Of a stretch of DNA of 64,000 nucleotides, positions 1 through 64,000 are shown in pieces (the first letter of the stretch is position 1; every line of letters begins with the position of its first letter). This DNA comes from Parcubacteria group bacterium (lineage in GTDB: Bacteria; Patescibacteriota; Minisyncoccia; Phycocordibacterales; UBA2135). The translations under genes and the position numbers were made by a program. Under the pieces are notes generated by a model. That model had not been told where the DNA came from and did no database searches. It saw nothing but the letters and a program-made list of their open reading frames with translations. Location of the stretch: contig JACOWN010000005.1 in the NCBI GenBank assembly GCA_016176785.1, forward strand, positions 1,202 through 65,201. The letters run 5' to 3'.

Positions 1-876
1 GAAAGCGTGTTCGCGCGCACCGACGAGATGGTCGCACGAGGAGGAAAGCATTATCGCTCTGATGCGCTCTGCGGAAAAAAGGTTTTTCTGCTTTTTCTTG
101 AACCGTCAACGCGCACGCGCGAATCGTTCGCGGCGGCGGCGCTCGCGCTCGGCGCGTCGGTGCGCTCGCTTGATAACCCGAAGGAAACAATGTCGCTCAA
201 AAAAGGCGAGACGCTTTCCGAAACCGTTTACACGCTCAGCCGCTACTACGACGCCATCGTACTGCGGCAGAGTGAAGCGTATGTGGCGCGCGAAGCGGCG
301 CTCGCGAGCAGTGTCCCCGTCATCAACGCAGGCGACGGCCCCAACGAGCACCCGACGCAGGCGATCCTCGACCTCTATACCGTGAGGGAGTGGCACAAAA
401 AAATTGACGGGCTCACGGTGCTTATTGCGGGCGACCTTATGTACGGACGCACGGTGCATTCGCTCGTCTACGCGCTTTCGCTCTACAAAATAAAAAAACT
501 CATTTTCGTTCCGCACCCCCTTCTTCCTCTCCCGCGGCAAGTGCAGAAATACGCCGAACTGCACGGCATCCCTTGTGAGGAAACGGACTGCTTCTGGCGC
601 GCGGTTCCCGAGGCGGACGTCATTTACCAGACGCGAGTGCAGAAGGAGCGGCTAAAAGACGAAGCGGTTGCCGCCGATAGCGCCCCGAAGATAGATGAAC
701 ACATTCTCGCGGTAACAAAAAAGGATGCCTGCATCCTTCATCCACTCCCGCACGGCGGCGAACTCGCTCGCACGGCGCTTGAAGACCCGCGCACGCTCTG
801 CTTCAGCGCGCAGGAAGACAACGGCCTCTTCACGCGCATGGCGCTCCTTGAAATGATTTTTGAGCAGACGAACTGA
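1..876 (+). CDS. pyrB: Aspartate carbamoyltransferase catalytic subunit (5' end outside window)
   Basis: STRTR carbamoyl-phosphate motif, HPTQ and HPLP motifs typical of ATCase rather than OTCase. Only ~30 aa precede STRTR, so the true start lies upstream of the window. TGA stop at 874-876. Confidence 0.82.
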   Translation, partial: ESVFARTDEMVARGGKHYRSDALCGKKVFLLFLEPSTRTRESFAAAALALGASVRSLDNPKETMSLKKGETLSETVYTLSRYYDAIVLRQSEAYVAREAALASSVPVINAGDGPNEHPTQAILDLYTVREWHKKIDGLTVLIAGDLMYGRTVHSLVYALSLYKIKKLIFVPHPLLPLPRQVQKYAELHGIPCEETDCFWRAVPEADVIYQTRVQKERLKDEAVAADSAPKIDEHILAVTKKDACILHPLPHGGELARTALEDPRTLCFSAQEDNGLFTRMALLEMIFEQTN

Positions 877-936
877 TACAAAACATCCTACCCAAAAGGT
901 AGGTTTTTTGTTCCGATGCGGCGCAGTACCGCGCCG

Positions 937-1200
937 CTACGCAACTCGCCTCGTTAAGCGCACCAGATTTGATTTTTTCCGCGCGGCGGTGTTTTTTTTG
1001 AAAATACCGCGCTTCAGCGCTTTGTCAATCGCTTTATAGGCCTCGGGGATAAGCCGCTCCGCTCCGGCGCGGTCGTTCGCCTCCGTCAATTTGCGCATGC
1101 GCCTTACGATATCGCGCACCGCCTTTCTCCGGCGGTCGTTCACCTCCCGTTTGCGCGCCGCCGCGCGGAGCGCTTTTTTTGCCGACGATGTAATGGCCAT
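937..1200 (-). CDS. rpsT: 30S ribosomal protein S20
   Basis: 87 aa basic protein, N-terminus MAITSSAKKALRAAARKR and overall Lys/Arg-rich alpha-helical composition typical of S20. Confidence 0.88.
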   Translation of the reverse strand: MAITSSAKKALRAAARKREVNDRRRKAVRDIVRRMRKLTEANDRAGAERLIPEAYKAIDKALKRGIFKKNTAARKKSNLVRLTRRVA

Positions 1201-1295
1201 AGATAGAGGGAAGTATAGCCATTTCGCTTAAAAATGCAAGGCGGCAGATGACCTGCGCGGTTTAAAAACGGCTTCCGGTGCGCTATCATGGAACC

Positions 1296-1868
1296 ATGAT
1301 CGCTCACCTTGAAGGCATCGTCTTTCATAAGGATTTATTGTACCTTGTCCTTGAAACGGGGGGCGTGGGCTACCGTGTCTACGCCACTCCCGAGGTTCTG
1401 GGGGAAGCGCGTGTGGGCGCCTCCTATGCACTGTGGACGCATTACGCCGCCAAAGAAGAGACAACGGAACTCTACGGTTTTCGCACGAAAGAAGAGCTTG
1501 ATTTCTTCGGCCTTCTTCTCGGCGTTTCCGGCATCGGCCCGAAATCCGCGCTTGCCATTCTTTCGCTCGCTCCCGTTGAGACGCTTGCGAAAGCGATCGC
1601 CGCCGATGACACGGCATACCTTACCAAGGTCTCGGGGATCGGGAAGAAAACGGCTGCAAAAATCGTCCTGGAACTCAAAGAAAAGGTTGCCGCCGCGGAA
1701 GAAGAGGGAACGGCGCTTGGCCGCAGAGAAACGGGAGACGCGCTTGAAGCGCTCGCCGCGCTCGGCTATCCGCTCAAAGACGCGCGGGATGCGCTCCGTT
1801 CAGTCGGCGAAACGGCCCGCGGAACGAATGAGAAAATAAAAGAAGCGCTTAAATTGTTGAGCCGATAA
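1296..1868 (+). CDS. ruvA: Holliday junction branch-migration protein RuvA
   Basis: MIAHLEGIV... N-terminus, helix-hairpin-helix motifs LLGVSGIGPKSALAIL and VSGIGKKTAAKIV, C-terminal RuvB-interaction domain. Track ORF begins at a GTG at 1278; the ATG at 1296 matches the canonical RuvA N-terminus. Confidence 0.88.
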   Translation: MIAHLEGIVFHKDLLYLVLETGGVGYRVYATPEVLGEARVGASYALWTHYAAKEETTELYGFRTKEELDFFGLLLGVSGIGPKSALAILSLAPVETLAKAIAADDTAYLTKVSGIGKKTAAKIVLELKEKVAAAEEEGTALGRRETGDALEALAALGYPLKDARDALRSVGETARGTNEKIKEALKLLSR

Positions 1869-1890
1869 TTTTCCCGCGTTTCATCTCACT

Positions 1891-3174
1891 ATGATTGATG
1901 CCGTACTCTACCGCATAAAAAAAATCATCCCGCCGCGGCTTTTTCGCGCCTTGCAGCCGCTCTACCATTACACTCTCGCCTTCCTTGCGGCGCTCGTGTA
2001 CCGCTTCCCCGCGCGAAAACTTATCGTCGTCGGCGTAACCGGCACGAAGGGCAAAACAAGCGTCATTGAGATAGCCAATGCGATCTTTGAGGCCGCCGGC
2101 TACACGACCGCCGTCGCAAACACCGTGCGCTTCAAGATCGGGAACGAATCGCATGACAATGAGTTCAAAATGACGATGCCGGGGCGCTTTTTTCTCCAAC
2201 GATTTCTGCGCCGCGCGGTCAGGCAAAAATGCAACTACGCTTTTATAGAAATGACCTCGGAAGGGGCGAAACTGTTCCGTCACGCCTTCATTGCGCTTGA
2301 CGCGCTTATTTTCACCAATCTTGCGCCGGAGCATATAGAATCGCACGGCGGCTACGAGGCGTATCGCGACGCGAAGCTCTCGTTCGCGCGCGCGCTTGAG
2401 CGGTCGTCCAAAAAACGCCGCGTTATCGTCGCGAACCGCGACGATAACGAGGGCGGGCGTTTTCTTGCCGTTGACGTGCCGGAAAAGTACCCCTACGGCC
2501 TCGCCGACGGAGAGCCGTATGTCGCCAAAAAAGAAGGGCTTGAGTTCACTTTCCGCGGGCGGCGCATCGCGGCGCATTTATCCGGCGTATTCAACCTTTC
2601 AAACATTCTCGCTGCGGCGGCGTACGCGGCAAGCCAGGGCATCGGCGTTGATACCGTCGCGCGCGCGGTTGAATCGTTCCGCGGCATTCCGGGCCGCATG
2701 GAAAAAATAGACGAAGGCCAGCAGTTCACCGTCATCGTTGATTACGCGCACACGCCCGATTCGCTTGAAAAAGTGTACGAGGTGTTCCAGTCGGCGAAAA
2801 AAATATGCGTTCTCGGAGCGGCGGGGGGCGGCCGCGACGCGTGGAAGCGAAAGGAGATGGGCCGCATTGCCGGAAAACACTGCACGGAGATCGTGCTGAC
2901 GAACGAGGACCCGTACGACGAAGACCCCGAGAGCATCGTCCGCGCCGTCGCGGAGGGTATCGCGCGTCCCGTGTATGCCGTTATCATGGACCGGCGCGCC
3001 GCCATCCGCCACGCGCTTCTCCGCGCAACTGCGGGAGACGCGGTCATTATCACCGGCAAGGGAACCGACCCCTACCTTATGGGCCCCAACAACACCAAAC
3101 TCCCGTGGAGCGACGCGGCAGTCGCGCGTGAAGAATTGCGCGCCGTGCTGATGAACGCTACACTTAAAAGTTAA
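1891..3174 (+). CDS. Mur ligase family protein (MurE-like UDP-N-acetylmuramoyl-tripeptide ligase)
   Basis: P-loop VVGVTGTKGKTS, a Mur ligase middle domain and the DYAHTPDSLE motif shared by MurE/MurF-type ligases. At 427 aa it is shorter than canonical MurE. Confidence 0.7.
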   Translation: MIDAVLYRIKKIIPPRLFRALQPLYHYTLAFLAALVYRFPARKLIVVGVTGTKGKTSVIEIANAIFEAAGYTTAVANTVRFKIGNESHDNEFKMTMPGRFFLQRFLRRAVRQKCNYAFIEMTSEGAKLFRHAFIALDALIFTNLAPEHIESHGGYEAYRDAKLSFARALERSSKKRRVIVANRDDNEGGRFLAVDVPEKYPYGLADGEPYVAKKEGLEFTFRGRRIAAHLSGVFNLSNILAAAAYAASQGIGVDTVARAVESFRGIPGRMEKIDEGQQFTVIVDYAHTPDSLEKVYEVFQSAKKICVLGAAGGGRDAWKRKEMGRIAGKHCTEIVLTNEDPYDEDPESIVRAVAEGIARPVYAVIMDRRAAIRHALLRATAGDAVIITGKGTDPYLMGPNNTKLPWSDAAVAREELRAVLMNATLKS

Positions 3175-3188
3175 TCGGCATTCTATAC

Positions 3189-4121
3189 ATGAAATTTCTC
3201 TCCGGTTTTCTTTTCGTACTCCTCGTGCTCTGGGTTGCGTGGTTTATGACCGGCGGCCCCACGCGCGAGTCCGCGTGGAGCGGCCCGTTCCTTTCTCCGC
3301 CATCGCCTGTCGGCCCGGGCGGAACGTACGGCACGGAATCCAATGGTGACGGCGCGGCGGAAACCGTTCCGCCGGAAGTCGCTGACATTCAAGAAACCCT
3401 GAGGCGGCAGGGATTTGACGAGAATACCGTAGTAAAAACAACGGGCATATCGCTGTTCGGCGACCGCATTTCATTCGGCGGTTTTCCGCCGACCGGAGCG
3501 AGGGATGCGAGCGAAGAATATCTGGAGGTCCGCGCGTCGTCCAACAACAAAGAGCCGATCAATATCTCGGGGTGGCGGCTCAAAAGCATCGCTACGGGGC
3601 ATGAGGCGACGGTCGGCCAAGGGGCGTACCTTCCCCGCTCCGGAAAGGTTAACACCGAGCAGCCGATCTTTCTTGCGCCCGGAGAACGCGCGTACGTCGT
3701 GACCGGTTCCTCTCCGGTCGGCGTCTCCTTTCGCCTCAATATCTGCTCCGGTTATCTCGGACGATTCCAGACATTCGTCCCCTCTCTTCCCGCCGATTGC
3801 CCGCGGCCGGAAGAGGGATACCCCGACAGCGGGACGCCCGCATCCGACAAGTGCCTTGATTACCTGGAAACCATCAACCGATGCTCGGCGCACATAGCGG
3901 CGTTGCCGCTCTCGCTTGCCGACAATCCATCGTGCCAGGATTACATTTCCCAATACGTCAATTACAATGGGTGCGTTGACCTCTATAAAAATAAAGCCGC
4001 CTTTTACAAGCCGGAGTGGCGCGTCTATCTCAAAAAGACGCAAAAACTCTGGAAAGAAAGCAGGGAGATCATCGTCCTCTACGACACTGAGGGAAAAATC
4101 GTTGATTCAATTTCATACTGA
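3189..4121 (+). CDS. Secreted/membrane-anchored hypothetical protein with lamin-tail-like (LTD) segment
   Basis: N-terminal hydrophobic helix FLFVLLVLWVAWFM. Central ISGWRLKS...GERAYVVTG block resembles the LTD fold motif. C-terminal Cys-rich region. Confidence 0.45.
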   Translation: MKFLSGFLFVLLVLWVAWFMTGGPTRESAWSGPFLSPPSPVGPGGTYGTESNGDGAAETVPPEVADIQETLRRQGFDENTVVKTTGISLFGDRISFGGFPPTGARDASEEYLEVRASSNNKEPINISGWRLKSIATGHEATVGQGAYLPRSGKVNTEQPIFLAPGERAYVVTGSSPVGVSFRLNICSGYLGRFQTFVPSLPADCPRPEEGYPDSGTPASDKCLDYLETINRCSAHIAALPLSLADNPSCQDYISQYVNYNGCVDLYKNKAAFYKPEWRVYLKKTQKLWKESREIIVLYDTEGKIVDSISY

Positions 4122-4161
4122 CATCTCCGGAGGGCAGAGCGTGGCGGGTGTTCCCTGTTTT

Positions 4162-4644
4162 TTATACGTCAAGAAATCGGAATAAAATGATGCCTGCGGC
4201 GACGGAGACGTTGAGCGACTCTTTTGCGCCGCGCATGGGGATCTCAATAACGGCATCGCAACGCAGACGAACCGCGCGCGAAAGCCCGCGCGCTTCGTTG
4301 CCGAACACAAAAGCGGTCTTGGAGCGCGCCCGCGCTTTTTTATAATCAAGGGCGCGTGGCGCCCGCTCAACGGCAACGCAGTAATACCCGTCTTTTTTGA
4401 GTTCGCGAAGAAGCGCGCCGATATTCTCCCGCGTTTCCCACGGCACCGCTTTCTCTGCGCCCAGCGCCGTTTTTGAAATGTCCTTGCGCGCCCTCCCGAA
4501 TCGGTCAACCGGCGCGGGTGTGTAGCCGGAGAGGTATATCTTTGAAATGCCAGCTGCGTCCGCCGTCCGGAATATCGCCCCGACATTGTAGGCGCTGCGG
4601 ACATTATGGAGCACCGCGACGGCGTGCGGCTTTTTCGGTTTCAT
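4162..4644 (-). CDS. SpoU/TrmH-family RNA 2'-O-methyltransferase
   Basis: HNVRSAYNVGAIFRTADAAG and the FGNEARGLS...IPMRG...SLNVSVAAGIILF SPOUT knot motifs. Start set at MKPKK (codon at 4642-4644), which matches the ~160 aa size of TrmL/TrmH minimal enzymes. The track ORF extends to 4803. Confidence 0.75.
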   Translation of the reverse strand: MKPKKPHAVAVLHNVRSAYNVGAIFRTADAAGISKIYLSGYTPAPVDRFGRARKDISKTALGAEKAVPWETRENIGALLRELKKDGYYCVAVERAPRALDYKKARARSKTAFVFGNEARGLSRAVRLRCDAVIEIPMRGAKESLNVSVAAGIILFRFLDV

Positions 4645-4741
4645 GGCATTGAGCATACCATGGGCGTTTCGTAGCCCAAAGAGAAACAGCCCCTGGCTTC
4701 CCTTGTTTTTTATCGCGCCCCCGCATGGTATACTTTCTCCT

Positions 4742-5101
4742 ATGCTAAGCGTTTTTCCCGACCTTTTGACCTTTGGGCTCCTCGCGCCGGTCATTATCCG
4801 CATTTTTGTTGGGGCATTGTTTGTTTTGAGCGGCTGGAACGGTTGCCGTCGACTTTTTCAAGAAAAAAACCGAAAGGGCGCTTGGTATATGCACTGCGCG
4901 GTGAGCGCCGTTTCGCTTATTGCGGGGATGCTTGTGTTCGTGGGGCTTTTCACTCAACCGGCGGCGCTCGTTCTTGCGGTTATTTCTCTGGCGCGCGTCC
5001 GCGACAAAGACGACCGCCTTCTGTATCTCCTCTTATTCGCCATGGCGCTTTCGCTCCTCTTTTCAGGCGCCGGCTTTTTCGCGTTTGATTTGCCTCTTTA
5101 A
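4742..5101 (+). CDS. DoxX-family small membrane protein
   Basis: ~120 aa with 3-4 predicted TM helices (LLAPVIIRIFVGALFVLSGW, AVSLIAGMLVFVGLF...) typical of DoxX. The internal ATG at 4742 was chosen over the track start 4643 to leave a divergent promoter region. Confidence 0.5.
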   Translation: MLSVFPDLLTFGLLAPVIIRIFVGALFVLSGWNGCRRLFQEKNRKGAWYMHCAVSAVSLIAGMLVFVGLFTQPAALVLAVISLARVRDKDDRLLYLLLFAMALSLLFSGAGFFAFDLPL

Positions 5102-5185
5102 TTTAATCGGAAGATGTTGGTTGAGGCGAGCATGCCAGCCCAAAAAGTTGAAAAACCATGATTTTGTGGTAGTATTTTCGCATAG

Positions 5186-5258
5186 CCGCCCATAGCTCAG
5201 TTGGTAGAGCAGCTCCCTTTTAAGGAGAGGGTCGCAGGTTCGAATCCTGCTGGGCGGA
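5186..5258 (+). tRNA. tRNA-Lys (anticodon TTT)
   Basis: Manual cloverleaf: acceptor CCGCCCA/TGGGCGG, D-stem GCTC/GAGC, anticodon stem GCTCC/GGAGA with one mismatch, loop CTTTTAA (U33, TTT, A37), T-arm GCAGG-TTCGAAT-CCTGC, discriminator A. No encoded CCA. Confidence 0.82.
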
Positions 5259-5328
5259 CAAAAGGAGGTTGGTACGATCACGCAGTCAGGAGAGAAATAC
5301 CGCCTTACAAAACAAGAGGTCTCCTCGG

Positions 5329-5354
5329 TTATCCACTTATCCACAGTATCCACA
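5329..5354 (+). promoter_or_regulatory. Cluster of three tandem DnaA-box-like 9-mers (TTATCCACT, TTATCCACA, gTATCCACA)
   Basis: Read directly: ggTTATCCACTTATCCACAGTATCCACAac. Two are perfect or near-perfect matches to the TTATCCACA consensus. They lie in a 430-bp non-coding, partly AT-rich spacer. Confidence 0.5.
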
Positions 5355-5683
5355 ACTTGCACAACGGGTGGGGCACGACGTATACTACAAGCAGACCTTG
5401 AAAATTGTTTTCAGGGCAACGCTACGCCTTCGATAGGCGGAACAAATCGGCCTTTTGAAAAACATTTTCGGTTCTGTTCTTTTTGTGTTAGTACAAAACA
5501 ATATGACATAGCACTGCTCGTTCGTTTAGTTTAGGGATTTTTCTCCTCCCTAACACCGAAGCCCGCCATTTTTTTCTCCTCGGCGGGCTTCATTTTGTCC
5601 AAAAAACAAGAAGTCCCGCCCGCAAAGCGGGACGCCTCTGTTTTTTGAGGGTCTCGCACCTGGTTTGAGCAAAAAAATAAGAC

Positions 5684-6415
5684 CTATATCCTCAAAACAA
5701 ACTTTTCAAGCGCCACGGGGAGCGTGTCGCCGCCTTGCCGCACCTCGTGATAGGCGCGAACGAGGTCGGAAGAGAGTTTTTTCAGCTCATCTTCCGTATA
5801 TTTTTTCATACAACTCAACGCTTTTCGGAGAACAAAGGGCGGGAGGCGGAGCGCGGAAACGGCACGCGCGCCCCGCGTCTGCGCTTGTTTCACCGAGCAG
5901 AGCGTTTTAACCTGCCAAAACAAAGCTCCGTGAACCGCTTCCGGCTCTTTACCGTCCCTCCAGAGCGTTTGGAGCGTTACCCACGCCGCCCGCCGATCCC
6001 TTCGCCCCACCGCATCGGTCAGAGAAAAAACGGCGCGGTCCCGCGGCGCCGCGGCAGGTTCTTCTCGCGGCTCCCATACTTTCTCGGCATTGCGCGCCAA
6101 AACGGCAAGCATCTTTCGCGGCAAAGCGTTCTCGCACACGACGAAAACCGCCGGCGAAGCGGCAAGCAGTGCGGCGTTCTCCGCAATGAACGAAGCGGCG
6201 TCGTCGTTTTGAAAAACGTCATGAAGCACGACGGTGCTTGACGGCTCAAAGAGGCTCGAGGATCGCGCCCGTTCTTCAAGCGCCGCCACCGAAACGGAGT
6301 CGCCGTCAAAAGAAAAGAACGGCGCGTCCGGCTTTTTTTTGCGGAGGGCGTCAACAAAAGCGCGCTGTTGCGCTTTTATTTTTGGGGAGTCAAAGCCCGT
6401 GAAGAGATAAAGCAT
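5684..6415 (-). CDS. holA: DNA polymerase III delta subunit
   Basis: N-terminal MLYLFTG clamp-loader delta signature. Length and helical C-terminus are consistent with HolA. The terminator hairpin GTCCCGC-ccgcaaa-GCGGGAC plus a T-run lies just downstream on the minus strand (5615-5650). Confidence 0.68.
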   Translation of the reverse strand: MLYLFTGFDSPKIKAQQRAFVDALRKKKPDAPFFSFDGDSVSVAALEERARSSSLFEPSSTVVLHDVFQNDDAASFIAENAALLAASPAVFVVCENALPRKMLAVLARNAEKVWEPREEPAAAPRDRAVFSLTDAVGRRDRRAAWVTLQTLWRDGKEPEAVHGALFWQVKTLCSVKQAQTRGARAVSALRLPPFVLRKALSCMKKYTEDELKKLSSDLVRAYHEVRQGGDTLPVALEKFVLRI

Positions 6416-6503
6416 ATTCCTATTGTAACGCTGTCAAGTTCCGAGGCAATACGGGCGTGTGATACCGTTAGACGAGGAATGAGAACTTTAGCGGGAGCCC
6501 GCG

Positions 6504-6995
6504 ATGGTTTTTGCGAGAGCCGTGTTTTTTGTCATCTTGTTTTTTCTGCTTGGTTCGTGCTCAACGGTGCATAATTACACGAACGGCTGGGAAGCCGAGC
6601 TCGCGGACAGGACGGCTGTCATACGAAAAACAACGATGGAGGAAACGGTCCGCATATGCAATTACCGTTTCAAGATCGGCGCTTTCCCACCGCTTGTCTT
6701 TCTCGGCGCATGCACGGCGTGGGGCGATTCATACGACGAGGGATTGCCCGATATTGAAGTCATCATTTCCGATTGGGATTTTTTGAAACACGAGTTGTAC
6801 CAGGCGGCCGTTGACTGGGTCAACGTCGGCCATCGGGACCTTGTAATGACAGAGTGGCCCGCCGAAGCAATCTTCCTTGAATCTGAAGCGAGCGCGGAGG
6901 GTTTTGAAAAACTGTGGTCAACGCTCAAAGCATACGACAGGCAGGATTTTATCGTTTCGTTTGTGAAACCTCCGGAGCATCCCCTTCCTCCGTAG
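6504..6995 (+). CDS. Hypothetical exported protein (possible lipoprotein)
   Basis: Signal peptide MVFARAVFFVILFFLLGSCS with Cys after a hydrophobic core. No recognisable catalytic motifs. Confidence 0.4.
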   Translation: MVFARAVFFVILFFLLGSCSTVHNYTNGWEAELADRTAVIRKTTMEETVRICNYRFKIGAFPPLVFLGACTAWGDSYDEGLPDIEVIISDWDFLKHELYQAAVDWVNVGHRDLVMTEWPAEAIFLESEASAEGFEKLWSTLKAYDRQDFIVSFVKPPEHPLPP

Positions 6996-7016
6996 GAAGC
7001 ACGCGGCTTGTGGTCT

Positions 7017-9410
7017 TCATGAGCCGCTTTTTTGGTGCGCGCGCCACGCTTCCATTTCCCCCCAATTTTTTCCAACCGACGCATCGGCGACGAGCGGAAC
7101 ATCGTTTTCAATAACGCGCTCCATCGCGCGCTTGACGGTCGGCACGGCCTTGTCCACGGCGTCTTCCGCGACTTCGTAGAGCAACTCGTCGTGCACCTGA
7201 AGAATGAGGAACGCTTTGCCGTGCAGGTCGTTCTCCAGAAGCGCGGCGTCCGCGCGCACCATTGCGAGTTTTACAATGTCCGCGGCGGTGCCTTGTATCG
7301 GCGCATTGACCGCCATGCGTTCGGCGGCGCTTCTGATGTACGGAATCCTTGAATTGATGCCCTCAAAGTACCGCCGCCGCCCGAAAAGCGTCTCCGTATA
7401 CCCGCGCCGCGCCGCCTCCGTCTTCAGCGTTTCAAGGTATGCCGCGACTCCGGGGAACTCGCTGAAATAATTATGGTAAAAATGCTCCGCTTCTTCGCGC
7501 GTGCCGCCCAGATTTTTCTGCAGACTGGAAACCCCCATGCCGTAAATGATGCCGAAATTGATGACCTTCGCCTGCCGCCGCATGTCTTTCGTTACGGCGT
7601 CCTGCGGAACGCCGAATACGCGGGATGCGACCGCGGCATGCACGTCCCTGCCTTCCTTGAAAATGCGCGCCAAGTCCTTGTCGCCAGAAAGCATCGCAAG
7701 CGCGCGGAGCTCAATCTGCGAATAATCAAGCGCCACGAGCCGAAATCCCGCCGAAGCGATGAAGGCGCGCCTGATGCGCGCGCCGCGCTCTCCTTTGACG
7801 GGAATGTTCTGCATGTTCGGATTCTCCGACGCCATGCGCCCCGTCGTCGTGCCCGCTTGGAGAAAGGTGGTGTGGAGGCGGCCCGCCGCATCAACCGCGG
7901 CGGGTATGGCGTCAAGGTATGTTGAGACGAGTTTTTGCAGCTCGCGGAACGAGAGAATGTCGGGAATAACGGGGTGAGCTCCGCGCAATTTCAGAAGCTC
8001 CGATTCGCGCGTTGAACGCTGTCCGCCCTCCGTTTTCTTGAGACCTTTCGCGGTGAGCCCCAGACGGTCAAACAAAACTCCGGCAAGTTGTTTCGGCGAG
8101 TTGATGTTGAAGCGGGCGCCGGCATGTTTCCAGATTTTCTGTGCCAGCGCATCCAGTTCTTTGTGGTAGTCGCGCGAGAGCGCCTTCAGGTACGGGACGT
8201 CAACGAGAATGCCGCGCTTTTCCGCGGCGCGAAGGAGAGGAATAAGAGGCAATTCAATGTCGCGGTAGACGCGAAGCAAACCGCGCTCCTCAAGTTCGGA
8301 CGTGAGTTTCACGCGCGCCTCGGTAAGCGTGTCGGCGCGCGCGTATCTCAAGACGTCTTCGCGCGACGGAGTGGTGAGGTCCGAATTGATGAGCCAGAGC
8401 GCAAGCGCGAGACGCGCGATTTCCTCGCGGTCCGGCTCTCCTTCTCCGGATGATGCCGCGGGGGGAGATTCCGCGCCGGCGCTTTTCCGCACGCGGTCCA
8501 CCAACGCGCGAAAATCAAGGTCTTGGAAAAGACGGGTGACATTGTCGGGCGTGAACGACTCCCGCCACGATGCGCGCGGAAGCGCAAAAGAGATCGGCGT
8601 ATCGCGGCGGATAGAAGCGAGCGTTTTGGAAAAGAGCGCCTCTTCTTCGCCCTCTTTAAGAAGCGCAGTAACGCGTTCTTTGACCCCTTTCTTGAGGAAC
8701 GCCGCGGGATTTTTTCTCAACGCCGCATACACGCGTTCAACGGAGCCGAACAACTGAACGAGCTGCGCCGCGGTTTTTTCGCCGATGCCGCGAATGCCGG
8801 GGATGTTGTCCGACGGATCGCCGCGAAATCCCTTGAAATCGGCGAGGTACTTCGGCGCAAATCCGAAACGCGCCTTGACCGCCTCTTCGTCATAGAGAAT
8901 GGTATCGGAAATGCCTTTTTTCAAGGTGTATACGCGCACGCGCTTGCCGTCAACAAGCTGGAGCGTGTCCATGTCGCCGGAGGCGATGATGATCTCAAGG
9001 TCGCCGCGCTCAAGCTGTTTTTTCATCTGCGCGACGATGGTGCCGATAACGTCGTCCGCCTCAAAACCCTCTTTTTCATAGAGGGGTATGCCGAATGCCG
9101 TAAAGATGTCGCGCGACCGGTTCATCTGGTGCACGAGCGCTTCATCGGCCGCCGGCCGCGTCGCTTTGTACTTTTCATACGCCTCGTGGCGGAATGTCGG
9201 TCCGGGCAGGTCGTAGCATGCGGCAAGGTAGTCGGGCGAAAGGTCCTGAATGATCTTGATGAGCATTGCGGAAAGCCCGTAGAGGCCGCCGGTCGGCTCG
9301 CCTTTGCGCGACGAAAAATCCGGCAGCGCGTGATATGCGCGGTGGAGTATCGCATGGGCGTCCAAAAGCACGAGGCGTTTTTTCTTTTTTTTCTTCGGTT
9401 CTTTACTCAT
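7017..9410 (-). CDS. polA: DNA polymerase I (5'-3' exonuclease + polymerase domains; no obvious 3'-5' exonuclease motifs)
   Basis: N-terminal FEN domain (LLDAHAILHRAYHAL, GIPGIRGIGEKTAAQL). Polymerase motif A (DYSQIELRALA), motif B (RRQAKVINFGIIYGMG) and motif C (LQVHDELLYEV). 797 aa is Taq-like in size. Confidence 0.92.
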   Translation of the reverse strand: MSKEPKKKKKKRLVLLDAHAILHRAYHALPDFSSRKGEPTGGLYGLSAMLIKIIQDLSPDYLAACYDLPGPTFRHEAYEKYKATRPAADEALVHQMNRSRDIFTAFGIPLYEKEGFEADDVIGTIVAQMKKQLERGDLEIIIASGDMDTLQLVDGKRVRVYTLKKGISDTILYDEEAVKARFGFAPKYLADFKGFRGDPSDNIPGIRGIGEKTAAQLVQLFGSVERVYAALRKNPAAFLKKGVKERVTALLKEGEEEALFSKTLASIRRDTPISFALPRASWRESFTPDNVTRLFQDLDFRALVDRVRKSAGAESPPAASSGEGEPDREEIARLALALWLINSDLTTPSREDVLRYARADTLTEARVKLTSELEERGLLRVYRDIELPLIPLLRAAEKRGILVDVPYLKALSRDYHKELDALAQKIWKHAGARFNINSPKQLAGVLFDRLGLTAKGLKKTEGGQRSTRESELLKLRGAHPVIPDILSFRELQKLVSTYLDAIPAAVDAAGRLHTTFLQAGTTTGRMASENPNMQNIPVKGERGARIRRAFIASAGFRLVALDYSQIELRALAMLSGDKDLARIFKEGRDVHAAVASRVFGVPQDAVTKDMRRQAKVINFGIIYGMGVSSLQKNLGGTREEAEHFYHNYFSEFPGVAAYLETLKTEAARRGYTETLFGRRRYFEGINSRIPYIRSAAERMAVNAPIQGTAADIVKLAMVRADAALLENDLHGKAFLILQVHDELLYEVAEDAVDKAVPTVKRAMERVIENDVPLVADASVGKNWGEMEAWRAHQKSGS

Positions 9411-9865
9411 GCTTCTTTGTTTTGATGCGTAATTTTGACGCGCCGCGTTGACCCGTCAGCCCCCTCAAAACAAATCTTCGTTGCGCCGTCGGGAAGGATT
9501 TCTTGGACGCGCTCCGCCCATTCCACAAAAATAATGTTCTTGGGATTTTCGGCAAGTTCACCCCAGCCAAGTGCGGCCAGCTCATCCGCGTTCTTGAGGC
9601 GGTAGGCGTCAATATGGATAAAATGCTCAAAATGCGGGTGGATAAGTTTATACACGCGCTCAATGACGAAAGTCGGGCTCATGACGGTCTCCGTAATGCC
9701 GAAAGCGCGCGCCGCGGCTTGAACGAACGTCGTTTTCCCGCTTCCGAGATCGCCGCAGAGCGCAACGACCGTCGCTTTCGCGTTTTTTTCGCCCGAAAGC
9801 GCGCGCGCCACTTTGTCGGCAACCGCTTGCAATTCGTCACGGCGCACTGTTTCAAAATCCGTCAT
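9407..9865 (-). CDS. tsaE: tRNA threonylcarbamoyladenosine biosynthesis ATPase TsaE
   Basis: P-loop ALCGDLGSGKTTF, HIDAYRL and IIFVEWAE motifs typical of YjeE/TsaE. 4-nt overlap with polA. Confidence 0.85.
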   Translation of the reverse strand: MTDFETVRRDELQAVADKVARALSGEKNAKATVVALCGDLGSGKTTFVQAAARAFGITETVMSPTFVIERVYKLIHPHFEHFIHIDAYRLKNADELAALGWGELAENPKNIIFVEWAERVQEILPDGATKICFEGADGSTRRVKITHQNKEA

Positions 9866-9950
9866 GGTTTCATTCTAGCATCCGATAATAAAAGAGAAAG
9901 GCGCGTGAACCGAGGGTTCACGCGCCGTGGGCCTCTTCGCCGGCGGCGTA

Positions 9951-10982
9951 TCAGTCGCCGACGAGAAGCCAGGTATCGTTGCCGCGTGGGCCGAGGAAGC
10001 ACGCGCGGCCGCGGATCTCCTTCCCTTCCTCGGTGAAAGAGACGCTTCGGCGGAACGTCGTTCCCCATCCGGGGAAAGACGGGCACGCCGTCGCAGGGAA
10101 GACGGTGACCCGCTCCCCGCACTGCTGTGCGCGGAGCGTCCCCGGCCTCCCTTCCACATCCGCCGTCCGCGCGACGACGCGGCAGGAGCCGCTCGCGCCG
10201 ACATCTTTCCAGCCGGCGGCGGGGCTGGCCAACGGAGATGGTTGCTCCTTTTTCTCCGTCTTCCCCGCGTGAGGCGGAGGAGCCGGCTTCGGCCGCGGAT
10301 GCGGCACGACCTTCCCCTGCTGCTCCGCGTGAGGCGGCGGAGATGGCGTCAGGGACGGCGCTTCCTGACGCGTGAGCGGGACGGTGACGCCCTGCGCGAG
10401 CGTTTTGTCCTTATCGTAGCTCCCGAGGAGCCACGACAGGAAAAACGACAGGGCGACAAGGCCGATGATGAAAGCGGCAGAAAACACCACCTCCAGCATC
10501 CGGCGGCGCGAACGAGCCGCGCCGCCACTGCCGGTTCCGACCGGAGCGGGACCTTGCGGAGGCGGATTATTTCCTCCGCCCCCAGACGGTCGGAGGAACG
10601 AGGGTACCTTCGCCGGCTTCGGCGCTTCCGTGCCGCTTGCCGCCGGAGACGAAGCGGTGGGAGAAACGGCCGGTTTCTCTACCGGCGTCTCTTCCGCACC
10701 AACCCCGACGATTGACTTCGGGGCCGCCGTCGCCTCTTCCTTCTTCTCATCCTCCTCCTGCGCTTCCTCCTTCTGCACCGCACCGTCTTTGCCGACGGTG
10801 AAGCGGCGAGGTTTCGGAACGGTGACGCTCTCGCTCGCGGCATTCTTTGCCGCGGGCTCGCCCCGCAACTTCTGGAAGTCAGCCGCACTCACAAACTGAC
10901 CCCCTTTCTTCTGGCCGGCGGCCCACACGAGCGCGCCGACCTTGTTCCGCCTCACCTGAGGCGGAAGAACTTCGTCACACAT
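9951..10982 (-). CDS. Pro/Ala/Gly-rich low-complexity membrane protein (single TM, Cys-containing C-terminal domain)
   Basis: Start set at MCDEV (codon 10980-10982), which is preceded by GGAGGA 6 nt upstream. The track ORF continues to 11048. Contains one TM helix (VVFSAAFIIGLVALSFFLSWLL). The N-terminal half is PAPKP/SPPP-rich. Confidence 0.4.
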   Translation of the reverse strand: MCDEVLPPQVRRNKVGALVWAAGQKKGGQFVSAADFQKLRGEPAAKNAASESVTVPKPRRFTVGKDGAVQKEEAQEEDEKKEEATAAPKSIVGVGAEETPVEKPAVSPTASSPAASGTEAPKPAKVPSFLRPSGGGGNNPPPQGPAPVGTGSGGAARSRRRMLEVVFSAAFIIGLVALSFFLSWLLGSYDKDKTLAQGVTVPLTRQEAPSLTPSPPPHAEQQGKVVPHPRPKPAPPPHAGKTEKKEQPSPLASPAAGWKDVGASGSCRVVARTADVEGRPGTLRAQQCGERVTVFPATACPSFPGWGTTFRRSVSFTEEGKEIRGRACFLGPRGNDTWLLVGD

Positions 10983-10996
10983 CGCGTCTCCTCCGT

Positions 10997-11557
10997 TCAG
11001 TTTGCGGCCGTGTCGGCGACCTGCCATGACCCGTCCGGGGCCTGGCACGCCATCGCTTCAATCGTCACCCGTTCGGATGACGTCGCGCCGGTCCGTCCCA
11101 CAAAAAATCCTTTCGAGTGGACGCGCTTACACGCGCGCCCGTCGGAGGAGACGCCGGCCTGAACGGCCTGCGCCGCGCCGCGGGAGCCGGTCTCGGTATT
11201 GCTCCACGCGATCGGAGACCCGACCGGCGCGGCGAACGCTCGCTCGGTCGCCGCCGCCATCGCGGCGCGATCGGCGCGGTCAAGCGACGAGCCGACCTCG
11301 CCGCCGAGGAACGCTCCGATGAGCGTCCCCGCGGCGACGGCGACGAGCTTCCCTTTGCCGCCGCCAATGGCGGAGGCGCCCCACGCGCCGAGCGCGGCGC
11401 CGCCCACGGTGCCGATGCCCTGCTTGGGGCCGCCGAACCCGAACCAGCCCCGCTGGTCCGAGCCCGACACCGGCGTACTGTTCCCCCCGCCGATCGTGAT
11501 GCCACAACCGGCAAGAAGAAGCGCCGCGATGAACACGGCAAAAACCTTCTTCTTCAT
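10997..11557 (-). CDS. Lipoprotein with glycine-zipper domain (17-kDa-antigen/SlyB-like)
   Basis: Classic lipobox LLAGC. Gly-zipper run GAALGAWGASAIGGGKGKLVAVAAGTLIGAFLGGEVG. C-terminal small domain with 2 Cys. Confidence 0.6.
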   Translation of the reverse strand: MKKKVFAVFIAALLLAGCGITIGGGNSTPVSGSDQRGWFGFGGPKQGIGTVGGAALGAWGASAIGGGKGKLVAVAAGTLIGAFLGGEVGSSLDRADRAAMAAATERAFAAPVGSPIAWSNTETGSRGAAQAVQAGVSSDGRACKRVHSKGFFVGRTGATSSERVTIEAMACQAPDGSWQVADTAAN

Positions 11558-11923
11558 CTTTTCTTTCCTTTCTGCTTCGCCCCCCGCGGGGGCGGTTTCA
11601 ACGAGTTAAAAACTCCGTTGCCTTTATATCATAAAACATTAGAAAAGTCAACACACCGCGTTCGTCCGCCGTCTTTCAAGAGCGCACCGGAGTTGCGCCT
11701 CGTACCTGCCGCGCGCGACAAGAGAGCCACTCGCATAATTGAGTGACGAAACGCACAAATCGGGAACGGTCGTTCACCGTTCCGCCGCGCTCGCGCATGC
11801 CGATGCTTCGCCTTTCACGACACAAACGGAAGACACCATTCTTTCCGCGAAGCGCAAGATTGTTTCAAAAACATAAAATGTTATATTCATATCATACGCG
11901 CGCTCATAGACAGAAATCATCCC

Positions 11924-13606
11924 ATGCCCTCCTTTGACGAAACAAAACAGGAAGAAAAACTTGCCGAACTTCGCGGCGAGGAAGCGGAGAGTTTGGCAAA
12001 AATACTTTCCGAAAAATACAATGTCCCCTACATTGACCTCGCAACCGTCTCAATAGAAAGCGACGCGCTCCGCAATGTTGACGAAGAAACGGCTCGGCGC
12101 GCGCTCATTGCGCCGTTCCAGATCACCGGCAAAGAACTCCATGTCGCGACGGCAACGCCCGAAAAAGACGAAACGACGCGGGCGCTTGAAGAGCTCAGGC
12201 GCGGAGGGTTTACGCTCCATTTATACCTTGCGTCCAAGCGCGGCCTTGAACGCGTCTGGGAACGCTACCAAGAAGTGGCGCGCGCAACGGCGACGGAGGC
12301 GGGCGTTCTGGACGTTTCAAGCGAGCAGGTTGACGCGTTCACCAAACGGATCAAGGCGCTTTCCGACGTCGTCGCCGCGATAGAAGAAGTGCTGGCGGGC
12401 GGGGAAAAATACGAAACGACGCGCGTGCTTGAAATGCTCGTCGCGGGTGCGCTTGCGACCGAAGCGTCCGATATCCACGTTGAACCGGAAGAAAAAAACG
12501 TTACCGTGCGCTACCGTCTTGACGGCGTCCTCCAGGAATTGACGGCGCTCAACGAGAAAGTGTACACGCTTCTCCTGTCGCGCATCAAGCTGATATCGGG
12601 GCTTAAGTTAAACGTCAAAAACGACGCGCAGAACGGCCGCTTCACCATTAAGATTAAGGATGCCGACGTTGAGGTCCGCACGTCAACGGTTCCCGGCGCG
12701 TACGGCGAGTCCGTCGTGCTCCGCATCCTGAACCCAAAAACGATCGCGGTGCCGTTTGAGGAGCTTGGCATGGAACAGGAGCTCCGGACGATCGTTGAAA
12801 CGGAAATGAGGAAACCGAACGGCATGATATTAAACACCGGCCCGACCGGTTCGGGAAAAACGACGACGCTCTACGCCATTCTCCGAAAGATCAACGCGCC
12901 CGGCATAAAAATCATCACCATTGAGGACCCGATCGAATATCATCTGCCCGGCATTACGCAAACGCAAGTGGATCCCGACGCCGGCTACACCTTTATCCAA
13001 GGAATGCGCTCAGGGCTTCGGCAAGACCCCGATGTCATCATGGTCGGCGAGATCCGCGACAACGACACCGCCGATACGGCTATCCACGCCGCGCTGACCG
13101 GCCACCTTGTCCTCTCAACGCTTCACACCAACAACGCCGCCGGCACCATTCCCCGCCTCATTGACCTCGGCGTAAACCCGTCGCTCATCGGCTCGGCGCT
13201 TTCCGTCGCGCTCGCGCAGCGGCTTTTGCGGCGCTTGTGCGCCGCGTGCAAAAAAGAGGATGCGCCCACGGCGGAAGAGCGCGCGCTCATTGCGGCTGCC
13301 CTGCCGCTGCTTGTCCAAAGGGACCCGTCCCTTGACGGGACGCGTGTGTGGAGAGCGGGCAGCTGCGCCGAATGCAACAACACGGGCTACAAAGGACGCA
13401 TCGGCATCTTTGAAGCGATACGCATGGATGCGAAGATAGAAGAGCTCGCGCGGACGAACCCGAGCGAACGGGAAATTAAAAAAGCGGCCCGTTCGCAAGG
13501 CCTGCTCTTTATGCGCGAGGACGGCATCCTCAAGGTATTGCGCGGAGTGACGTCGTTTGATGAACTGCGGCGCGTGATCGACCTCTCGGCGGAGGATGCG
13601 GCATAA
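11924..13606 (+). CDS. pilB: Type II secretion / type IV pilus assembly ATPase (GspE/PilB family)
   Basis: N1 domain, Walker A GPTGSGKTTTLYA, Asp box, Walker B VIMVGEIRD, His box LVLSTLHTNNAAGT, tetracysteine motif CAACKK...CAECNNTGYKGRIGIFE. No pilC/pilM neighbours (orphan). Confidence 0.9.
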   Translation: MPSFDETKQEEKLAELRGEEAESLAKILSEKYNVPYIDLATVSIESDALRNVDEETARRALIAPFQITGKELHVATATPEKDETTRALEELRRGGFTLHLYLASKRGLERVWERYQEVARATATEAGVLDVSSEQVDAFTKRIKALSDVVAAIEEVLAGGEKYETTRVLEMLVAGALATEASDIHVEPEEKNVTVRYRLDGVLQELTALNEKVYTLLLSRIKLISGLKLNVKNDAQNGRFTIKIKDADVEVRTSTVPGAYGESVVLRILNPKTIAVPFEELGMEQELRTIVETEMRKPNGMILNTGPTGSGKTTTLYAILRKINAPGIKIITIEDPIEYHLPGITQTQVDPDAGYTFIQGMRSGLRQDPDVIMVGEIRDNDTADTAIHAALTGHLVLSTLHTNNAAGTIPRLIDLGVNPSLIGSALSVALAQRLLRRLCAACKKEDAPTAEERALIAAALPLLVQRDPSLDGTRVWRAGSCAECNNTGYKGRIGIFEAIRMDAKIEELARTNPSEREIKKAARSQGLLFMREDGILKVLRGVTSFDELRRVIDLSAEDAA

Positions 13607-13632
13607 GCGAGGGTACGCACCTTTAGAAAAAA

Positions 13633-13805
13633 TTTACGCCCCAAATCTCCAGGCAATCCTTTTAAATCCGCAAGCGGACTTAAAGGTAGGTAGACCTCGA
13701 AGGAACACCCCAGTTGATCCCGCGTGTGCAGAATAACCAGGGTACCCTTGAGAAATGCCCGTGAATCAAAAGGTGACTCGATTGCCTGGAGATTTGGGGC
13801 GTAAA
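13633..13805. repeat. Perfect 26-bp inverted repeat (13633-13658 / 13780-13805) enclosing a 121-nt spacer. Candidate structured ncRNA or MITE-like element.
   Basis: TTTACGCCCCAAATCTCCAGGCAATC ... GATTGCCTGGAGATTTGGGGCGTAAA read directly. The stem can extend inward with a bulge (CTTTT / AAAAG). Lies in the pilB-ruvB intergenic region. Confidence 0.5.
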
Positions 13806-13898
13806 CTGCTCGTTCGCGGGCTTTTCACCCGCGACATCCTTCCCATGATACTCCATCCCACCCGGTAAATCTATCACGCCATAAAGTATCATATAATT

Positions 13899-14918
13899 GT
13901 GAATATGTCAACAATCCGTCCTGAACAGCCCGCACATGACGCTTTTCTTGATACGGTCCTCCGGCCTGTCGCGTGGGACGAATACATAGGCCAGGGGCGG
14001 ATCAAGCAAAATCTCCGCATTCTCCTTTCTGCGGCTCGCGAACGGGGGCAGCCGCCGGAACACATCCTTTTTTACGGCCCGCCAGGCCTCGGAAAAACGA
14101 CGCTCGCGCATCTCGTGGCGCACGAACTCGGCGCAAGCGTCAAGGCGACCTCGGGCCCCGCAATTGAAAAAACCGGCGACCTCGCGTCTCTCCTCACCAA
14201 CCTCTCGCCCGGCGACGTGCTTTTCATAGACGAGATACACCGGCTTCCCAAGGCGGTTGAGGAAGTGCTCTACCCCGCCATGGAGTCGGGAACGCTTGAC
14301 ATCATTCTCGGCAAAGGCCCGTCGGCGCGCATCATTCAGCTTGACCTCCCGCCGTTCACGCTCGTTGCGGCAACGACGCGCATCGCGCTTCTCTCCGCGC
14401 CGCTTCGTTCGCGGTTCAGCGGCGGCACGTTCCGCTTGTCGTTTTACTCGCTTGACGAAACGAAGGAAATCCTGCTGCGGTCCGCCCGCATTCTTAAAAC
14501 GGAGCTTGATGCCGAGGCCTGTCATGAGATCGCGCGGCGGAGCCGCCTCACCCCCCGCACCGCAAACTATCTTTTGAAACGCTGCCGCGATTTTGCGCAG
14601 GTGCATAAACAGCCGCTTTCCGCGAATGTCGCGCGCGACGCGCTTGCGCTGCTTGAAATAGACGAACGCGGCCTCGGCGTGCTTGACAGAGCGTTGCTTG
14701 AAACGATCATTGTGAAATTCGGCGGCGGGCCTGTCGGCTTGGGCACGATCGCCGCGGCGCTCTCGGAGGAGCACGCGACCATTGAGGAGGTCAACGAACC
14801 GTATCTCATGCAGATCGGATTTCTTGAGCGCACGCCGCGCGGCCGCGTCGCGACGGAAGCGGCGTACCGCCATCTTAATGCGAAGCTCCCCGCCTCGGCG
14901 CAGGAAAAATTGCTTTGA
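13899..14918 (+). CDS. ruvB: Holliday junction DNA helicase RuvB
   Basis: AAA+ Walker [14 protein letters not shown], Walker [11 protein letters not shown], sensor motifs, C-terminal winged helix. Whole-length RuvB-like. Confidence 0.93.
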
Positions 14919-14949
14919 TGAAAACTGCGCACATAACCGCGAAGGAAGT

Positions 14950-15480
14950 ATGTCGGGACACAACAAATGGTCAAAGGTAAAACATAAAAAAGCCGCCGAG
15001 GACGCGAAAAAAAGCCGTGAGTTCGGCAAGCTTGCGCATGTGATCACCCTTGAAGCGAAACGTTCCGGCGGCGACATGGACGCGCCGCCGCTTCGCGCGG
15101 TCATTGAACGGGCGCGCGCGTTCAACATGCCGCAGAGCAACATTGAGCGCGCGGTCGCGCGCGCCGCGGAAAAAGACGCGGCGTTGCTTGAAACGGTTAC
15201 GTACGAAGCGTACGGCCCCGGCGGCTCGGCGCTCATCATTGAAGGGCTCTCCGACAACAAAAACAGAACCGCCGCCACGGTGAAGCATCTCCTCACAATG
15301 CACGATGCAACGCTTGCGGAACGCGGCGCGGCGTCGTGGGCATTTAAAAAGGAAGACGGCGCATGGGTACCGACGACGACCGTTCCTCTTGCCGGCGACG
15401 ATAAAGAAAAAATGGGGACGCTTATTGAAGCGCTTGAAGATAATGACGATATCCAATCCGTTTACACCAACGCCGTCTGA
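14950..15480 (+). CDS. YebC/PmpR-family DNA-binding regulator (short form, ~176 aa)
   Basis: N-terminus MSGHNKWSKVKHKKAAEDAKK matches the YebC signature (MAGHSKWANIKHRK...). GPGG and C-terminal DDIQSVYTN motifs present. Roughly 60 aa of the central domain seem absent relative to E. coli YebC. Classic yebC-ruvC linkage. Confidence 0.75.
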   Translation: MSGHNKWSKVKHKKAAEDAKKSREFGKLAHVITLEAKRSGGDMDAPPLRAVIERARAFNMPQSNIERAVARAAEKDAALLETVTYEAYGPGGSALIIEGLSDNKNRTAATVKHLLTMHDATLAERGAASWAFKKEDGAWVPTTTVPLAGDDKEKMGTLIEALEDNDDIQSVYTNAV

Positions 15481-15524
15481 ACGGCAAACCGCAAACGGCT
15501 GCGCTGGGAATTAAAATTTTAATC

Positions 15525-16010
15525 ATGAGAATAATCGCCGTAGACCCCGGATTTGACCGCCTTGGCGTCGCAGTGCTTGAATCAAAAGGCAACACGGTGA
15601 CGCTCTGCCATTCTGGATGCATCACCACGCGGCAAGAAGACGAACTTGCGACGCGTCTCCGCGTCATCGGAGACGAAGTTCGCCGTCTCATTAAAACGCA
15701 TAAGCCGGAAGCGCTTGCGATCGAGGCGCTTTTTTTCAACACAAATCAAAAAACCGCGCTTTCGGTCGCCGCCGCGCGCGGCGTCGTGCTGTACGGCGCC
15801 GCCGAGAACGGCCTTCCGGTTTTTGAATATACTCCCGGCGCCGTCAAAGTCGCCGTTACGGGCTATGGACATGCGCCGAAAAATCAGGTGGCGGCAATGG
15901 TGAAACGCCTCGTTGCGATCGACGCGCCCGAACAAAAACTTGACGATGAGTTCGACGCCATCGCCGTCGGGCTTACCCATCTGGCGCATCAAAAAGGGCT
16001 TGCGTCGTAA
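15525..16010 (+). CDS. ruvC: Crossover junction endodeoxyribonuclease RuvC
   Basis: MRIIAVDPGFDRLGVAV (catalytic Asp), EALFF and the DAIAVGLTH acidic residues of the RNase-H-like fold. Confidence 0.88.
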   Translation: MRIIAVDPGFDRLGVAVLESKGNTVTLCHSGCITTRQEDELATRLRVIGDEVRRLIKTHKPEALAIEALFFNTNQKTALSVAAARGVVLYGAAENGLPVFEYTPGAVKVAVTGYGHAPKNQVAAMVKRLVAIDAPEQKLDDEFDAIAVGLTHLAHQKGLAS

Positions 16011-16190
16011 AGCCCGTTCCGTTTTCCACAACATCTTCGCGCGCCCTCTTGCGCAAAAAAAATAATCTGATACAAATAGTTGGTGCGTTTGAACCGCCTC
16101 GCTTTGCGTTACCCGAACGGCGGGAACGACGCGATCGTTTTAGGTCGTCACATTACCACCTTAGGGTTTTCATGCGTACGCAAACCCTCT

Positions 16191-16325
16191 ATGTCACACG
16201 AGTTGTATAACTCCGACGAACACGAGCGGGATATCGTGAATGGAGACGATGAATTCCGCGTTGCCGACGATGAGGAAGAAGACGAGGAAGTGGACACGGG
16301 CGATGATGATGAGGAGAGCGAATGA
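16191..16325 (+). CDS. Hypothetical 44-aa hyper-acidic peptide (MSHELYNSDEHERDIVNGDDEFRVADDEEEDEEVDTGDDDEESE)
   Basis: ATG at 16191 inside the track ORF 16080-16325. No SD. Preceded by hairpin AGGGTTT...AAACCCT and followed by a strong terminator. Could be non-coding. Confidence 0.2.
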   Translation: MSHELYNSDEHERDIVNGDDEFRVADDEEEDEEVDTGDDDEESE

Positions 16326-16337
16326 CGACTGTCCCCA

Positions 16338-16372
16338 AAACACACCCCGCGGATTGCCCGCGGGGTGTGTTT
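16338..16372. terminator. Bidirectional rho-independent terminator hairpin
   Basis: AAACACACCCCGCGG-attgc-CCGCGGGGTGTGTTT perfect 15-bp stem between convergent genes (small ORF + and tyrS -). Confidence 0.7.
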
Positions 16373-16409
16373 GTTTGCGGGGGATCGGCCGCCCCTCGGC
16401 GGAAATATT

Positions 16410-17633
16410 TCAGAGCACCGTAAAAGTGACGAGTGCGCGCTTCCCTATTTTGAGCGTAATGGATTCCGTAACGGGGTGCTTGGCATCGGTTATCTTTTCT
16501 CCCGTTCTAATGTTCCGCACCGCGCCGTCTTTAAGGAGGCGCCTCAGCGCCGATTTGGACGCGGCGAGTTTGTGTTCCATAATGGCATCTTCCAAAGACA
16601 TTCCGCGCGGGATCGCAACCGTCGGAATTGATTCCGGCGTCTCCTTGCGTTGAAAGGCGGCGGAAAAATGTTCGCGCGCCGATTTGGCGCTCGCTTCATT
16701 GTGGTATGTTTTCACGATTTCAAAAGCAAGCTCAAGTTTGGCGTCGCGGGGATTTGCGCCGGCGCGCATGTCGGCGCGTAGCGCTTCTATGTCGGCGAGC
16801 GGCCGTTCGGTTGAGTGCGTGAAAACATCAAGGATCACCTCATCGGGCAACGCCATCGTCTTTCCGAACATGTCGTTCGGCGAGTCGTCGAGCGCGATGA
16901 ACGGCCCCTCGCTTTTACTCATAAGTTTTTTGCCCGTGCGCGGGTCTTCCAGAAGTTTTGTCGTGATAACGAACTTTTCCTTTTCATGATAAATGCGCTG
17001 GAGGTCGCGGCCGACGATCATGTTAAACATTTGGTCGGTGCCGCCGACTTCGGCGTCAACGTCAAGCGCGACGCTGTCGTACCCTTGCATGAGCGGATAA
17101 AAGAACTCATGGACGTATATCGGTTTTTTGTCGCGGAGGCGGCGTTCAAACATGTCGCGTTCAAGCATTTGCTGAACGGTAAAATGGGACGCAAGGTCAA
17201 TGAGGTCGGCGAGCGTAAGCTCCGCAAGCCATGAGCTGTTGTGCGCGATGCGCGCCGGATTTTTTGCATCGGTAAAACTGAGCACTTTGCTTATTTGCGC
17301 TTCCCACGTTTCAATATTCTTCAGAATTTCTTCGGGAGAAAGCCGCCGCCGCGCCGCTTCCTTGTCGGTCGGGTCTCCTATCCGCGCCGTAAAATCGCCG
17401 AAGAGAATAACGATCTCATGACCGAGCCGCCGCAATTTTTCCAACAGGATAAAATTCGTCGCATGCCCGAGATGCAGTTTACTCCCGGTCGGGTCTGCGC
17501 CGATATAAACGCGCAGCCGCTTCCCCGACATAAGGAGCGCCTTAAAAGCATCCTGTGAAGGAAGGATGCCCGCCACGCTCCGCGTCACGGTTTCGTCAAT
17601 GAGTCGCTCGTCTGCGGTTGCGTTCATGCACAT
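16410..17633 (-). CDS. tyrS: Tyrosine--tRNA ligase
   Basis: HIGH-class motif HLGHATNF, KMSKS-type LMSKSEG, anticodon-binding and C-terminal S4-like domain. Confidence 0.92.
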   Translation of the reverse strand: MCMNATADERLIDETVTRSVAGILPSQDAFKALLMSGKRLRVYIGADPTGSKLHLGHATNFILLEKLRRLGHEIVILFGDFTARIGDPTDKEAARRRLSPEEILKNIETWEAQISKVLSFTDAKNPARIAHNSSWLAELTLADLIDLASHFTVQQMLERDMFERRLRDKKPIYVHEFFYPLMQGYDSVALDVDAEVGGTDQMFNMIVGRDLQRIYHEKEKFVITTKLLEDPRTGKKLMSKSEGPFIALDDSPNDMFGKTMALPDEVILDVFTHSTERPLADIEALRADMRAGANPRDAKLELAFEIVKTYHNEASAKSAREHFSAAFQRKETPESIPTVAIPRGMSLEDAIMEHKLAASKSALRRLLKDGAVRNIRTGEKITDAKHPVTESITLKIGKRALVTFTVL

Positions 17634-17735
17634 ACTTTATCATATATTGCCCTCGGTAAGAACCGCGGGAACGCCGATGTGTTTACTTAGATTAGTTTCT
17701 GTGGTACTATCGTACCTACGAACCAAAGGGTTGTT

Positions 17736-20243
17736 ATGGCAAACCGGCACAACCGCACGAGAAATCTAACCCTCTTTTCGGCAGCCGTCGGTCTTTTTTT
17801 CACCGGCGCCCTTTTTTTGTGGGCGGCCACACTCTCTCTTCCCGACCTGGCGACCGTTCAGGAACGCAAGTTAAGCGAATCAACGAAAATCTACGACCGA
17901 ACCGGCGAAGTGCTCCTGTACGACGTTTACCGCGACAAACAGCGAACGCTCGTGCCGCTTGACCAGATCTCACGCCATTTGAAAAACGCGACGGTCGCCA
18001 TTGAAGACGCCGAGTTTTATCATCACCGCGGCATTAAGCCGACCGCTATCCTCCGCGCCTTGTTCGTGAACATCGGTTCGTTCGGTTTTGAGCAAGGCGG
18101 GTCAACCATTACGCAGCAGGTCGTCAAAAACTCAATTCTGACAAATGAAAAAACCATCGCGCGGAAACTGAAAGAGTGGATCTTGGCGCTCAAACTTGAG
18201 CGTGCGGCGAGCAAGGACAAAATCCTTGAATTATACCTGAACGAGGTTCCGTACGGCGGCAGCATCTACGGAGCCGAGGAGGCAAGCCGCACGTTTTTTG
18301 ACAAGGGAGCGGCCGATATTTCGCTCGCCGAAGCCGCATACCTCGCGGCGTTGCCGCAAGCGCCCACATTTTACTCCCCGTTCGGGAACAATACGGAAAA
18401 ACTTGAGGAACGAAAAAATCTTGTGCTTGAAAAAATGCGCGAGTACGACTTCATCACCGACGAAGAACTTGCTTCCGCGCGAACGGAAAACGTTTCGTTC
18501 CAGCCCCAGTCGACGCTCGGCATCAGGGCGCCCCACTTCGTTTTTTACGTTCTCGGGCAACTTGAGAAAAAATACGGCCGCGACGCCGTTGAAACCGGCG
18601 GGTTGCGCGTGGTGACGACGCTTGATTACGCGCTCCAAGAAAAAGCGGAGGACATCGTACGGCGATATGCGGAAGAAAATACCAAGAACTTTGACGCGTC
18701 AAACGCCGGGCTTATTGCGATTGAGCCGGCAACGGGGCAGATCCTCGTGATGGTCGGGTCAAAGTACTATTTTGCGGAGGATATTGACGGCAATTTTAAC
18801 GTTACCATCCAGCCGAACAGGCAGCCGGGTTCCGCGTTCAAGCCGTTCGTTTATGCGACGGCGTTCATGAAGGGGTACACCCCCGAGACGGTGGTCTTTG
18901 ACCTTAAAACGCAATTTAATACGCGGTGCGACGCGGACGGCAAGCCGCTTTTCCCTTCGGTCAAAGAAGACGAATGCTATATGCCGGGCAACTATGACGA
19001 GGTTTTTCGCGGGCCCATAACATTCCGCGAGGCGCTCGCGCAATCCATTAACGTCCCCGCCGTCAAAGTTTTGTACCTCGCGGGACTCCGGGATTCGCTT
19101 ACGACGGCGCGGCGCATGGGCATCACCAGTTTGAACGACCCCGACCGATACGGGCTGACGCTCGTCCTCGGCGGCGGCGAAGTGTCCGTTCTGGAACTGA
19201 CGTCGGCATATTCGGTATTCGCCAACGAGGGAGAACGCAACGCTCCTCAAACGATACTCCGCGTTGAACAAACAAACGGCACGTTGCTTGAACGTTTTAT
19301 CCCAGCCCCGCAGCGGGCAATTCCGAAAGAAATCGCACAGACCGTTACGGATATTTTGGCGGACAATAACGCTCGAACGCCCTCGTTTGGCGCATATTCG
19401 CCGCTCTATTTTCCGGGGAAAGACGTCGCGGCAAAAACGGGTACCACGAACGATTATCGCGACGCGTGGATCATCGGCTATACGCCGAATATCGCCGTCG
19501 GCGCTTGGGCCGGAAATAACGACAATTCTCCAATGGCGAAAAAAATCGCCGGCTTTATCGTCGCGCCGCTGTGGCACTCATTCATGGAAGAGGCGCTGGC
19601 AAGGACCCCGGACGCGCATTTTGTCCCGCCGGACCAGCCGCCGGACGAAAATATCAAGCCGGTTCTCCGCGGCGTCTGGCAAGGCAACACGTCGTACAGC
19701 ATTGATTCGGTGAGCGGAAACCTGGCGACCGTGTATACCCCCGACGAGACCAAAACGGAAAAATTCGTCGTTGACGTCCACACCATCTTGCGCTGGGTAG
19801 ACCGCGCAAATCCCCGCGGCGCCGTGCCCGACCATCCGGAAAACGACCCGCAGTTCGCGCTGTGGGAAAAGCCCGTTCGCGAGTGGGTTGCTTCAAAAAA
19901 TATCCGCGAGGGAGCACCCCAAAACGTGCCGACGGCGTACGACACCGTCCATTCCCCCGACTTCGCCCCAAAAATTAAGATCGTCGGAGTTGACGCGAGC
20001 CGCCTCTATGAACCGAACGAGCGCGTCGTCTTCCGCGTGGAGAGTGCGGGAAAGTTCCCGCTCGCCCGTGCCGACGTTTTTGTCAACAATGCGTATGTCG
20101 GCTCAATAAATAAAAGCCCGTTCGTTTTTTCGTTCGCGATTCCCGACAGAGCCGCCAAAAATAACCCGAATACGCTTCGGGTCGTCGGCTACGACACCGT
20201 TAAAAACAAAGGGGAGGCATCCGTTTCGTTCCTCGCCAACTAG
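17736..20243 (+). CDS. Class A penicillin-binding protein (glycosyltransferase + transpeptidase) with C-terminal extension
   Basis: N-terminal TM. GT51 motifs EDAEFYHHRGI and GGSTITQQVVKN. Transpeptidase SxxK (GSAFKP), SxN and KTGT (KTGTTND). About 150 aa extra C-terminal domain. Confidence 0.9.
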   Translation: MANRHNRTRNLTLFSAAVGLFFTGALFLWAATLSLPDLATVQERKLSESTKIYDRTGEVLLYDVYRDKQRTLVPLDQISRHLKNATVAIEDAEFYHHRGIKPTAILRALFVNIGSFGFEQGGSTITQQVVKNSILTNEKTIARKLKEWILALKLERAASKDKILELYLNEVPYGGSIYGAEEASRTFFDKGAADISLAEAAYLAALPQAPTFYSPFGNNTEKLEERKNLVLEKMREYDFITDEELASARTENVSFQPQSTLGIRAPHFVFYVLGQLEKKYGRDAVETGGLRVVTTLDYALQEKAEDIVRRYAEENTKNFDASNAGLIAIEPATGQILVMVGSKYYFAEDIDGNFNVTIQPNRQPGSAFKPFVYATAFMKGYTPETVVFDLKTQFNTRCDADGKPLFPSVKEDECYMPGNYDEVFRGPITFREALAQSINVPAVKVLYLAGLRDSLTTARRMGITSLNDPDRYGLTLVLGGGEVSVLELTSAYSVFANEGERNAPQTILRVEQTNGTLLERFIPAPQRAIPKEIAQTVTDILADNNARTPSFGAYSPLYFPGKDVAAKTGTTNDYRDAWIIGYTPNIAVGAWAGNNDNSPMAKKIAGFIVAPLWHSFMEEALARTPDAHFVPPDQPPDENIKPVLRGVWQGNTSYSIDSVSGNLATVYTPDETKTEKFVVDVHTILRWVDRANPRGAVPDHPENDPQFALWEKPVREWVASKNIREGAPQNVPTAYDTVHSPDFAPKIKIVGVDASRLYEPNERVVFRVESAGKFPLARADVFVNNAYVGSINKSPFVFSFAIPDRAAKNNPNTLRVVGYDTVKNKGEASVSFLAN

Positions 20244-20521
20244 CGTTGCCGACCGGCGACTACCGGATGTCCTTGATCGGGACGGCGGGAAAAAGCGACT
20301 GCATTTTTTGGATAATACCTGATTTTTTTATGAACACCTCGCTTTTCGCGGGGATGTTTTTTGACAAAAAAAAGACGCCTCCGCGGAAGGCGATATCTTT
20401 TTTCGAAAGAGCAATACCCGTTTCTTCTTTAAGGCACGCGGCGCACGCAACGAGAAGCGCGTCATCGGGCGGCGCGATGTTCCTGAACTTTAAAAGATAC
20501 TGCGAAATGTTTTGGAACACG

Positions 20522-21619
20522 TTATGTGTTGAGCGGCATGACCAGTGCGGTAAACGACCGGTCGCCGACGTTCCGAACCACCACCGGCCGCGCTTCGCCG
20601 TTACACTGCAGCGAAACGCTGTCACTCGCGACCGACTGGAGACAGTCGGCAAGATACCGCTGATTAAAACGCAGCGTAACCGGTTCTCCGGAGAGCGCCG
20701 CGTCGAGAGAGACGGAGTGTTCGCCGATATCGGCGTTTTTTGAGGCAATGGTGAATTGCTTGGCGGACGGGTCTATCGTGAGCACGACCTGGTTGAATTT
20801 ATCCGCGAACAAATGCGACACCTTAAGCGCGTTAACGAGGTCTTGCTTCAACACGACCGCGTCCGTCGTGCTGGTTTTGGGAATAATTTGTTTGTAGTCG
20901 GGGAAAACCCCGTCAATCAAGCGTGACGTCAGGTATACCCCGTCATAGTGGAACGATATTTGATTTTTATCGCTCCGTATCATTACATCGCCGTTTTTAT
21001 CTTCAAACACGCGGATAATTTCCGCTACGTTTCTAAGGGGAACAAGAATTGAGAGGTCTTCTTTGTTGCCCTGAGACTGGATTTTCTTCTCAGATAAACG
21101 AAAAGAGTCGGTCGCGACGAATGTGCTGTATTCGGGATTGAGGGAAATGAAAACACTTGATATCTCAGGTTTTATGTCCGACGTTGATGCGCTGTACCAT
21201 ACCGATTTTAAGCCGTTCAAAAGCGTTTGAACGGGAAATGGGGATGTTTTTTCCGCTGATACAACGGGAAGTGTCGGAAAATCCTCGTACGGAAACCCTT
21301 TTATCAAAGAATTGTTTTTGCGGGTTTTTACAGATAAATTACCTTTTTCCTCCTCAAGAACGATATCATCTTCATTTATGTACGAGAGAAGGTTATTAAG
21401 AAGGTTCCCGGGAACGGCAATAATGCCTTCTTTTTTCATTTTCACCGGAACTTCAAATTCAATACCGATATCAAGGTTTGTTGAACGCACTTTTAACACG
21501 TCATCGCTTGCCAAAAGAAGGATGGTGCTCAAAATAGGCAGAGAAAGATTCTTTCCTGTCATTCGTTCCGCTCTTGAAACGGCATATTGCAGTTTATTTT
21601 TTGAGACGCTTATTTTCAT
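20522..21619 (-). CDS. dnaN: DNA polymerase III beta sliding clamp
   Basis: Three-domain clamp, N-terminus MKISVSKNKLQYAVSRAERMTGKN..., 365 aa, immediately downstream of dnaA. Confidence 0.9.
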   Translation of the reverse strand: MKISVSKNKLQYAVSRAERMTGKNLSLPILSTILLLASDDVLKVRSTNLDIGIEFEVPVKMKKEGIIAVPGNLLNNLLSYINEDDIVLEEEKGNLSVKTRKNNSLIKGFPYEDFPTLPVVSAEKTSPFPVQTLLNGLKSVWYSASTSDIKPEISSVFISLNPEYSTFVATDSFRLSEKKIQSQGNKEDLSILVPLRNVAEIIRVFEDKNGDVMIRSDKNQISFHYDGVYLTSRLIDGVFPDYKQIIPKTSTTDAVVLKQDLVNALKVSHLFADKFNQVVLTIDPSAKQFTIASKNADIGEHSVSLDAALSGEPVTLRFNQRYLADCLQSVASDSVSLQCNGEARPVVVRNVGDRSFTALVMPLNT

Positions 21620-21877
21620 AATAATAAAAAATATTTATATAAAAGGATTTTTATTATGATATATCTGTTGATATGTAGATAAGTGGGATTATTTTTACCA
21701 AATTATGCATTTTTTGAACGATTTATTTTTTATATCCTGTTGAAAATATGTGTATAAAAAACATTCTGTATTTTGAAACAACAGGATAATTTATTTTTTC
21801 ATATTATAAAAAATTTTTTTCAACACAGTATCAACAGAAAAAAGTTTCTTATGCACACACTTACGCACAGAAGGAAA
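21620..21877. promoter_or_regulatory. Candidate replication origin / DNA-unwinding region in the dnaA-dnaN spacer
   Basis: 258-bp strongly AT-rich spacer in a 60% GC genome. DnaA-box-like TGTaGATAA (21674-21682) and TTATCCtgT (revcomp at 21781-21789). Inverted CTGTTGAAA/TTTGAAACAACAG repeats. Confidence 0.45.
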
Positions 21878-23254
21878 TTACTGCTGTTGCGCGAACAGAG
21901 ACCGTATTCGTTCCAACTCATCCACAAGAACTGTATCTTTTTTAAGGTCGTTTTTTATTTTGTCGCATGAATGAATAACGGTTGTATGGTCACGTCCGCC
22001 GAGGCGCTGGCCGATGGTCGGGAACGAAATACTCAGATCCTCGCGAAGAATGTACATAATGATTTGCCGCGGTTTTACGATCTCTTTTTTTCGCGTCTTC
22101 TCATAGATGGTTGATTTTTCAATGTTATAGAACTCCGACACGACGTGCACAATATCTTCAACGGAGAGCGTTTTTCTCGGTTTCTCGTTGTTTTTAAGGA
22201 GTGTTTTAACTTCAAGCAAGGCAAGGTCCCGATTTTTGAGCTGCGCTTGGCATACGAGGGCGTTTAAAAGACCTTCAAGCTCCCTGATGCTCCCCTTTAT
22301 GTTTGAGGCGATATATTCAATGATCTCGTCGGACGGGCTAAAGTTGATGTGGCGTGACTTTGTCTTCAAAATAGCGACACGTGATTCAAAATCGGGGTCG
22401 GAGATATCAACTATCATCCCGGCGCCGAACCTGGATTTCAGCCGCTCCTCAAGATTTCCAATGAAATTATAATGCTTGTCCGAAGAAAAAATAATCTGCT
22501 TGTTGTTGTCATACAGCGTGTTGAAGAGATGGAACAGCTCGTCTTGCGTCCCCTGCTTCCCCGAAAGAAATTGAATGTCGTCCATGATAAAAACGTCATA
22601 CTTCCGGTATTTTTCTTTGAAAACGTTGATTTTATTGGCTTGGACGGATGTAATGAGGTCAAGATAGAATTTTTCCGAAGTAATATAGAATACTTTCTTG
22701 TCCCCGTACATCTCTTTAATTTTGTTGCCCGTCGCCTGGAGAAGGTGCGTCTTGCCGAGTCCGGTGCCGCCGTACACAAAGAGCGGGTTGTAAACCGAGC
22801 CGACACTCTTCATGATCGCTTGCGTCGCGGTGTAGGCAAGCTCGTTGAACGGCCCGACAACGAACGTGTCAAACGTATAACGCGGATTCAGATTGTCATC
22901 CTTGTTGATATACAGGTCTTTGAGAGGGAGCTCGCCGTAGAGCTGCGGCGCCGATTCCGCAAAGCCGGGCTTTTGCTGTTCGGTTTTTGAAATAACGATA
23001 TAGTCAATGCCGCGTATGTTTTCGCTGATCATGCGGAGCGATTTGAGGATGAATTTGTGGTACTTGTTTTGAAGCCACTCTTTAACAAACCCGTTCGGCA
23101 CGCCAAGATATACGACGCCGTCCGCCTCTTTGACGATAGAAGTGTTTTTGAACCATGTCGTAAAATTTGCCCGCGAAACGGCGCGTTCAATGTCCGCAAG
23201 AGCCGCATCCCACAACTGTTTGGTGTCGGAGATGTTGTGTTCTTGTTCTGGCAT
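21878..23254 (-). CDS. dnaA: Chromosomal replication initiator DnaA
   Basis: AAA+ Walker A GGTGLGKTHLLQATGN, Walker B IFIMDDIQFL, sensor/box VII, C-terminal DnaA-box binding HTH (DHTTVIHSCDKI). Confidence 0.93.
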   Translation of the reverse strand: MPEQEHNISDTKQLWDAALADIERAVSRANFTTWFKNTSIVKEADGVVYLGVPNGFVKEWLQNKYHKFILKSLRMISENIRGIDYIVISKTEQQKPGFAESAPQLYGELPLKDLYINKDDNLNPRYTFDTFVVGPFNELAYTATQAIMKSVGSVYNPLFVYGGTGLGKTHLLQATGNKIKEMYGDKKVFYITSEKFYLDLITSVQANKINVFKEKYRKYDVFIMDDIQFLSGKQGTQDELFHLFNTLYDNNKQIIFSSDKHYNFIGNLEERLKSRFGAGMIVDISDPDFESRVAILKTKSRHINFSPSDEIIEYIASNIKGSIRELEGLLNALVCQAQLKNRDLALLEVKTLLKNNEKPRKTLSVEDIVHVVSEFYNIEKSTIYEKTRKKEIVKPRQIIMYILREDLSISFPTIGQRLGGRDHTTVIHSCDKIKNDLKKDTVLVDELERIRSLFAQQQ

Positions 23255-23299
23255 GTTGGTGTGATGAATGAAAAATTTTTAGCGAGCGTCTCCGGCGAG

Positions 23300-23420
23300 A
23301 ATGCATTTCCTTTTATCCAATTATATAGCACGTTCCACGCGATGAAACTTGTTAAAAGTGCAATAGTATGTTGATAATCTGTTTATAAACTGTGGACAGT
23401 GTTCATACGCGCATCCAGTT
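23300..23420. promoter_or_regulatory. dnaA upstream region with DnaA-box-like 9-mers
   Basis: TTATCCAAT, TGTtGATAA and TGTGGAcAG-type matches read in 23305-23400. Divergent from rpmH. Confidence 0.35.
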
Positions 23421-23461
23421 CCGTTTTGACTTTGCCTGATTTTGTTATACACTCAATACTA

Positions 23462-23596
23462 ATGTCAAAAACATACCAACCAAAACGCAAGAAAAGAAAA
23501 CGCACCCACGGTTTTCTTATCCGTATGCAGAAAAGCGGCGGGCGAAGAACGGTCCTGAGACGGCGGCGGAAGAGGCGCGCCCGTTTATCCGTTTAA
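23462..23596 (+). CDS. rpmH: 50S ribosomal protein L34
   Basis: [44 protein letters not shown] matches the canonical L34 pattern. The track ORF starts upstream at 23399. Confidence 0.9.
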
Positions 23597-23612
23597 GCGG
23601 GTCCTCCTCCCT

Positions 23613-23987
23613 GTGCTTTCTCGAAAACACAAGGTGCCGCGCGGCGTTTTCCCGAAAGTTCTGCGTTCGGGACGCACGAAACACGGCACATACGTAACGC
23701 TGAGGGTCTCTTCCGCCGCCTCATGCAAGGGCCAACCGGCCGCGGTGTCGTTCGTGGTGCCGAAATCGGTTGCGCGAACCGCCGTCCAAAGAAATCGCCT
23801 CAAGAGGCGCGGATACGCCGCAGTTCTGAAAATCCTCCCCCGCCTTGCGCCGTGCCTTTCCTGCGTTTTCTTTTTCAAAAAAGGCGTTCCGGAGCCGCCG
23901 TATCGCGCGCTTGAAGGCGACCTGGAGGCGCTCTTGAAAGACGCCGGGGGTTTTCTCGCCGAAAAACGCCATGCAGAAAATATTTGA
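23613..23987 (+). CDS. rnpA: RNase P protein component
   Basis: Basic ~120 aa protein with the RNR motif (RNRLKRR) and conserved rpmH-rnpA-yidD-yidC synteny. Confidence 0.82.
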   Translation: MLSRKHKVPRGVFPKVLRSGRTKHGTYVTLRVSSAASCKGQPAAVSFVVPKSVARTAVQRNRLKRRGYAAVLKILPRLAPCLSCVFFFKKGVPEPPYRALEGDLEALLKDAGGFLAEKRHAENI

Positions 23988-24201
23988 AACGTGCATACGG
24001 GCGTACCAAATGGCGCTTTCACCTGATACCGGTTTTCTTTTTGGGCGGAGGAACCGGCAGGCGTGCCCTTTCTATCCATCGTGCTCGGAATACGCGGTTC
24101 TGGCGATGAAAAAGCACGGAATTTGGAGCGGAGCGGCAAGGGCTTTATGGCGTATTATGCGATGCCACCCGTGGCGGCAGCCGGCGGTTGATAAACCGTA
24201 G
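23971..24201 (+). CDS. yidD: Membrane protein insertion efficiency factor YidD
   Basis: CPFYPSCSEYA signature. 76 aa. Overlaps the rnpA end as usual. Confidence 0.85.
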   Translation: MQKIFETCIRAYQMALSPDTGFLFGRRNRQACPFYPSCSEYAVLAMKKHGIWSGAARALWRIMRCHPWRQPAVDKP

Positions 24202-24238
24202 GTTTGCGGAACGCGCCTCCGCGGCTTACAATACAAAA

Positions 24239-24997
24239 ATGATAAGCAGTGCGTTTAACGCCGTTTTGTACCAGCCGTTGTATAACGGTCTTGTTTTTTT
24301 GACGTCGATCGTGCCGTTCGGCGACGTGGGAATCGCCATTATCGTTTTGACGCTCATTGTTAAGTTCGCCATTTCTCCTCTCACCCACAAATCAACGAAA
24401 ACGCAGGTGCGCTTGCGTTCTCTTGAGCCGGAAATAGAGCGCGTGAAAGCGGAGCACAAAGACGACAAACAGAAGCAGTCGGAGCGTGTTATGGAATTGT
24501 ATCGCCAGCACGGCGTCAACCCCTTCTCCGGTTGCCTTTTGTTCATCATTCAACTCCCCATCCTTATCGCTTTGTACTGGACGTTTTGGAAGGGGCTTGC
24601 GAACGGCGGCTTTGACTCGTCCGTTCTGTATTCTTTCGTCAGCGCGCCCGATACGGTGAACATGAACTTTTTGGGCCTCATTGACATGTCGGGGAAAAGC
24701 GTCGTGCTCGCGTTGCTCGCCGGACTTTCCCAATATGTCCAGGTGAAGCTCTCCTCTCCGCTTCCGTCTGCCGCCCCGCGGACGGGCGGCCCCCTCTCGC
24801 TTAAGGAAGAGTTCGCGCGAAGCATGCAGATCCAGATGCGTTACGGCTTGCCGATTTTTGTCGCCGTTATCTCGTACACCATCTCGGCGGCGGTGGCGTT
24901 GTATTGGACGACCTCAAACCTGTTCACCATCATCCACGAATTCATCGTGCGCTATCGCGCCGAGCAGATCACAAAATCTCCGCCGAAGGAGGACTGA
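24239..24997 (+). CDS. yidC: YidC/Oxa1-family membrane insertase (short form, no large periplasmic domain)
   Basis: Five-TM core, conserved PLxxKS motif (ISPLTHKST), LQxxxxxxxP hairpin region, C-terminal basic tail. Start at MISSAFN inside the track ORF from 24188. Confidence 0.82.
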   Translation: MISSAFNAVLYQPLYNGLVFLTSIVPFGDVGIAIIVLTLIVKFAISPLTHKSTKTQVRLRSLEPEIERVKAEHKDDKQKQSERVMELYRQHGVNPFSGCLLFIIQLPILIALYWTFWKGLANGGFDSSVLYSFVSAPDTVNMNFLGLIDMSGKSVVLALLAGLSQYVQVKLSSPLPSAAPRTGGPLSLKEEFARSMQIQMRYGLPIFVAVISYTISAAVALYWTTSNLFTIIHEFIVRYRAEQITKSPPKED

Positions 24998-25148
24998 CAA
25001 AGGGGTATGACCGCGCCGCGCGAGCCCGCCCGAGAGGGCCTTTTTAATTACCGCGCCCTCGCTCCGGAGCGTCCCGAGGCGAGGATGCCCGGCTCTTCAC
25101 AAAAGCTCTTTTTTACGGTAAGGTATCTTTTGTGAGCGTACGGACCCT

Positions 25149-25628
25149 ATGGAACAGTCATTTATTAAAGAAACCGTTGAGCAACTGCTTCTAAAACTCT
25201 GCGTCAACGCGCGCTTTTTGGGCGTTTCCGAGCTGAATAACGGAGAAATTTTAAAGTTTTCGGTGACGACCGACGAGCCGTATCTTCTGGTCGGCGACGG
25301 CGGTCGCGCCCTCATGGCGCTGAACCATGTGATGAAGAAGATCTACGAGCGGCAGCGGGAAAAAAAATCGCTCGGCGAGTGTAATTTCATGATTGACGTG
25401 AACGATTATCAGGAACGCCGCATCGGCGAATTGCGGACGAAGGCGACCATTATGGCGGAGCGCGCCCGTTTTTTCAAAAGCAACGTTGAGTTGGACCCCA
25501 TGAACCCGTATGAGCGCATGATCGTGCATTCGTTTTTCTCCGGCGTGCCGGACATAGAAACCGAATCAACCGGCGAAGGCCGCGACCGGCGCGTCGTCAT
25601 CAAATACATAGAGAGCCCCTTGTTCTAA
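25149..25628 (+). CDS. jag: Jag/KhpB-family RNA-binding protein (KH + R3H domains)
   Basis: Synteny after yidC. R3H motif region MNPYERMIVHSF. KH-like N-terminal part. Confidence 0.72.
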   Translation: MEQSFIKETVEQLLLKLCVNARFLGVSELNNGEILKFSVTTDEPYLLVGDGGRALMALNHVMKKIYERQREKKSLGECNFMIDVNDYQERRIGELRTKATIMAERARFFKSNVELDPMNPYERMIVHSFFSGVPDIETESTGEGRDRRVVIKYIESPLF

Positions 25629-25639
25629 AAATCCCCGAA

Positions 25640-26881
25640 CTAGCGTTCGGGGATTTTTAAGCTCCACAACGTGCCGTCGCGTTTGTTCGTGAAGAAGAAA
25701 TATGTTCCATCCGGGTCAAGAAAAGGATTCGTGACGTCAACGGTCGCGCCGCCGAACTCGCGCGGAACGGCAAGCAGCGCCGCTTCGCCGGTCTCCGCGT
25801 CAATTTTCCATATAACGTCGTCAAAAAACATCGCTCCTTGGTACCACTCGTCGGGGAATGCTCCGTCCGGCACAACCCCGGGCGCTCCGCACAGGAGCGT
25901 AGACGAATTGCCGCCGCGCCAGACGCATTTCTCCGGCAGTGTAATGACGGGAAAGGGCTCCGACGTCGCCTCTTTGCGGCGGAAAAGGAAGGTTTCCAAA
26001 GTCCGTCCCGCGCTTGAGGAGTAGAGCACCGCGTCTCCTTTCGGCGCGGAAAGAGTCAAAAGTCCGGAAACCGGCCCGAGTATTTTCTCCGTCCTGCCGG
26101 TCTGCGGATTTAAAAAATAGAGGATTCCTCGGAAGCCGCTTGCCGCTTTGGTGGTGAGGGCTACCGCATCCTTATTGACCCACTGCGTCGTCCATTCGCG
26201 GACCGGCATGTCAAACACCTGACGCGGCCGCGCGCCGTCAAACCGCGTAACGGTTCCAAGCGCCGATATCCCGAACTCGGTAACGGAGAAAAGCGCGTCC
26301 GCATCCGGCTGTGCCGCAAGGGAGGTAATGCCGTCGGCGAGAAACACTCCGTCAAGTTTGCCGAGTTGCTGCGCCGCGGGCTCCGCGGCGACGATCTGCG
26401 CGGAAAAGCTCTTGATCACGTCGTTCGCATCCAAATAACGAGCGACGAACCGCGCGCCGCCGCTTTGCCACACGGTTTCATAAATGCCGGGCAACGTCGT
26501 ATTCGTAACGCGCACGCGTTCGTTCGTTTCAAGATTGACATCAAACACGTTCCCCGAAGCGCGGTCAACGTAGCGCGCATACAGCGCCTTGTTTCGGGTA
26601 ACCGTTGTTGCGCCGGCTATGGGCGCGCGCGTCAGCTGGCGAAGCTCCGGTACCTCCCCGTCCCCGAGCGCGGTCTCATCCGCCGCGGTTCCTTCTTCCG
26701 CCCCCCCCAACGGACGCCCGAACGAAACATCCTGCGGTGGCGCGCCGAACGGCAGGAAATCGCGGAGCGTTTCAACCGTCGTCTTTCCCGTGTCGCGCGA
26801 AATGTAATATGCCGCGCCGAAAAGCCCTGCGGCAAGCGCCACTATGGTGAAGGTGATTATGGCGATGGTTTTTCGGGTCAT
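25640..26881 (-). CDS. Secreted beta-propeller-like hypothetical protein (N-terminal TM anchor)
   Basis: Start at MTRKTIAIITFTIVALAAGLF (codon 26879-26881). Repetitive beta-rich sequence reminiscent of TolB/PD40 propeller. Last gene of the minus-strand T4SS-like block. Confidence 0.4.
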   Translation of the reverse strand: MTRKTIAIITFTIVALAAGLFGAAYYISRDTGKTTVETLRDFLPFGAPPQDVSFGRPLGGAEEGTAADETALGDGEVPELRQLTRAPIAGATTVTRNKALYARYVDRASGNVFDVNLETNERVRVTNTTLPGIYETVWQSGGARFVARYLDANDVIKSFSAQIVAAEPAAQQLGKLDGVFLADGITSLAAQPDADALFSVTEFGISALGTVTRFDGARPRQVFDMPVREWTTQWVNKDAVALTTKAASGFRGILYFLNPQTGRTEKILGPVSGLLTLSAPKGDAVLYSSSAGRTLETFLFRRKEATSEPFPVITLPEKCVWRGGNSSTLLCGAPGVVPDGAFPDEWYQGAMFFDDVIWKIDAETGEAALLAVPREFGGATVDVTNPFLDPDGTYFFFTNKRDGTLWSLKIPER

Positions 26882-26924
26882 ATTTTTGCGTCGGGTAAAA
26901 AGTCCGCGGCAGCGCAGTGCCACG

Positions 26925-27806
26925 CTATCTGGTTTGCAGAGGGATTTCGCACGCCGTTCGTCCGCCCGTGGCCGATGTGATTGCTCCTCCCTTTTTTGCG
27001 CACTGGTCCTCAAAAGATTTTAGGATTTTTGATTGAAGCGCACGCCGATCCGCCGCCGACGCGTTCTTATATTCCGGGGTTGCATAAAACAGGTTTACAT
27101 CAAGCACCCCGTCTACGCTTGTTCTGCGCACCTGTGCCAAACGGTTCTCCGAGGCATTTGGCGCGGTCACTGTTTTTTGCAGAAGAAGATCGGATTGTGT
27201 GGGTACAAGAACCAACTCTTGAAGCGTGATTTTCGGTACAACGATGCCGAGGTTCAGAAGATTCGGATTGACGGTGTTCAAAATAAGCCACGAGCCAAAA
27301 GCAAGCAAAAGCCCCCAGACGGCCGCCTGCATACGGTTCACGGCGGCCTTTTTCGTGTCAAACGCTTCGCTCAAAAGATATTCGGTGCCGCCCCAGACGA
27401 TCATCAAGACCGCAAGAATCCCTGCGGCGCCGATGACGAACTGAAATATGCGTCCCAAATATATTCCGAATGACGCATCCCCCGTCGCAACCTCTCCTAT
27501 GTCGCCGATCGGGGCAAGAAGCTTATAGCTTTTGCCGAAATCGCCGAACTCATCACTGCCGATCACCCGCGTTCCGCCCGAAGTCGGCTGACCGACATTT
27601 ACCGCGCCCCCAGTGCCTTGGACGGGCGGGGTAACGTCGATCGGGTCACCAAACTCATCAACTCTCTCCGTCCGCGTGTCTGTCGGGTCTCCAAATTCGT
27701 CCACCGCGCCCGTTTGCGCGTAAGCAAAAGGCATCGCGCCTCCAAGCGCCGCGAACATTACTGCGGCAGTCAACCCGTATGCGAAAATGTTTTTGAGCGA
27801 TGCCAT
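26925..27806 (-). CDS. Candidate pilin-like membrane protein with signal peptide, three DEFGD repeats and two TM helices
   Basis: Signal peptide MASLKNIFAYGLTAAVMFAALGGAMPFAYAQ. Repeats VDEFGDPTD / VDEFGDPID / SDEFGDFG. Hydrophobic pair IFQFVIGAAGILAVLMIVWGG and AAVWGLLLAFGSWLILNTVNPNLL, an arrangement like VirB2/TrbC pilins. The assignment is an inference. Confidence 0.4.
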   Translation of the reverse strand: MASLKNIFAYGLTAAVMFAALGGAMPFAYAQTGAVDEFGDPTDTRTERVDEFGDPIDVTPPVQGTGGAVNVGQPTSGGTRVIGSDEFGDFGKSYKLLAPIGDIGEVATGDASFGIYLGRIFQFVIGAAGILAVLMIVWGGTEYLLSEAFDTKKAAVNRMQAAVWGLLLAFGSWLILNTVNPNLLNLGIVVPKITLQELVLVPTQSDLLLQKTVTAPNASENRLAQVRRTSVDGVLDVNLFYATPEYKNASAADRRALQSKILKSFEDQCAKKGGAITSATGGRTACEIPLQTR

Positions 27807-27819
27807 GAGCGCGAGAGCG

Positions 27820-28818
27820 TTAGAGCGACGGCGATTGTCCGAATGTTATGAAAAGCGATGCGGCGGCGCGCTGGAAAATGCGCGCGGCATTCGTGATGCT
27901 GACCCCGACGCGTGCGGAGCCGCTTGTCCCGCCTTCGCTCCGGAACACGACCTCGGTGTCTTTTTGGGGCGGCAGAAAGGGTTCGTCATTCAATTCCCAC
28001 GAGTATTGGAGACCGTTCGCGCGGTCATCGCGCGAAAAATAATACGGCTCCACGCGCACCGTGAGCTCGTTTTCAGCAAGCGGTTCCGTGCCGCCAAGCG
28101 AGCGTTCGTAGAGCACTCCCAACAGAGGGTGACGGCGGTAGAGAAGCACGCGCGGCTCAACCGCGGCAAGCCGTATCGTCCGTTGTGCCGTAAAGGTCCC
28201 CTGGAGCGATGATGCTTTCACGGTGATCTCCGCGTCAAAGAATCGTTCGGGGCCGTCAAGCGCGAGCGTTTGCTTGCCGAAGCCGGAATCACCCCCAAGC
28301 ACGCGGCGGTTTTTTGACCAGGTGTAAATGACATCGTTGTCGCGTACGCGCGTTCCGTCGGCAAGAACGAAGTGCGGAAAAGCGGTAATGACGAGAGCGC
28401 TCCCCGACGACGGCAGCGCTTTTCCGCGGTAGAACGGCGGCGTGTACGTGTCCGCTTCCCACAGAAGGTCAACGTCGGCGGGACGGAGCGTAATCTCGCC
28501 CACGACCCTCCTCCCCTCGGGCGAGGTCGCGGTTGCGCTTATGCGGAGAGAACTTCCGAACGCGCCCGTGGTAACCGTGAGCGTTTTTATTCCGCGTCCT
28601 TCAGCCGCGCGCCGTCCGCCGACCGTCCAGGAGACGGTGGAACGGTTCAGGTCAACCGAGGACGTATCAAGCGTAAGCTTCACTTCGGTGCGCGCGCCGG
28701 GGAACTCGGGCGTCGCCGTAACGGTGAGAACGCCGATGTTCGGAACTTGCGCGTGAACCGTGGCGTAAAACGCGAGCGCGAATGCGGCGATGCATGTTTT
28801 GGCGAAGAACGACATCAT
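27820..28818 (-). CDS. Secreted hypothetical protein (T4SS-like locus)
   Basis: Signal peptide MMSFFAKTCIAAFALAFYATVHAQ. Beta-rich. 4-nt overlap with the VirB4 gene end. Confidence 0.4.
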   Translation of the reverse strand: MMSFFAKTCIAAFALAFYATVHAQVPNIGVLTVTATPEFPGARTEVKLTLDTSSVDLNRSTVSWTVGGRRAAEGRGIKTLTVTTGAFGSSLRISATATSPEGRRVVGEITLRPADVDLLWEADTYTPPFYRGKALPSSGSALVITAFPHFVLADGTRVRDNDVIYTWSKNRRVLGGDSGFGKQTLALDGPERFFDAEITVKASSLQGTFTAQRTIRLAAVEPRVLLYRRHPLLGVLYERSLGGTEPLAENELTVRVEPYYFSRDDRANGLQYSWELNDEPFLPPQKDTEVVFRSEGGTSGSARVGVSITNAARIFQRAAASLFITFGQSPSL

Positions 28819-30677
28819 AGGGGAACGCCCGCTTTCACCTTAAACGCCTGCCGCGCTTTTTTAATGGCGAGCAGTTCGGACGGGTCCGAAGTAATGATCT
28901 GGTCTTCAGTGTACGACGCAATGACCTTGAGAGCGACGTGTTTCAGTCCGGCAAAAAAGATCCCCTCGCCCACATCCGATTCAAGAAGGAGATATTTTTC
29001 CTCATCCGTCAGGTTAAAGGTCCGTTGCACCTCGTCGATCACCGACGGCGCTTGCTTCAAAAGAAGCTGGATCGCCGAGTTAGAGATGATTGCGCCGCCG
29101 TACGGCGATTTCAAAAAGTCATTGACATCCTGCGTGATGGTCGCGAGGCCCAGAAAGTACTTCCTGCCGCGCTTCGCCAAACTGAAAAGAAATGAAGCGG
29201 TATCTTCTTGTTTCATCATCCACCACGCCTCATCGATGACCATAAGGCGTTTTTTAAGCTCCTTCCGAACCGCATTCCAGATGAAATGCGTCACGATGTA
29301 CATGGCGACCGGCTTCAGCTCATCCTCCATGTCGCGCACCGAAAAGACGACGAATCGCTTGTTTATATCAACGTTCGTCGGACGGTTGATGAAACCCGAC
29401 CACGTTCCTTTCGTGAATTTCGCAAGACGCTGCGACAGCGACGCGCCGCCTTCCATACCCGCAAGCACGAGTTCAAAATCGGACATGAGCGGCGGCTCGT
29501 TTTTTGAAAAATCGGAGTCGGGAGTGATGTCTTTCAAAGCGTATGTCTCTGTGATGGCGTGGTCAACGAGCGAATCCTCCTCCGGCGTCAGCCCTCCGAG
29601 CATGATGCGGAACAAGCCGACGAGATTGACGATGTTTGACCGAAGCACGTCGGCGGGCGATTCGTCCTCGCGCACCGGCGGCAGGTCAAACGGGTTGATG
29701 TGGTGCTCGGACGTGAGTGAAATGTTGAAATAGCGCCCGCCGGTCGCCTCCGCGAGATACTCGTACTCTTTTTCGGGGTCAATCACGATGACGTCTATGT
29801 CAAACATAAGCGACCGCAGGATCTCAAGTTTCGCGGCGTACGATTTTCCGGCGCCGGACGTTGCGAACATGATGGAGTTGTAGTTCTCCATCGCAAAACG
29901 GTCAAAAAGGATCAAGCTGGAATTATGTCGGTTGATGCCGTAGAGGATGCCGCGGTCCGAGGTAAGGTCAAACGACACGAACGGAAAGAAGCTTGAAAGC
30001 GGCTCGGAATTGAGTTTTGAATGGATGTTCAAGCGGTCGTCGGCGATCGGAAGCACGGAGTGATATCCCGCCTCCTGCTGGAAGAGCGCGGGGCGGACAT
30101 AGACGAGTTTTGATTCAAGCAGCGAGCGTATTTCTTGCTCAATTTTATCAAGCTCGCGTTCGTTGTCCGCGTAAAGCGTCATATAAAAACCGACGTCAAA
30201 AAGTTTTTCCTGCGCTTGCTGGAGTTTGTCGCGGAGATCTTCAAGGTCGCGGTACGCCGTGTCAAGCTTCGGGTCGCGCACGAGCCCCCGCTCTTCGCGG
30301 ATGGCGATCTGGCTCTCAACCTCGGCGACTTTTTTCTGGAACTGCCTTAAAACCTTCGCCGTATCAATGGGGTGCACGAAGAGAGAAACGTCAAACACCT
30401 TATCAAGGTTGATGATCGGCGACAGCCAGTTGTCGGAAAGATAACGCGGATAGGAGATGGCGAAGAATGTGCGCGCGACTTTTTCGCCGACGTAAAATTG
30501 TTTCTGTTCTATTTTGAGCGCCGCCGGCGCGATGATATCGCGCAATTCCAAAACGCCCGCTTCGTAGATCTCTTGCGGCAGAATAGGCGATATTTCTTGT
30601 TTTTCTTTCGGCCCTTTGCCGAGCAATTTATCAAGTATGTTCATACGAAACGATTGATAGTGAACGGTCGGCGGCAT
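28815..30677 (-). CDS. VirB4/TrbE/CagE-family type IV secretion ATPase (C-terminal ATPase portion)
   Basis: Walker A MFATSGAGKSYAAK, Walker B RLMVIDEAWWMM, conserved motifs TQDVNDF and GxGIFF of VirB4 family. 620 aa. Confidence 0.85.
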   Translation of the reverse strand: MPPTVHYQSFRMNILDKLLGKGPKEKQEISPILPQEIYEAGVLELRDIIAPAALKIEQKQFYVGEKVARTFFAISYPRYLSDNWLSPIINLDKVFDVSLFVHPIDTAKVLRQFQKKVAEVESQIAIREERGLVRDPKLDTAYRDLEDLRDKLQQAQEKLFDVGFYMTLYADNERELDKIEQEIRSLLESKLVYVRPALFQQEAGYHSVLPIADDRLNIHSKLNSEPLSSFFPFVSFDLTSDRGILYGINRHNSSLILFDRFAMENYNSIMFATSGAGKSYAAKLEILRSLMFDIDVIVIDPEKEYEYLAEATGGRYFNISLTSEHHINPFDLPPVREDESPADVLRSNIVNLVGLFRIMLGGLTPEEDSLVDHAITETYALKDITPDSDFSKNEPPLMSDFELVLAGMEGGASLSQRLAKFTKGTWSGFINRPTNVDINKRFVVFSVRDMEDELKPVAMYIVTHFIWNAVRKELKKRLMVIDEAWWMMKQEDTASFLFSLAKRGRKYFLGLATITQDVNDFLKSPYGGAIISNSAIQLLLKQAPSVIDEVQRTFNLTDEEKYLLLESDVGEGIFFAGLKHVALKVIASYTEDQIITSDPSELLAIKKARQAFKVKAGVPL

Positions 30678-30695
30678 ACGCCCCGCGCGTTCGGC

Positions 30696-31352
30696 TTATA
30701 AAGCGTTCCTTCTCGTTTCCGGCGGGATCGGTTTTTCCAATTCGCCCGGATTGAATATCTTGAAGAAAAGTTCCACCAATTCTTCCGTTCCGAGACGCGC
30801 AACGCGGATGCCGGCGGACGCAAGCCCTTGTTCCACCACGGAGGCGCGCTGTTCAAGCTGCGTCCTGTTTTCTTCAAACGATTCAATGCGTTCGGCAACG
30901 TTGGCGTCCCGCCCCCCTTTTTTTCCCAAAAGACCCGCAAACACACCGGCGCGTTCGACGCCTAAGATAGGCGGCGAATACGGCACCACGACAAAAAAGG
31001 CTTTTGTCATGATATTGGTGCTTTCGGTGAATTTTTTGACGAAATCAACGTATTCGGAAACCTGAATGCGCATCAAGTCGGACGTCTGCGCTTTTTCGCG
31101 TTCCTCAAGAAGTGACAAGTACGGCCTGATATCAAGCTTGCGTGATTGAATGAAAAACTGCACAGAAAAATCAAGCGAGTTCAGGAAGTTTTGAAATTGG
31201 AGCAAGATCGCTTCTTGTTCGGCGGCCGACTTGAGCGCAAGGTTGTGCGACGAAGTCATAAGAGCCAGCCGCAGCGAGCCGTCTTTCAAGACAACAACGC
31301 CGTTGCGTATTTCTCGGATGGGAACGAAGTCCTGCGTTGATTTTGAAACCAT
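30696..31352 (-). CDS. VirB4 N-terminal domain encoded as a separate ORF (same frame as downstream ATPase ORF)
   Basis: FVPIREIRNGVVVLKDGSLRLALMTSSHNLALKSAAEQEAILLQFQNFLNSLDFSVQFF matches the conserved start of VirB4/TrbE proteins. 218 + 620 aa equals full VirB4 size. Confidence 0.6.
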   Translation of the reverse strand: MVSKSTQDFVPIREIRNGVVVLKDGSLRLALMTSSHNLALKSAAEQEAILLQFQNFLNSLDFSVQFFIQSRKLDIRPYLSLLEEREKAQTSDLMRIQVSEYVDFVKKFTESTNIMTKAFFVVVPYSPPILGVERAGVFAGLLGKKGGRDANVAERIESFEENRTQLEQRASVVEQGLASAGIRVARLGTEELVELFFKIFNPGELEKPIPPETRRNAL

Positions 31353-31422
31353 GCGAATTTTGAATTATGAAACGGGAATTACGAATTAAGAATACAGCGA
31401 CCGCCGCCACGCACCACGACCC

Positions 31423-31857
31423 TTACTTCTTGCTTTCCGGTCCTTGCTTTTGTCCTGCATAGATGCTTTCGTGGACGTCCAAACTCCACGCAATGTCTTT
31501 CAGCTTGCTTTCCGAAAGGCGCGGGACGAAAAAATCGCTTGCGGGCGCCGCCTCCTTTCCCCGCTCTTCCGGCAAGCGCTCCCGTTTCTGCCATAGATAC
31601 AGTTTATCACGAGTGAGGAAACGCACCGCCGCCTCAAGGATATGGATAAAGTTCCGGTCGTTCACTTTGTAAAAAGCAAGCGCAAGAGAGAGCGCGACGA
31701 CGGGAGCGATCAGGAAGATCGCGAGGTAGAGCGGCAGCGCCCGGTAGAAGATGAAGGAAAACCCCGCGCCGCCGGCAAGATAAATAAACTGCTTCAGGGT
31801 CAGCGGCCCGAAGATCTTGTCCTCAACTTCTATGAATTGCGGTGTCTGAAATCTCAT
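31423..31857 (-). CDS. PrgI/VirB3-like small membrane protein
   Basis: 144 aa. N-terminus MRFQTPQFIEVEDKIFGPLTLKQFIYL followed by two TM helices, as in PrgI-family proteins that precede VirB4 in Gram-positive-type T4SS. Confidence 0.5.
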   Translation of the reverse strand: MRFQTPQFIEVEDKIFGPLTLKQFIYLAGGAGFSFIFYRALPLYLAIFLIAPVVALSLALAFYKVNDRNFIHILEAAVRFLTRDKLYLWQKRERLPEERGKEAAPASDFFVPRLSESKLKDIAWSLDVHESIYAGQKQGPESKK

Positions 31858-31895
31858 GCGAAATCTCCAAAAAATTTTGGAGATTTCGTATGAGA
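31852..31895. repeat. Palindromic hairpin CGAAATCTCCAAAA-aa-TTTTGGAGATTTCG (extended TCTCATG...TATGAGA) overlapping the PrgI-like start codon
   Basis: Read directly. 14-bp perfect stem at 31859-31888. Confidence 0.6.
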
Positions 31896-31916
31896 TTTAG
31901 AGTCATGAGTCATGAA

Positions 31917-32297
31917 TTAAGAATGCGTTTTTGATTTTTTGATAAGGCCGTTTATGAGTTTGCTTGCCGTAATGCTTTTCCGGGCGAGAATTTGAAATTC
32001 TTCGTTTGAAATATATTTTAAGTCTCTCGCAAGTATGAGTTGATTTTGTGTTTCGGTGAGCGACCCCAGTGACATACTATAGAAATATACCTTTTCCTTA
32101 TACGAGCCTCTACTGAATCCCTCCGCAATATTTGATGTAATGGATATGGTAGCGCGCCTGAGTTGTAAAGTAAGCGCAAACTGTTCTTCTTTGGGAAACG
32201 ACCTCGTCGTTTTGTATATGGAAAGCGCCAGTATATGGCTCGCTTTCCACGCGTCAAGGTCGGTGAAGGATTTTATTTTTCTTGATTCTTGATTCAT
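31917..32297 (-). CDS. Four-helix-bundle protein (TIGR02436 / '23S rRNA intervening-sequence protein' family)
   Basis: KSFTDLDAWKASHILALSIYKTT..FPKEEQFALTLQLRRATISITSNIAEGFSRGSYKEKVYFYSMSLGSLTETQNQLILARDLKYI is the hallmark pattern of this family. Gene is ~40% GC versus ~60% for its neighbours. Confidence 0.8.
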   Translation of the reverse strand: MNQESRKIKSFTDLDAWKASHILALSIYKTTRSFPKEEQFALTLQLRRATISITSNIAEGFSRGSYKEKVYFYSMSLGSLTETQNQLILARDLKYISNEEFQILARKSITASKLINGLIKKSKTHS

Positions 32298-32311
32298 ACT
32301 TCTTAATTCAT

Positions 32312-32354
32312 CGTGAACCGATAGAGTGGCTGGGAACTACTCTATCGGTTCACG
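32312..32354. repeat. Perfect 16-bp inverted repeat CGTGAACCGATAGAGT / ACTCTATCGGTTCACG (11-nt loop)
   Basis: Read directly between the four-helix-bundle gene start and the end of the acidic ORF. Confidence 0.6.
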
Positions 32355-33086
32355 GTATGGGTCCGGTTCTTTGTACGCGGTCGGCGTCGCCTCCGGCGCC
32401 TCCGTTTCCCGAATTATTTCTTCGCCGAACTCGCTTTTCGTCGGCGGAAGGCGGAATGTTTTTTGCAGTTTCTCCGAAACGATGTCCCGCGGCTTTTCCT
32501 CGGGCGTTTCCCCGCGCGGCGCAAGCGGCGTGCCTATTTTGTCGGGCTCCTCTATGTCGCGAAGCGTTTCTTCGCGGCTTATTTCCTCATCCGCCGTGTG
32601 TTGCGGATATTCTTTCTCAAACTCCGGTGCCTCGTCATCTTCGGTCTCAACCGGCAGCGTATCCGGCGTCTCGCCTCCTTTGGCGAAGGCGGACGTTCCC
32701 TGCGGCGGCGTTTCCGGAACTTCTTTTTCCCGCTCTTTGATCCCCGTCTCCACGGTTCTGGCGCCCTCAATGCCGTGGACCGTCTTAAGCGACTCTCTGA
32801 TCGGTCGGAAAATCTGCTCATTGACGTCCTGCGCGATGGCGCGCGCCGCATCCGCCTCAACGCCAAGTTCCCGCGTGAGCGTCCTCACGTAATCGCGCGG
32901 GTGAACGAGTCCCAGCATCACCCCGCCGGTAGCGTCAAAAAGTTTTTCCTGCACATCAAGATGCAGGCGGTGTTTTGCGCCGATCGCCTGCAGCTGCTCC
33001 GCGACCTCCACCGAAGATATCGCGGTGCGCACATCCTCGGGGATATTTTCATATTGTTTTTTTAGTTTTTCAAATAGAAACTCCAT
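32337..33086 (-). CDS. Hypothetical protein, conserved N-terminal ~110 aa plus highly acidic Glu/Pro/Thr-rich tail
   Basis: No motif recognised. Located between the VirB6-like and PrgI-like genes. Confidence 0.35.
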   Translation of the reverse strand: MEFLFEKLKKQYENIPEDVRTAISSVEVAEQLQAIGAKHRLHLDVQEKLFDATGGVMLGLVHPRDYVRTLTRELGVEADAARAIAQDVNEQIFRPIRESLKTVHGIEGARTVETGIKEREKEVPETPPQGTSAFAKGGETPDTLPVETEDDEAPEFEKEYPQHTADEEISREETLRDIEEPDKIGTPLAPRGETPEEKPRDIVSEKLQKTFRLPPTKSEFGEEIIRETEAPEATPTAYKEPDPYREPIE

Positions 33087-33091
33087 ATGCG

Positions 33092-35062
33092 TTAGGTATT
33101 ACTTTGTTTTGTAAAACGACTAATATTTCTTGCGATATCGTCAAGTTTTTGTTGTGCCTTGCTTTGTTTTGTTTGCAGTTCATTAACCCGGCTTTCCTCC
33201 GCCGTGGTAAGTTCGCCACGACGCCTTCTTTGCCCTTGGAGGCGGCTCATCTCGTTTTTAATATCTTGCATATCTTTTTTAGCGCCTTCTTCCTGTTTTT
33301 TCCAGTGCGCAAGCTGCAAAGTTCCGGACGCTCGTTTGTCTTTGCGCGCGATTTTGGTGAATAGGGTGTCAATGGACGGCGTCTCAATAGTTCGCGCGTA
33401 TCCGAGCTGGCGTGATGTTTGGAGGCGTGCGATTTCTTGTTCTTTGGCACGGATTTGCCCCTCGATAATTTTTGCTCTCTGTGTCGCTTGCAGTCGAGCG
33501 TCATCCGTACCTATCGCGCTTCGCGCGATCGCTTTTTGTGTTTCCAAACTTTCTCGATCTTCCGCAATCTGTTCTTGTACCCTTCGTATTTCTTCTTGAG
33601 GCACTCCCAAACTCTTTCCAAATTGTTCTCGCGCGGCAGTCTGCCTTTCAAGTTGCGCTTCGTAGCCGCCCTTGCCGCGCACTTTGCCGAGGCCTATACC
33701 GAGCTTGGCTGCGCCCTTGGTAACCGGCGCAACGCCTCGGATATCGTAACTTCCTCCCGCAACGCCGCGCGTTGCCTTGAGGGCGAGCGCGCCGGTCCTG
33801 CTTTTCGCCGCCCAGTCGCGGAAGCCCTCGGTTGAAGCGATCTTTGAAGCGGCGCGGCCGAGCGTTTGCCGCAACGCGAAGCCCGCTCCTCCGGCGGCTA
33901 TCGTCCCTCCGGCAAAGCCCGCCACCGCATTGCCGTACTCTATCGCCGTCTTTCCGAAATCACCGCTTAAGTTCTTCACCGCCTTCAGCCCGTAGAGAAG
34001 GATGAAAATGATGACTATGAAATTGAAAATCCCCGTGACGTCAAGAATGTCTTTTTGCGCGATGCGCGTAAGCAGCTGGCCGTTTTGGATGATCAGGATC
34101 GCGATATAGAGCACGAAAAGATAAAGCGGCGCGACGAAAATTTGATTCGTAAGCGTTGAAAGCCAGGCGTCAAAATGTTTTTTCGTTGACGGCAGGATGG
34201 CGAGAAGGAACGCAAGCGGCGCGAGAACGGCAAGAAAAATGAATGCAACGAAACGGCCAATCAAAAGCAGAGCGCCGGTGAAAAACGTCCACGCCGTCAC
34301 GAAGTAAAGCGTCGCCAAACTGACGAGAATGACGGACATTTTGCCCGGCGTGAGCCCGGAAACCGTTTTTGTCGGGTCGTAATTTTGAAGAAGACCGAGG
34401 CCGTTTAATATCTCGCTTGATATCGTGCCGCCCGCGCTTGAGAACGCATCGTAAAACTGAAGCGCAATGATGTTTGACGCGTCAATCCCGACCTTGACGA
34501 AGAACAAGCTGAAGTTGATGAGGAGCGCGACGATAATGAGCCGCGCGAGGAGCGTTTTCATGCCGTACTTTTCTATCTGGAGAATGGTCGCGATGGCGAT
34601 GACAAGCAGGATGAAGATGAAAAAAAGATTCGCAAAATCGCGCGTTACGGTCCAGCCGACGGTGATCGCGTCCACCCGCTCAAGGGCGTTGCTTCTGATG
34701 GTGAACTCAATGACGTGGTCAAGCAAAAGGCCCGTGCCTGTCATGAGGGCGTTCGCGATGTTTACGACGGTGACGAGGACCCAGTTGAGGCCTCCCACGA
34801 CAAAGTCGCCGACGGTTTGCGGGAAAAAGTAGGCAAATCCGGCGGTCGCAAAAATTGAAGCGGCTCCGAATACGAACGCCGGCAGCATAAAGGCAACGGC
34901 GTATGCGGAATGGGCCGGGAGCAAAAAGCCGGCGAGAATGACAAGCGCCACGGACAAAGCGGTTCGCCGGGAACATTTCGGATACTGACGCGCGCAGAGC
35001 CGCCCGAGCCGCGCGAAGCGGTTCCGTACATATACGTAAAGTTTTTGGGATACCATTCGCAT
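33092..35062 (-). CDS. VirB6/TrbL-like polytopic membrane protein with C-terminal coiled-coil
   Basis: About 8-10 predicted TM helices over 400 aa, Gly-rich linker, long charged coiled-coil tail. This architecture and its position next to VirB4 are typical of VirB6-like proteins. Start at MRMVSQ (35062), which avoids overlap with the upstream gene. Confidence 0.55.
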   Translation of the reverse strand: MRMVSQKLYVYVRNRFARLGRLCARQYPKCSRRTALSVALVILAGFLLPAHSAYAVAFMLPAFVFGAASIFATAGFAYFFPQTVGDFVVGGLNWVLVTVVNIANALMTGTGLLLDHVIEFTIRSNALERVDAITVGWTVTRDFANLFFIFILLVIAIATILQIEKYGMKTLLARLIIVALLINFSLFFVKVGIDASNIIALQFYDAFSSAGGTISSEILNGLGLLQNYDPTKTVSGLTPGKMSVILVSLATLYFVTAWTFFTGALLLIGRFVAFIFLAVLAPLAFLLAILPSTKKHFDAWLSTLTNQIFVAPLYLFVLYIAILIIQNGQLLTRIAQKDILDVTGIFNFIVIIFILLYGLKAVKNLSGDFGKTAIEYGNAVAGFAGGTIAAGGAGFALRQTLGRAASKIASTEGFRDWAAKSRTGALALKATRGVAGGSYDIRGVAPVTKGAAKLGIGLGKVRGKGGYEAQLERQTAAREQFGKSLGVPQEEIRRVQEQIAEDRESLETQKAIARSAIGTDDARLQATQRAKIIEGQIRAKEQEIARLQTSRQLGYARTIETPSIDTLFTKIARKDKRASGTLQLAHWKKQEEGAKKDMQDIKNEMSRLQGQRRRRGELTTAEESRVNELQTKQSKAQQKLDDIARNISRFTKQSNT

Positions 35063-35064
35063 GG

Positions 35065-36615
35065 TTAATCGTTCGGCGTACCCCCGCCGAGGGTTAAGGG
35101 AAAGACGCGGCATTCCTCTATTTTTTGCTGCGTTGCGCCGCGAAGTTCCGTCATCGCGTCATCGGTGTCGGACGCGCTGACGCGGGCGCTTATGACATCC
35201 GCCTCACTGTGAAGCGTTTCGGTTTCAAGGAGTCCGCGATAATCCTCCGCAATGGCGCTCATGGTGGAGACGGTCTGCGCGCTCTCGGCGCGGATGCGGA
35301 ATGCCGCAAGCGCCGCCGACAGTTCGTTTGAGGAAACGATGGCGCTCTGGAGCGTATCCTTCCGCGGCGCGATGTCCGTTGCGAGGGTCGTTGACGCGGC
35401 CGCAATGCGGCTCCGTGCCGTTTGCGCGTCGTCAAGCGTGAGAGGAACGGTCTGCGTACGCGTCAGTTTGTCCGTATAACACGCAATGAGTTCGTTCACT
35501 TTCGTTTCGGCGCCGAGGACGCTCCGCAGGGCGGCTTCCTTGGCGGCGCGGTAATCACCTTCGGCGGCGCTGCGGCGCGCGAGTTCGTCAAGAAGTTCCC
35601 GCCTGACACCCGGCAGCGTTTCTGCGTTTATGTCCGTCCCCAAGCGGTCGGTATATGACGGCTGTCCGCCGCTCCGGTCGGAAAGGCCGAGCAATCCGAC
35701 TCCTCCGAATATCTGCTGCGTCAGCTGCACGATGAGCGCCTGCACGATCTCGTTGAATGAATCCGCAAGCTCTAACTGGCGCACCGTGCTCCCAAACTGG
35801 TTTGCAAGCACGTCCTCAATAAGAACCCCGGGCGACTTGATGGAGCAGTTCTCAACCTCCGCCGTTTGTCCGGTTGCTTCCTCCATGACCGTATCCTTCG
35901 TGCAGTGCCTAAATGCTATGAAGCCGCTTGCCCAATTCGCTTCTTGTTCCGCACGCTTCTCCGCATTCCGTAACTGACGCTCCCGCTCGTCCACCGCAAG
36001 CAGGTATTGGCCGTAGATATTGTTTTCCGGCTGGAGCGTCACATTGATCCATGCCTCCCACCCCACTCGGTGCACGTACAGCTCAAGGTCTCGGAAGTTC
36101 CGGACAACGCCCGAAAGCGTGCATTGGAATCGGTATCGTTGCGGAACGGGTTTCCGGAGGAGAAAGCGGAACGGTTCAAGCGAGTAGGAGCACAGGTTCG
36201 TGAGGCCTAACTTTTCAATAAAAGCGCCCGATACCTGGTCAAGCACGTCCGCAAAAAATTGTTCAGGGTCGGTTATGAAGCCCGGGTTCCCCTCAAAGCC
36301 GTTGTTGATCCAATTGACGATGTCAGCCGTCATTTGCTGAATAACCATTTTTGCGATCGCCCACGCAAGCGGATTGAGGACGTTTTTCATGAACTGGTCC
36401 GCCGAATCAAGCGCCGCGCTCGTCGTATTGGCGGCGGCGCTTATCCTTTCCGGAATCGTTCCGGGTCCGTCGATGACGATGACGGCATTGCCGCCTGCCC
36501 CGCCGAGACCGAACAAGGCCGCAAATGTTTTCTGCGGCGCGATCGCAAACACCGCGGGCATAACCAAAGCGCCCATCAGTATCCCCGTTATGAGTTTTTT
36601 ATGAAGAGGCGTCAT
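35065..36615 (-). CDS. Secreted hypothetical protein (signal peptide + TM anchor, 516 aa)
   Basis: MTPLHKKLITGILMGALVMPAVFAIAPQKTFA signal peptide. No catalytic motif recognised. Confidence 0.4.
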   Translation of the reverse strand: MTPLHKKLITGILMGALVMPAVFAIAPQKTFAALFGLGGAGGNAVIVIDGPGTIPERISAAANTTSAALDSADQFMKNVLNPLAWAIAKMVIQQMTADIVNWINNGFEGNPGFITDPEQFFADVLDQVSGAFIEKLGLTNLCSYSLEPFRFLLRKPVPQRYRFQCTLSGVVRNFRDLELYVHRVGWEAWINVTLQPENNIYGQYLLAVDERERQLRNAEKRAEQEANWASGFIAFRHCTKDTVMEEATGQTAEVENCSIKSPGVLIEDVLANQFGSTVRQLELADSFNEIVQALIVQLTQQIFGGVGLLGLSDRSGGQPSYTDRLGTDINAETLPGVRRELLDELARRSAAEGDYRAAKEAALRSVLGAETKVNELIACYTDKLTRTQTVPLTLDDAQTARSRIAAASTTLATDIAPRKDTLQSAIVSSNELSAALAAFRIRAESAQTVSTMSAIAEDYRGLLETETLHSEADVISARVSASDTDDAMTELRGATQQKIEECRVFPLTLGGGTPND

Positions 36616-36623
36616 ACGGTTTT

Positions 36624-37601
36624 CTACGGCACGAGACGCGCAAAAACGCTCCCCGCCTCGTTTGCGCTGAAGGCAATACCGTGCGCCGTCTTAAAATACG
36701 CTTTCAGGTTTTTGAGCGCGGTGTACAGCGAATCGGCGCTTTTTTGGTAAACACCGAGGTGCACCAGCGCAGAAAGAGGGTCTTCGTAGACCGCCTTCAT
36801 GGCGCGGATGTTTTCCGAGAGCGCGTTGAAACTTGAAAGAAGAGCCGTGTGGAGCGCGCGCGCGTCATTCGGCACGGAGAGCCCCCGCGCGTCCGCGAAC
36901 ATGTTGTCGTATGCGGCGATGATCGGTTCAAGTTTTTCCAATTCTTTCTTGTCTTCGTTGGAAAGGGCGCGGAGGAGAATGACCGCTTCGTTCTCGTTCG
37001 TCACGGAATTGGCGATAATGACTCCGCCGAGCGCATTGCCGTACGCCCGAACCGTTTCCTCGGTTGCGGGGACGATATTTTTGATGTCTTCCTCGGAAAA
37101 ACTCTTGTCGGCGATGTCAACGTACGCCTTTTGAGCGATTGTGTTCACAAAATCCGCTTCCGTAACCGCGTTGAACGAATCCGACTGTTTCAAGGCGAGG
37201 TAACCGGTGATGACATCGCGCGCGAGTTCCCCCGTTGCCGTGCGCGGCGCCTGCTCCTCATTTGTTCGCGGCGCGATTTTTGTCGCGGTGCGGCGGTCGT
37301 CGGGTCCCGCGACGGTCGGATCGCGGCCTTCGCGCACCTCCGCGCCGTCCGGCGTCCCGTCGCCGTCAGTGTCGGGATTTTTGGGGTCTGTTTTCCAAAG
37401 AATTTCCTCCCAATCGCGGAGGCCGTCGCCGTCTTCATCGCGGATAAGAAGGTCCGCCGCATTTTTCGGCGCGCTTGCCGTCGCAAGCGTAGTTGATTGC
37501 TCAAACCCCGCCTTGTTTTTGAGCGAGTTCACAACAAAAACCCCTCCTATGACAAGGACGCCAAAAATAACCGCAAAAACAGTTTTGCTTCGGAAATTCA
37601 C
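36624..37601 (-). CDS. Membrane-anchored protein with two thrombospondin-type-3-like Ca-binding repeats
   Basis: N-terminal TM. DEDGDGLRDWEE and DTDGDGTPDGAEV (DxDxDG) repeats. First gene of the minus-strand block. Confidence 0.4.
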   Translation of the reverse strand: MNFRSKTVFAVIFGVLVIGGVFVVNSLKNKAGFEQSTTLATASAPKNAADLLIRDEDGDGLRDWEEILWKTDPKNPDTDGDGTPDGAEVREGRDPTVAGPDDRRTATKIAPRTNEEQAPRTATGELARDVITGYLALKQSDSFNAVTEADFVNTIAQKAYVDIADKSFSEEDIKNIVPATEETVRAYGNALGGVIIANSVTNENEAVILLRALSNEDKKELEKLEPIIAAYDNMFADARGLSVPNDARALHTALLSSFNALSENIRAMKAVYEDPLSALVHLGVYQKSADSLYTALKNLKAYFKTAHGIAFSANEAGSVFARLVP

Positions 37602-37664
37602 TCTATATGTTCAAATTATAGCAACATATCCTCCCCCGGAGTACGCATGTGACGACGAAATGTG

Positions 37665-37705
37665 TGGATAAGAAAAACCCCGCGAGAGACGGGGGTTCCC
37701 GCGGG
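37665..37705 (-). terminator. Rho-independent terminator after ksgA
   Basis: AACCCCGCG...CGCGGGGTT hairpin followed by a T-run on the minus strand. Confidence 0.55.
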
Positions 37706-37727
37706 GTTGCGCGAGCCGAGTGTCGGG

Positions 37728-38540
37728 TTACGTTGAAGAAAAAGGTCGGGCAAGAACCCGCGCCAGTCGTTTCCAGTCCTCAAGCGACAAATCCTCGGCT
37801 CGCGCGTCCGGAGAGACACCCGCTTTTTTAAAGAGAGGACCGTCTGCGCCTTTGTTTCTAAGGTTATTTGAGAGTTTTTTGCGCGGGTGAGCGAAGCCGG
37901 CGCGCACGACGGAAAAAAACGCGTCCTCGGAGATGTCTTCAAAAAAGTCCCTCGAGATGCCCGCGATAGTGAGTATCGCCGAATCAACTTTTGGCGCCGG
38001 CACGAAAGAGCCGGCTTTTACGGTTTTTACGTATTTCGGCGCGCCGTACGCTTTAACGGATATTGAAAGAAGGGATTCCTTGCCGTTTTTTGCAATAATG
38101 CGCTCGGCAACTTCTTTTTGCACGATGACCGCGATCATGCGCGGTTTCGGGTCTATGGAAAGGAAGCGGCGGAGAAACGCGCCGGTGATGTAGTAGGGAA
38201 TACTGCCGATGAGTTTGTAGTGAGTAGTTTGCAGGGAGTGGTTTTTTGGTTCAAATTGGAGAATGTCGGCGGGGACGACGACGAGTTTTTGAGCGGCGGT
38301 TTCTGCGGCGAGCGCATGTGTAAGTTCGGCGGCGAGGGTCTCGTCTTTTTCTACGGCAATAACGCGCTCCGCGCGCTCAAGAAGTATTTTTGTGATCATC
38401 CCCCTTCCCGGGCCGACCTCAACAACCGTATCTCCGCGCCCGACATCAGCCGCATCCGCGAGTTCGCGAGCGGTTGACTCGTTTTTTAAAAAGTTTTGCC
38501 CCAGAGATTTTTTTACCCCCGTTCTTACGTCATGGATCAT
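37728..38540 (-). CDS. rsmA: 16S rRNA (adenine1518/1519-N6)-dimethyltransferase
   Basis: SLGQNFL SAM-binding start, VVEVGPGRGMIT, and the FxPxPKVDSA C-terminal motif of KsgA. Confidence 0.9.
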   Translation of the reverse strand: MIHDVRTGVKKSLGQNFLKNESTARELADAADVGRGDTVVEVGPGRGMITKILLERAERVIAVEKDETLAAELTHALAAETAAQKLVVVPADILQFEPKNHSLQTTHYKLIGSIPYYITGAFLRRFLSIDPKPRMIAVIVQKEVAERIIAKNGKESLLSISVKAYGAPKYVKTVKAGSFVPAPKVDSAILTIAGISRDFFEDISEDAFFSVVRAGFAHPRKKLSNNLRNKGADGPLFKKAGVSPDARAEDLSLEDWKRLARVLARPFSST

Positions 38541-38550
38541 ACGTCATGGA

Positions 38551-40512
38551 TCAGATATTGATATTCGGCATTATCTCTTCTTCGTTTGCTGTTTCCAATT
38601 CAACCAACTCCTGCGGAATATCCGCGAGGAACTCCGACGGCGCATTGAGCCCGCGGCTGCCGAACACGGAACGCGTTTCCGCATACGACAAAAACACTTT
38701 TTCTTTTGCCCGCGTGAGCGCCACATAAAAAAGCCGTCGCTCCTCTTCCTGTTTTTCCGCGTCAGTCCGCGCGGAGTCGGCTCCGGCCCTCGTTTCCGAA
38801 GGGAAAAGCCCCTGCTCCAATCCCGTCACAAAGACGTACGGGAACTCAAGCCCCTTCGCCGCGTGAACCGTCATAAGCCGCACTCCCTTTCCGTCCCGCA
38901 CGAGCGCGTCCTGGTCGCTTGCGAGCGCCGCATCTTCCAAAAACTTGTCCAGGTCTCTGTATCGCGACGCGAGCGAGCCGAGTTCCTTTACGTTTTGCAG
39001 ACGCTCAAAGCCGTCGCCGCCTTCGCTTTCAAGATGCGCCGTAAGACCGGAATGTTCCGCAACGAAGCTCACGAGTTCCGCCGGCGTTTTTTCCCGCGCG
39101 GCGATCTCTATTTTTTTAAGCAGTGCGTAAAAATCATCTATTTTTCCGCGTATTTTGGGGGGTAGCGCGTTTTTTTGCCCCGAAAAAATCTTTACGATCG
39201 TTACGGTGCCGACGCCGCGCGGGGGCATGTTGATGATGCGTTTCACGTCGCCCAAGCTCTCCGGATTCACTGCGGCGCGAATGTATGAAAACACGTCTTT
39301 GATCTCTTTCCGCTCGAAAAATCTCGTGCCGAGAACGACATACGGCACGTCAAGCGCGAGGCACGCTTCTTCAAGAGCGCGCGACTGGAAGTTCGTCCGG
39401 TACAACATCGCAATGTCGTGCGGTGCGGCGTTTTTCCGGCCAATGAGTTCCCGCGCCCGCGCGGCGGCGTAGTACGCTTCGGCCATTTCGTTCGGCGCGA
39501 CGAAAAGCGAAAGTTTCTCGCCGCGCGGTTTTTGCGTGAAGAGCGTTTTTTTCTGGCGCAGCGTGTTTTTTTGTATCACCTCGTTCGCGGCGTCAAGGAT
39601 CGTTTTTGTGGAGCGGTAATTTTCTTCAAGAAAAACGATCTTCGTGTTCGGATAGTCCTTTTCAAAACGGAGAATGTTTTTTATCCGCGCTCCGCGCCAG
39701 GAATAAATGAGCTGGTCGGTGTCTCCGACGGCGCACACATTCCCGTGTTTTTCCGCGAGCAGTTTCGCCAGCATGTACTGCGCATGATTCGTGTCCTGAT
39801 ACTCGTCAATGTGGATGTGGCTCCAGCGATCTTGGAAATGCGCGAGCGCGGCGGCGTTTTTTTGGAGAAGGAGCACTGCGGAAAGGAGCAGGTCGTCAAA
39901 ATCAAGCGCGCCCTCCCTCGCAAGAAGCGCGTCATATTCGCGCCAGACGCGCGCCGCCGCATACGAGAATCGCGCGCCGAACGATGCGTCGCCGCCGTAT
40001 CTTTTTTCATACTCGTCCACGGTCACGAGGTCCCCTTTCATGCGTGAAATGTGCGCGAGCATCTTTCCGGGCTCATATTGTTTTGGGTCAGCGCCGACAT
40101 TTTTCATCGCATGCCGTATGAGGGACTTGGAATCGTCGCGGTCTTTGATGGTGAAATGTTTTTTAATGCCGATGGCGCCTCCTTTTTCTCTCAGAATATG
40201 CACCCCCAAGGAGTGGAAGGTTCCAATGAACGGAAAATCCGCCGGATCGTTTCCGTATCCCGTAACCCGCGCCCCGCCACCTGTCCGCATGAGCAGGCTC
40301 ACACGTTCCCGCATCTCGTTCGCGGCTTTGTTGGTGAACGTAACGGCGAGGATACGCTCCGGCGAGACGCCGCTTCTCAAAAGTTCGGCGATCCGGCAGG
40401 TGACGACGCGCGTTTTTCCTGCTCCCGCCCCCGCAACCACCAATAAAGGGCCCTCTTTGTGGAGTACCGCCTCTTTTTGCGCAGGATTCAACCCGTGAAG
40501 CGAAGCGTCCAT
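38551..40512 (-). CDS. pcrA: ATP-dependent DNA helicase PcrA/UvrD (SF1)
   Basis: LNPAQKEAV, Walker A AGAGAGKTRV, motifs II (DEYQDTN), III and VI (VALTRAK). Start at MDASLHG. Confidence 0.9.
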   Translation of the reverse strand: MDASLHGLNPAQKEAVLHKEGPLLVVAGAGAGKTRVVTCRIAELLRSGVSPERILAVTFTNKAANEMRERVSLLMRTGGGARVTGYGNDPADFPFIGTFHSLGVHILREKGGAIGIKKHFTIKDRDDSKSLIRHAMKNVGADPKQYEPGKMLAHISRMKGDLVTVDEYEKRYGGDASFGARFSYAAARVWREYDALLAREGALDFDDLLLSAVLLLQKNAAALAHFQDRWSHIHIDEYQDTNHAQYMLAKLLAEKHGNVCAVGDTDQLIYSWRGARIKNILRFEKDYPNTKIVFLEENYRSTKTILDAANEVIQKNTLRQKKTLFTQKPRGEKLSLFVAPNEMAEAYYAAARARELIGRKNAAPHDIAMLYRTNFQSRALEEACLALDVPYVVLGTRFFERKEIKDVFSYIRAAVNPESLGDVKRIINMPPRGVGTVTIVKIFSGQKNALPPKIRGKIDDFYALLKKIEIAAREKTPAELVSFVAEHSGLTAHLESEGGDGFERLQNVKELGSLASRYRDLDKFLEDAALASDQDALVRDGKGVRLMTVHAAKGLEFPYVFVTGLEQGLFPSETRAGADSARTDAEKQEEERRLFYVALTRAKEKVFLSYAETRSVFGSRGLNAPSEFLADIPQELVELETANEEEIMPNINI

Positions 40513-40633
40513 TGGGGTACTATAGCACACATTGACTTACTCGCGTATTTGTTTCTTTTTGCTCGTTTTTGAGTCCTTTTTAAGGGCTTTCTGGGGCGCA
40601 GGACATCGCGCCGTGCGGTGGTGGAAAACTCGC

Positions 40634-40730
40634 TTGCGTTTCCCCGTCCTCCTCGCTATACTGGGCAGTATCGTGAAACGGTAGCAGTGAACGCCAAAGA
40701 CCTTGCAAATAAAGGTCATTTCTGATTTTC
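40634..40730 (+). ncRNA. Candidate short transcript: sigma70-like promoter (TTGCGT-17-TATACT) followed ~35 nt later by a hairpin plus T-run
   Basis: -35 at 40634-40639, -10 at 40657-40662. Terminator-like AGACCTT-gcaaata-AAGGTC + ATTTCTGATTTT at 40698-40730. Lies upstream of the LysM/M23 gene. The status as an sRNA is an inference. Confidence 0.3.
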
Positions 40731-40907
40731 GGTAGGCCTGTATCTTGCCTCGTCGCCCTATTTTTCCCCCGTTTTCAATAAGATCTTACGGCTGCATTTT
40801 GGACAACGGTCGGGGGCGCGGGCATCAAAAAGCAACTTATTTCTCCGACATCACAAGACCCCGGCTCGAGTTTTCGTGTTTCGGACGGTCGGGCGACACA
40901 ATGCAGG

Positions 40908-41936
40908 ATGTTTTTTTATTTCCTGCGGCGGAAAGCGATTACCCTGATCGTTGCGCTTTCCATTGAGGCCAGCATGCCGGTCGCATTCATGCCCGCCGGC
41001 TTTTTCTCGTTTTTAGGGAACTTGTTTGAAAGGGCGGGATCGTCGGCGGTGACCGTTTCCAATTCGCAGAACATGGCGCTCCTCCAGGCGGCGCTTAACT
41101 TTGACCCCAACCCCTCAAAGGGCGGCGGCGACATCACCATTGTTGGCGATTCCGCCCTTCTGCCCGACAGCGGCCCCTTAGGCACGATCGCGGACGTTGA
41201 AGAGCAGGCGCCCGGTTCAGACCAGATCAGTTTATATGTCGTGCGCGAAGGCGACTCATTGTCCCAGATCGCAAAAATGTTCGGTGTTTCCGTGAACACC
41301 ATCATGTGGGCGAACGACATTAACCGCGGCGACCTCATCCATGCGGGACAAGTGCTCGTTATCCTTCCCATATCCGGCGTCCGTTATACGGTTCTCAAGG
41401 GAGACACGTTGGAAATTATTGCCAAAAAATTCAAAGGAGACGTTGATGAAATAAAAAGATTTAACGATATTGCAAACGCATCGGAGCTTACTGTGGGGCG
41501 GACGATCATTATTCCTGCGGGAGAGGTCGCAAACAGGTCATATACCGCGCAGGGGTATCTGCCCGTCAGCGGCGCAAACGGACCCTCGTACGTCGGCTAC
41601 TACTTGCGTCCCGTCCCCGGCCCCAAGACGCAAGGCCTCCACGGGTATAACGGCGTTGATTTTGCCGCCGCATACGGAACGCCCGTGGCCGCCGCCGCCG
41701 AAGGAGCCGTCATCGTAAGCAGACCGGAAGGTTGGAACGGAGGGTACGGGCAATATGTTGTGGTGAGCCATCCCAATGGAACGCAAACGCTCTACGCGCA
41801 CTTGGGAGCCGTCGCCGTTTCCGCGGGTTCATATGTCGCGCGCGGGCAGACCATTGGCTATTCCGGTTCAACGGGAAAATCAACCGGCCCCCATCTCCAC
41901 TTTGAAGTTCGCGGCGCGCAGAACCCTTTTCAATAA
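40908..41936 (+). CDS. LysM-domain M23-family peptidoglycan endopeptidase
   Basis: Two LysM repeats (YVVREGDSLSQIAKMFGVSVNTIMWAN and YTVLKGDTLEIIAKKF). M23 zinc motifs HGYNGVDF and GSTGKSTGPHLHFEV. Confidence 0.85.
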   Translation: MFFYFLRRKAITLIVALSIEASMPVAFMPAGFFSFLGNLFERAGSSAVTVSNSQNMALLQAALNFDPNPSKGGGDITIVGDSALLPDSGPLGTIADVEEQAPGSDQISLYVVREGDSLSQIAKMFGVSVNTIMWANDINRGDLIHAGQVLVILPISGVRYTVLKGDTLEIIAKKFKGDVDEIKRFNDIANASELTVGRTIIIPAGEVANRSYTAQGYLPVSGANGPSYVGYYLRPVPGPKTQGLHGYNGVDFAAAYGTPVAAAAEGAVIVSRPEGWNGGYGQYVVVSHPNGTQTLYAHLGAVAVSAGSYVARGQTIGYSGSTGKSTGPHLHFEVRGAQNPFQ

Positions 41937-42080
41937 TTCAATAACGCACGCGAGCGCATACGGTCGCGTCGCGACCAATTTCAGTAAAGAAAAGGCCCCT
42001 TAAAGGGCCTTTTCTTTAGGTTTTTCTTTTCCTTGCCGCGATGCTTTGCGGATGTATACTGAGGAAGGAGAGATTCCTCC

Positions 42081-42500
42081 TTGGAGCGCATCGCCATGTT
42101 AACGAACCTCGGCAGAGCCTTGGCCGGCGTGCTCTCAACGGCCGTCGGCATTCTGTGGATGCAGTGGGAGTTCGCCGTGGCGCCGTCCGTATATGACCGG
42201 CGTCCGTACGCCGTATATCCCCTCGTTCAAATCCTTGAACAATCGCGAATGGGCATTACGGTCAAGGTGCGCGCCGAGAACGGCACGGTTGAAACACTCG
42301 TGTTTCGGAGCGCGTGGTATCGTTTCTACCGTCCCAACGTGACGGTTGAATATCTGGTTGACGGCGCGGCGCGCATTGAAGTGTACCGAGGCTATCGCCA
42401 GTGGTGGATTTTTTCCGACAACGGGACGGTTTTTTTCCGCATCGCCGTTTACAATGAAACCGAGGCGAGATGGCAGAGTCTTTATGAAGAACCGCCCTAA
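42081..42500 (+). CDS. Hypothetical membrane-anchored protein
   Basis: N-terminal TM LGRALAGVLSTAVGILW. No recognisable motifs. Confidence 0.3.
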   Translation: MERIAMLTNLGRALAGVLSTAVGILWMQWEFAVAPSVYDRRPYAVYPLVQILEQSRMGITVKVRAENGTVETLVFRSAWYRFYRPNVTVEYLVDGAARIEVYRGYRQWWIFSDNGTVFFRIAVYNETEARWQSLYEEPP

Positions 42501-42553
42501 CGGTTGAAAAACCACGGGGCGGTTTTTTTGAAGCATGCGCGGCGCGGCTGGCC

Positions 42554-44317
42554 TCATCGCTTCAGCGCCCCAAGGAGCTCTGACACCGGCAAAGTGTTCA
42601 CGATATCTTCTTTTTTTGCCCAGCCGCGTCGCGCCAGATGCGCTCCGTATTCAAGAAATCGGAGATGCCCGACGGAGTGCGCATCGGTATCAACGGACAT
42701 CTTAACGCCCGCCTCAACGCACTTTTTGATCAGCGCATCGTCAATGTCGGAGCGGTCGGGATACGCGTCGATCTCAATGACCGTTTTTGTCCGCTGTGCG
42801 GCTTTGATGACCTCGTCTGTGTCAAGGTCAATCCCCTTGCGGCGGTTCAGGATGCGCGTCGTCAGGTGAAAAATAATGTCAACGTTCGGATTCTCCATTG
42901 CGCGGATGACGCGTTTTGTTTGCTCGTCCCGCGGAAGATTGAAGTGACTGTGCACCGCCGCGCCGACGACGTCAAGAAGCGCGAGCGTCTCGTCGTCTAT
43001 ATCAAGGGTCCCGTCTTTCAAGATATTTACCTCCGCGCCCTTTAAGACCCTGAAGTTTGAGCTTTGAAGTTTGAGCGTTGAGTTTATTTTGTCTATCTCC
43101 TTTATTTGGCGCTTGAGTTTGGCCTCGTCTGAGCCGCCGGTCATGGCGAGCGTCTTCGTATGATCGGTGATCGCGATGTATTCAAGCCCCAGTTTTTGCG
43201 CCTCCTCCGCATACTCCTCAACGGTATTCTCGCCGTCCGTCCAGGTCGTCTGTATCTGAAGGTCGCCGCGGAGGTCTCTGTATTCAACGAGTTTCGGCAA
43301 TCTGTTCTCGCGCGCCGCCGCAATCTCCCCCGTCATTTCCCTAAGCTCCGGCTCAATGTAACGGAAACCGAGTTTTTTATAGAGTTCCTCCTCCGTTTTT
43401 CCCGCAATGAATGTTTCTTTCCTCCCCGTTTTCCCGCGAGATGCGAAAAGGCCGTATTCGGAGAGTTTCCATCCTCGCGCGAGCGCGATGCGCCGCAGTT
43501 CAATGTTGTGCGCTTTGGAGCCGGTAAAATAATTGAGCGCCGCGCCCCATGATTTTTTCGGGACAACGCGGAGGTCTGCGTCAAGGCCGTTCTTGAGCCG
43601 CACGTTCGTCTTGGTCGGGCCTTTGTCGTAGACATGCGCGACGAACGGAAGATTGACAAACCGGTCCATGACCCGTTCCGGGTCTTTTGACGTCGCGAGA
43701 ATGTCTATGTCGCCGATGGTTTCTTTGAAGCGGCGCACCGAACCCGCGACCATCACGTCTTCCACTTCCGGAAAATCACGGATGCGTTGTTCAATGTTCC
43801 GGATATCGGGTAACGCAAAACCGAGGATCTTTCTTCCCGCCCCCGACTTCAGGAATGCGATGCCGTTCAGGATTTTTTCCTCCGTTTTTTTACCGAAGCC
43901 GGGAAGCGTTCTTATCTTTCCCGCGCGCGCGGCGCGTTCAAGTTCCTTGAGATTTCGTATGCGGAGTTTTTTCCACAGCGTCCTGACGGTCTGCGGCCCG
44001 ACGCCCTCAACCGCAGTCAGTTCTTCTATTTTGACCGGCGTTCCTTTTTTGAGCCGCTCATACTCCGTGAAGCGCCCTTTTGTCAGAAGATGTTCAATAT
44101 GTTCCGCGATCCCCTTTCCGACACCGGGGATTTCTTGAAGCGCCCGTGTTCCGCCGGCGGCATAGATCTCCCGCACGTTCTCATCAAGCGCTTCAACGGA
44201 GAGCGCCGCCTTTTCATATGCGCGCGGCTTAAATTGGACGCCGCCCATCTCATAGAGCGCCGCCATCTCGTGAAGAATGCGCGCAACGTCGTCGTTTGAG
44301 AGCCGTTTCATACGCAT
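42554..44317 (-). CDS. polX: DNA polymerase X family protein with C-terminal PHP phosphoesterase domain
   Basis: HhH motifs (IPGVGKGIAEHI, VEGVGPQTVRTL). Pol-beta-like nucleotidyltransferase segment GSVRRFKETIGDIDIL. PHP His/Asp motifs in the C-terminal third. Confidence 0.85.
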   Translation of the reverse strand: MRMKRLSNDDVARILHEMAALYEMGGVQFKPRAYEKAALSVEALDENVREIYAAGGTRALQEIPGVGKGIAEHIEHLLTKGRFTEYERLKKGTPVKIEELTAVEGVGPQTVRTLWKKLRIRNLKELERAARAGKIRTLPGFGKKTEEKILNGIAFLKSGAGRKILGFALPDIRNIEQRIRDFPEVEDVMVAGSVRRFKETIGDIDILATSKDPERVMDRFVNLPFVAHVYDKGPTKTNVRLKNGLDADLRVVPKKSWGAALNYFTGSKAHNIELRRIALARGWKLSEYGLFASRGKTGRKETFIAGKTEEELYKKLGFRYIEPELREMTGEIAAARENRLPKLVEYRDLRGDLQIQTTWTDGENTVEEYAEEAQKLGLEYIAITDHTKTLAMTGGSDEAKLKRQIKEIDKINSTLKLQSSNFRVLKGAEVNILKDGTLDIDDETLALLDVVGAAVHSHFNLPRDEQTKRVIRAMENPNVDIIFHLTTRILNRRKGIDLDTDEVIKAAQRTKTVIEIDAYPDRSDIDDALIKKCVEAGVKMSVDTDAHSVGHLRFLEYGAHLARRGWAKKEDIVNTLPVSELLGALKR

Positions 44318-44397
44318 ATCATAGCAGAAGCGCGGCGGTTCGCGAGAGAGGGAGCCGCCGCTTGGTTTGCTCCGCGGATGTTTGATATACTTTACTC

Positions 44398-45420
44398 ATG
44401 AAAACCCACCTCGTTGCGGTCGGCGCCATTATCGCCTTCGCCGCTCTCCTCGGCGGTTCCTATTACGTCATCCAATCGCAGGTGGTTGGCACGCTTGAAA
44501 AAAAAGCGACAGAGGCGCTCGTAAGCGGCGATTATCTTGCGTCGCTCCGCCACCTTGAAGACCTCCGGGAATCGGCTCCCAAAGAAGCGTCGCTCCGCAG
44601 CGTTGACGAAAAGATCACTGAAGCGAAAAATCTGCTGCTCGCCGATGAAATTTTGACGAAAGCGCGCACTGCGGCGGAGAACGGCGACTGGTTTCAGGTT
44701 AAAGCCCTCCTGCAGCAGGGCGACGCGACCACAAACACCTCATTTACGCATTACAAAGAAGCCATTGATCTCTATGTTGCCGCTGCGAACAAAGTGCGCG
44801 AACTTGAAGAAAAGATAGACGCCGAACTTTCTCAGTTCCGCGAGGAAGCGCTTACGGAGAAAACAAAACGGCAGGCAGCCGAGCAAAAAGTAACGCAAAC
44901 GACGCAGCAACTGGAAACCACCGTTGCGGAAAAACAGGCGTCCGAACAGAAGCTCCAGCAGGAAATCTCCATTGTTTCGGCGGAGAAAGACGTGGCGGAA
45001 AGAATGGCGGAACAAGAACGCTTGAGTAAGTTTTTGAACGAAATTGACCTTTATCTTTCCATGCTCGGAAGAGGCGTTCGCTATCTTGACGACGCCATTG
45101 TTGAAATAGATGAAGGGAAAGACACGACCGCGCTCGCGCTTTTGAATCAGGGCAAGGCGCTTTTTGACGAAGTGAGCATGCGCACGAACGAGTTGCTCGT
45201 AAACCGTACCGAGAATGCATATAAACCGCAGGTGACCAATCTGTTGCAAGCGGCGACGGTCTTGGTGAGCGCAGCGCGGAGTTTCGGAAGCGCGGTGTTT
45301 TACATTGACCAAAAAGACGGCGATGAATTCCAAAAGTTCATGAGCGACGGAAGACAGAGCCGCGCCGCTTCCGTAAAACTCATGGACGATCTGCGCGCTT
45401 TCATTTTATCACTTCGTTAA
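44398..45420 (+). CDS. Hypothetical coiled-coil protein with N-terminal TM
   Basis: MKTHLVAVGAIIAFAALLGG TM. Long Gln/Glu/Lys-rich heptad region. Confidence 0.35.
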   Translation: MKTHLVAVGAIIAFAALLGGSYYVIQSQVVGTLEKKATEALVSGDYLASLRHLEDLRESAPKEASLRSVDEKITEAKNLLLADEILTKARTAAENGDWFQVKALLQQGDATTNTSFTHYKEAIDLYVAAANKVRELEEKIDAELSQFREEALTEKTKRQAAEQKVTQTTQQLETTVAEKQASEQKLQQEISIVSAEKDVAERMAEQERLSKFLNEIDLYLSMLGRGVRYLDDAIVEIDEGKDTTALALLNQGKALFDEVSMRTNELLVNRTENAYKPQVTNLLQAATVLVSAARSFGSAVFYIDQKDGDEFQKFMSDGRQSRAASVKLMDDLRAFILSLR

Positions 45421-45452
45421 AAATGTCCCGCCTAAGGCGGGACATTTTTAGC
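45421..45452. terminator. Bidirectional terminator hairpin AAAATGTCCCGCC-taa-GGCGGGACATTTT
   Basis: Perfect 13-bp stem between convergent genes. Confidence 0.7.
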
Positions 45453-45475
45453 GGCGGAGAGCGTTCGCGCCGAAG

Positions 45476-47059
45476 TTATCGGAACGCCTCTTCTTTCGGC
45501 CGATACCGGAGCGCCTCCAGGATGTGCTTTTCTTCAATGGTTTCGCTCGCATCCACGTCCGCGATAGTGCGGGCTAATTTAATGACGCGGTGATACGCGC
45601 GCGGCGAGAGGTCTATCGTGCGCGCCGAACGCATAAGCGTTTCTTCGGCGGTGCGCGCAAGACGCGCGTAACGCGGCAGTGTTTTCACGTTCATGCGCGC
45701 GTTGACGCGGAGGCGCGGCGTGTTCCCGAAACGCTCCGCTTGCCGTTCGCGCGCGCGGAGGACGACCGCGGCGGGTTCCGGCTCATCACCCGCGCGCGCG
45801 GAGGCGCGGTTCAACGAGAGTTCCTCATGGGGAAGGCGCGGCACCTCGATCCACATATCAATGCGGTCCATGATCGGACCGGAGAGTTTGCGGCGATATT
45901 TCTGAAGAGCGCTTTGCGTGCAGATGCATTCTTTTGTCGCGTCTCCTCGGAATCCGCACGGGCACGGATTGAACGCGGCAATGAGAATGAACTCGGCCGG
46001 AAACACCTCCGACCCCTTGATGCGCGCAATGTTCACCACGCCGTCTTCAAGCGGCTGGCGGAGCGACTCAATGACGCGCGTTTCAAACTCGGGGAACTCG
46101 TCAAGGAAAAGGACGCCGCGGTGCGCAAGCGTCGCTTCGCCCGGTTTGGGGAATGTGCCGCCGCCGATGATGGCGACGTGCGATGACGTGTGGTGCGGCG
46201 CGCGGAAAGGCGGCGCCACGATGAGGTCGTCCCCCAGTTTTCCAGCGACCGAATGGATGCCGGTCACCTCAAGCGCTTCGTCAAACGAGAGCGGCGGGAG
46301 AATTGACGAGAATGCCCGCGCAAGGAGCGTCTTGCCGGTTCCGGGCGGCCCGTAGAAGGCGATATTGTGCCCGCCGGCCGCCGCTATCACGAGACCGCGT
46401 TTGGCGCTTTCCTGACCGCGGATATCGGCAAACGACAGATCATCGCGGCCGCGGCTCGTAAACGGTCCAAAAGAAGTTTCCGGCTGCGCGGAGAGCGGCG
46501 CCCTCGGGATGCGGGGACCGTCCGTCCCGCGCTCTTTCTTCGTATTGATATGCCCGATGACGTCTTTCAGCGTGCGCGCGCCGTACACTGTTATGCCGCG
46601 GACAAGCGCCGCTTCTCGTGCGTTCGCTTCCGGCACGAATACCTCGGTAAAGCCCGAGGCGCGCGCGTGTTGGGCGAGCATAAGGACGCCGTGTGCGGGC
46701 CGCAATTCTCCCGCAAGCGACAGCTCTCCGATGAAAAGCCGTCCGTCCGCCGCAAATTGGATCTCATCAGTTGCGGCGAGATATGCGAGCGCGATGGGAA
46801 GGTCAAAAAGAGGCCCCTCTTTTTTTAGATCCGCCGGAGCCAATGAAACGACGACCTTGTGCTGTCCGTCGCTTTTGGGAGAGGACAAACCGGCGTTTTT
46901 GATCGCCGAAGAAACGCGGTCGCGCGATTCTTCCACTGCCTTATCCGGCAAACCGACGACTGAGAACGTATGAAATCCGCCGAAGATGTCAACCTCAATG
47001 GTTATGGTGTGCGCGCGGAGTCCGATTGTTTGCGCCGAATAAATGCGAGAAAGTTTCAT
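45476..47059 (-). CDS. comM: YifB/ComM-family Mg-chelatase-like AAA+ ATPase (competence-associated)
   Basis: N-terminal Lon-like/ChlI domain. Walker A GPPGTGKTLLA. Walker B LFLDEFPEF. C-terminal Mg_chelatase_C motif. Start at MKLSRIYSAQTIG. Confidence 0.88.
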   Translation of the reverse strand: MKLSRIYSAQTIGLRAHTITIEVDIFGGFHTFSVVGLPDKAVEESRDRVSSAIKNAGLSSPKSDGQHKVVVSLAPADLKKEGPLFDLPIALAYLAATDEIQFAADGRLFIGELSLAGELRPAHGVLMLAQHARASGFTEVFVPEANAREAALVRGITVYGARTLKDVIGHINTKKERGTDGPRIPRAPLSAQPETSFGPFTSRGRDDLSFADIRGQESAKRGLVIAAAGGHNIAFYGPPGTGKTLLARAFSSILPPLSFDEALEVTGIHSVAGKLGDDLIVAPPFRAPHHTSSHVAIIGGGTFPKPGEATLAHRGVLFLDEFPEFETRVIESLRQPLEDGVVNIARIKGSEVFPAEFILIAAFNPCPCGFRGDATKECICTQSALQKYRRKLSGPIMDRIDMWIEVPRLPHEELSLNRASARAGDEPEPAAVVLRARERQAERFGNTPRLRVNARMNVKTLPRYARLARTAEETLMRSARTIDLSPRAYHRVIKLARTIADVDASETIEEKHILEALRYRPKEEAFR

Positions 47060-47138
47060 AGGGCGAGTGTAGCAAGAGACAAACATCGCGACCACTTGCA
47101 GGAAAAACTCCCGCGTGTCGCGGGAGTTTTTCCGAGAG

Positions 47139-47501
47139 TCATTCATTCAAATGTTTGGTGCATGTACGCGCGGCGGGGTTTGCGCGGAGCCGTTCACGCT
47201 CAATTTCTTCGTTGCCGATCTCGCATATGCCGTATTTCCCGCGCACCATGCGCTCCAATGCGTCATTCACTTCTTGCAGCCGCTCCTCAAGAGTATCAGT
47301 AACGGCATGCCGTTCCTCCGTTTCCTCGTGTATGTCGGCAGCGGTATTCAAATCCGCGCGCTCGGTCGCTTCCTCTGCGGATTCTTTTGCGTCCCAATCT
47401 TCGGGATTCCGCGGATTGGGAGCGCCGACACTCGCAAGCTCCTTAAGGAGCAGCGCTTTTTCTTCTTCCAATTTTTGTTTGAAATAAGCGGTATCTATCA
47501 T
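47139..47501 (-). CDS. DksA/TraR-family C4-type zinc-finger protein
   Basis: Coiled-coil N-terminus. CEIGNEEIERERLRANPAARTCTKH zinc finger at the C-terminus. Confidence 0.65.
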   Translation of the reverse strand: MIDTAYFKQKLEEEKALLLKELASVGAPNPRNPEDWDAKESAEEATERADLNTAADIHEETEERHAVTDTLEERLQEVNDALERMVRGKYGICEIGNEEIERERLRANPAARTCTKHLNE

Positions 47502-47549
47502 ATCAAAATCCTATCGGAAAACGGGACGGGGCGCAACGCGAGGAAAATG

Positions 47550-48893
47550 TCAATCGGCGGAGCGGCGGGGCGCCGTAACGCGGCGGAACGCTTCATCAAA
47601 AGTCACTTCATTCGTCGCGAGAATGAGGGTTGAGGAATTGACGAACGAATAGAGAAGGATGATGCGGTTTGTGGAGTCGGTGAGCATCCGCGCGTCGTGA
47701 TTTTTGATGATGACGTCTTCAAAACGCCGCCCGCGAAGCTCCGTTTCTCGCGCCGACAGATCGAGGAGGGGCGCGAGATCGCGCACTATCGCCTGTTCCC
47801 ACGCGAGCATGCCGGAAAATGCGGTCTCAAGCCCGGCGATATGAGCGACGAGAAAAGGATAATTGCGGTCAAGCGTATGCATTCCGAATGCCGCCGCGTC
47901 AATGGAACGGGAAACTTCCGCGGGGATGGAATCGCCGATGAGCGAAAGGACATCGCGCACGGAAAGCGCCGTTTCCCCCGTCTCGTTCGCGTCGCCGCGG
48001 GGAAGATTTGACGCCTGTGTGGTGAAAGAAACGAGCGTTACGGCGTTCACGTTCGCCTGCGTGTTCTGGAGCGCGTTCCGGACGCCGTCGCCGATCGCCG
48101 TGCGCGAGAGGCGCGGCAGCGATACGGTGATTTTTTTGTCCGCCGAGAGAAGCGTTTTGTCCGTGGGCGCGGCAGACGGCGCGATTTCCTCTCCGCGCGC
48201 CGCCATAAACGCGTAGATGCCGACCCCGATGCTCAAGGTAACGAGGGCGATGCCACCCATAAGGAGCACTCGAGACGAGAAACGCGATTCCTGCGGCGCC
48301 TCAAACGAAGCGCCCCCTCCCCCTTCTTCGCGGCGCAACTGTTCCGCAACGGCGATATCGGCAAGCGATTTTTTTCCCGTCTCAATGGTTCCCGACACGT
48401 CGCTCTTATAGGTGCGTGATGCCTTGAGCCAAGTTTCTTCAGCCGTCTCTTTTTTTTCTTGTAACGGGATTTCCTGCGATACGGGTGTTGGCGAGGGCGG
48501 CGGCGGAGGCGGAGGAACGGCCGCCTCTTCTCTCTGCGAAGCCCGCGGCGTTTCATGCGACAGCGATGAGGGAGGCGTTTGAGGCTCCGCGCGTTCACTC
48601 ACCGCTTCCGTTCGCGGCGTCTCCGTCTTCTGCGCGGGAGGAAGCGGTTCATGCAGTATTTCGGCAACTTCCGCAACGAGCGGAGACGCCGGCACCGGCG
48701 TCATCTTTGCCGCGGGGCGTTCGGGCGGCGCGGGCGGCGGAGGAGGTTGCGGCAGGGGTGTTCGCGGCAGAGGCGCCGCGGCGCGCCCTTCGGGTGGCTC
48801 GTTATTGTTCATATGACCGAGAATGCCCGTGCGCTCCTCCGGTTTGAAAGAAGGAGGTGTGGGCCCGGCGTTCTGCGGCAGTATTGGTTCCAT
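47550..48893 (-). CDS. Proline-rich hypothetical membrane protein
   Basis: About 190 aa of PPPPP/AP-rich low-complexity sequence, one TM (LLMGGIALVTLSIGVGIYAF), then a ~200 aa C-terminal domain. Confidence 0.35.
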   Translation of the reverse strand: MEPILPQNAGPTPPSFKPEERTGILGHMNNNEPPEGRAAAPLPRTPLPQPPPPPAPPERPAAKMTPVPASPLVAEVAEILHEPLPPAQKTETPRTEAVSERAEPQTPPSSLSHETPRASQREEAAVPPPPPPPSPTPVSQEIPLQEKKETAEETWLKASRTYKSDVSGTIETGKKSLADIAVAEQLRREEGGGGASFEAPQESRFSSRVLLMGGIALVTLSIGVGIYAFMAARGEEIAPSAAPTDKTLLSADKKITVSLPRLSRTAIGDGVRNALQNTQANVNAVTLVSFTTQASNLPRGDANETGETALSVRDVLSLIGDSIPAEVSRSIDAAAFGMHTLDRNYPFLVAHIAGLETAFSGMLAWEQAIVRDLAPLLDLSARETELRGRRFEDVIIKNHDARMLTDSTNRIILLYSFVNSSTLILATNEVTFDEAFRRVTAPRRSAD

Positions 48894-48964
48894 ATTCCAT
48901 TAGTATACGGCATATCGGGACGCATTTCCTGTGAACAAAATATCCCCCGGGCGGGGGGACATTT

Positions 48965-51187
48965 TTAATACCTGCTCTGCCGCCTCGGCGGCCGCCGGTC
49001 GTCATCGCCGCGCCGGTTGTTAAGGCGAGGCGGCGCGGGCGGAAGACGTTTCAACGCTTCGGTGAAAAAGTTCGGGTCGGCTTGTTTTATGGAGAGATTA
49101 ACGCGCCCTTTTTCGTCGATCTCGGACACCACGACGGGCACGCGGTCGCCCTCTTTCACAAGGTCGGTAACCTGATTGATGCGCACGGGAGCGAATTCCG
49201 AGATGTGCACCAACCCTTCGGCGTGCGGGCTGATCTTCACCATCGCGCCGAAATCAAACAAGCGGCTTACCGTCCCCTCAAAACGCTCGCCGGGCCGATA
49301 CTCATGCACGACCTCTTCCACCATTTTTTCGGCTGCTTCCGCGGCGCCGTTCTTGCCGACGATGAAAATGGTACCGTCCTCCTCAATGTCGATCTCGGCG
49401 GACGTTTCCGCGATGATTTTATTGATCGTTTTTCCCGAGGGGCCGATGACGAGCCCGATTTTCTCAACCGGAATGTGTTTGACGAGGATCTTCGGCGCCG
49501 CGGGAGAAAGCGCCGGCCGCGGCGCGGGCAACGCGCGTTCCATGGCGTCAAGGACGGCGAGACGCGCCGCTTTCGCCTTGCGGAGCGCTTCGGAAAGGAT
49601 CGAGACCGGAATGCCGTCAACCTTAATATCCATCTGGATCGCCGTAATGCCGTCCCGCGTGCCCGCAACTTTGAAATCCATGTCGCCGTGATGGTCTTCC
49701 GGCCCTTGAATATCCGTCAGGATTTTATAGTTTGTGATTTGTCGGTCGCGGTCTTTGGTTCCGGATTTCGGATTTTCCAAAATAAGTCCCATTGCCATGC
49801 CGCCGACGGGCTTTGTGATGGGGACGCCCGCATCCATAAGCGCAAGCGTTCCCGCGCAGACCGAGCCCATTGATGTTGAACCGTTCGACGAGAGCACTTC
49901 GGAAACGATGCGGATGGTATAGGGGAATGTTTCTTTGGGAGGAATGACGGATGAAAGCGCCTTTTCGGCAAGCGCGCCGTGGCCGATCATGCGGCGGTTC
50001 ATGCCGCCGATGCGCCCCGTCTCTCCGGATGAGAACGGCGGAAAATTGTAGTGGTGCATGAATCGCTTCTGGGTGCGGACCTCCATACCCTCAACGAGCT
50101 GCGCATCCCCCGGTCCGCCGAGCGTCAAGATTGAAAGCACGTGCGTTTGCCCGCGATAGAAAAGTCCAGTCCCGTGAAGCACGGGCGAAATGCCGCCCGC
50201 TTGCGCATAGAGCGGCCGGATCTCGTCCATACCCCTGCCGTCGGGGCGCCTGTTATTCTCAAGCGCCTCGCGGTGGATGAGTTCGTCAACGCGTTCTTCA
50301 AAATAATTTCCGGCAACGTCGGGATTTCCCTCAGGCGCCGCCTCTTCGTAGAGCGCAAGCCATTCGGCCTTGAGGTCGGTATGCGCTTCGTCTTTCGGTC
50401 CGAATGTCGCCGCTTCAAGGCGCGGCGCGATCTTTTCTCGGTACAACGACAAAAGCGTCCCGTCGGGTTCGTCATGCGCGATCGTCCGCTTTGTCTTTCC
50501 GACCTCCGCGATTATCTTTTTTTGGAACGCCTGCAATTTTTCAATTTCCTCAATCGCACGCGCGAACGCCGCGTCCATTATTTCCTCGCTGACATCGCGG
50601 GCGCCCGCTTCTATCATGACCAAATTGCCGTCTTTGCCGCACATGATCGCGTCAAGTTCGCCCGCGCCGTTGTTTCTGTGTTTGTATTCAGGATTGATGG
50701 CGAATCCGCCGTCATCCGCATGTTTGTCAATGCGGATTGCCGACACGGGCCCTCCCCACGGAATGTCGGACGTTGCGAGCGCAAGCGAGGCGGCGTTTAT
50801 GGCGAGAACGTCCGGATCATCGTCGCCGAGAGAGATAACGGTGATCACCACCTGCACTTCATTGCGCAGGCGCTGGTCGAAAAACGGGCGAATGGTGCGG
50901 TCCACCGCCCTGCCGCCGAGGACCGCTTCGTCCGACGGACGCCCCTCGCGCCGGACGAACCTGCTGCCGAGAATTTCTCCCGCGGCATAAAATTTTTCTT
51001 CGTAATCAACGACGAGAGGGAAAAAATCGATCCCCTCGCGCTTTTGCGCCGATATGACCGCGGTGGCGAGCACGGTCGTGTTGCCGTACGAAAGCAAGAC
51101 CGAGCCGTTCGCCTTTTCCGCAAGGTCGCTGAAAACGGCGGTCAGTTGTTTCCCCGCCACTTCAAGCGCAAACTCTTTTTTCTGCAT
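48965..51187 (-). CDS. pnp: Polyribonucleotide nucleotidyltransferase (PNPase)
   Basis: Two RNase PH domains, KH and S1 domains (GTVSRLFDFGAMVKI). Extra basic C-terminal tail. Confidence 0.93.
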   Translation of the reverse strand: MQKKEFALEVAGKQLTAVFSDLAEKANGSVLLSYGNTTVLATAVISAQKREGIDFFPLVVDYEEKFYAAGEILGSRFVRREGRPSDEAVLGGRAVDRTIRPFFDQRLRNEVQVVITVISLGDDDPDVLAINAASLALATSDIPWGGPVSAIRIDKHADDGGFAINPEYKHRNNGAGELDAIMCGKDGNLVMIEAGARDVSEEIMDAAFARAIEEIEKLQAFQKKIIAEVGKTKRTIAHDEPDGTLLSLYREKIAPRLEAATFGPKDEAHTDLKAEWLALYEEAAPEGNPDVAGNYFEERVDELIHREALENNRRPDGRGMDEIRPLYAQAGGISPVLHGTGLFYRGQTHVLSILTLGGPGDAQLVEGMEVRTQKRFMHHYNFPPFSSGETGRIGGMNRRMIGHGALAEKALSSVIPPKETFPYTIRIVSEVLSSNGSTSMGSVCAGTLALMDAGVPITKPVGGMAMGLILENPKSGTKDRDRQITNYKILTDIQGPEDHHGDMDFKVAGTRDGITAIQMDIKVDGIPVSILSEALRKAKAARLAVLDAMERALPAPRPALSPAAPKILVKHIPVEKIGLVIGPSGKTINKIIAETSAEIDIEEDGTIFIVGKNGAAEAAEKMVEEVVHEYRPGERFEGTVSRLFDFGAMVKISPHAEGLVHISEFAPVRINQVTDLVKEGDRVPVVVSEIDEKGRVNLSIKQADPNFFTEALKRLPPAPPRLNNRRGDDDRRPPRRQSRY

Positions 51188-51338
51188 ACCGTATATTGTA
51201 TGCCGTAACCTTCAGATTTTAGAATTGAAGCACGGTTCAATCCTACCTATCCGAAGGCCAAGGCCTTCGCGCTTAGCGATTAATACTATTCAATATTCAC
51301 AAAGTAGCACAACCGCATTCTTTTTCAAGATGTGGTGC

Positions 51339-51448
51339 CGTTTGTTCAACACCCGATGTTGAACAAACCAAAACCGGCCGTGTCGGCCGGTTTTGGTGCG
51401 GCTGGGTGCCGCTGTTCTTTTTTTGTTCAACATCGGGTGTTGAACAAA
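51339..51448. promoter_or_regulatory. pnp leader / intergenic structured element: 27-bp inverted repeats (TGTTCAACA-cccga-TGTTGAACA and its reverse complement) flanking two GC hairpins
   Basis: GTTTGTTCAACACCCGATGTTGAACAAAC (51339-51367) and TTTGTTCAACATCGGGTGTTGAACAAA (51421-51448). Central hairpin CCAAAACCGGCCG-tgtc-GGCCGGTTTTGG (51367-51396) and GCGGC-tgggt-GCCGC plus a T-run (51397-51420). Confidence 0.5.
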
Positions 51449-51452
51449 AGGG

Positions 51453-51968
51453 TTAGCGCTTCCTTCCGTTCCCGATGAGGAACTTTTTCGGGTCTTCGCC
51501 GAGGTCGGTGAAAGCGTCCGCAACCTCTTTCAGTTTGCCGGACGCGGAACGGCTGAAAGCGACAACCTCAACTTGGCAGTGCGCCTTGAGATATTCAACG
51601 AGCGGCACGAAGTCGCCGTCGCCGGAAACGATGACCACGACATCCAACTTCGGTGAGAACTTGATGGCATCAACCGCGAGCCCGACGTCCCAGTCGGCTT
51701 TCTTGGCGCCGCCGAAGAACGTTTGGAGCGGTTTGGTCTTCGTCTCAATCCCCGCTTTTTCAAGCGCCTCAAAGAACGCCCGCTCCTCCCCCGTTTCCGT
51801 CGTGATGACGTAGGCGATGGCGCGCACCAGCTGTCTCCCCGCAACCGCTTCTTTCACGACGGCGCCGAAATTGACGCGCGCATTATGCAAATTTCTCGCG
51901 CTGTGATAGAGATTTTGCGTGTCTATAAAAACGCCGACGCGCTGATTTTTATGTTTAATGATAGTCAT
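51453..51968 (-). CDS. NYN-domain (LabA-like) protein
   Basis: VGVFIDTQNLYHS...DVVVIVSGDGDFVPLV matches the PIN-like NYN acidic-residue pattern. Confidence 0.7.
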   Translation of the reverse strand: MTIIKHKNQRVGVFIDTQNLYHSARNLHNARVNFGAVVKEAVAGRQLVRAIAYVITTETGEERAFFEALEKAGIETKTKPLQTFFGGAKKADWDVGLAVDAIKFSPKLDVVVIVSGDGDFVPLVEYLKAHCQVEVVAFSRSASGKLKEVADAFTDLGEDPKKFLIGNGRKR

Positions 51969-52096
51969 ATTAAAAAAATTTTTACCCGTTAGCTTTTAGC
52001 TTAAAGTAACTTCGACCTTTCTACAATTCTACAATATACAAACAGCCCCCCGGGGCCGTCTGTGTGAATATCCGATTCCGTTTTCGACGGAACGGT

Positions 52097-52363
52097 TCAT
52101 TTGAGTCCGAGTTTTTTGACGAGCGTGCCGTACCGCTTCTCGCTTTTCTTTTTGAGATAGCGGAGATGCTTCTGGCGGTCCGCAACCATCTGGAGAAGCC
52201 CCCGCCGCGAGTGCTTGTCTTTGCGATTCTTTTTCAAATGCGTCGCCAATGCCGCGATCTGCTTCGTCAAAAGGGCAACCTGAACCTCGGGCGACCCCGT
52301 GTCCCCCTCTTTGGCGGCGAAACTCTTAAAAATGTTTTCCTTTTGCCGTTTTGAAAGCATGCT
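52097..52363 (-). CDS. rpsO: 30S ribosomal protein S15
   Basis: MLSKRQKENIFKSFAAKEGDTGSPEVQVALLTKQIAALATHLKKNRKDKHSRRGLLQMV is canonical S15. The track ORF starts upstream at 52411. Confidence 0.9.
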   Translation of the reverse strand, partial: SMLSKRQKENIFKSFAAKEGDTGSPEVQVALLTKQIAALATHLKKNRKDKHSRRGLLQMVADRQKHLRYLKKKSEKRYGTLVKKLGLK

Positions 52364-52504
52364 GTAACTATAGCATAAAACATTAGAAAATGCAAGTCCC
52401 CGCTGTGTCAATGCCCGCTTCGTCTATCTACTGTCAAAAGCGCAAAAATCGCAGGCAATGTTTCGGATTTTCAGTACAAACAACGCGCGCGGGCTTCTGG
52501 TACA

Positions 52505-53422
52505 ATGAAATTAATGTCGCACAATCTTCGGGGACTCAAAAAAGAGTTTTTGGAATATCTTGAAATAGAAAAAGGGCGCGCGGCGCGCACCATTGAATTG
52601 TACGACCAGTATCTCGGCAGGTTTCTCCGCTTCCCCGGCCTCAAAAACGCCGCCGACATCACGGACGAATCGGTGCGTCGTTATCGGCTTGCCTTAAACC
52701 GCGCGGGAATGTCCAAAAAAACGCAGAATTTTTACCTCATTGCGTTGCGGCAGTTTTTGAAGTTTTGTGCGCGCCGCGGCATCGCGTCGCTTCCCGCAGA
52801 ACGCATAGAACTTGCGAAACAAAGCGACCGCGACCTTGACCTCATTTCTTCGGATGAGCTTGAACGCCTGCTCGCCGCGCCGTCCGGTTCCGATGAAAAA
52901 AATCTTCGCGACCGCGCCTTGCTTGAGCTCCTTTTTTCAACCGGTCTTCGCGTTTCGGAACTTTGCGCGCTCTCGCGGCATCTTGACTGGAGCCGCGATG
53001 AGATCTCCGTGCGCGGCAAGGGCGGCAAGGTGCGTCTCGTGTTCCTTTCGCCGCGCGCGAAAAGCGCGGTTAAGGCGTACCTCGCGAAGCGTTCTGACAT
53101 CGGCGACGCGCTCTTCGCGCAGGCGGAGCGTCGTGCGAAAAACAAAAGCGTATCCGAGCCGCGCCGCATCACGCCGCGGCTTGTGGAACGCATCGTGAAG
53201 CACCACGCGATACGGGCCGGCATTGATAAGCGGGTGACGCCGCACATGCTTCGGCACATGTTCGCGACCGACCTCCTCCAAAACGGCGCCGACCTTCGTT
53301 CCGTCCAAGCGCTTCTGGGGCATGCGCACATTGCAACGACACAGGTCTATACGCACGTAACGGACAAGCACCTGAAAGACATCCACCGCGCCTTTCACGG
53401 GAAAGGGCTTGGGGAAAAATAA
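52505..53422 (+). CDS. Tyrosine site-specific recombinase (XerC/XerD-like)
   Basis: N-terminal SAM-like core-binding domain. Catalytic R...K...HMLRH..AT..L..G.DLRSVQALLGHAHIATTQVYTHV with the Tyr nucleophile. Confidence 0.85.
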   Translation: MKLMSHNLRGLKKEFLEYLEIEKGRAARTIELYDQYLGRFLRFPGLKNAADITDESVRRYRLALNRAGMSKKTQNFYLIALRQFLKFCARRGIASLPAERIELAKQSDRDLDLISSDELERLLAAPSGSDEKNLRDRALLELLFSTGLRVSELCALSRHLDWSRDEISVRGKGGKVRLVFLSPRAKSAVKAYLAKRSDIGDALFAQAERRAKNKSVSEPRRITPRLVERIVKHHAIRAGIDKRVTPHMLRHMFATDLLQNGADLRSVQALLGHAHIATTQVYTHVTDKHLKDIHRAFHGKGLGEK

Positions 53423-53508
53423 CGTGGGCATGCCCGCGCGGCGAAAAAAGCCAATTGACATCGGTGTTTTTAACTGGTATATTGCAAACGGCTCAAACGT
53501 GAAAATTA

Positions 53509-54264
53509 GTGGAGGATGCGGTGAACAAACATCAAGGGATTGCGGCCCCGCGCCTTCGGGGGGTCGCATCGGTCGTGCTTCTTCGGTTCGGGAGAACCGG
53601 AAAACTCGGCCGAACGGGCGACCTTCTTGTCTGCCTGGTCGGGGAACGCAAAGAGCGTAAGTTCACGGATATCGCAGTGTCCGGCGGAGACGGCGAGGAA
53701 CGCCACATCATCGTCGGCGGCGACTTCGGGCTTCCGGGCGGTAAAATCGAGGACGGCGAGACCCCCGAGCAAGCCGCATGCCGCGAGGGCGAGGAAGAAT
53801 CGTGGATGCGTTTTGGACCGGAGGAACTTTTTCCGCTCGGCTCGTTCCACAAACGAGCGTACGGGGAATCTGACGAAAGAGGCGTCCGAGAAGTCATCGG
53901 CAGGTACCCGCACCATTTCTTTGCGGTGTGGGGAGGCGAGAAAAAGATGGTCCGGCCGGAAACCTGGACCATTCAAGAAACGAGCAGGCCGTTTTGGGAA
54001 TCGTTTGTAGAGGCGGTAGCGGAGGGGCGGGTCATAATGCACGGCTCGCACCGTCAGGCGACCCTTGAGGGGGTTTGCCGCATCGCGAACCTGTATCTTC
54101 TCGGAAGAGATTGCAACCACCCCCTTATGCAGAAACTTCGCGCCGCCGCATCGCGAAGCGCAGCGGCGCGCGAAACGTTGGATGGGCTTGCGCGCGGCCT
54201 CGCGCACTCCCTACTCACCCCGATGCTTAGCTTGCCCACTTCCATTTCCATACCCCGTTTGTAA
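53509..54264 (+). CDS. NUDIX hydrolase
   Basis: Nudix box LPGGKIEDGETPEQAACREGEEESW. GTG at 53521 has GGAGGA 4 nt upstream and may be the real start. Confidence 0.65.
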   Translation: MEDAVNKHQGIAAPRLRGVASVVLLRFGRTGKLGRTGDLLVCLVGERKERKFTDIAVSGGDGEERHIIVGGDFGLPGGKIEDGETPEQAACREGEEESWMRFGPEELFPLGSFHKRAYGESDERGVREVIGRYPHHFFAVWGGEKKMVRPETWTIQETSRPFWESFVEAVAEGRVIMHGSHRQATLEGVCRIANLYLLGRDCNHPLMQKLRAAASRSAAARETLDGLARGLAHSLLTPMLSLPTSISIPRL

Positions 54265-54345
54265 GCGGTGGTAAATGTCTTGACCGAGTAGCCCTTCGCG
54301 TGAGCGAAGGGCTTTTCATTTGTTTTTTCTCCGCCGACTGCCGCA

Positions 54346-55812
54346 TTATTTCACCCCGTATTTTTTCCTGATTATCGCAAGTTCTTTTTCCTCCTCCTCA
54401 AGTCGCTTTTCCTTCCCTTTCTCCCCCGATTTTTGCAGCTCATCGTCCGTAAGCGCGGCTAATTCTCTGACGCGCCGTTCCAAAAATTTTGCTTCATTCC
54501 TCGTCGGGTCATCAAGCACGTCCTCAAGGAGCGCATGGAGCATCCACCCGATGCGGGGCCCCGGTTTTTCGTCGGTAATTTCCATGACGCGCGCGCCCCC
54601 AGTCGCGAGCATGCCCACGGACACGGGCGCGCGCGTCGCTTCTTCTATCATTGATTCATATTTGCGAAGACGGTATGGTTTTTCTTTCGGCCGCCCCATT
54701 CCTATCCGGTCTGAGGCGCGGACCTTCATCAAGTCCCACACGTTTTCCGGCCCGACGTTCCGCACCAGCCGCCGTACGGCGGAAAGGGTGATGGCATCAA
54801 TGTCGGTGAAGAACATGTGCCAGCGCACAAGCTTGGTCACGGTATCAATCGTTTCGTTCCCGTATTTGAGCCGTCTCATGATTTCTTTCGCCATTCTGGC
54901 GCCGACAACGTCATGGCCGTAAAACGTCCAGTCGTTTTTTTCTTTTGACCATTCGCGCGTGCGCGGTTTGCCGATATCGTGGAAAAGCGCGGCAAGGCGC
55001 ACGTGAAGCGGCCATCCGCGCTCCGCGGAGTGTTGGAGCGCGCGGAGCGTGTGTTCCCACACGTCGTAAATGTGGTCGGCGTTTTGCTCCACGCCTATCC
55101 CCTCTTCCAATTCCGGCGCAACATATTGCAAAAGGCCGTATTCGTGGAGCAGTTTGATGCCGTGCATCGGGTTGGGCGACATGACGATGCGTGAAAATTC
55201 ATCCTCTACGCGTTCTTTTGCGATCAACTCCAGGTTTCCGGCGAGTTTTTTGATCGCATCAGCCGTATCGGTCTCAACGGTAAAGTTCAATTCCGCCGCG
55301 AGGCGCACCGCGCGCATACTGCGAAGGGCGTCTTCGCCTATTCGTTCCTTGGGGTTTCCGACGGCGCGGATTATCTTGTCTTTGAGGTCCTGTTCGCCGC
55401 GGAAATAATCAAAAACGTCATGGCTCACGGGGTCGTAGGCGAACGCGTTTATCGTAAAGTCGCGGCGCTTGAGGTCGTCTTCCAGTTTTTCGGCAAAAAC
55501 GACGGAATCGGGGCGGCGTTTATCCGAATATTTTTCTTCAATGCGGTACGGCGTCACTTCCACCACCTTGAGCGTGTCATCTTCCGCGCCCTCGTTCACC
55601 ACTCCCACCGTGCCGTATTCGTTTTCGTAGAACGTGTGCGGGAAAAACCCCTGAATTTTTTCGGGCGTCGCGTTCGTCGTTACGTCCCAGTCGCGCGGTT
55701 TCCTTCCCATGAACAGATCCCGCGTGCATCCGCCGACGAGGTATGCTTCAAACCCCGCTTTCTGCAGCGTTTTCACCGCATCCAGTATTTCTTTCGGCAC
55801 GATAAATTGCAT
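54346..55812 (-). CDS. cca: CCA-adding tRNA nucleotidyltransferase with HD domain
   Basis: Pol-beta NT motif GGCTRDLFMGRKPRDWDVTT. RxxRFxAxxL-type head. HD motif LFHDIGK. Confidence 0.88.
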   Translation of the reverse strand: MQFIVPKEILDAVKTLQKAGFEAYLVGGCTRDLFMGRKPRDWDVTTNATPEKIQGFFPHTFYENEYGTVGVVNEGAEDDTLKVVEVTPYRIEEKYSDKRRPDSVVFAEKLEDDLKRRDFTINAFAYDPVSHDVFDYFRGEQDLKDKIIRAVGNPKERIGEDALRSMRAVRLAAELNFTVETDTADAIKKLAGNLELIAKERVEDEFSRIVMSPNPMHGIKLLHEYGLLQYVAPELEEGIGVEQNADHIYDVWEHTLRALQHSAERGWPLHVRLAALFHDIGKPRTREWSKEKNDWTFYGHDVVGARMAKEIMRRLKYGNETIDTVTKLVRWHMFFTDIDAITLSAVRRLVRNVGPENVWDLMKVRASDRIGMGRPKEKPYRLRKYESMIEEATRAPVSVGMLATGGARVMEITDEKPGPRIGWMLHALLEDVLDDPTRNEAKFLERRVRELAALTDDELQKSGEKGKEKRLEEEEKELAIIRKKYGVK

Positions 55813-55872
55813 GCCCGTATCTTATTATATTTTTTGATTTTTCACTAATTTTGTCGTATCATTCGGCTACTC

Positions 55873-55944
55873 GCACCCGTGGTGAAACGGATATCACAAC
55901 AGGCTTCGGACCTGTCGTTGGGGGTTCGAATCCCTCCGGGTGCA
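55873..55944 (+). tRNA. tRNA-Arg (anticodon TCG)
   Basis: Acceptor GCACCCG/CGGGTGC. D-stem GTGA/TCAC. Anticodon stem ACAGG/CCTGT, loop CTTCGGA. T-arm GGGGG-TTCGAAT-CCCTC (one G-U pair). Discriminator A. Confidence 0.8.
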
Positions 55945-56096
55945 TCAACACGAACAGAGCCGGACGCGGAGCGTCCGGCGACTTTCGTGTTTGCGTCGGG
56001 AGGGATTCGAAAGACGGAGGCGGGGGTACCCCGCAGAATGCATCAACACGAACAGAGCCGGACGCGGAGCGTCCGGCGACTTTCGTGTGTGCGTCG
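55941..56096 (+). repeat. Two ~58-bp direct repeats (55941-55998, 56039-56096) starting in the last 4 nt of tRNA-Arg. Each contains hairpin GCCGGACGC-ggag-GCGTCCGGC.
   Basis: TGCATCAACACGAACAGAGCCGGACGCGGAGCGTCCGGCGACTTTCGTGT(T/G)TGCGTCG read twice. The 40-bp spacer carries an inverted TTCGAATCCCTCC 13-mer identical to the tRNA-Arg T-arm/acceptor junction. Confidence 0.7.
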
Positions 56097-56130
56097 TTAT
56101 TTGAAAACTCAAGCGTAGCGCCGTCACAAC

Positions 56131-56198
56131 ATTCTCATATTCTTAAGAATATGAGAATGTTTTTGCGGTAAAAAGCCGCTCCCAAGAGAGCGGCTTAA
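56131..56198. terminator. Back-to-back terminators: ATTCTCATATTCTT/AAGAATATGAGAAT palindrome plus T-run (+ strand) and AAGCCGCTC...GAGCGGCTT plus T-run (minus strand, for the ClpP-like gene)
   Basis: Read directly. Confidence 0.6.
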
Positions 56199-56206
56199 TT
56201 CGCGCA

Positions 56207-56803
56207 TCACGCATCGGCTTTCAAAATCTCATGTATGATGCCGAGCTCAAGCGCCTGTTCGGCGGTCAGTCGCGTTCCGTTTATTCCCCCCGCCAGTTCA
56301 TGAAAATTTTTTTCGCTCATCGCGAAACGCGTTCTCTCGGCGAAAATTTTTGCAACAATCTCTTCCTCGTCCTTCAATTCGCGGAGCATATCCCCGATTA
56401 TCGTGAGCGTCAGACGGCCGGAAGGCGCTCGCTCTTTCAGGTCTTTATATTCAAACGCCCCCTCATGGATATGAAAACGCGTGTATTTCCCCGCGACGCG
56501 ATGTGCGCCGGCGAGAAAGAGAACGAGTGCCATTGAGCTCACCTCGCCAAGGGCGATCGTCCGTATGTTGCAGCCGGAGTTCATTAAGAGGTCATACAGG
56601 GCAATGCCTTCGGGCGTTGTTCCGCCAAGCGACGTCATCTGGATATTAAACCACCGCGGTTCACGCGCCGCCTCCTCCCCTCCCTCCTTTTCAAGAAATG
56701 ACGCAAGCCGTTCCGTGACTTTCTTTACCGTTATCTCCGCTATGGAGCCGGACAATATCAACAGCTCATTGTCTATCGCGTTCAGATAGCGCATTGTCGT
56801 CAC
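56207..56803 (-). CDS. ClpP-like (S14/crotonase-fold) serine peptidase family protein
   Basis: SLGGTTPEGIALYDLL...GEVSSMALVLFLAG...RFHIHEG resembles the ClpP Ser and His regions. It is divergent and may be a prohead-protease-like or inactive homologue. Confidence 0.5.
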   Translation of the reverse strand: MTTMRYLNAIDNELLILSGSIAEITVKKVTERLASFLEKEGGEEAAREPRWFNIQMTSLGGTTPEGIALYDLLMNSGCNIRTIALGEVSSMALVLFLAGAHRVAGKYTRFHIHEGAFEYKDLKERAPSGRLTLTIIGDMLRELKDEEEIVAKIFAERTRFAMSEKNFHELAGGINGTRLTAEQALELGIIHEILKADA

Positions 56804-57015
56804 CCGTTCACGGTCGTCTGCTTATATTGTGCGCGCTTTTTCTCCAAAAGAAAGGCGGCGCGCACTTGCAACTCCCCCTTTTTTGTTTCAGTGTTCTGTT
56901 TGAAGAAAAGCGCGCGGCATAGTATAATCCCACAAACGCGGGCTCCCGCACATTTTATATCACCGCGCTTTGCGTATTTCGTTTTTTTCAAAACAATGGT
57001 GTAAAAAATGTAAGA

Positions 57016-57086
57016 GCGGGCATAGTTTAGTGGTAGAACACGACATTGCCAATGTCGAAACGGGGGTTCGATTCCCCCTGCCCGCA
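57016..57086 (+). tRNA. tRNA-Gly (anticodon GCC)
   Basis: Acceptor GCGGGCA/TGCCCGC. Anticodon stem CGACA/TGTCG, loop TTGCCAA. T-arm GGGGG-TTCGATT-CCCCC. Discriminator A. Confidence 0.85.
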
Positions 57087-57334
57087 CAATAGTGGACTTT
57101 TTGCGATTCGGCGCATCAATCGCCGTTTCTATGTCAGAAAAATTGGAGGTTCTAACATCATCTAATTGCCCGCGTAGAGAAATTGAATTTTTTATTGCAG
57201 GGGAATAAATTCTTCTGAAAAATAAACCGTTTTTAAATGTTTTGAAGGAGGTTCTAACATGCCGTTGCAATTTATCAAAGTTTAAAGTAAGTTGGTAATA
57301 GAGCAAAAGAGCCATCCTGTCACAGGAGGAAAAG

Positions 57335-57655
57335 ATGAGGAGCAAGGTCTCAGTCATTTGCTGGTCGATTTTTGCAATTACAGTGATCGGCGCAGGAATC
57401 CTGATTTCAGATGCCTGTAATAGTGATCCAACTGGATGCGGATACGTGTTCGGATTAGGACCAATAGTTTTTTTGATGTATGGCGGTCTCCTTTATCTGC
57501 TCATCCCGCTTGTTGGTATTATCTTTGATGCTTACAAATGGAGGATGTTGAAGGACAAGGGGGTTGGAATTTGGGGAAGAACCGTGGGCACTTCTGTTTC
57601 TTTTGTCATCTCTGTCTGGGCATTCCCACTTTTACTTCTTCTGATCGGATTTTAA
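57335..57655 (+). CDS. Cassette 1 cargo: small 3-TM membrane protein
   Basis: AGGAGG SD 7 nt upstream. Hydrophobic helices VICWSIFAITVIGAGILI, IVFLMYGGLLYLLIPLVGII and SFVISVWAFPLLLLLIGF. Confidence 0.4.
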   Translation: MRSKVSVICWSIFAITVIGAGILISDACNSDPTGCGYVFGLGPIVFLMYGGLLYLLIPLVGIIFDAYKWRMLKDKGVGIWGRTVGTSVSFVISVWAFPLLLLLIGF

Positions 57656-58230
57656 CCAATCAGGCGCACGACCCACATACGGGTACGGCGCCTATTTTTT
57701 GTTGATGAGCTTTATGTACGTTGTGTTTGTTCTCGAATGGTACCCATAAAAATATCTCAGCCTGCTTCTATCAGCGTATTAAAGCGTTTTTGAAGCGTAG
57801 TAAACCATCATTGACTAGACTCATTACCGCCCCCTAGAGAGGTTCTAACCTGTTCTCCTAAAGTGCATAAAAATAACGAGCACAAAGCGGAGCTTTGGGC
57901 GACTATGTTTTTATAGCGGGTAGGGAGAATCGAACCGAGGGCTGGCGAAAGAAATCCATGAGAGTGACCGATCCCCCTGCCCGCACAATAGTGGACTTTT
58001 GACGCCCTCGCGCATCAATCGCCGTTTCTATTTCAGAAATCTTGCGGGTTCTAACATCGTCTCGTTGCCCGTATAGGGAAATGGAATTTTTTATTGACGA
58101 AAAATAAAATATTCTGAAAAAGAAACGGTTTTTTGATGACTTACCAGAGGTTCTAACACGGTTTACATTTGGGACACTATCTGTTAAATTGGTTAATAGA
58201 ATTCAAAGTGCAAGATTATGGAGGGTTATT

Positions 58231-58542
58231 ATGCCTAAAGCAGACGTGGTTCTTGAAATCTATTTTGACATTAATAATCCAGAGAAAACTGTAATAAAAA
58301 CCAACGCCAAGGAAGAAGCACTTGAAGAGATACTTGAAGCATGGCTGTATTGCCAAATTGGACAGGGTAAAGATGAGAGCAAGCCGAACAGACAGGATAC
58401 GTACAAAATAAAAATCCAATTGGATTTAAGCGACGACACTTTCTACACCAACAGCAATACGGGGAACAAAGGACTTACCTGCGGAATCATTATGGACGTG
58501 TTCAAGAGGTTGGGTCAGATCGAGGTTCTTAATCTTTCATAA
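58231..58542 (+). CDS. Cassette 2 cargo: small hydrophilic protein (103 aa)
   Basis: GGAGGG SD. Start at MPKADVV inside the track ORF 58189-58542. Followed by terminator GGCCGACATGTGTCGGCG plus a T-run. Confidence 0.35.
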   Translation: MPKADVVLEIYFDINNPEKTVIKTNAKEEALEEILEAWLYCQIGQGKDESKPNRQDTYKIKIQLDLSDDTFYTNSNTGNKGLTCGIIMDVFKRLGQIEVLNLS

Positions 58543-59099
58543 ATCATCAAGACAAAAAGTTAACGCCGACACATGTCGGCCTTTTTCTTTTAGAAAGGTT
58601 CTAACGTCGTCTATAAAAGTGCACAAGACAACAAAAATACAGGGCTTTTGTCCTGTATTTTTGTTGTCGTTATGCGAGGTAGAGCGAGCAAACTGCTTTG
58701 CTCGCGTGGGGAATCGAAAAGCGGAGCCATCCTGAGCGAGCGAAGCGAGTCGAAGGGGGCGAGCTCGGGGAGGAAGTTCTTAGCGAAGACGAGCGCGAAG
58801 TTTGAGCTTAGAAACTTGACCCCGATTCCCCCTGCCCGCACAGAATTTCATTTTGGGCGCTTCGTCAACGCTTAGGGTGTTTCTAGATCAAAGTTTTTAC
58901 GGGTTCTAACAACGCTCCTTTTCTTGTATAGGGAAGGAGAACTCTATAGAACTTAAAAATTAAAATTTTCTGAAAAACAAACGATTTTTTCATAATTTTG
59001 CAGAGGTTCTAACTTGTATGACGTTGCCTTGTGTTTTTTTTGGTTTGCGTTATATTGAACCTAGAATGCAACTAACTTCATCAAGAAAAGGAGCTCGGA

Positions 59100-59741
59100 A
59101 TGAGCAAGCTTCTCCATATCTTTTTTGCTTTAATGATAGCGATGGGATTGTCATCCACTTCTTCGTTCGCAACTGAACACGACGGGAATCCCAGTCTCTG
59201 CGAAAATCCGTGGGAATCGGAAGGCAGCACGTCGAGTGCGACTGAAATAGGAAGAAGCAGGCGCATCATCTCCGAGTGTAAGGTTGTTAATCCACAAACT
59301 CTGGATATTTCTTCAAACCCCGCTCTTGCTGATTTTTTGGGCGAAATAAAAAAAGATCTGTGGGACACTGAAAGATTGCCCAAAGATGTTCTCTATCGTT
59401 ATACCCTGACGATTATTAACGATTGGGACAAAAATGTTTCTGTAAATCTTTCGAGGTGGGAAGTTGTGCACTCACCGTACACATTGGTAGCGAAAGGTTT
59501 TGTTGTTGATATTCCAGCATGTTCGTATGCTCGCATTCAGTTTCTTTCTCCGTGGGCTCCTGAACTGTATGCTTCCCCCGTTAACATTGGCATGACGACT
59601 AAGGACGGAGAATGGTCAGCAATAGGCGACGGTATAGCAAGTATTCTGACGCCGGTGTGGTACCAGTATTTTTCAGAAGGAATGAATGTTGATCGCCTGC
59701 CTCCAGATGAAACAAAAACAAAGGCGTGTTCTTCAAAGTAA
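59100..59741 (+). CDS. Cassette 3 cargo: secreted protein (signal peptide, 213 aa)
   Basis: AAGGAG SD. Signal peptide MSKLLHIFFALMIAMGLSSTSSFA. Cys residues present. No known motifs. Confidence 0.4.
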   Translation: MSKLLHIFFALMIAMGLSSTSSFATEHDGNPSLCENPWESEGSTSSATEIGRSRRIISECKVVNPQTLDISSNPALADFLGEIKKDLWDTERLPKDVLYRYTLTIINDWDKNVSVNLSRWEVVHSPYTLVAKGFVVDIPACSYARIQFLSPWAPELYASPVNIGMTTKDGEWSAIGDGIASILTPVWYQYFSEGMNVDRLPPDETKTKACSSK

Positions 59742-59949
59742 TAGCCATTTTTGGACAAACGAGCCCTGCGAATAAGTGGGGCTTTTTGTTTAAAAACAGG
59801 TTCTAACTTGTTCTCCTAAAGTGCATAAAAATAACGAGCACAAAGCGGAGCTTTGGGCGACTATGTTTTTATAGCGGGTAGGGAGAATCGAACCGAGGGC
59901 TGGCGAAGCGTATGCAACGCACAAACAATCGATTCGCGGGGATTTTTGT

Positions 59950-60746
59950 GGGAAATTACGTTTCACATGAAAACTTTTGCAAAAGAATGAGAGTATAGTT
60001 TTAATCTTCTGGGGATAACTCTGTGGATTTGTGTATAAAGGACATTGGTTGTTTTTGTCTTTTTGCTCATGATGTCCTATTTGTTCCTTTATTTTCCTGT
60101 GTTTTTATGTTATTCTAAAAAAGACAATCAAAATTAGTTTATGGTTTTCACGTGAAACATAGCGATAGTTTTCACGTGAAAACACTTTTCATGTGTAACA
60201 TACTAGTGAGTTAGTTACATGTGAAATGATTTTTCTGTGTAATAATGAAGTATCTAGATGAACTTAAGAAATTGCGTTTACATTGCGGAGAATATGCCGT
60301 TTTTGGCTCCGGACCGCTTGCGATAAGAGGATTGGTAGAAAACACCGACATTGATCTTGTCGTTAGCGGTGACTTATGGGGGAAGTTAAATAAAGAATAT
60401 CTGAAGCGTTAAAAATCGTAGTTTCATGTGTAACACATGGCTCCGCATAATAAAATCGGAACATTGGGGGAAAATATTGCTTGCCGTTATCTTGAAAATA
60501 GGGGTTTTGATATTATTGAGCGGAATTATAGAAAACCGTGGGGAGAAATTGACATTATTTCCGTAAAAAATGGTTTTCTTCATTTTATTGAGGTAAAAAC
60601 GGTTACACGTGTAACAAGCAATGGTACGCAAAGAGGAGAGTTCCGCCCCGAGGACGCGGTTCACCGGTGGAAACAAGAGAGAATGCGGCGAGTTATACAG
60701 TCATACCTATCTGATTACAAGAAAAGGAATGTTACACGTGTAACTG
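59950..60746. repeat. Nine copies of a CACGTG/CATGTG-centred palindrome (TTTCACGTGAAA / GTTACACGTGTAAC) in 800 bp
   Basis: Copies read at 59950, 60144, 60168, 60186, 60213, 60421 (overlaps the yraN-like ATG), 60601 and 60731. The last two lie inside the CDS and both encode VTRVT. Region GC is ~33-38%. Confidence 0.65.
60245..60412 (+). pseudogene. 56-codon ORF resembling the N-terminus of a minimal nucleotidyltransferase (possible gene fragment)
   Basis: MKYLDELKKLRLHCGEYAVFGSGPLAIRGLVENTDIDLVVSGDLWGKLNKEYLKR. The G[SG]x(9-13)DxD pattern is present but the protein is far too short. Below the ORF-track cutoff and found by reading the sequence. Confidence 0.25.
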
Positions 60747-60853
60747 ATCAAAACTCCGGAGAACAAAATTGGCAGTTTGATATAGTCGCCATTGAACTTA
60801 ATTTAGAACAAAAAACATCAAAAGTTAGATTTCTGGAACAAATGACTTTATAA
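60437..60853 (+). CDS. YraN/UPF0102-family endonuclease-like protein
   Basis: IGTLGENIACRYLENRGFDIIERNYRKPWGEIDIISVKNGFLHFIEVKT is the family signature (PD-(D/E)xK-like core). AT-rich codon usage. Confidence 0.72.
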   Translation: MAPHNKIGTLGENIACRYLENRGFDIIERNYRKPWGEIDIISVKNGFLHFIEVKTVTRVTSNGTQRGEFRPEDAVHRWKQERMRRVIQSYLSDYKKRNVTRVTDQNSGEQNWQFDIVAIELNLEQKTSKVRFLEQMTL

Positions 60854-60943
60854 AGGACATTTGTCCTTTATAAATGTCTTTTACAAAACATTCGGTTGCG
60901 GAACGGTGGTTTTTATTTTTGACGCGTGATATATTTCTTGCAT

Positions 60944-61014
60944 CGGGCTGTAGTATATCGGCAGTACACATGCATGGGGTGCATGTAGGCCGGGTTCGAT
61001 TCCCGGCAGCCCGA
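60944..61014 (+). tRNA. tRNA-Pro (anticodon GGG)
   Basis: Acceptor CGGGCTG/CAGCCCG. D-stem GTAT/GTAC (one G-U pair). Anticodon stem CATGC/GCATG, loop ATGGGGT. T-arm CCGGG-TTCGATT-CCCGG. Discriminator A. Confidence 0.78.
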
Positions 61015-61162
61015 ACGCAGTGAGGGATGAGCAGGCAAACTGCTTTGCCTGCGTCCGGAATCGAAAGCCGGAGCATCCCGCCAAGGGCGGGAGCGAGGCG
61101 GGGTCGCAAGTACTTATGAGCGGAGCGAATTAGTAACTTGTGACCGATTCCCGGCAGCCCGA
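61015..61162 (+). mobile_element. 130-bp insertion remnant flanked by 18-bp direct repeat of the tRNA-Pro 3' end (60997-61014 and 61145-61162). Homologous to the A' arm of the tRNA-Gly array.
   Basis: CGATTCCCGGCAGCCCGA read twice. Internal GAGCAGGCAAACTGCTTTGCCTGCGTCCGGAATCGAAAGCCGGAGCATCCC (61029-61079) is ~80% identical to 58683-58733. Confidence 0.6.
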
Positions 61163-61191
61163 TATATCAGATTGGTTTAGATATTTATTCC

Positions 61192-61842
61192 ATGAAAAAA
61201 CAATTTTTTATTTCGCTGGTCATTTTTCTGGCGGTTTTTGCGTACGCCGTCATCAGATACAACGTACTTAAAGGTACTCCCTGGATTGACCTGCCTCTTT
61301 TTGTTTCCAACAAAGCTATTTCACTTTCTGCCGTCATATTCATTGCGCTCTCATATGCGCTCGGCTCCCTCGCGCGGTTTTGGCCGGAAACAATTCTTTC
61401 TGTCTTGACCTTTCGCAAATTTTTTGGATTGCTCGGCTTCGGGCTCGCGGCATTTCATGCCGCCGTCTCGCTGCTCATTTTTACGCCATCGTATTATCCG
61501 AAGTTCTTCTTGGGTGGGGAAAAACTTAACCTTACCGGAGAGCTTTCTTTATTTTTTGGTGTTTTAGCATTTTTTGTTTTTACGCTGGTAGCCATTTCCT
61601 CAATTCCCGCAGTGGCACGAGCGATGGAGCGGGAACGCTGGCTGGCAATCCAACGGTTCGGCTACCTCGGTCTTGTCCTGGTCTTTTTCCACGTGTTCGT
61701 TATGGGTTTTGAGGGGTGGCTCCGACCCGCCGGTTGGCCCGGCGGGTTGTTGCCGATAAGCCTTATTGCCGCCGTTGTCATAGCATTGGCGCTGTTATTA
61801 AAAATTGCGGCAACGATTTTTTCTAAAAAACGGATCGGATGA
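61192..61842 (+). CDS. Ferric-reductase-like transmembrane domain protein (MsrQ/YedZ-like, 6 TM, conserved His pairs)
   Basis: Six hydrophobic helices with His residues in helices 3 and 5 (FGLAAFHAAVSLL, VLVFFHVFVMGF), the heme-binding arrangement of the ferric reductase domain. Confidence 0.5.
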   Translation: MKKQFFISLVIFLAVFAYAVIRYNVLKGTPWIDLPLFVSNKAISLSAVIFIALSYALGSLARFWPETILSVLTFRKFFGLLGFGLAAFHAAVSLLIFTPSYYPKFFLGGEKLNLTGELSLFFGVLAFFVFTLVAISSIPAVARAMERERWLAIQRFGYLGLVLVFFHVFVMGFEGWLRPAGWPGGLLPISLIAAVVIALALLLKIAATIFSKKRIG

Positions 61843-61922
61843 AAATGCGGTTGGGGAGTATGACACGCAAAAAGTCAGCTCCGCCGTCGGCGGAGCTGAC
61901 TTTTTCTGGTTCGTATTGCGCG

Positions 61923-62474
61923 CTAGCCGATCACTTCTTTTTTTATCTGCTCCCACCACGAGAGCGTGTCTTCCTGCAATTTTTTATACACGCGATCGTA
62001 AATTTCGCGGAAAAATTCGTTGCCGCCCTCAATTTCTTCGCCGCATTTCGCAAGGAGCGTGAGGCGGTCCGCCATTTTCACGATTTGCGCTTCAAGCGTT
62101 TTTGATTCGCTTTCCTCATTCCAGAGCCGCTCATAGTGGCGCGCAAGCCTCGGCGGGAGATCGCGAAATACTTCTTTGATGCTCGCCCTATTTACCCTTC
62201 GGATGGCGTCGTTCACTTCTTTTGAGTGATGCTTGAAGGGGGAAAGAATATCGCCCGAGAATATTTCGTCCATATCATGCACGAGCGCCATGGTGATCGC
62301 CTTTTCGGAATCCATTTCGTATTTCCTGTTTTTCAAAAGTTGGCAAAGAAGCGCGGTAGTGTATGCGACGTAAAAAGAGTGCGTCGCGACGTTCTCATGA
62401 AAATGCTGCGGTCGCGCGTTGAAGCGAACGATGTGCGCGAGTGACCGGTTCGCTATGTGGTCAAAAAGAGGCAT
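61923..62474 (-). CDS. HD-domain 5'-deoxynucleotidase (YfbR-like)
   Basis: H...HD (ATHSFYVAY...LVHDMDEIFSGD) metal-binding motif typical of the YfbR family. 183 aa. Confidence 0.7.
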   Translation of the reverse strand: MPLFDHIANRSLAHIVRFNARPQHFHENVATHSFYVAYTTALLCQLLKNRKYEMDSEKAITMALVHDMDEIFSGDILSPFKHHSKEVNDAIRRVNRASIKEVFRDLPPRLARHYERLWNEESESKTLEAQIVKMADRLTLLAKCGEEIEGGNEFFREIYDRVYKKLQEDTLSWWEQIKKEVIG

Positions 62475-62557
62475 GCCTTAAGTATAGGGCGTACAGAACA
62501 AAGTATAAAGCGCACTGTATGGACGAAACGGTTGTTTGTTGGTAAAATTGACATAAT

Positions 62558-63313
62558 ATGTTGCAAGAACTGCAAGAATTAGGGCTTTCGGAGAAGGAAG
62601 CGCGAGTGTATCTCGCCGCTCTTGAACTTGGTAAGGCAACGGCGGATGAGATAGCGAAGCAAGCCAATATAAAACGATCAACAGCGTATGTCCAAATCGG
62701 GTCTCTCCAAAAACAGGGCCTTATGAGTTCGTACGAAGAGGGTAAAAAAACATACTTTTCTCCCGAATCGCCCGAAAATCTCCGACGCACCGTTGAGAGA
62801 CAAAAACAAAATATAGATTTTAAACAGCAGGAGCTTAACAAAATTTTGCCTGAACTCTCGCATCTTTTTGAAGGTGTTGGTGAACGACCGCGCGTGAGAT
62901 TTTTTGACGGGAAAGAGGGGATCACGAGTTTACGTGAGGAGATCTTTCATGCTAAGCGGGGGGTGGCGTATGTCATCTATTCTTTTGACGCCCTCGCTTC
63001 TATTTATTCTGAAGAAGAACTCATTGCTTTTGCGGAGAAAAGAGCCGCAAAAAAGATCCCCTTTAAATTGATTTACACACGTGAAGAAGGAAAATTCGGG
63101 TATCCTGTACGCACACCATTTACCGAACGACGTTTTATGTCGCCTGAACGCATGCCCCTGAGCGCAGACATCTTTGTGTTTGATAATCGTGTCGGCGTAA
63201 TGTCATTGAAAGGAAAAATTTTTGGTGTTCTTATTGAAAGCGAAGAAATCGCGGAAAGCATCCGAAGTATTTTTAACGTTCTTTGGAATATCGCGGAGGA
63301 GGAAGTGTCTTGA
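62558..63313 (+). CDS. TrmB-family transcriptional regulator
   Basis: N-terminal wHTH LSEKEARVYLAALELGKATADEIAKQANIKRSTAYVQIGSLQKQGLM. Coiled-coil linker. C-terminal TrmB-type effector domain. Confidence 0.68.
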   Translation: MLQELQELGLSEKEARVYLAALELGKATADEIAKQANIKRSTAYVQIGSLQKQGLMSSYEEGKKTYFSPESPENLRRTVERQKQNIDFKQQELNKILPELSHLFEGVGERPRVRFFDGKEGITSLREEIFHAKRGVAYVIYSFDALASIYSEEELIAFAEKRAAKKIPFKLIYTREEGKFGYPVRTPFTERRFMSPERMPLSADIFVFDNRVGVMSLKGKIFGVLIESEEIAESIRSIFNVLWNIAEEEVS

Positions 63314-63333
63314 GTTTCTTTAAGGAAAAAAGT

Positions 63334-63370
63334 AAGGCCGCGTTGCCCTTGAGCAACGCGGCCTTTCTGC
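63334..63370 (+). terminator. Rho-independent terminator after the trmB-like gene
   Basis: AAGGCCGCGTTGC-ccttga-GCAACGCGGCCTT plus TCTGC. Followed by further hairpins CGGCGGCTGG-cta-CCAGCCGCCG and GTCGCCGC...GCGGCGAC. Confidence 0.6.
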
Positions 63371-63672
63371 ACGGCGGCTGGCTACCAGCCGCCGCCTCCG
63401 TCGCCGCCTTCCGTGAGAGCGGCGACCCTCTTCCTTAAGAACACTACTCCACCCTCCTTTTTGTAGGTGGCTGCCCTAGTGCCCTAGATAGGCTGGGGCA
63501 TCTTTTGCATTGTATCCGAATTCAATGATTTTGTCAAATATTGCTGACGAGCGCAGTTTTCATGCAGGGCTCGTAAAATTTATGTCAAAGAATAAAAACA
63601 AAAATATTACCCATAAAAACCCTTATTTATCAACGTTTTTTTTGAGTCTTAAAAATAAAAAGGCAAAAATAC

Positions 63673-63700
63673 TTGACAAACTTTTTTGTTCGTGTATACT
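63673..63700 (+). promoter_or_regulatory. Consensus sigma70-type promoter TTGACA-16-TATACT
   Basis: -35 at 63673-63678, -10 at 63695-63700 with an upstream TG. Sits in an AT-rich ~200-bp spacer. Confidence 0.6.
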
Positions 63701-63706
63701 GCCATC

Positions 63707-63830
63707 AGGAAATGACGAGAGGGCTCGCGGCGACTATGCCAGCGTGCCCTTTCATTTGGGTTCTTGCGGAGGAGCCCTCACGCGAGAACCCAAATATGAG
63801 GGTGCGCAAGATTGAAAAATAAGCGTTTTG
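63707..63830 (+). ncRNA. Candidate structured leader/riboregulator downstream of the promoter (stem GGGTTCTTGCG/CGCGAGAACCC with loop-to-upstream pseudoknot GAGGGCTC/GAGCCCTC)
   Basis: Complementarities read directly: 63754-63764 pairs with 63779-63789, and 63717-63724 pairs with 63770-63777. Followed by AAATATGAGGGTGCGCAAG and an 8-codon mini-ORF. Continues beyond the window. Confidence 0.3.
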
Positions 63831-64000
63831 CGGCATTACAACAGCACGCGGGGCACAGAGGAATATCCTCCCCATAAAACAAAAGGCCCGTACAGCGTGC
63901 AAAAGCCGAAAAATCCTTATTTTACAAATGAAACGCACCCCGGAGAAGAGGTCGAGCATTACGAGTGTTCATAATTGCCGTTCTTTGAGTAATTTCATAG

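Follow-up and report, generated by a model that had tools for sequence, protein, structure and literature searches.

Three single-gene cassettes stacked behind a tRNA-Gly gene of a Parcubacteria group bacterium, in a DNA frame that recurs in other candidate phyla

The window analysed here, the whole of a 64,000-nucleotide stretch of DNA from a Parcubacteria group bacterium, contains a tRNA-Gly(GCC) gene that is followed by three head-to-tail units, in each of which one open reading frame (ORF) lies between a left module (termed ‘B’) and a short right end (termed ‘R’). Separate ‘T-loop mini-inserts’, which carry tRNA-like sequences, follow each R. The features, all of them on the + strand, are as follows.

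57016-57087 (tRNA end 57086/87), +: tRNA-Gly(GCC) gene (ARAGORN; Rfam tRNA, 75.2 bits)
57084-57087, +: left junction of the array, GCAC, with the discriminator A at 57086 (from the sequence)
57088-57258, +: B1, left module of cassette 1, with GGTTCTAAC at 57148-57156 and 57250-57258
57259-57840, +: cargo 1, with a promoter-like TTGCAA-17-TAAGTT (+, by eye), an ORF at 57335-57655 (106 aa, no Pfam family; a putative membrane protein, from hydrophobic segments seen by eye in its sequence) and a terminator-like hairpin near 57661-57700 (+)
57841-57868, +: R1, 28 nt, GGTTCTAACCTGTTCTCCTAAAGTGCAT
57869-57986, +: T-loop mini-insert 1, with an inverted tRNA-Gly 3'-like 21-mer at 57916-57936 and a direct tRNA 3' copy (+), ending GCAC, at 57968-57986
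57987-58157, +: B2, left module of cassette 2, with GGTTCTAAC at 58047-58055 and 58149-58157
58158-58596, +: cargo 2, with a promoter-like stretch at 58162-58190, an ORF at 58231-58542 (103 aa) and a terminator at 58565-58580
58597-58624, +: R2, GGTTCTAACGTCGTCTATAAAAGTGCAC
58625-58841, +: T-loop mini-insert 2, with a hairpin at 58627-58668, GC-rich filler, an inverted T-arm-like GGGGAATCGAA near 58708-58718 and a direct tRNA-Gly 3' copy at 58823-58841
58842-59013, +: B3, diverged left module, with GGTTCTAAC at 58902-58910 and 59005-59013
59014-59798, +: cargo 3, with a promoter-like site (+, by eye), an ORF at 59100-59741 (213 aa, no Pfam family; a signal-peptide-like segment at the N-terminus) and a terminator at 59761-59784
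59799-59826, +: R3, GGTTCTAACTTGTTCTCCTAAAGTGCAT
59827-59907, +: T-loop mini-insert 3, truncated in the window, with an inverted tRNA-like 21-mer at 59874-59894

All three cassettes are assembled to one plan, in which a B module of 171-172 nucleotides is followed by a promoter-like stretch, by one ORF with its terminator, and finally by R. B begins directly after ...GCA(C) and holds two copies of the 9-mer GGTTCTAAC, 102-103 nucleotides apart, together with short palindromes; a third copy opens R, the layout of which (GGTTCTAAC-N13-AAAGTGCA-C/T, 28 nucleotides) is common to the three right ends. A search of the whole 64-kb window places nine copies of GGTTCTAAC within 57148-59807, all on the + strand and three to a cassette, where shuffled sequence is expected to contain 0.23 and none of 100 shuffles reached nine. 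B1 and B2 are 79-81% identical (81% over 187 nucleotides), while B3 is a more distant copy (65% to B2); the B modules of the window agree with one another at 58-79%.

A first-pass annotation of this DNA had described a ‘leader’ of about 240 bp ahead of each gene. A shared leader is indeed present, but its conserved part measures just 171-172 nucleotides; the 75-87 nucleotides after the second GGTTCTAAC are a cargo-specific promoter and 5'UTR that lie outside it. Likewise, the two ‘A trailers’ reported as near-identical (57840-57949 and 59798-59907) do match at 99% over 110 nucleotides, but each is a composite of R and a separate mini-insert with an inverted tRNA-Gly 3' end rather than a single unit, and cassette 2 possesses R with a tail that differs from the A trailer of cassettes 1 and 3. 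The inverted tRNA-Gly 3' copies themselves (57916-57936 and 59874-59894) had been overlooked. The broader description, of single-gene units that lack a recombinase of their own and lie beside a tRNA gene amid reiterated short sites, was borne out, as were the three ORFs, the terminators after the second and third of them, and the foreign composition of the units (42.6% GC in the array vs 55.7% in the host DNA before it). The ORFs of the array are foreign, mutually unrelated genes held in a common, conserved DNA frame.

The reported recurrence of the tRNA-Gly 3' end holds exactly at one of its two sites: the terminal 17-mer has a perfect second copy at 58824-58840, and the copy at 57969-57985 shows a one-base shift (CCGATCCCCCTGCCCGCA). 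Direct repeats of this segment start at 57070, 57969 and 58824 in the window, and Logan contigs contain a fourth. The copies are part of the mini-inserts, a second type of insert that supplies extra ...GCA targets. Mini-inserts are found behind tRNA-Pro and tRNA-Arg genes too, and mini-insert 2 is 85% identical to a stretch directly after tRNA-Gly(TCC) in another locus (L074) and 83% identical to the stretch 61029-61074 after tRNA-Pro. Strains were compared by exact-protein look-up, which returned Logan contigs of 1-1.7 kb that break at the repeats (B and A). In these, variants of mini-insert 1 have an additional 62-64 nucleotides of GC-rich filler, and the third tail is longer by 97 nucleotides, mini-insert 3 running on through GC-rich filler and the fourth tRNA 3' copy to the flank at 59908. 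The differences of 64 and 97 nucleotides, both at repeat edges, are strain-level junction variants of the array.

The same cassette ‘grammar’ was recognised in about 70 loci (80 cassettes) from Parcubacteria MAGs and groundwater metagenomes, being present in 17 of 23 genome matches and in approximately 52 of 72 metagenome matches, with representatives in Sungiibacteriota, Anderseniibacteriota, Giovannoni- and Harrisonbacteria. The frame thus appears, from these comparisons, to be widespread in the Parcubacteria group and variable in its cassette content; the copies predicted to exist elsewhere do exist, as a repeated family, and the opposite outcome, of repeats absent elsewhere in an invariant region, was looked for and is not what these loci present. 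The geometry of the frame is nearly constant. In 47 of 49 scored B copies, all of which start just 3' of GCAC or ACAC, the distance from GCAC to the first GGTTCTAAC is 60 nucleotides; the two internal GGTTCTAAC lie 102-103 nucleotides apart in 57 of 61 copies; and R measures exactly 28 nucleotides at every one of 53 unique ends. An intact tRNA gene immediately precedes 26 of the 61 unique B copies (Gly-GCC in nine cases, Gly-CCC in six, Gly-TCC in five, Arg in three, Val in two and Tyr in one); what precedes the others is mostly R, an R-like end or a piece of tRNA 3' sequence. Cassettes of other arrays mostly abut directly, R against B, with only GCA(C) in common and no tRNA copy between them, and the tRNA 19-mer that had been taken for the unit boundary must give way to the point directly after ...GCA(C).

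A tRNA species with cassettes behind it in one genome may have none in another, and one genome can hold several arrays (L004 and L008 derive from a single MAG, and there are two in L090). Compared with B modules of other candidate phyla, B2 reaches 84-86% identity, and so is closer to them than to B1 or B3, a pattern that suggests independent acquisition of the cassettes; the housekeeping DNA of a syntenic relative (L010) aligns at about 67%, in patches only.

Cargo is diverse. The 68 non-redundant cargo proteins of the other loci fall into 67 families, most of them without a Pfam match; they are mostly surface-exposed or uncharacterised proteins, joined by toxin-antitoxin-like pairs and transporters. 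The median cargo span over the 80 cassettes is near 620 bp, and cargo may lie on either strand (the minus strand in L005, L006 and L017). The second cassette of the window has an 82.5% identical version in a different array (L053), where homology ends at GCAC on both sides and the promoter-like site is conserved along with the cargo; one further cargo family occurs in three settings, behind tRNA-Gly(TCC), behind tRNA-Gly(GCC) and within another array. Pfam detected a single DDE (rve) domain among 71 cargo proteins; tyrosine recombinases, serine recombinases and Y1/HUH transposases were absent from its matches.

The possibility that B is a structured RNA or a riboswitch-type leader was ruled out: RNAalifold gave -1.8 kcal/mol with no compensatory pairs over 23 B copies, and Rfam at E<=1 matched tRNAs alone, with no match to B. 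Helices drawn by hand in B are 81-84% paired, and a variable, weakly supported GC-rich hairpin 15-40 nucleotides inside the left end is 70-79% paired, in both cases with few compensatory changes. B also holds a terminator-like hairpin, a T-run and several palindromes. Near the right end no conserved hairpin was seen, including in cassettes with minus-strand cargo. Where R meets B, the junction reads AAAAGTGCAC-N4-GTGGACTTTT, a 10-bp imperfect inverted repeat with a fold of -6.7 kcal/mol (z -0.6). Among the attC-like hairpins tested, the palindrome at 57916-57986, in mini-insert 1, is alone in beating shuffled sequence, and does so modestly (-11.2 kcal/mol, z -1.9). Insertions have a single orientation and neither target duplication nor terminal inverted repeats, and the target's right-hand side shows no conserved half-site.

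The source of a mobilising enzyme was sought throughout this material. No recombinase gene was found inside the window's array, confirming the first-pass annotation on this point, nor in the 80 cassettes or the roughly 70 loci of 1-14 kb, in none of which was a TnpA-like gene seen. When neighbouring ORFs were clustered, everything recovered apart from small GIY-YIG ORFs was housekeeping (YraN, HU, LepA, RNase Y, FtsB-like). The tyrosine recombinase that the first-pass annotation had named as the nearest to the array, at 52505-53422, is an XerC/D-type protein with Pfam Phage_integrase and SAM_1 domains and without an arm-binding domain, encoded 3.6 kb from the array; because its gene lies in a housekeeping rpsO-xer-cca synteny that is shared with L010, it is not tied to the array, and a phmmer search with it across every ORF of 90 aa or longer in the loci returned the L010 orthologue alone. 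YraN (60437-60853), considered as an array-specific partner, was rejected, its gene being part of a yraN-tRNA-Pro synteny. The 80 cassettes, the viral contigs and the phage and plasmid collections yielded no autonomous version of the element. A viral origin was set aside after B and R patterns scanned against IMG/VR matched by chance only, as was a phage or plasmid origin after BLAST of B2 against both collections returned nothing. No circular contigs were found; the sole possible circle junction, of cassette 3 into cassette 2 in L037, crosses a 35-nucleotide repeat in a k-mer assembly and may be a mis-path. A published description of such a system was not found in the literature on CPR integrons, tRNA-linked cassettes and integrase-less tandem elements.

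The account to which we lean, with slightly more confidence than doubt, is that three mobile cassettes, each non-autonomous and with a single gene, were inserted here one after another in a site-specific manner by an enzyme encoded elsewhere, and so formed the array. A cassette would be cut out with its R joined to its B, creating an inverted repeat that resembles a recombinase core; the three direct copies of GGTTCTAAC around it, plausibly arm sites, would be where the recombinase or an accessory protein binds. Insertion of the cassette would follow, in a single orientation, directly 3' of ...GCA(C), whether at the end of a tRNA gene, at a copied tRNA 3' end or at the R of another cassette, and arrays would grow by serial insertion because the right end of each cassette provides a further ...GCA(C). 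Since the cassettes do not encode the enzyme, which by class may be a recombinase, it would have to be supplied in trans, either by another part of the genome or by a helper element. Counting against this account are the brevity of GCA(C), the only sequence common to the target and the cassette ends, which is short for the overlap of a classical tyrosine recombinase, the missing conservation of a right-hand half-site in the target, and the lack of any recombinase, autonomous element, circle or viral, phage or plasmid copy in the searched material.

Insertion behind a fixed word would also be expected if the cassettes were non-autonomous PATEs of the IS200/IS605 type, or IS91-like relatives. 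A Y1/HUH transposase encoded elsewhere would then cut single-stranded DNA 3' of a guide-recognised GCAC, in the left flank as well as at the right end of the element, and the single-stranded circle would be reinserted 3' of another GCAC; a right end that finishes with the same word would produce head-to-tail arrays. We regard this as unlikely, even though the cassettes resemble PATEs in their insertion always 3' of the same 3-4-nucleotide word, in one orientation and without target duplication or terminal inverted repeats, in showing no evident need for a sequence to the right of the target, in what may be a left-end GC-rich hairpin (15-40 nucleotides inside) with some compensatory change, and in depending on an enzyme that they do not encode. 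PATEs are cargo-free and have conserved subterminal hairpins at both ends, whereas these units carry a gene and no conserved right-end hairpin was seen in them, in minus-strand-cargo cassettes as elsewhere; their left end of 172 nucleotides, some 170 of strongly conserved primary sequence, and their three direct 9-mers are unlike known IS200/IS605 ends; and the conserved 10-bp inverted repeat where R meets B is unexpected for such elements. GCAC alone, moreover, leaves tRNA ends unexplained as the constant heads of arrays, and a TnpA-like gene was seen in no locus.

It is similarly doubtful that no dedicated system exists, with B and R serving as conserved functional DNA (a protein-binding insulator, terminator or regulatory sequence) downstream of tRNA genes, and with cassettes swapped by homologous recombination after DNA uptake, B, R and the tRNA acting as homology arms between arrays and cells. 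Arrays are certainly mosaic: the A trailers of cassettes 1 and 3 agree at 99% despite their differing B modules, and L057 and L075, though different on the left of B, are identical downstream, a gradient which, with the A trailers, indicates that homologous recombination also reshuffles arrays. The linkage of a recombinase to no array, and the terminator-like hairpin, T-run and palindromes of B, which could be operator sites, point the same way. Such exchange nevertheless requires a pre-existing frame, and leaves unexplained both the first insertions at the same nucleotide behind Gly, Arg, Val and Tyr tRNAs and B identities of 84-86% across phyla with barely alignable housekeeping DNA; a simple promoter or operator also fits poorly with an R after each gene's terminator and with minus-strand cargo.

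A role for the host XerC/D-type enzyme (52505-53422), moving cassettes as in IMEX or the Acinetobacter pdif modules with B as an accessory region akin to the ~180-bp arms of cer/psi, is decidedly improbable. The protein does have Phage_integrase and SAM_1 domains and would act in trans from outside the cassettes, as required; the R-B inverted repeat surrounds a short spacer with about 170 bp conserved on one side only; and pdif elements are small gene modules without a recombinase of their own, moved via short sites as the cassettes would be. Xer lies near an array in just two of about 70 loci, however, as housekeeping synteny, the right-hand half-site of the target is not conserved, and pdif sites alternate in orientation and are found on plasmids, whereas the sites here are direct, chromosomal and tRNA-anchored. 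The R-B core appears unlike known dif sites.

An old, immobile local tandem duplication or a repeat assembly artefact, as might be suspected because repeats of 110-190 nucleotides break short-read assemblies, Logan contigs end at B and A and the 64- and 97-nucleotide indels fall at repeat edges, is scarcely credible and, judged by distribution and B identities, already contradicted: the three cargo genes are unrelated, the B modules agree at 58-79% mutually vs up to 86% with other phyla, the architecture was assembled independently in dozens of projects, and the indels are bounded by just 2-6 nucleotides of identity, too short for k-mer collapse to be a likely cause.

CPR bacteria are episymbionts with very small genomes, in which gene gain and exchange are little understood. 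If serial site-specific insertion is the correct account, a phylum-spanning frame that stacks foreign genes behind tRNAs would be a concrete, searchable mechanism of exchange. The spacing of GGTTCTAAC and the 28-nucleotide R provide a sequence handle with which the accessory gene pool could be catalogued from metagenomes, and the recombinase could be sought by phylogenetic profiling. An enzyme for which some 3-4 shared nucleotides may suffice to recognise a tRNA gene end would be of interest for recombination biology and genome engineering. A wider proposal, for which the prospects seem a little short of even, is that Parcubacteria, and perhaps the wider CPR, have their own cassette-capture system, with docking at tRNA 3' ends, a site of ~200 bp (R plus B, with three GGTTCTAAC), a promoter in each cassette and an unlinked recombinase. 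Accessory genes, among them those for transporters, toxin-antitoxin-like pairs and membrane or secreted proteins, would then enter and leave these tiny genomes largely by a system of this kind, as one of their main routes.

Among known systems, the genomic islands of Prochlorococcus invite comparison. These reportedly use tRNA insertion sites in a streamlined genome, with cargo segments, many of them lacking a recombinase, split by partial tRNA copies; their tycheposons are said to be kilobase-sized, with hallmark genes for replication and for a tyrosine or serine recombinase. The tRNA sites, the partial tRNA copies between segments and the frequently missing recombinase are shared with the arrays described here, but neither an autonomous element of that sort nor any homology between proteins was found, and the B/R frame with GGTTCTAAC is without counterpart there. 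Tandem accretion at tRNA or tmRNA genes, including integrase-less cis-mobilizable elements (CIMEs), has been described, for example, for the ssrA islands of Dehalococcoides (PMC3146451). In both cases 3' copies of a small-RNA gene delimit tandem units, and the cassettes, like some of those units, have att-like sites at both ends and no recombination genes, and would depend on an enzyme supplied in trans. CIMEs and ssrA islands, however, consist of remnants of larger elements with a cognate integrase at the same site, whereas here the units are of ~1 kb and number in the dozens, most junctions involve R and not a tRNA copy, the search for a cognate integrase found none, and the 80 cassettes, the viral contigs and the phage and plasmid collections yielded no autonomous counterpart that shares the att sites. 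Nor do the cassettes contain an integrase beside an att site, the arrangement that marks tRNA islands and prophages.

The integron-like array proposed in the first-pass annotation did not survive closer analysis. Integron sites are imperfect palindromes of 57-141 nucleotides (RYYYAAC/GTTRRRY), whereas the cassettes have a site of ~200 bp (R plus B) with three direct GGTTCTAAC and no inverse-core partner, and GTTCTAAC fits neither the RYYYAAC nor the GTTRRRY consensus. Integron cassettes are mostly promoterless and expressed from the platform promoter Pc; here each cassette has a promoter-like stretch and a terminator, cargo lies on either strand and no hairpin is convincing. With no intI beside any of the ~70 arrays, and with arrays at tRNA 3' ends and several to a genome, this array is, on the evidence of its sites and setting, not an integron. 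What it shares with integrons is the head-to-tail stacking of mostly single, unrelated genes of largely unassigned function, with one recombination site per cassette, no recombinase of their own and a variable number of cassettes; and because dozens of groundwater Parcubacteria have the frame behind tRNA genes, it looks like an undescribed, integron-like form of gene collecting.

Re-reading of the sequence agrees with the first-pass annotation in placing three single-ORF cassettes in tandem behind a tRNA-Gly gene, and each cassette, which starts one base after a ...GCA end, can be divided into four parts:

57016-57086/87, tRNA-Gly(GCC), called by ARAGORN and Rfam
57335-57655, 58231-58542 and 59100-59741, the ORFs (cargo) of cassettes 1, 2 and 3
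First part, left module B (B1 to B3), 171-172 nt with two GGTTCTAAC copies, in the order (C)A-NTAGTGGACTTTT, variable GC hairpin, TTTCTATTTCAGAAAT, first GGTTCTAAC, CCCGTATAGGG, A/T inverted repeat, TTCTGAAAAAGAAA, second GGTTCTAAC
Second part, a cargo-specific promoter-like stretch and Shine-Dalgarno site
Third part, a single ORF and terminator
Fourth part, right end R (R1 to R3), 28 nt, GGTTCTAAC-N13-AAAGTGCA(C/T)

The 64-kb window contains nine copies of the motif GGTTCTAAC, on the plus strand only and always within 57148-59807, against 0.23 occurrences expected from shuffles (0 of 100 shuffles reached nine). The 17-mer at the tRNA-Gly 3' end, GATTCCCCCTGCCCGCA, has five matches against 0.11 expected, including an exact second copy at 58824 and inverted, three-mismatch copies at 57915-57931 and 59873-59889; of the two recurrences of the tRNA end originally proposed, the one at 58824 is thus exact, and the one at 57969 is shifted by one base. 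A repeat finder returned 81% identity between B1 and B2 over 187 nt, a 58-nt block in three copies, 21-nt arms 90% complementary to the tRNA 3' end, and 99% identity over 110 nt between the ‘A trailers’ (R plus a separate mini-insert), which are as nearly identical as had been described. The reported fall in GC content is also real, from 55.7% before the array (rather than about 60%) to 42.6% inside it. In cassette 2, a scan placed a promoter-like TTTACA-17-TAAATT at 58162-58190; none of the three cargo proteins in the window (0/3) matches a Pfam family.

Three collections were scanned with a pattern that combines the two B motifs at their spacing, and further copies of the repeated unit, for which the first-pass annotation proposed a search, do exist outside the window. 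A one-genome-per-species collection gave 23 matches, 17 of them with the full grammar; those specifically labelled belong to candidate phyla of the Parcubacteria group (Sungiibacteriota, Giovannonibacteria, Harrisonbacteria and Anderseniibacteriota), and the remainder are labelled Patescibacteria, Parcubacteria or, in some third-party assemblies, Saccharibacteria. Metagenome contigs from JGI/ENA gave 72 matches (about 52 of them true, mostly from groundwater), and viral contigs gave chance matches only. Across all loci the geometry of the cassette is rigid: the first motif lies 60 nt from GCAC in 47 of 49 copies, the two motifs are spaced by 102 nt (n=39), 103 nt (n=18) or 101 nt (n=3), and R, with the consensus AGGTTCTAACgTcGTCTATaAAAGTGCAC, is 28 nt long in all 53 unique copies.

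An intact tRNA gene directly precedes B in 26 of 61 unique copies: tRNA-Gly in most (GCC nine, CCC six, TCC five), with the others being Arg-GCG (two), Arg-TCG, Val-CAC, Val-GAC and Tyr-GTA (one each). Most remaining copies are preceded by an R or R-like end or by a partial tRNA 3' piece, and among 49 scored copies the sequence before B ends in GCAC, seldom ACAC. No occupied tRNA lacking a ...GCA end (Pro, Thr, Glu, Cys and others) was seen, and the Phe and Lys genes that carry GCA before the flank were not occupied either. Twelve tRNA-Gly genes in other genomes are empty at tRNA species that are occupied elsewhere. Arrays stand at two different tRNAs in a single MAG (loci L004 and L008), and two lie on the single contig L090.

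When 80 cassettes were delimited from the second B motif to the next R, the cargo span had a median of about 620 bp and was below 1.2 kb in 69. The 68 cargo proteins left after removal of near-identical copies fall into 67 families. In a Pfam scan of 71 proteins (these 68 and the three window ORFs), most had no match, and matches were one-off families (alpha/beta hydrolase, SPFH, sodium:solute symporter, glycosyltransferases, kinase, NT5C) except for Peptidase_M78, with two members; the partner of IrrE/M78 cargo is an HTH domain, a PIN-like DUF4411 protein or a ‘Beta protein’. One larger cassette holds an ABC-transporter operon. Multi-gene cassettes (L095 400-8130, L107 1420-4060 and L080) carry these IrrE/M78 pairings and also combine a kinase and a PP2C-like protein, or an ABC transporter and a TrmB-like regulator (PP2C-like, TrmB-like and ABC being judged by eye). 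Because such cassettes occur, the frame can carry operons and toxin-antitoxin-like modules, and possibly defence-related modules as well.

Several comparisons bear on whether the cassettes arrived together. With B copies of other candidate phyla B2 shares 84-86% identity, against 79% with B1 and 65% with B3; the housekeeping DNA of a syntenic relative (L010) matches the window in short patches of 67-69% only. Cargo 2 recurs in the array of contig L053 at 82.5% nucleotide identity, promoter and terminator included, with homology that ends at GCAC on both sides. Another cargo family is found in three contexts, behind tRNA-Gly(TCC) in L057, behind tRNA-Gly(GCC) in L075 and within the L013 array. 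The first two form a mosaic, with dense differences in the tRNA and left B, sparse differences in the cargo and none over 5.2 kb downstream of it, and partner contigs L083 and L090 end where their identity starts; this is how an assembly would be expected to come out if the same cassette lay behind two different tRNA genes. At the window array, Logan assemblies from related samples contain junction variants, one joining the tRNA 3' copy at 57955-57984 straight to the right flank at 59908 and another with a third tail longer by 97 nt that includes a fourth tRNA copy. In one Logan contig (L037), cassette 3 leads into B2 by way of this fourth tRNA copy, a possible circle or tandem junction that is suggestive only, because the path crosses a 35-nt repeat. 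The kinship of B2, the shared cargo contexts and the junction variants count as evidence, drawn from sequence comparison, that the cassettes were probably acquired separately and are probably mobile.

The tRNA copies themselves are parts of another kind of insert. In a second family of mini-inserts, an intact tRNA is followed by 100-200 nt containing a hairpin, an inverted copy of its own T-loop/T-stem (GGAATCGAA-AG-N-CGGAGC) and GC-rich filler, and next comes a direct tRNA 3' copy that starts within the T-loop:

60943-61162, window, tRNA-linked mini-insert
55873-56096, window, tRNA-linked mini-insert
1987-2245, L074, tRNA-linked mini-insert

Thus tRNA-Pro (60943-61016) is followed by a 127-nt insert with all three elements and then by a direct 19-nt copy of its 3' end beginning within the T-loop. 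Similar inserts lie behind tRNA-Arg, where it is the downstream flank, and not the tRNA 3' end, that is duplicated, and behind tRNA-Gly(TCC) in L074. The stretches behind R1, R2 and R3 are of the same kind, so the reiterated tRNA-Gly 19-mers belong to this second family; because each tRNA 3' copy ends in ...GCAC, it offers an extra docking point for a B cassette. Separately, GC-rich inserts of 30-100 nt (with words like cttcgc...gcgaagg) split conserved B and R at fixed points, between GGTTCT and AAC and between CCCG and TATAGGG (L005 5620-5700; L006 6880-7030; L017 2130-2250; L014, minus strand, 2380-2500 and 1070-1210), and the presence of a 62-64-nt GC-rich insert in the A trailer varies between strains (Logan contigs L037-L040 versus the window).

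Abutting cassettes read TAAAAGTGCAC-ACTA-GTGGACTTTTA, an imperfect inverted repeat of 10-11 bp around a short spacer, with direct copies of GGTTCTAAC 15 nt to the left and 60 and 162 nt to the right. Because this arrangement is reminiscent of a recombinase core with its arm or accessory sites, we prefer serial, recombinase-mediated insertion of non-autonomous cassettes after ...GCA, by an enzyme encoded elsewhere. Target and cassette ends have only GCA(C) in common and no conservation was found right of the insertion point, which weakens a classical tyrosine-integrase reading; given the same two observations, a single-strand, HUH-type mechanism stays a candidate, and folding of the single-stranded R-B junction was no better than that of shuffles. 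A search for the responsible enzyme found none in the window or the other loci. Among the 71 scanned proteins, none had a tyrosine-recombinase, serine-recombinase or Y1/HUH domain, and one had a DDE (rve) domain.

Of all array neighbours, small GIY-YIG ORFs (79-120 aa; PF01541, E 9e-17) recur most, at about 10 unique loci:

L014, 1236-1475, minus strand
L017, 45-284
L001, 1115-1369
L008, 5873-6232
about six further unique loci

They abut the 5' end of the array's tRNA or stand in place of B's first 39 nt, just before TCGCCGTTTCTATTTC; we read them as separate selfish inserts, though they may take part in cassette movement. The tyrosine recombinase first named as nearest to the array (52505-53422; Phage_integrase and SAM_1 domains, no arm-binding domain) is a Xer-type protein that cannot be tied to it: its gene belongs to an rpsO-xer-cca block common to the window and L010, and no Xer paralogue was found in the window or any locus.

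Besides the GIY-YIG ORFs, the commonest neighbouring genes are housekeeping genes of a conserved, tRNA-rich synteny (YraN, HU, LepA, RNase Y and an FtsB-like protein). A YraN/UPF0102 nuclease-fold gene (60437-60853) lies between the array and tRNA-Pro, and the yraN-tRNA-Pro pair recurs near arrays in eight other loci, a pattern that suggests conserved synteny and not a functional link. Between array and yraN, and partly within it, is a cluster of parS-like palindromes (59950-60750; TTTCACGTGAAA and variants); TGTTTCACGTGAAACA has four matches at ≤3 mismatches against 0.41 expected, in a stretch of 34-40% GC. Elsewhere in the window, the tRNA at 5186-5259, a tRNA-Stop(tta) according to ARAGORN, is probably tRNA-Lys(UUU) because the anticodon loop reads CTTTTAA with the stem shifted by one base; three tandem DnaA-box-like 9-mers follow it (5329-5354), another four are found at 21674-21926, where GC is 44%, and an intergenic 41-nt inverted repeat (51338-51451; arms 85% complementary, 32 nt apart) separates a PNPase-like gene from the next.

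As for B itself, it has no match in Rfam, RNAalifold on 23 copies gave -1.8 kcal/mol with no compensatory pairs and no consensus structure, and one-nucleotide indels in its alignment argue against protein coding. Four short inverted repeats are retained in 70-87% of copies with few double changes, as expected of small hairpins or of dyad sites for proteins, and not of a structured RNA.

Full-text literature searches found no description of this cassette system. In tRNA islands, CIMEs and tycheposons a cognate integrase is expected, and none was found here. The suggested kinship with integrons does not hold at the level of parts, since the arrays lack the defining adjacent intI and RYYYAAC/GTTRRRY palindromes and their cassettes carry promoter-like stretches. 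We rate the system as site-specific gene-cassette arrays with a partly resolved mechanism, which function much as integrons or groups of cis-mobilizable elements do.

Follow-up and report, generated by a model that had tools for sequence, protein, structure and literature searches.

A probable chromosomal parS array anchored at the cca-yraN locus of Parcubacteria

The window, meaning the whole 64-kb stretch of DNA that was analysed, is a piece of bacterial chromosome, from a Parcubacteria MAG, in which Pfam scans of the large open reading frames identify PolA, RuvC, TyrRS, PBP1, PNPase, UvrD and PolX, and which also carries a T4SS-like cluster typical of CPR bacteria. The canonical origin region, with rpmH-rnpA-yidC-jag on one side and dnaA-dnaN on the other, lies at 20.5-25.6 kb, and its dnaN-dnaA spacer is extremely AT-rich and contains DnaA-box-like motifs. 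At 60 kb, 37 kb from dnaA, is a yraN gene around which a family of short palindromes is clustered together with a group of predicted DnaA boxes. The main features of this locus are as follows.

59960-59973, parS-like site 1, GTTTCACATGAAAA; weak, with a CACATG centre and 2 mismatches to the 14-bp core
60010-60038, minus strand, predicted DnaA-box trio, TGGGGATAA-ctc-TGTGGATTT/TGTGTATAA as read on the plus strand, within a module copy at 60010-60047
60039-60144, T-rich and AT-rich spacer that separates the DnaA boxes from the block of sites 2-5
60145-60158, parS-like site 2, TTTTCACGTGAAAC
60169-60182, parS-like site 3, TTTTCACGTGAAAA, 24 bp from site 2
60186-60199, parS-like site 4, TTTTCATGTGTAAC, 17 bp from site 3
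60214-60227, parS-like site 5, GTTACATGTGAAAT, 28 bp from site 4
60245-60412, plus strand, 55-aa open reading frame seen only in contigs of the same organism, probably a gene remnant
60421-60434, parS-like site 6, GTTTCATGTGTAAC, ending 2 nt before the yraN ATG
60437-60853, plus strand, yraN (UPF0102, PF02021, a predicted PD-(D/E)xK-type endonuclease; MBI1999233.1; Pfam E=2e-22)
60602-60615, parS-like site 7, GTTACACGTGTAAC, a perfect palindrome in frame in yraN (VTRVT), right after the EVKT motif
60731-60744, parS-like site 8, the same perfect palindrome as site 7, again in frame in yraN (VTRVT)
60847-60874, terminator-like perfect 13+13 palindrome over the yraN stop, TTTATAAAGGACA-tt-TGTCCTTTATAAA

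The eight sites were recovered in a pattern search of the 64 kb (GTTWCA[C/Y]GTGWAAC, at most 2 mismatches), and each is within 2 mismatches of GTTWCACGTGWAAC and of GTTWCAYGTGWAAC. All of them fall in 59960-60744, and at the same threshold the rest of the window has no comparable match to the CACGTG pattern. Shuffling predicts 2.1 strand-hits for the whole window, where 17 are seen, and 5000 dinucleotide shuffles of 59930-60860 gave on average 0.017 sites and never more than 2, compared with the 8 observed, so the palindrome cluster near yraN that was reported in a preliminary description of this DNA is real. That description had counted nine copies, of which eight stand; the ninth, a CACATG that spans the yraN ATG (60437), departs from the motif by 4 or more mismatches and is not credible, and the copy said to overlap the start codon is site 6, which stops short of it. 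The two perfect 14-bp palindromes placed within the YraN-like coding sequence, each translating as VTRVT, are indeed there and in frame. The centre is a perfect CACGTG in four sites and CATGTG or CACATG in the other four, and sites 2-5 form a compact block with centre-to-centre spacings of 24, 17 and 28 bp. A similar density in unrelated AT-rich regions, which had been named as part of what would overturn the observation, was not encountered, with zero sites in the window's other AT-rich stretches (21000-23500, 57000-59900 and 60900-64000).

The DNA around the array is AT-rich, with a local GC of 0.348 that agrees with the earlier estimate of about 35%, although it is not the lowest in the window as had been thought (21501-22000 has 0.308). 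In the window some 4.5 kb of lineage-specific, lower-GC DNA parts cca and a tRNA-Arg from yraN, and this stretch carries a ClpP-like gene, a tRNA-Gly and three orphan open reading frames. When the inserted reading frames were searched against PHROGs and Pfam, the ClpP-like protease was the sole match and nothing mobile emerged; nor does the DNA of the region resemble that of plasmids or phages, and no tRNA remnant lies upstream of the array. The 55-aa reading frame was compared with the nucleotidyltransferase N-terminus, giving a match that is not significant (E=0.18); its presence displaces the DnaA-box module to about 400 nt from yraN. An arm of the palindrome over the yraN stop repeats TATAAAGGACA of the DnaA-box module at 60034. 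Elsewhere in the window, an apparent suppressor tRNA at 5186 was rejected as an ARAGORN register artefact.

How widely this arrangement is found was examined by searching species-representative genomes with YraN, which gave 80 loci, all from Patescibacteria of the Parcubacteria/Paceibacteria kind, with YraN proteins 36-47% identical. Within the 1.2 Mb taken from these 80 genomes there are 370 motif sites, of which 219 are no more than 250 bp from the yraN start on either side and about 60 more are found 1.25-2 kb upstream of the gene, with practically zero in the remainder of the ±10 kb. At least one site is present at yraN (-300 to +400) in 78 of the 80 loci, inside the gene in 69 and in the 300 bp upstream in 75, and the number per locus has a median of 4 and a range of 2-8. 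The consensus of the 370 sites is tGTTTCACGTGAAACa, which is partly circular, the sites having been collected with the search pattern itself. In a second set of 80 metagenome loci, which partly overlaps the first, includes some loci from the same contigs and has a YraN identity of at most 48%, site density is 1.65 per kb near yraN and falls to 0.036 per kb elsewhere. Both in the 64-kb window and in the ±10 kb loci of the relatives the sites are therefore locally frequent and rare elsewhere, as is expected of parS.

The surroundings of the array are also conserved. A Xer-type recombinase about 4 kb upstream is followed by cca on the opposite strand (68 of 80 loci), a tRNA and then yraN; the tRNA between cca and yraN is directly seen in one relative (L026) and is represented in the window by the tRNA-Arg. 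The upstream sites of the relatives fall inside cca at three recurrent codon positions, one of which reads FSRET, encoded by TTTTCACGTGAAAC, in 40 of 101 loci. The cca gene of the window has lost the site at this position, where it reads YGNET, and its sites are concentrated at yraN instead. Throughout the class, then, the array keeps to the cca-yraN locus. The relatives also share a low GC at yraN, the gene being on average 5.4 points under its surroundings and the upstream DNA 9 points under; the window is extreme at 18 points under, such that AT-richness is a property of the locus that is only exaggerated here. The idea of a foreign islet carrying a foreign nuclease gene was accordingly rejected, since yraN and the synteny around it are native features of the class, and the xer-cca-tRNA-yraN order is kept, together with the motif cluster, across the 80 Paceibacteria genomes.

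The positions of the sites within genes show what is being conserved. The first intragenic site of yraN always follows the catalytic EVK[S/T] motif, and this position bears a site in most relatives; the window yraN hosts a further one, site 8, within a 10-residue insertion that is shared by at most 1 of the 80 homologues. Selection at the intragenic site acts on the DNA and not on the peptide, because codon usage there is strongly biased relative to the rest of the gene: Arg is written as CGT at 40 of 59 site positions (68%) against 109 of 670 (16%) elsewhere in yraN, Ser as TCA at 41 of 59 (69%) against 81 of 330 (25%), Val as GTT at 62 of 81 against 251 of 795, and Glu as GAA at 42 of 45 (93%) against 497 of 983 (51%). 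At the same time the encoded peptide drifts through VSRES, VSRDT, VTRGT, VTHET, ISRAT, VTRVT and others, and sites are also found between genes and, on the other strand, within cca. The motif is therefore conserved as DNA independently of its coding context, the codon-usage test excludes a coding artefact, and it is the coding sequence that accommodates the DNA element, not the reverse.

What, then, is this element? The parS consensus is TGTTNCACGTGAAACA in B. subtilis and C. glutamicum and GTTTCACGTGAAAC in M. smegmatis, and close variants, including some with changed central bases in Thermus and Deinococcus, are distributed over many phyla (PMC7022226). All eight sites of the window lie close to the core of this consensus, two of them as perfect palindromes, and they differ by 2-5 mismatches from the strict 16-mer TGTTTCACGTGAAACA; the closest to canonical parS is the 16-mer of site 2, GTTTTCACGTGAAACA, with 2 mismatches. 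In sites 7 and 8, whose sequence is the variant preferred locally in the window, core position 4/11 shows a symmetric change from T to A that could alter ParB affinity, and this counts against a parS assignment, as do the lack of any perfect canonical 16-mer and the CATGTG or CACATG centre of half the sites. The location is origin-proximal, as chromosomal parS should be: the distance from dnaA to yraN is 50 kb in one relative (contig JALNYN010000002.1) and 37 kb in the window. The neighbourhood of dnaA has a conserved synteny of its own in the relatives, as anchored with DnaA proteins found with that of the window, and no parS was found within ±10 kb of dnaA-dnaN, either there or in the window. 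Taken on motif, clustering, position and conservation, the palindromes are probably a chromosomal parS array, composed of ParB-type sites and serving as the centromere of the Parcubacteria/Paceibacteria chromosome.

A ParB protein would be the reader of such an array. The search for one covered the window and the fetched loci. With B. subtilis Spo0J and Soj as tblastn queries no ParB or ParA gene was detected in the window or within ±10 kb of about 160 related yraN loci, and no parAB was found within ±10 kb of dnaA in two relatives, which counts against the parS reading. A six-frame regular expression for the ParB arginine patch gave nothing convincing, and a Spo0J query against 5.8 billion proteins returned Bacillus proteins only, which is uninformative on CPR. 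Survey data lend indirect support: the ParB family (PF02195, K03497) is present in 1717 of 2321 CPR draft genomes, where GyrB is found in 1985, EF-Ts in 1983 and UPF0102 (YraN) in 1688, with ScpA and ScpB in 1010 and 1006, respectively (Méheust et al. 2019). Because the ParB count approaches that of GyrB, the protein is close to universal in CPR bacteria, and from this survey its presence in the genome studied here may be presumed.

Clusters of DnaA boxes outside oriC are familiar from the DBCs of B. subtilis and from datA of E. coli, and the second component of the locus resembles them in being a small, co-oriented group of consensus boxes in the origin domain, tens of kb from dnaA. Upstream of yraN in the relatives there is a conserved module of about 35 bp, TGTGGATAA-nnn-TGGGGAcA-TGTGCATAA-AGGAC, formed by DnaA boxes, beyond which come AT-rich DNA and a pair of parS sites, in that order. 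In the relatives, the 500 bp upstream of yraN show a 15-fold enrichment of TTATCCACA-type boxes (at most 1 mismatch), with 133 of them across 74 loci compared with a background of about 0.12 per 500 bp; of 127 boxes 123 point the same way, and 55 boxes are perfect. Unlike the DBCs and datA, these predicted DnaA sites are held in a fixed module that adjoins the parS sites and stands upstream of one gene throughout the class. The module is treated as a predicted secondary DnaA-binding site, or a DnaA-controlled promoter, beside the centromere, because dnaA-dnaN has box clusters of its own and an orientation test at yraN was negative.

These same boxes invite the thought that the locus is itself a replication origin, part of a bipartite origin or a DnaA-titrating cluster, with palindromes that are associated with the origin and have no centromeric role. 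To the enrichment of boxes may be added the AT-rich spacer that follows them, the divergence of the flanking cca and yraN, and a GC skew that goes positive to the right of the locus. However, each locus has just 1-3 boxes, the rpmH-dnaA-dnaN region of both the window and the relatives combines box clusters of its own with a spacer much richer in AT, gene orientation around the relatives' yraN is not divergent beyond the immediate pair, and the parS-type palindromes would be left without an explanation. An origin in place of a centromere is thus very unlikely, and the idea is in any case compatible with parS and not opposed to it. It is very improbable too, and by a shade more so, that the sites are operators of a dimeric transcription factor controlling yraN (and cca), for instance the TrmB-family HTH protein encoded at 62558-63313, with a likeness to parS that is coincidental or convergent. 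In 75 of 80 relatives a site does stand just before yraN, following the promoter-like module with its DnaA boxes, and TrmB-like genes are present within ±10 kb in 28 of 80 related loci as well as in the window. Yet these genes are found at varying distance and orientation, are 19-53% identical, are missing from most loci and are not syntenic, and the sites are not confined to promoters, since they also occupy fixed in-frame positions well within two coding regions. Up to 8 copies would also be atypical of an operator, and in its 14-bp core the motif does not differ from the parS consensus shared across bacteria. Of the iterated operators for a dimeric regulator proposed in the preliminary description, what survives is therefore the iterated sites for a dimeric DNA-binding protein; a set private to yraN does not, given the parS core and the in-frame sites in yraN and, in relatives, cca.

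A cluster of restriction-modification or recombination sites, or else a small palindromic repeat element, had also been suggested in the preliminary description. In favour of such a reading, with the repeat taken as mobile and the AT-rich islet that carries it as foreign, CACGTG is a type II recognition sequence, the 57-61 kb stretch has lower GC and lineage-specific reading frames, and an 18-bp repeat of the tRNA-Pro 3' end lies at 61145-61162. This is extremely improbable, and it is not supported in any of its forms, since the conserved span is 14 bp and not 6, and the motif is confined to one locus both in the 64 kb and in the ±10 kb of the relatives. Its in-frame positions are orthologous in 80 genomes, the region resembles neither plasmids nor phages, and yraN with its gene neighbourhood is native to the class. 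A cognate methyltransferase had been proposed as something to look for; Pfam scans of the window's reading frames revealed neither a restriction enzyme nor a DNA methyltransferase near the locus.

With parS as the preferred identity, the way in which the array may work can be sketched from characterised ParABS systems, in which ParB undergoes CTP clamping and promotes SMC loading (PMC7022226). By analogy, ParB dimers would recognise each palindrome through their helix-turn-helix domains, bind CTP, close into a clamp and slide onto the flanking DNA, which would free the site for reloading. With eight clamp-loading sites within 0.8 kb a dense ParB complex, or strong loading zone, would therefore be expected in the origin domain, 37 kb from dnaA. 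This complex could then be moved by ParA and/or load SMC-ScpAB near the origin. The in-frame sites themselves would fall in tolerant protein loops, those of YraN and, among relatives, also those of the CCA-adding enzyme. As a secondary effect, ParB occupancy may damp yraN transcription, and the site 2 nt before the ATG together with the two intragenic sites could obstruct expression. Of the tight autoregulation or silencing of yraN that was proposed earlier, such a side effect is the part that may hold, the sites not being private to the promoter.

The kind of element is itself well known. Sites can lie within genes, as with the parS site inside spo0J of B. subtilis, and tightly iterated repeats form the centromeres of plasmids and prophages such as F sopC and P1 parS. 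The chromosomal parS sites of B. subtilis, C. glutamicum, M. smegmatis and C. crescentus resemble the array in having the same palindromic core in multiple copies in the origin domain, with degenerate copies coexisting with strong ones. Unlike these, the predicted ParB sites of the window are anchored to cca-yraN with no parAB nearby, and their density, 8 in 0.8 kb against the 3-22 sites per chromosome tabulated in a review (PMC7022226), counts against the assignment. F sopC and P1 parS are closer in this respect, with many closely spaced sites that build one partition complex, and yet plasmid centromeres have plasmid-specific sequences. The conserved palindrome belongs to chromosomal sites (PMC7022226). 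The window locus, moreover, belongs to a chromosome, shows core-gene synteny and bears no resemblance to plasmids or phages. No paper linking parS with CPR/Patescibacteria or with yraN was found in the paper library that was searched. The new aspects are the lineage that carries the array, its fixed address at cca-yraN, the class-wide embedding of sites in frame, the high site density and the DnaA-box module.

One of the questions raised by the locus is what keeps DnaA boxes and yraN constantly associated with the centromere. A stronger reading is that the centromere is hard-wired into a fixed module of cca, DnaA-box trio, parS and yraN, in which YraN is coupled to partition or initiation, either with its expression gated by ParB/DnaA occupancy or by acting on origin-domain DNA; more radically, the reader could be something other than canonical ParB. 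This is unlikely, though compatible with the failure to detect a ParB gene near about 160 loci, with an association with yraN that holds in 78 of 80, and with a DnaA module conserved in sequence, spacing and orientation.

Whatever the role of YraN, the array offers a natural example of a predicted protein-binding DNA element that is kept in frame in coding sequence over a long evolutionary distance, where a protein loop bends to a DNA constraint. It also represents a concrete DNA substrate for the biochemistry of CPR ParB, ParA and SMC. The locus is likely to be the centromere of a large uncultured bacterial class, found at a precise and recognisable address that would provide a landmark of the origin domain in fragmented MAGs.

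Upstream of yraN the window carries a DnaA-box module of about 35 bp, and such a module is shared, upstream of the same gene, by 74 Paceibacteria loci. Within these relatives its position relative to the start of yraN is -100 to -300 (as in the individual loci L004, L012 and L047), where DnaA boxes are enriched 15-fold and their orientation is nearly always the same. This module and the other elements considered here are as follows.

Sequence features of the window
5329-5354, three DnaA boxes in tandem, co-oriented: TTATCCACT, TTATCCACA, GTATCCACA
52505-53422, Xer-type tyrosine recombinase gene; in relatives at about -4 kb from yraN
60010-60047, DnaA-box module of about 35 bp upstream of yraN: TGTGGATAA-nnn-TGGGGAcA-TGTGCATAA-AGGAC
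60847-60874, perfect 13+13 palindrome spanning the yraN stop codon: TTTATAAAGGACA / TGTCCTTTATAAA
60997-61014 and 61145-61162, 18-nt exact repeat of the tRNA-Pro(GGG) 3' end

The palindrome across the yraN stop codon could form a terminator hairpin, or it could represent a second protein-binding motif that brackets the array of parS-like sites in and around the gene. Its arm is a copy of TATAAAGGACA, which is found within the DnaA-box module (60034-60044), 815 bp upstream. As judged from its sequence, the group of boxes at 5329-5354 is a further DnaA-box cluster besides the yraN module. Here the boxes are arranged head to tail, immediately 3' of a tRNA and 16.5 kb from dnaA. At 5186-5259 ARAGORN calls a tRNA-Stop with the anticodon tta at position 35. 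The anticodon loop there, CUUUUAA, has the sequence usual for tRNA-Lys(UUU), and the call is most likely a register artefact rather than a suppressor tRNA.

In relatives cca, the gene for the CCA-adding enzyme, adjoins yraN, whereas in the window cca and a tRNA-Arg are split from yraN by ~4.5 kb of lower-GC DNA (55900-59900), and the parS sites that relatives hold inside cca have been lost. This interval houses a ClpP-like gene, a tRNA-Gly and three orphan ORFs, for which no homologues were found in the related loci. The Xer-type recombinase displays ~60% identity across the class; of the 80 related loci, 52 have it in synteny with cca-yraN. Downstream of yraN, the repeated tRNA-Pro(GGG) end looks like an integration or excision scar at the tRNA; the second copy lies 148 bp downstream of the first and the intervening 130-bp stretch is GC-rich.

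The GC content falls from 0.557 (1-56000) to 0.439 (57000-64000), and beyond ~57 kb, where the cumulative skew has its minimum, the GC skew is steadily positive, with the right side amounting to only 7 kb. This shift in composition and skew may reflect replication, coding strand or foreign DNA. As for the conserved module upstream of yraN, it may act as a secondary DnaA-binding cluster, serve as a DnaA-regulated promoter or belong to an origin.

Follow-up and report, generated by a model that had tools for sequence, protein, structure and literature searches.

The 148 bases at positions 61015-61162, directly behind a tRNA-Pro(GGG) gene in the window (the whole stretch of 64,000 nucleotides of Parcubacteria group DNA analyzed here), very probably make up one complete member of an extensive family of non-coding modules; these are about 130-170 nt long and immediately follow the 3′ ends of tRNA genes in Patescibacteria (CPR) and Elusimicrobia. 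The family is apparently undescribed; no description of the module was found in the literature searched. We are also highly confident that a terminal copy of the tRNA 3′ end (the sense copy) and two antisense arms (in helices P1 and P3) together rebuild, on the tRNA-sense strand, the duplex of the T-arm/acceptor 3′ half. CPR bacteria have tiny genomes with few recognizable mobile elements. A module that follows a sizeable fraction of their tRNA genes, frames foreign cassettes and matches tRNA 3′ ends on both strands could be either the recombination site of an unrecognized gene-capture system or a large new class of tRNA-linked RNA. Both outcomes are directly testable, as there is now a covariance model for the family, together with an orthologous site that lacks the module, arrays that vary and over 170 copies.

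The preliminary description of this DNA had noted an 18-bp duplication of the tRNA-Pro 3′ end around a 130-bp insert, and the duplication is exact: CGATTCCCGGCAGCCCGA occurs twice in the window, at 60997-61014 and 61145-61162, 130 bp apart. To the objection that such an 18-mer might be shared by chance, the window holds no third site at three or fewer mismatches (0.16 expected). The first copy spans the 3′ part of the T-loop, the 3′ strand of the T-stem, the 3′ strand of the acceptor stem and the discriminator. What had been missed is an antisense copy of the tRNA-Pro 3′ end within the insert, split by the GCAAACTGCTTTGC hairpin (P2). The features of the locus are as follows, with the basis for each in brackets.

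60944..61014, + strand: tRNA-Pro(GGG) gene, with no encoded CCA (Rfam tRNA, 53.7 bits; ARAGORN, 60943-61016)
60997..61014, + strand: first copy of the 18-mer, CGATTCCCGGCAGCCCGA, tRNA nt 56-73 (exact match; tRNA alignment)
61015..61022, + strand: spacer ACGCAGTG, with no terminator (sequence; comparison with spacers elsewhere)
61023..61029, + strand: antisense acceptor arm AGGGATG, the 5′ strand of P1 (sequence; MFE fold; family-wide arm test)
61031..61052, + strand: P2 hairpin, GCAGGCAAA-CTGC-TTTGCCTGC (fold; helix 1, 99% paired, with covariation in the outer pairs)
61055..61063, + strand: antisense T arm CCGGAATCG, the 5′ strand of P3 (fold; covariation in helix 2)
61068..61099, + strand: P4, with a GCC/GGC stem, a conserved internal loop GGAGC/GCGAG and a variable apical hairpin (helices 3-5; apex replaced in locus L133)
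61103..61144, + strand: P5, GTCGCAAGT...ACTTGTGAC, with a conserved G·U and the loop GCGGAGC (GCGNAGC motif) (helices 6-7)
61145..61162, + strand: second copy of the 18-mer (the sense copy, tRNA nt 56-73), the 3′ strand of P3 and P1 (exact match; MFE fold; arm test)

Open reading frames that cross the insert (94, 67, and 49 aa) overlap the tRNA and lie on both strands, and were taken as spurious. The sequence GGTTCTAAC was rejected as a family feature, being present at one other locus only. An empty-site junction at the tRNA-Pro locus would be expected to read GGGTTCGATTCCCGGCAGCCCGATATATCAGATTGG.

In the MFE folds of this copy and of its relative at tRNA-Gly, the terminal sense copy pairs with both antisense arms, and two further hairpins lie inside. 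The arm AGGGATG is complementary, imperfectly, to the acceptor 3′ strand; P1 is weak in the tRNA-Pro copy because only 5/7 bases of CAGCCCG in the sense copy are paired by it. The other arm, CCGGAATCG, is complementary to the T-loop and the T-stem 3′ strand, pairing CGATTCC(C)GG of the sense copy with a one-base bulge. Within the antisense copy, P2 stands precisely where acceptor and T-stem meet; P5 continues unbroken, by its 3′ strand, into the sense copy, and the 3′ limit of the unit is exactly the discriminator position of the second copy (61162). Since the 18-bp “duplication” pairs with the antisense arms, it is a working part of the fold, supplying the 3′ strand of the helices that close the module, and thus more than a duplication at a junction. 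In topology the fold parallels a tRNA, with P1 as the counterpart of the acceptor stem, P3 (in its first 4-5 pairs) as that of the T-stem, P2 at the place of nt 8-48, and P4/P5 at the place of the T-loop.

Comparison of copies bears the structure out. RNAalifold, run on 13 subtype-1 copies, returned P2, P3, P4, and P5, with compensatory changes in 24 of 38 pairs and one invariant G·U; the covariance model R1 was built from the same 13-copy alignment. Among 140 aligned sequences, 93.1% of cells are paired (69.5% when shuffled, 39-49% when partners are slid), double changes occur at 38/38 pairs, and there are 1012 compensatory cells versus 293 in shuffles, counts that lean toward structure and are somewhat inflated because this alignment (A3) was fitted to the model, though the margin is still very large. 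In helix 2 (P3), an A-U/U-A switch follows GAATC vs. GATTC T-loops, and the P5 G·U pair is present in 13/13 and 51/~84 sequences. The two strands are not equivalent: read on the tRNA-sense strand, G·U/U·G combinations outnumber A·C/C·A by 218 to 53, and the GCGNAGC loop motif appears 47 times against 2 for its reverse complement. That the fold is specific to the tRNA-sense strand is firmly established.

This pattern bears on a classical explanation for repeats of this kind. An identity block running from the T-loop to the tRNA 3′ end flanks the inserted DNA, as at the att sites of T-loop integrases, and the same holds at tRNA-Gly and most loci; Williams is said to have described in 2002 just such a block (sublocation II) for T-loop-targeting integrases. 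The unit might then be the scar of an integrase island, similar to a CIME, in which attL and attR remain after an internal deletion, the 18 bp are the identity block and the rest is a decaying attP arm. The T-loop-to-3′-end block is reportedly a classic signature of T-loop integrases, and the low-GC island with repeated tRNA-Gly 3′-end copies would agree with it. However, duplex DNA that is decaying or binds protein would not show covariation at 38/38 pairs, a G·U to A·C ratio of 4:1 and conservation in two phyla; the units have no integrase inside or beside them, they typically lack cargo, and viral contigs gave no match. Covariation and strand asymmetry have already largely refuted an integrase scar, which we regard as highly improbable.

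The arms, in turn, are fitted to the gene that they follow. P1 is fully complementary (7/7) in 36% of pairings with the module's own tRNA and in 2% of other pairings; for P3, complementarity of at least 8/9 is reached in 70% of own and 28% of other pairings. It is therefore firm that the arms match the adjacent tRNA; they are tRNA-specific, and the scaffold (P2, P4, and P5 with the junction bases) is conserved.

A structure of this design may be that of a host RNA. In that case, which we hold possible if somewhat doubtful, the modules would constitute a family of ncRNAs that mimic tRNA and owe their transcription to read-through or to the promoter of the tRNA; excision of the RNA is predicted to involve RNase P and RNase Z, and perhaps the CCA-adding enzyme as well, the product would serve as a decoy, sponge or partner of some tRNA-binding factor, and the family would have spread by partial tRNA duplication and gene conversion rather than by insertion. 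A fold confined to the tRNA-sense strand, conserved junction bases and G·U, P2 exactly at the acceptor/T junction and an end at the discriminator position are all consistent with a tRNA mimic, as are the housekeeping neighborhoods without a linked recombinase, the absence from viral, phage and plasmid collections, and a sense copy that stays identical to the tRNA while the scaffold diverges. A precedent is the rtT RNA of E. coli, known from older literature: a repeat in a tRNA operon, terminating in the 3′ end of a tRNA and said to be set free by tRNA-processing enzymes. On the other hand, P3 includes T-loop bases that a genuine tRNA leaves unpaired, which makes the helix longer than the 12-bp minihelix measured by tRNA enzymes.

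Related elements, one of them degenerate, also lie in the window, around the tRNA-Gly and tRNA-Arg genes upstream.

55950..56108, + strand: degenerate relative behind tRNA-Arg(TCG) (I15, D5; R1 11.9 bits, with a rough E of 0.007 from a 5.5-kb search)
57016..57086, + strand: tRNA-Gly(GCC), the anchor of a cassette array (ARAGORN; Rfam; direct repeat D4)
57916..57985, + strand: variant module lacking P2, which closes cassette 1, with antisense GCGGGTAGGGAGAATCGAACC, a loop and sense CCGATCCCCCTGCCCGCA (inverted repeat I8, 90% complementary; fold)
58672..58841, + strand: second full family member, which closes cassette 2 of the tRNA-Gly array (R1 100.6 bits; alignment)
59874..59907, + strand: module lacking P2, which closes cassette 3 and is truncated in the window (inverted repeat I9; loci L136-L139, L002, L004)

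The preliminary description had claimed about 80% similarity between the tRNA-Pro insert and the tRNA-Gly array, and the resemblance proved to be wider than was seen there. Segments 58682-58727 and 61029-61074 are 83% identical over 46 ungapped nt (repeat D9), and local alignment of the Pro and Gly segments scores 57 vs. 16.5 ± 2.5 (maximum 25) in 500 shuffles. Global alignment and R1 extend the likeness over the whole element, including TTAGTAACTTGTGAC against TTAGAAACTTGACCC, each directly before CGATTCC; the global alignment reaches TTAG(T/A)AACTTG..C, followed by CGATTCC. R1 scores are 132.4 bits for 61019-61163 and 100.6 bits for 58672-58841. One repeat family is thus confirmed at two tRNA genes in the window, and elsewhere at 16-17 isotypes. 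In the second full member the arms fit tRNA-Gly (GGGGAATCG/CGATTCCCCCTGCCCGCA); its arms read GCGAGGTAG and GGGGAATCG, so that the arms follow tRNA identity. The Arg, Gly, and Pro tRNAs at 55.8-61.2 kb each have their own 3′ end repeated behind them, first in antisense and next in sense orientation (I8, I9, I10, I15), the antisense copy of the tRNA-Arg relative lying at 55992-56011 within a 98-bp tandem unit.

The tRNA-Gly array consists of three cassettes of about 0.85-1.1 kb, each starting with a sense copy and ending with a module; sense copies of the tRNA-Gly 3′ end lie at 57069-57086, 57968-57985, and 58823-58840. Cassette 2 is closed by the full R1 member and cassettes 1 and 3 by the variant without P2, and the cassettes have a GC content of 41-43%, against about 55% for the genome. 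At the cassette 3 module, Logan contigs carry about 63 extra bases, including the sense copy, which the window is missing at 59907/59908; such units give rise to repeats and incomplete tRNA copies at which assemblies break or collapse. The array's B2 module sits behind a cargo gene and two terminator-like hairpins and retains its full structure, which argues against an RNA made from the tRNA promoter or by read-through.

The family extends far beyond this genome, and its membership and distribution across two phyla are firmly documented. When species-representative genomes were scanned with the pattern GCAAACTGCTTTGC-N(4-14)-GRWTCGAA, a sample biased by the requirement for GCAAACTGCTTTGC (one P2 sequence), at least 120 loci were found, almost all in MAGs of Patescibacteria (Paceibacterota/Parcubacteria, Saccharibacteria, and others) or Elusimicrobia. 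The preliminary description had called for a search for further copies at tRNA 3′ ends: among the matches listed, 89 of 125 lie at most 150 nt downstream of a tRNA gene on the same strand (median 49 nt; 17 isotypes), and in most of those listed an exact or near-exact copy of the tRNA's last 15 nt follows 90-150 nt later. The loci are nearly all MAG contigs, Logan contigs are short and R1 E-values are rough. R1 identified 140 copies in the window and 99 loci and 31 more in the remaining loci, and 94 of the 162 tRNAs in the loci searched with it carry a module. There are at least three subtypes, distinguished by the middle part, and the tRNA-Pro copy in the window belongs to subtype 1.

These counts also change the view of the tRNA-Pro insert as a footprint left after loss of cargo. 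With 89 of 125 listed matches within 150 nt of a tRNA, the cargo-less unit of about 130-170 nt is the standard, usual complete form, kept under structural selection, and not a remnant. The context downstream of the module is inconsistent among loci, and a dedicated 5′ leader role was therefore rejected. At many other loci the spacer between tRNA and module holds a terminator-like palindrome, a hairpin nested in the larger palindrome that the antisense acceptor arm makes with the acceptor 3′ strand (spacers were read by eye). By the same reading, roughly a third or more of the spacers are terminator-like, which would be awkward for a tRNA mimic that depends on transcription from the tRNA.

How old is the tRNA-Pro copy? 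A metagenome scan with the tRNA-Pro 3′ half found ten loci. One (L133) has the same tRNA with a near-orthologous module in which the P4 apex is replaced and GCAAGT has become GCGGGT, giving G·T pairs on the top strand only; two (L128, L130) have the same tRNA 3′ half and no module; the others (L125, L126, L127, L129, L131, L132, L134) have a different, longer trailer. In a Kaiserbacteria locus (L036), a related module lies behind tRNA-Pro(TGG), with arms that fit that tRNA and compensatory changes in P4 and P5. Near-orthologous copies with compensatory changes in L133 and L036 indicate that the tRNA-Pro copy is old and has been maintained in place.

Relatives with a tRNA-Pro lacking the insert, which the preliminary description had proposed to look for, do exist. 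Homologs of the downstream ferric-reductase-like gene (77% amino-acid identity) led to loci L144-L146, in which the orthologous tRNA-Pro(GGG)-ferric-reductase site is empty, with a 73-nt gap and no module, and the acceptor stem and T arm of tRNA-Pro(GGG) differ from those in the window. In L144, a module is found instead behind a non-orthologous tRNA-Pro(CGG) with the 3′ end CGATTCCCGGCAGCCCGA; its arms are identical to those in the window and its P2 apex is a different hairpin. The empty orthologous site and the copy at tRNA-Pro(CGG) mean that what the module follows is the sequence of the 3′ end rather than the locus. Among the loci examined, no single population showed both an empty and a filled allele with identical flanks; Logan contig L002 breaks off exactly at 61014, which is no more than suggestive.

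Mobility of the family is evident in other ways as well. Identity of the P4-P5 scaffold is no higher between copies at the same isotype (0.532) than between copies at different isotypes (0.534); it rises to 0.88 for Arg-Lys and Ser-Val pairs from different genomes, and pairs within one locus are somewhat closer (0.59) than these averages. Scaffolds held in common by different isotypes, like the orthologous site without a module, are difficult to explain by a resident tRNA mimic. Units occur in tandem in L029, L085, and L045, and at the same tRNA-Lys in three related genomes the numbers and orders of subtypes differ. Cargo is found between the sense copy and the arms in L020 (2.1 kb), L046 (2.6 kb), and L077 (3.6 kb). 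Short-read contigs from other samples (L136 among them) run from cassette 3 through a complete module to the leader of cassette 2, and others join a complete module to the right flank; thus cassette order or copy number varies in nature. Cargo within units, in an order that varies between samples, again counts against a tRNA mimic. Gain, loss, and relocation of modules over evolutionary time are firmly demonstrated. Of the earlier suggestion that the repeat family is active or recently active, mobility on an evolutionary time scale stands (empty site, relocation, shared scaffolds, cassette order); recency of the tRNA-Pro copy does not, in view of the L133 and L036 copies.

On the basis of this mobility, the cargo and the cassette variation, the explanation that we tentatively prefer is that the module may be a non-autonomous insertion unit, specific for tRNA 3′ ends, that acts as a folded single strand. 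The unit would comprise nt 56-73, the spacer, the arms and the scaffold, with or without cargo. It would join at the universal T-loop and displace the old tRNA 3′ end downstream, so that the tRNA would stay intact, and repeated insertion would yield tandem modules and cassette arrays such as that at tRNA-Gly. The folded strand would present its copy of the target to an enzyme supplied in trans, in the manner of the integron attC or the attP(+) hairpin of CTX phage.

Candidates for such an enzyme were looked for near the modules. When the 972 ORFs located up to 3.5 kb from 125 modules were clustered all against all, housekeeping families alone emerged, with no enrichment of recombinase, transposase, or reverse transcriptase. 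There is no recombinase or integrase among the cargo ORFs of L020, L046, and L077 or the window cassettes, and the window cassette ORFs contain no Pfam domains. Only one recombinase was identified among the 20 window proteins scanned.

52505..53422, + strand: Xer-family tyrosine recombinase (Pfam Phage_integrase, 144 bits; NCBIfam XerD/XerC/XerA-like)

This gene is a candidate for the trans-acting enzyme, with no found tie to the modules. It lies 3.6 kb from the tRNA-Gly array and scores 136 bits vs. an integron-integrase cut-off of 265. No integron RYYYAAC...GTTRRRY pair occurs on either strand of any of the 140 modules (0/140), and no integron integrase gene or attI was found beside the arrays, there being no recombinase cluster within 3.5 kb of 125 modules. 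The preliminary description had called the insert MITE-like or solo-att-like. The first label does not fit: terminal inverted repeats are lacking (0-1 of 14 terminal bases complementary, in either phase of the unit), and the repeat is 18 bp of functional tRNA sequence. The second fits in part, as regards the identity block from T-loop to 3′ end, and fails for a cognate integrase, of which there is none in solo units or cargo.

Database searches placed the module in no known class. At the gathering score, Rfam 15 matched tRNA only in the window and 18 loci; at E ≤10, matches in 60900-61200 were centered on the tRNA only and were of chance level, the best being SpF41 (31.8 bits vs. a gathering score of 52), which extends into P2. 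The Rfam comparison included rtT, tmRNA, T-box, self-cleaving ribozymes, group I/II introns, and HEARO/omega RNAs. A tmRNA, a permuted tmRNA and a T-box were ruled out by ARAGORN and Rfam. A group I intron in the T-loop was discarded as well: the unit is too short, its last base is C and not G, and the first tRNA copy is already complete. Viral contigs (2.9 million of them for two of the patterns) gave no match to the strict pattern, the genome-scan pattern, or a scaffold pattern that recovers 13 of 150 collected loci, nor did blastn against phage and plasmid records find any; therefore no free or vectored form is known.

The modular design, a constant scaffold with exchangeable, target-matching arms, would also suit an RNA-mediated or guide-type process in which the module RNA finds a tRNA gene or a tRNA by arm pairing and is then copied or recombined in, either by T-loop-primed retro-insertion or as a guide for a recombinase encoded elsewhere, as IS110 bridge RNAs are. 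The presence of the module behind whichever tRNA-Pro gene has the matching 3′ end and the strand-specific fold would agree with this, and about 18 nt is reportedly the length of retroelement tRNA primer-binding sites. IS110 bridge RNA lies in the non-coding end of an element encoding a DEDD recombinase, and its two loops guide target and donor. A bridge RNA of this type was rejected here, there being no adjacent recombinase ORF and no open guide loops, with the arms paired together. Neither reverse transcriptases nor recombinases of the IS110 type are enriched around the modules. Unlike bridge-RNA guides, the two kinds of arm, antisense and sense, correspond to identical positions of the target and pair mutually, and the antisense arm has no complement to CCA. 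We know of no precedent for a guide-type or retro mechanism of such a kind, and consider it quite improbable.

The insertion unit that we prefer also faces evidence to the contrary: no recombinase is enriched, there is no integron signature and no viral, phage or plasmid match; the conserved junction bases, the G·U pair and the tRNA-like topology are what would be expected of a functional RNA; and the tRNA-Pro copy is old and maintained in place. The tRNA mimic fits almost as well, and the two are not exclusive. Neither of these leading readings accounts for the re-specification of the arms for new tRNAs. A bolder idea, which we think unlikely, is that scaffold and arms make up a programmable targeting device, with a constant core and exchangeable segments that would read one tRNA gene or tRNA 3′ end by pairing and direct the insertion of the module and its cassettes through an enzyme encoded elsewhere. 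If true, this would amount to integron-like gene capture in the CPR, anchored at tRNA genes and specified by nucleic acid, not by protein. The alternative, one tRNA-mimicking RNA per tRNA with a cellular role, would be equally new.

Each of these possibilities has counterparts among known systems. The tyrT-distal repeats of E. coli and their rtT RNA (Rfam RF00391) are, like the module, units downstream of a tRNA gene that end in the tRNA's last ~19 nt; they are known from one operon in enterobacteria only, no antisense arm is described for them, and the module has no Rfam match to them at E ≤10 and is unrelated in sequence and fold. The tRNA-like domains (the tmRNA TLD, the Y RNA YrlA, mascRNA) likewise stack an acceptor stem on a T-stem-like helix, with the rest replaced; these have a true T-loop and a fixed identity, whereas the module has a three-way junction in place of the T-loop and stems that copy the upstream tRNA.

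Elements of T-loop integrases (P4-type islands, CIMEs, tycheposon arrays) share with the module the direct repeat of a tRNA 3′ end, the restored tRNA gene, tandem accretion at one tRNA and low-GC cargo. The module differs in its size (about 150 bp), its RNA-like covariation and its antisense copy of the target, in having the same scaffold at 16-17 isotypes, and in that no integrase is present in any unit examined.

A further comparison is with integron attC sites, CTX attP(+), and other Xer-exploiting IMEX, whose structure-defined sites fold from a single strand, as the module does according to its sequence and predicted fold. In contrast to attC, the module has no core sites (0/140) and no adjacent intI, its arms are tailored to a tRNA, its multi-branched fold, with conserved junction bases, forms on the tRNA-sense strand, and the tRNA T-loop would serve as primary site. 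Yet it has the single-strand fold, conserved structure, variable sequence and strand bias by which attC sites are recognized. In both, a stem with imperfect pairing, in many cases bearing a one-base bulge, mimics the partner site, and units without a recombinase of their own, with or without an ORF, are stacked beside a fixed primary site.

A further level of repetition, built on GGTTCTAAC, was observed in the tRNA-Gly array (57069-59950), in which three cassettes follow the tRNA-Gly gene and each runs from a sense copy of the tRNA 3' end to a module, the folded non-coding unit found 3' of tRNA genes. The window carries nine copies of GGTTCTAAC, all on the + strand and confined to 57069-59950 (0.23 copies expected); they lie at +79 and approximately +181 from each sense copy, with a third directly past each cassette ORF and its terminator. 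Cassette sequence outside the second and third sites is 74-99% conserved between cassettes and the ORFs between these two sites are mutually unrelated, so that GGTTCTAAC looks like the border of exchangeable ORF modules. No Pfam domain was found in the three cassette ORFs.

Two of the modules in this array lack bases. At 59907/59908, approximately 63 bases (TGAGATTTGTGTGAGCCC...GACCGATCCCCCTGCCC), among them the sense copy that ends the last cassette, are absent relative to Logan contigs (short-read assemblies from other samples; L136-L139, L002, and L004), due either to collapse of a repeat during assembly or to a genuine deletion variant. Thirty loop bases are likewise absent from the module of the first cassette (about 57949). 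Just past the array, a 14-nt palindrome-like motif occurs six times within 59950-60745 (GTTACACGTGTAAC / TTTCACGTGAAAC / GTTTCATGTGTAAC), the copies flanking and falling within the YraN (UPF0102) gene and a 55-aa ORF; this stretch has 37% GC, the lowest in that part of the window.

Sister-sample short-read contigs break at the borders of the tRNA-Pro(GGG) module: L002 ends exactly at the tRNA 3' end (61014), and L001 starts at 61133, 12 nt ahead of the second copy of the 18-mer that forms this 3' end. Such breaks would be consistent with branching of the assembly graph at either border of the module, as from mixed alleles; no empty allele was seen. A longer structured trailer of another kind follows this tRNA-Pro 3' half in other metagenomes (L125, L126, L127, L129, L131, L132, and L134); it terminates in GGGATTC(C/T)GCTTACCCCGAC, the 3' end of another tRNA-Pro-like acceptor, and this sense end mismatches the adjoining tRNA. 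The trailers of L127 and L132 retain a hairpin resembling P2, the conserved hairpin at the acceptor/T-stem junction of the antisense copy (24-26 bits with R1, the covariance model of the module family). Separately, in nine loci (L034, L043, L052, L077, L109, L110, L028, L040, and L025) the module sense copy is interrupted by a small hairpin, consensus RCGTACTCGYG, which separates CGA from TTCC in its T-loop part.

Behind tRNA-Arg(TCG), a 98-bp tandem unit (55945-56108; 67 nt at 93% identity) holds the tRNA 3' end in antisense (55992-56011) together with a strong hairpin. Its R1 score is only 11.9 bits, which makes it a degenerate or minimal relative of the module family.

Three further features of the window are:

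5186-5259, tRNA, called "Stop, anticodon tta" by ARAGORN
20522-23254, dnaN and dnaA
52505-53422, Xer-family tyrosine recombinase

The tRNA, which has no module behind it, fits more simply as tRNA-Lys(TTT), since its anticodon loop reads CTTTTAA. The recombinase exceeds the NCBIfam cut-off for the XerA-type model only; tRNA-Arg lies 2.4 kb and the tRNA-Gly cassette array 3.6 kb downstream of it. The kilobase with the lowest GC content in the window (36%) adjoins dnaN and dnaA, which makes this the probable site of the replication origin; with an origin there, the tRNA/module region (55-61 kb) and replication would be co-oriented, and the strand on which the modules fold would be the lagging-strand template.
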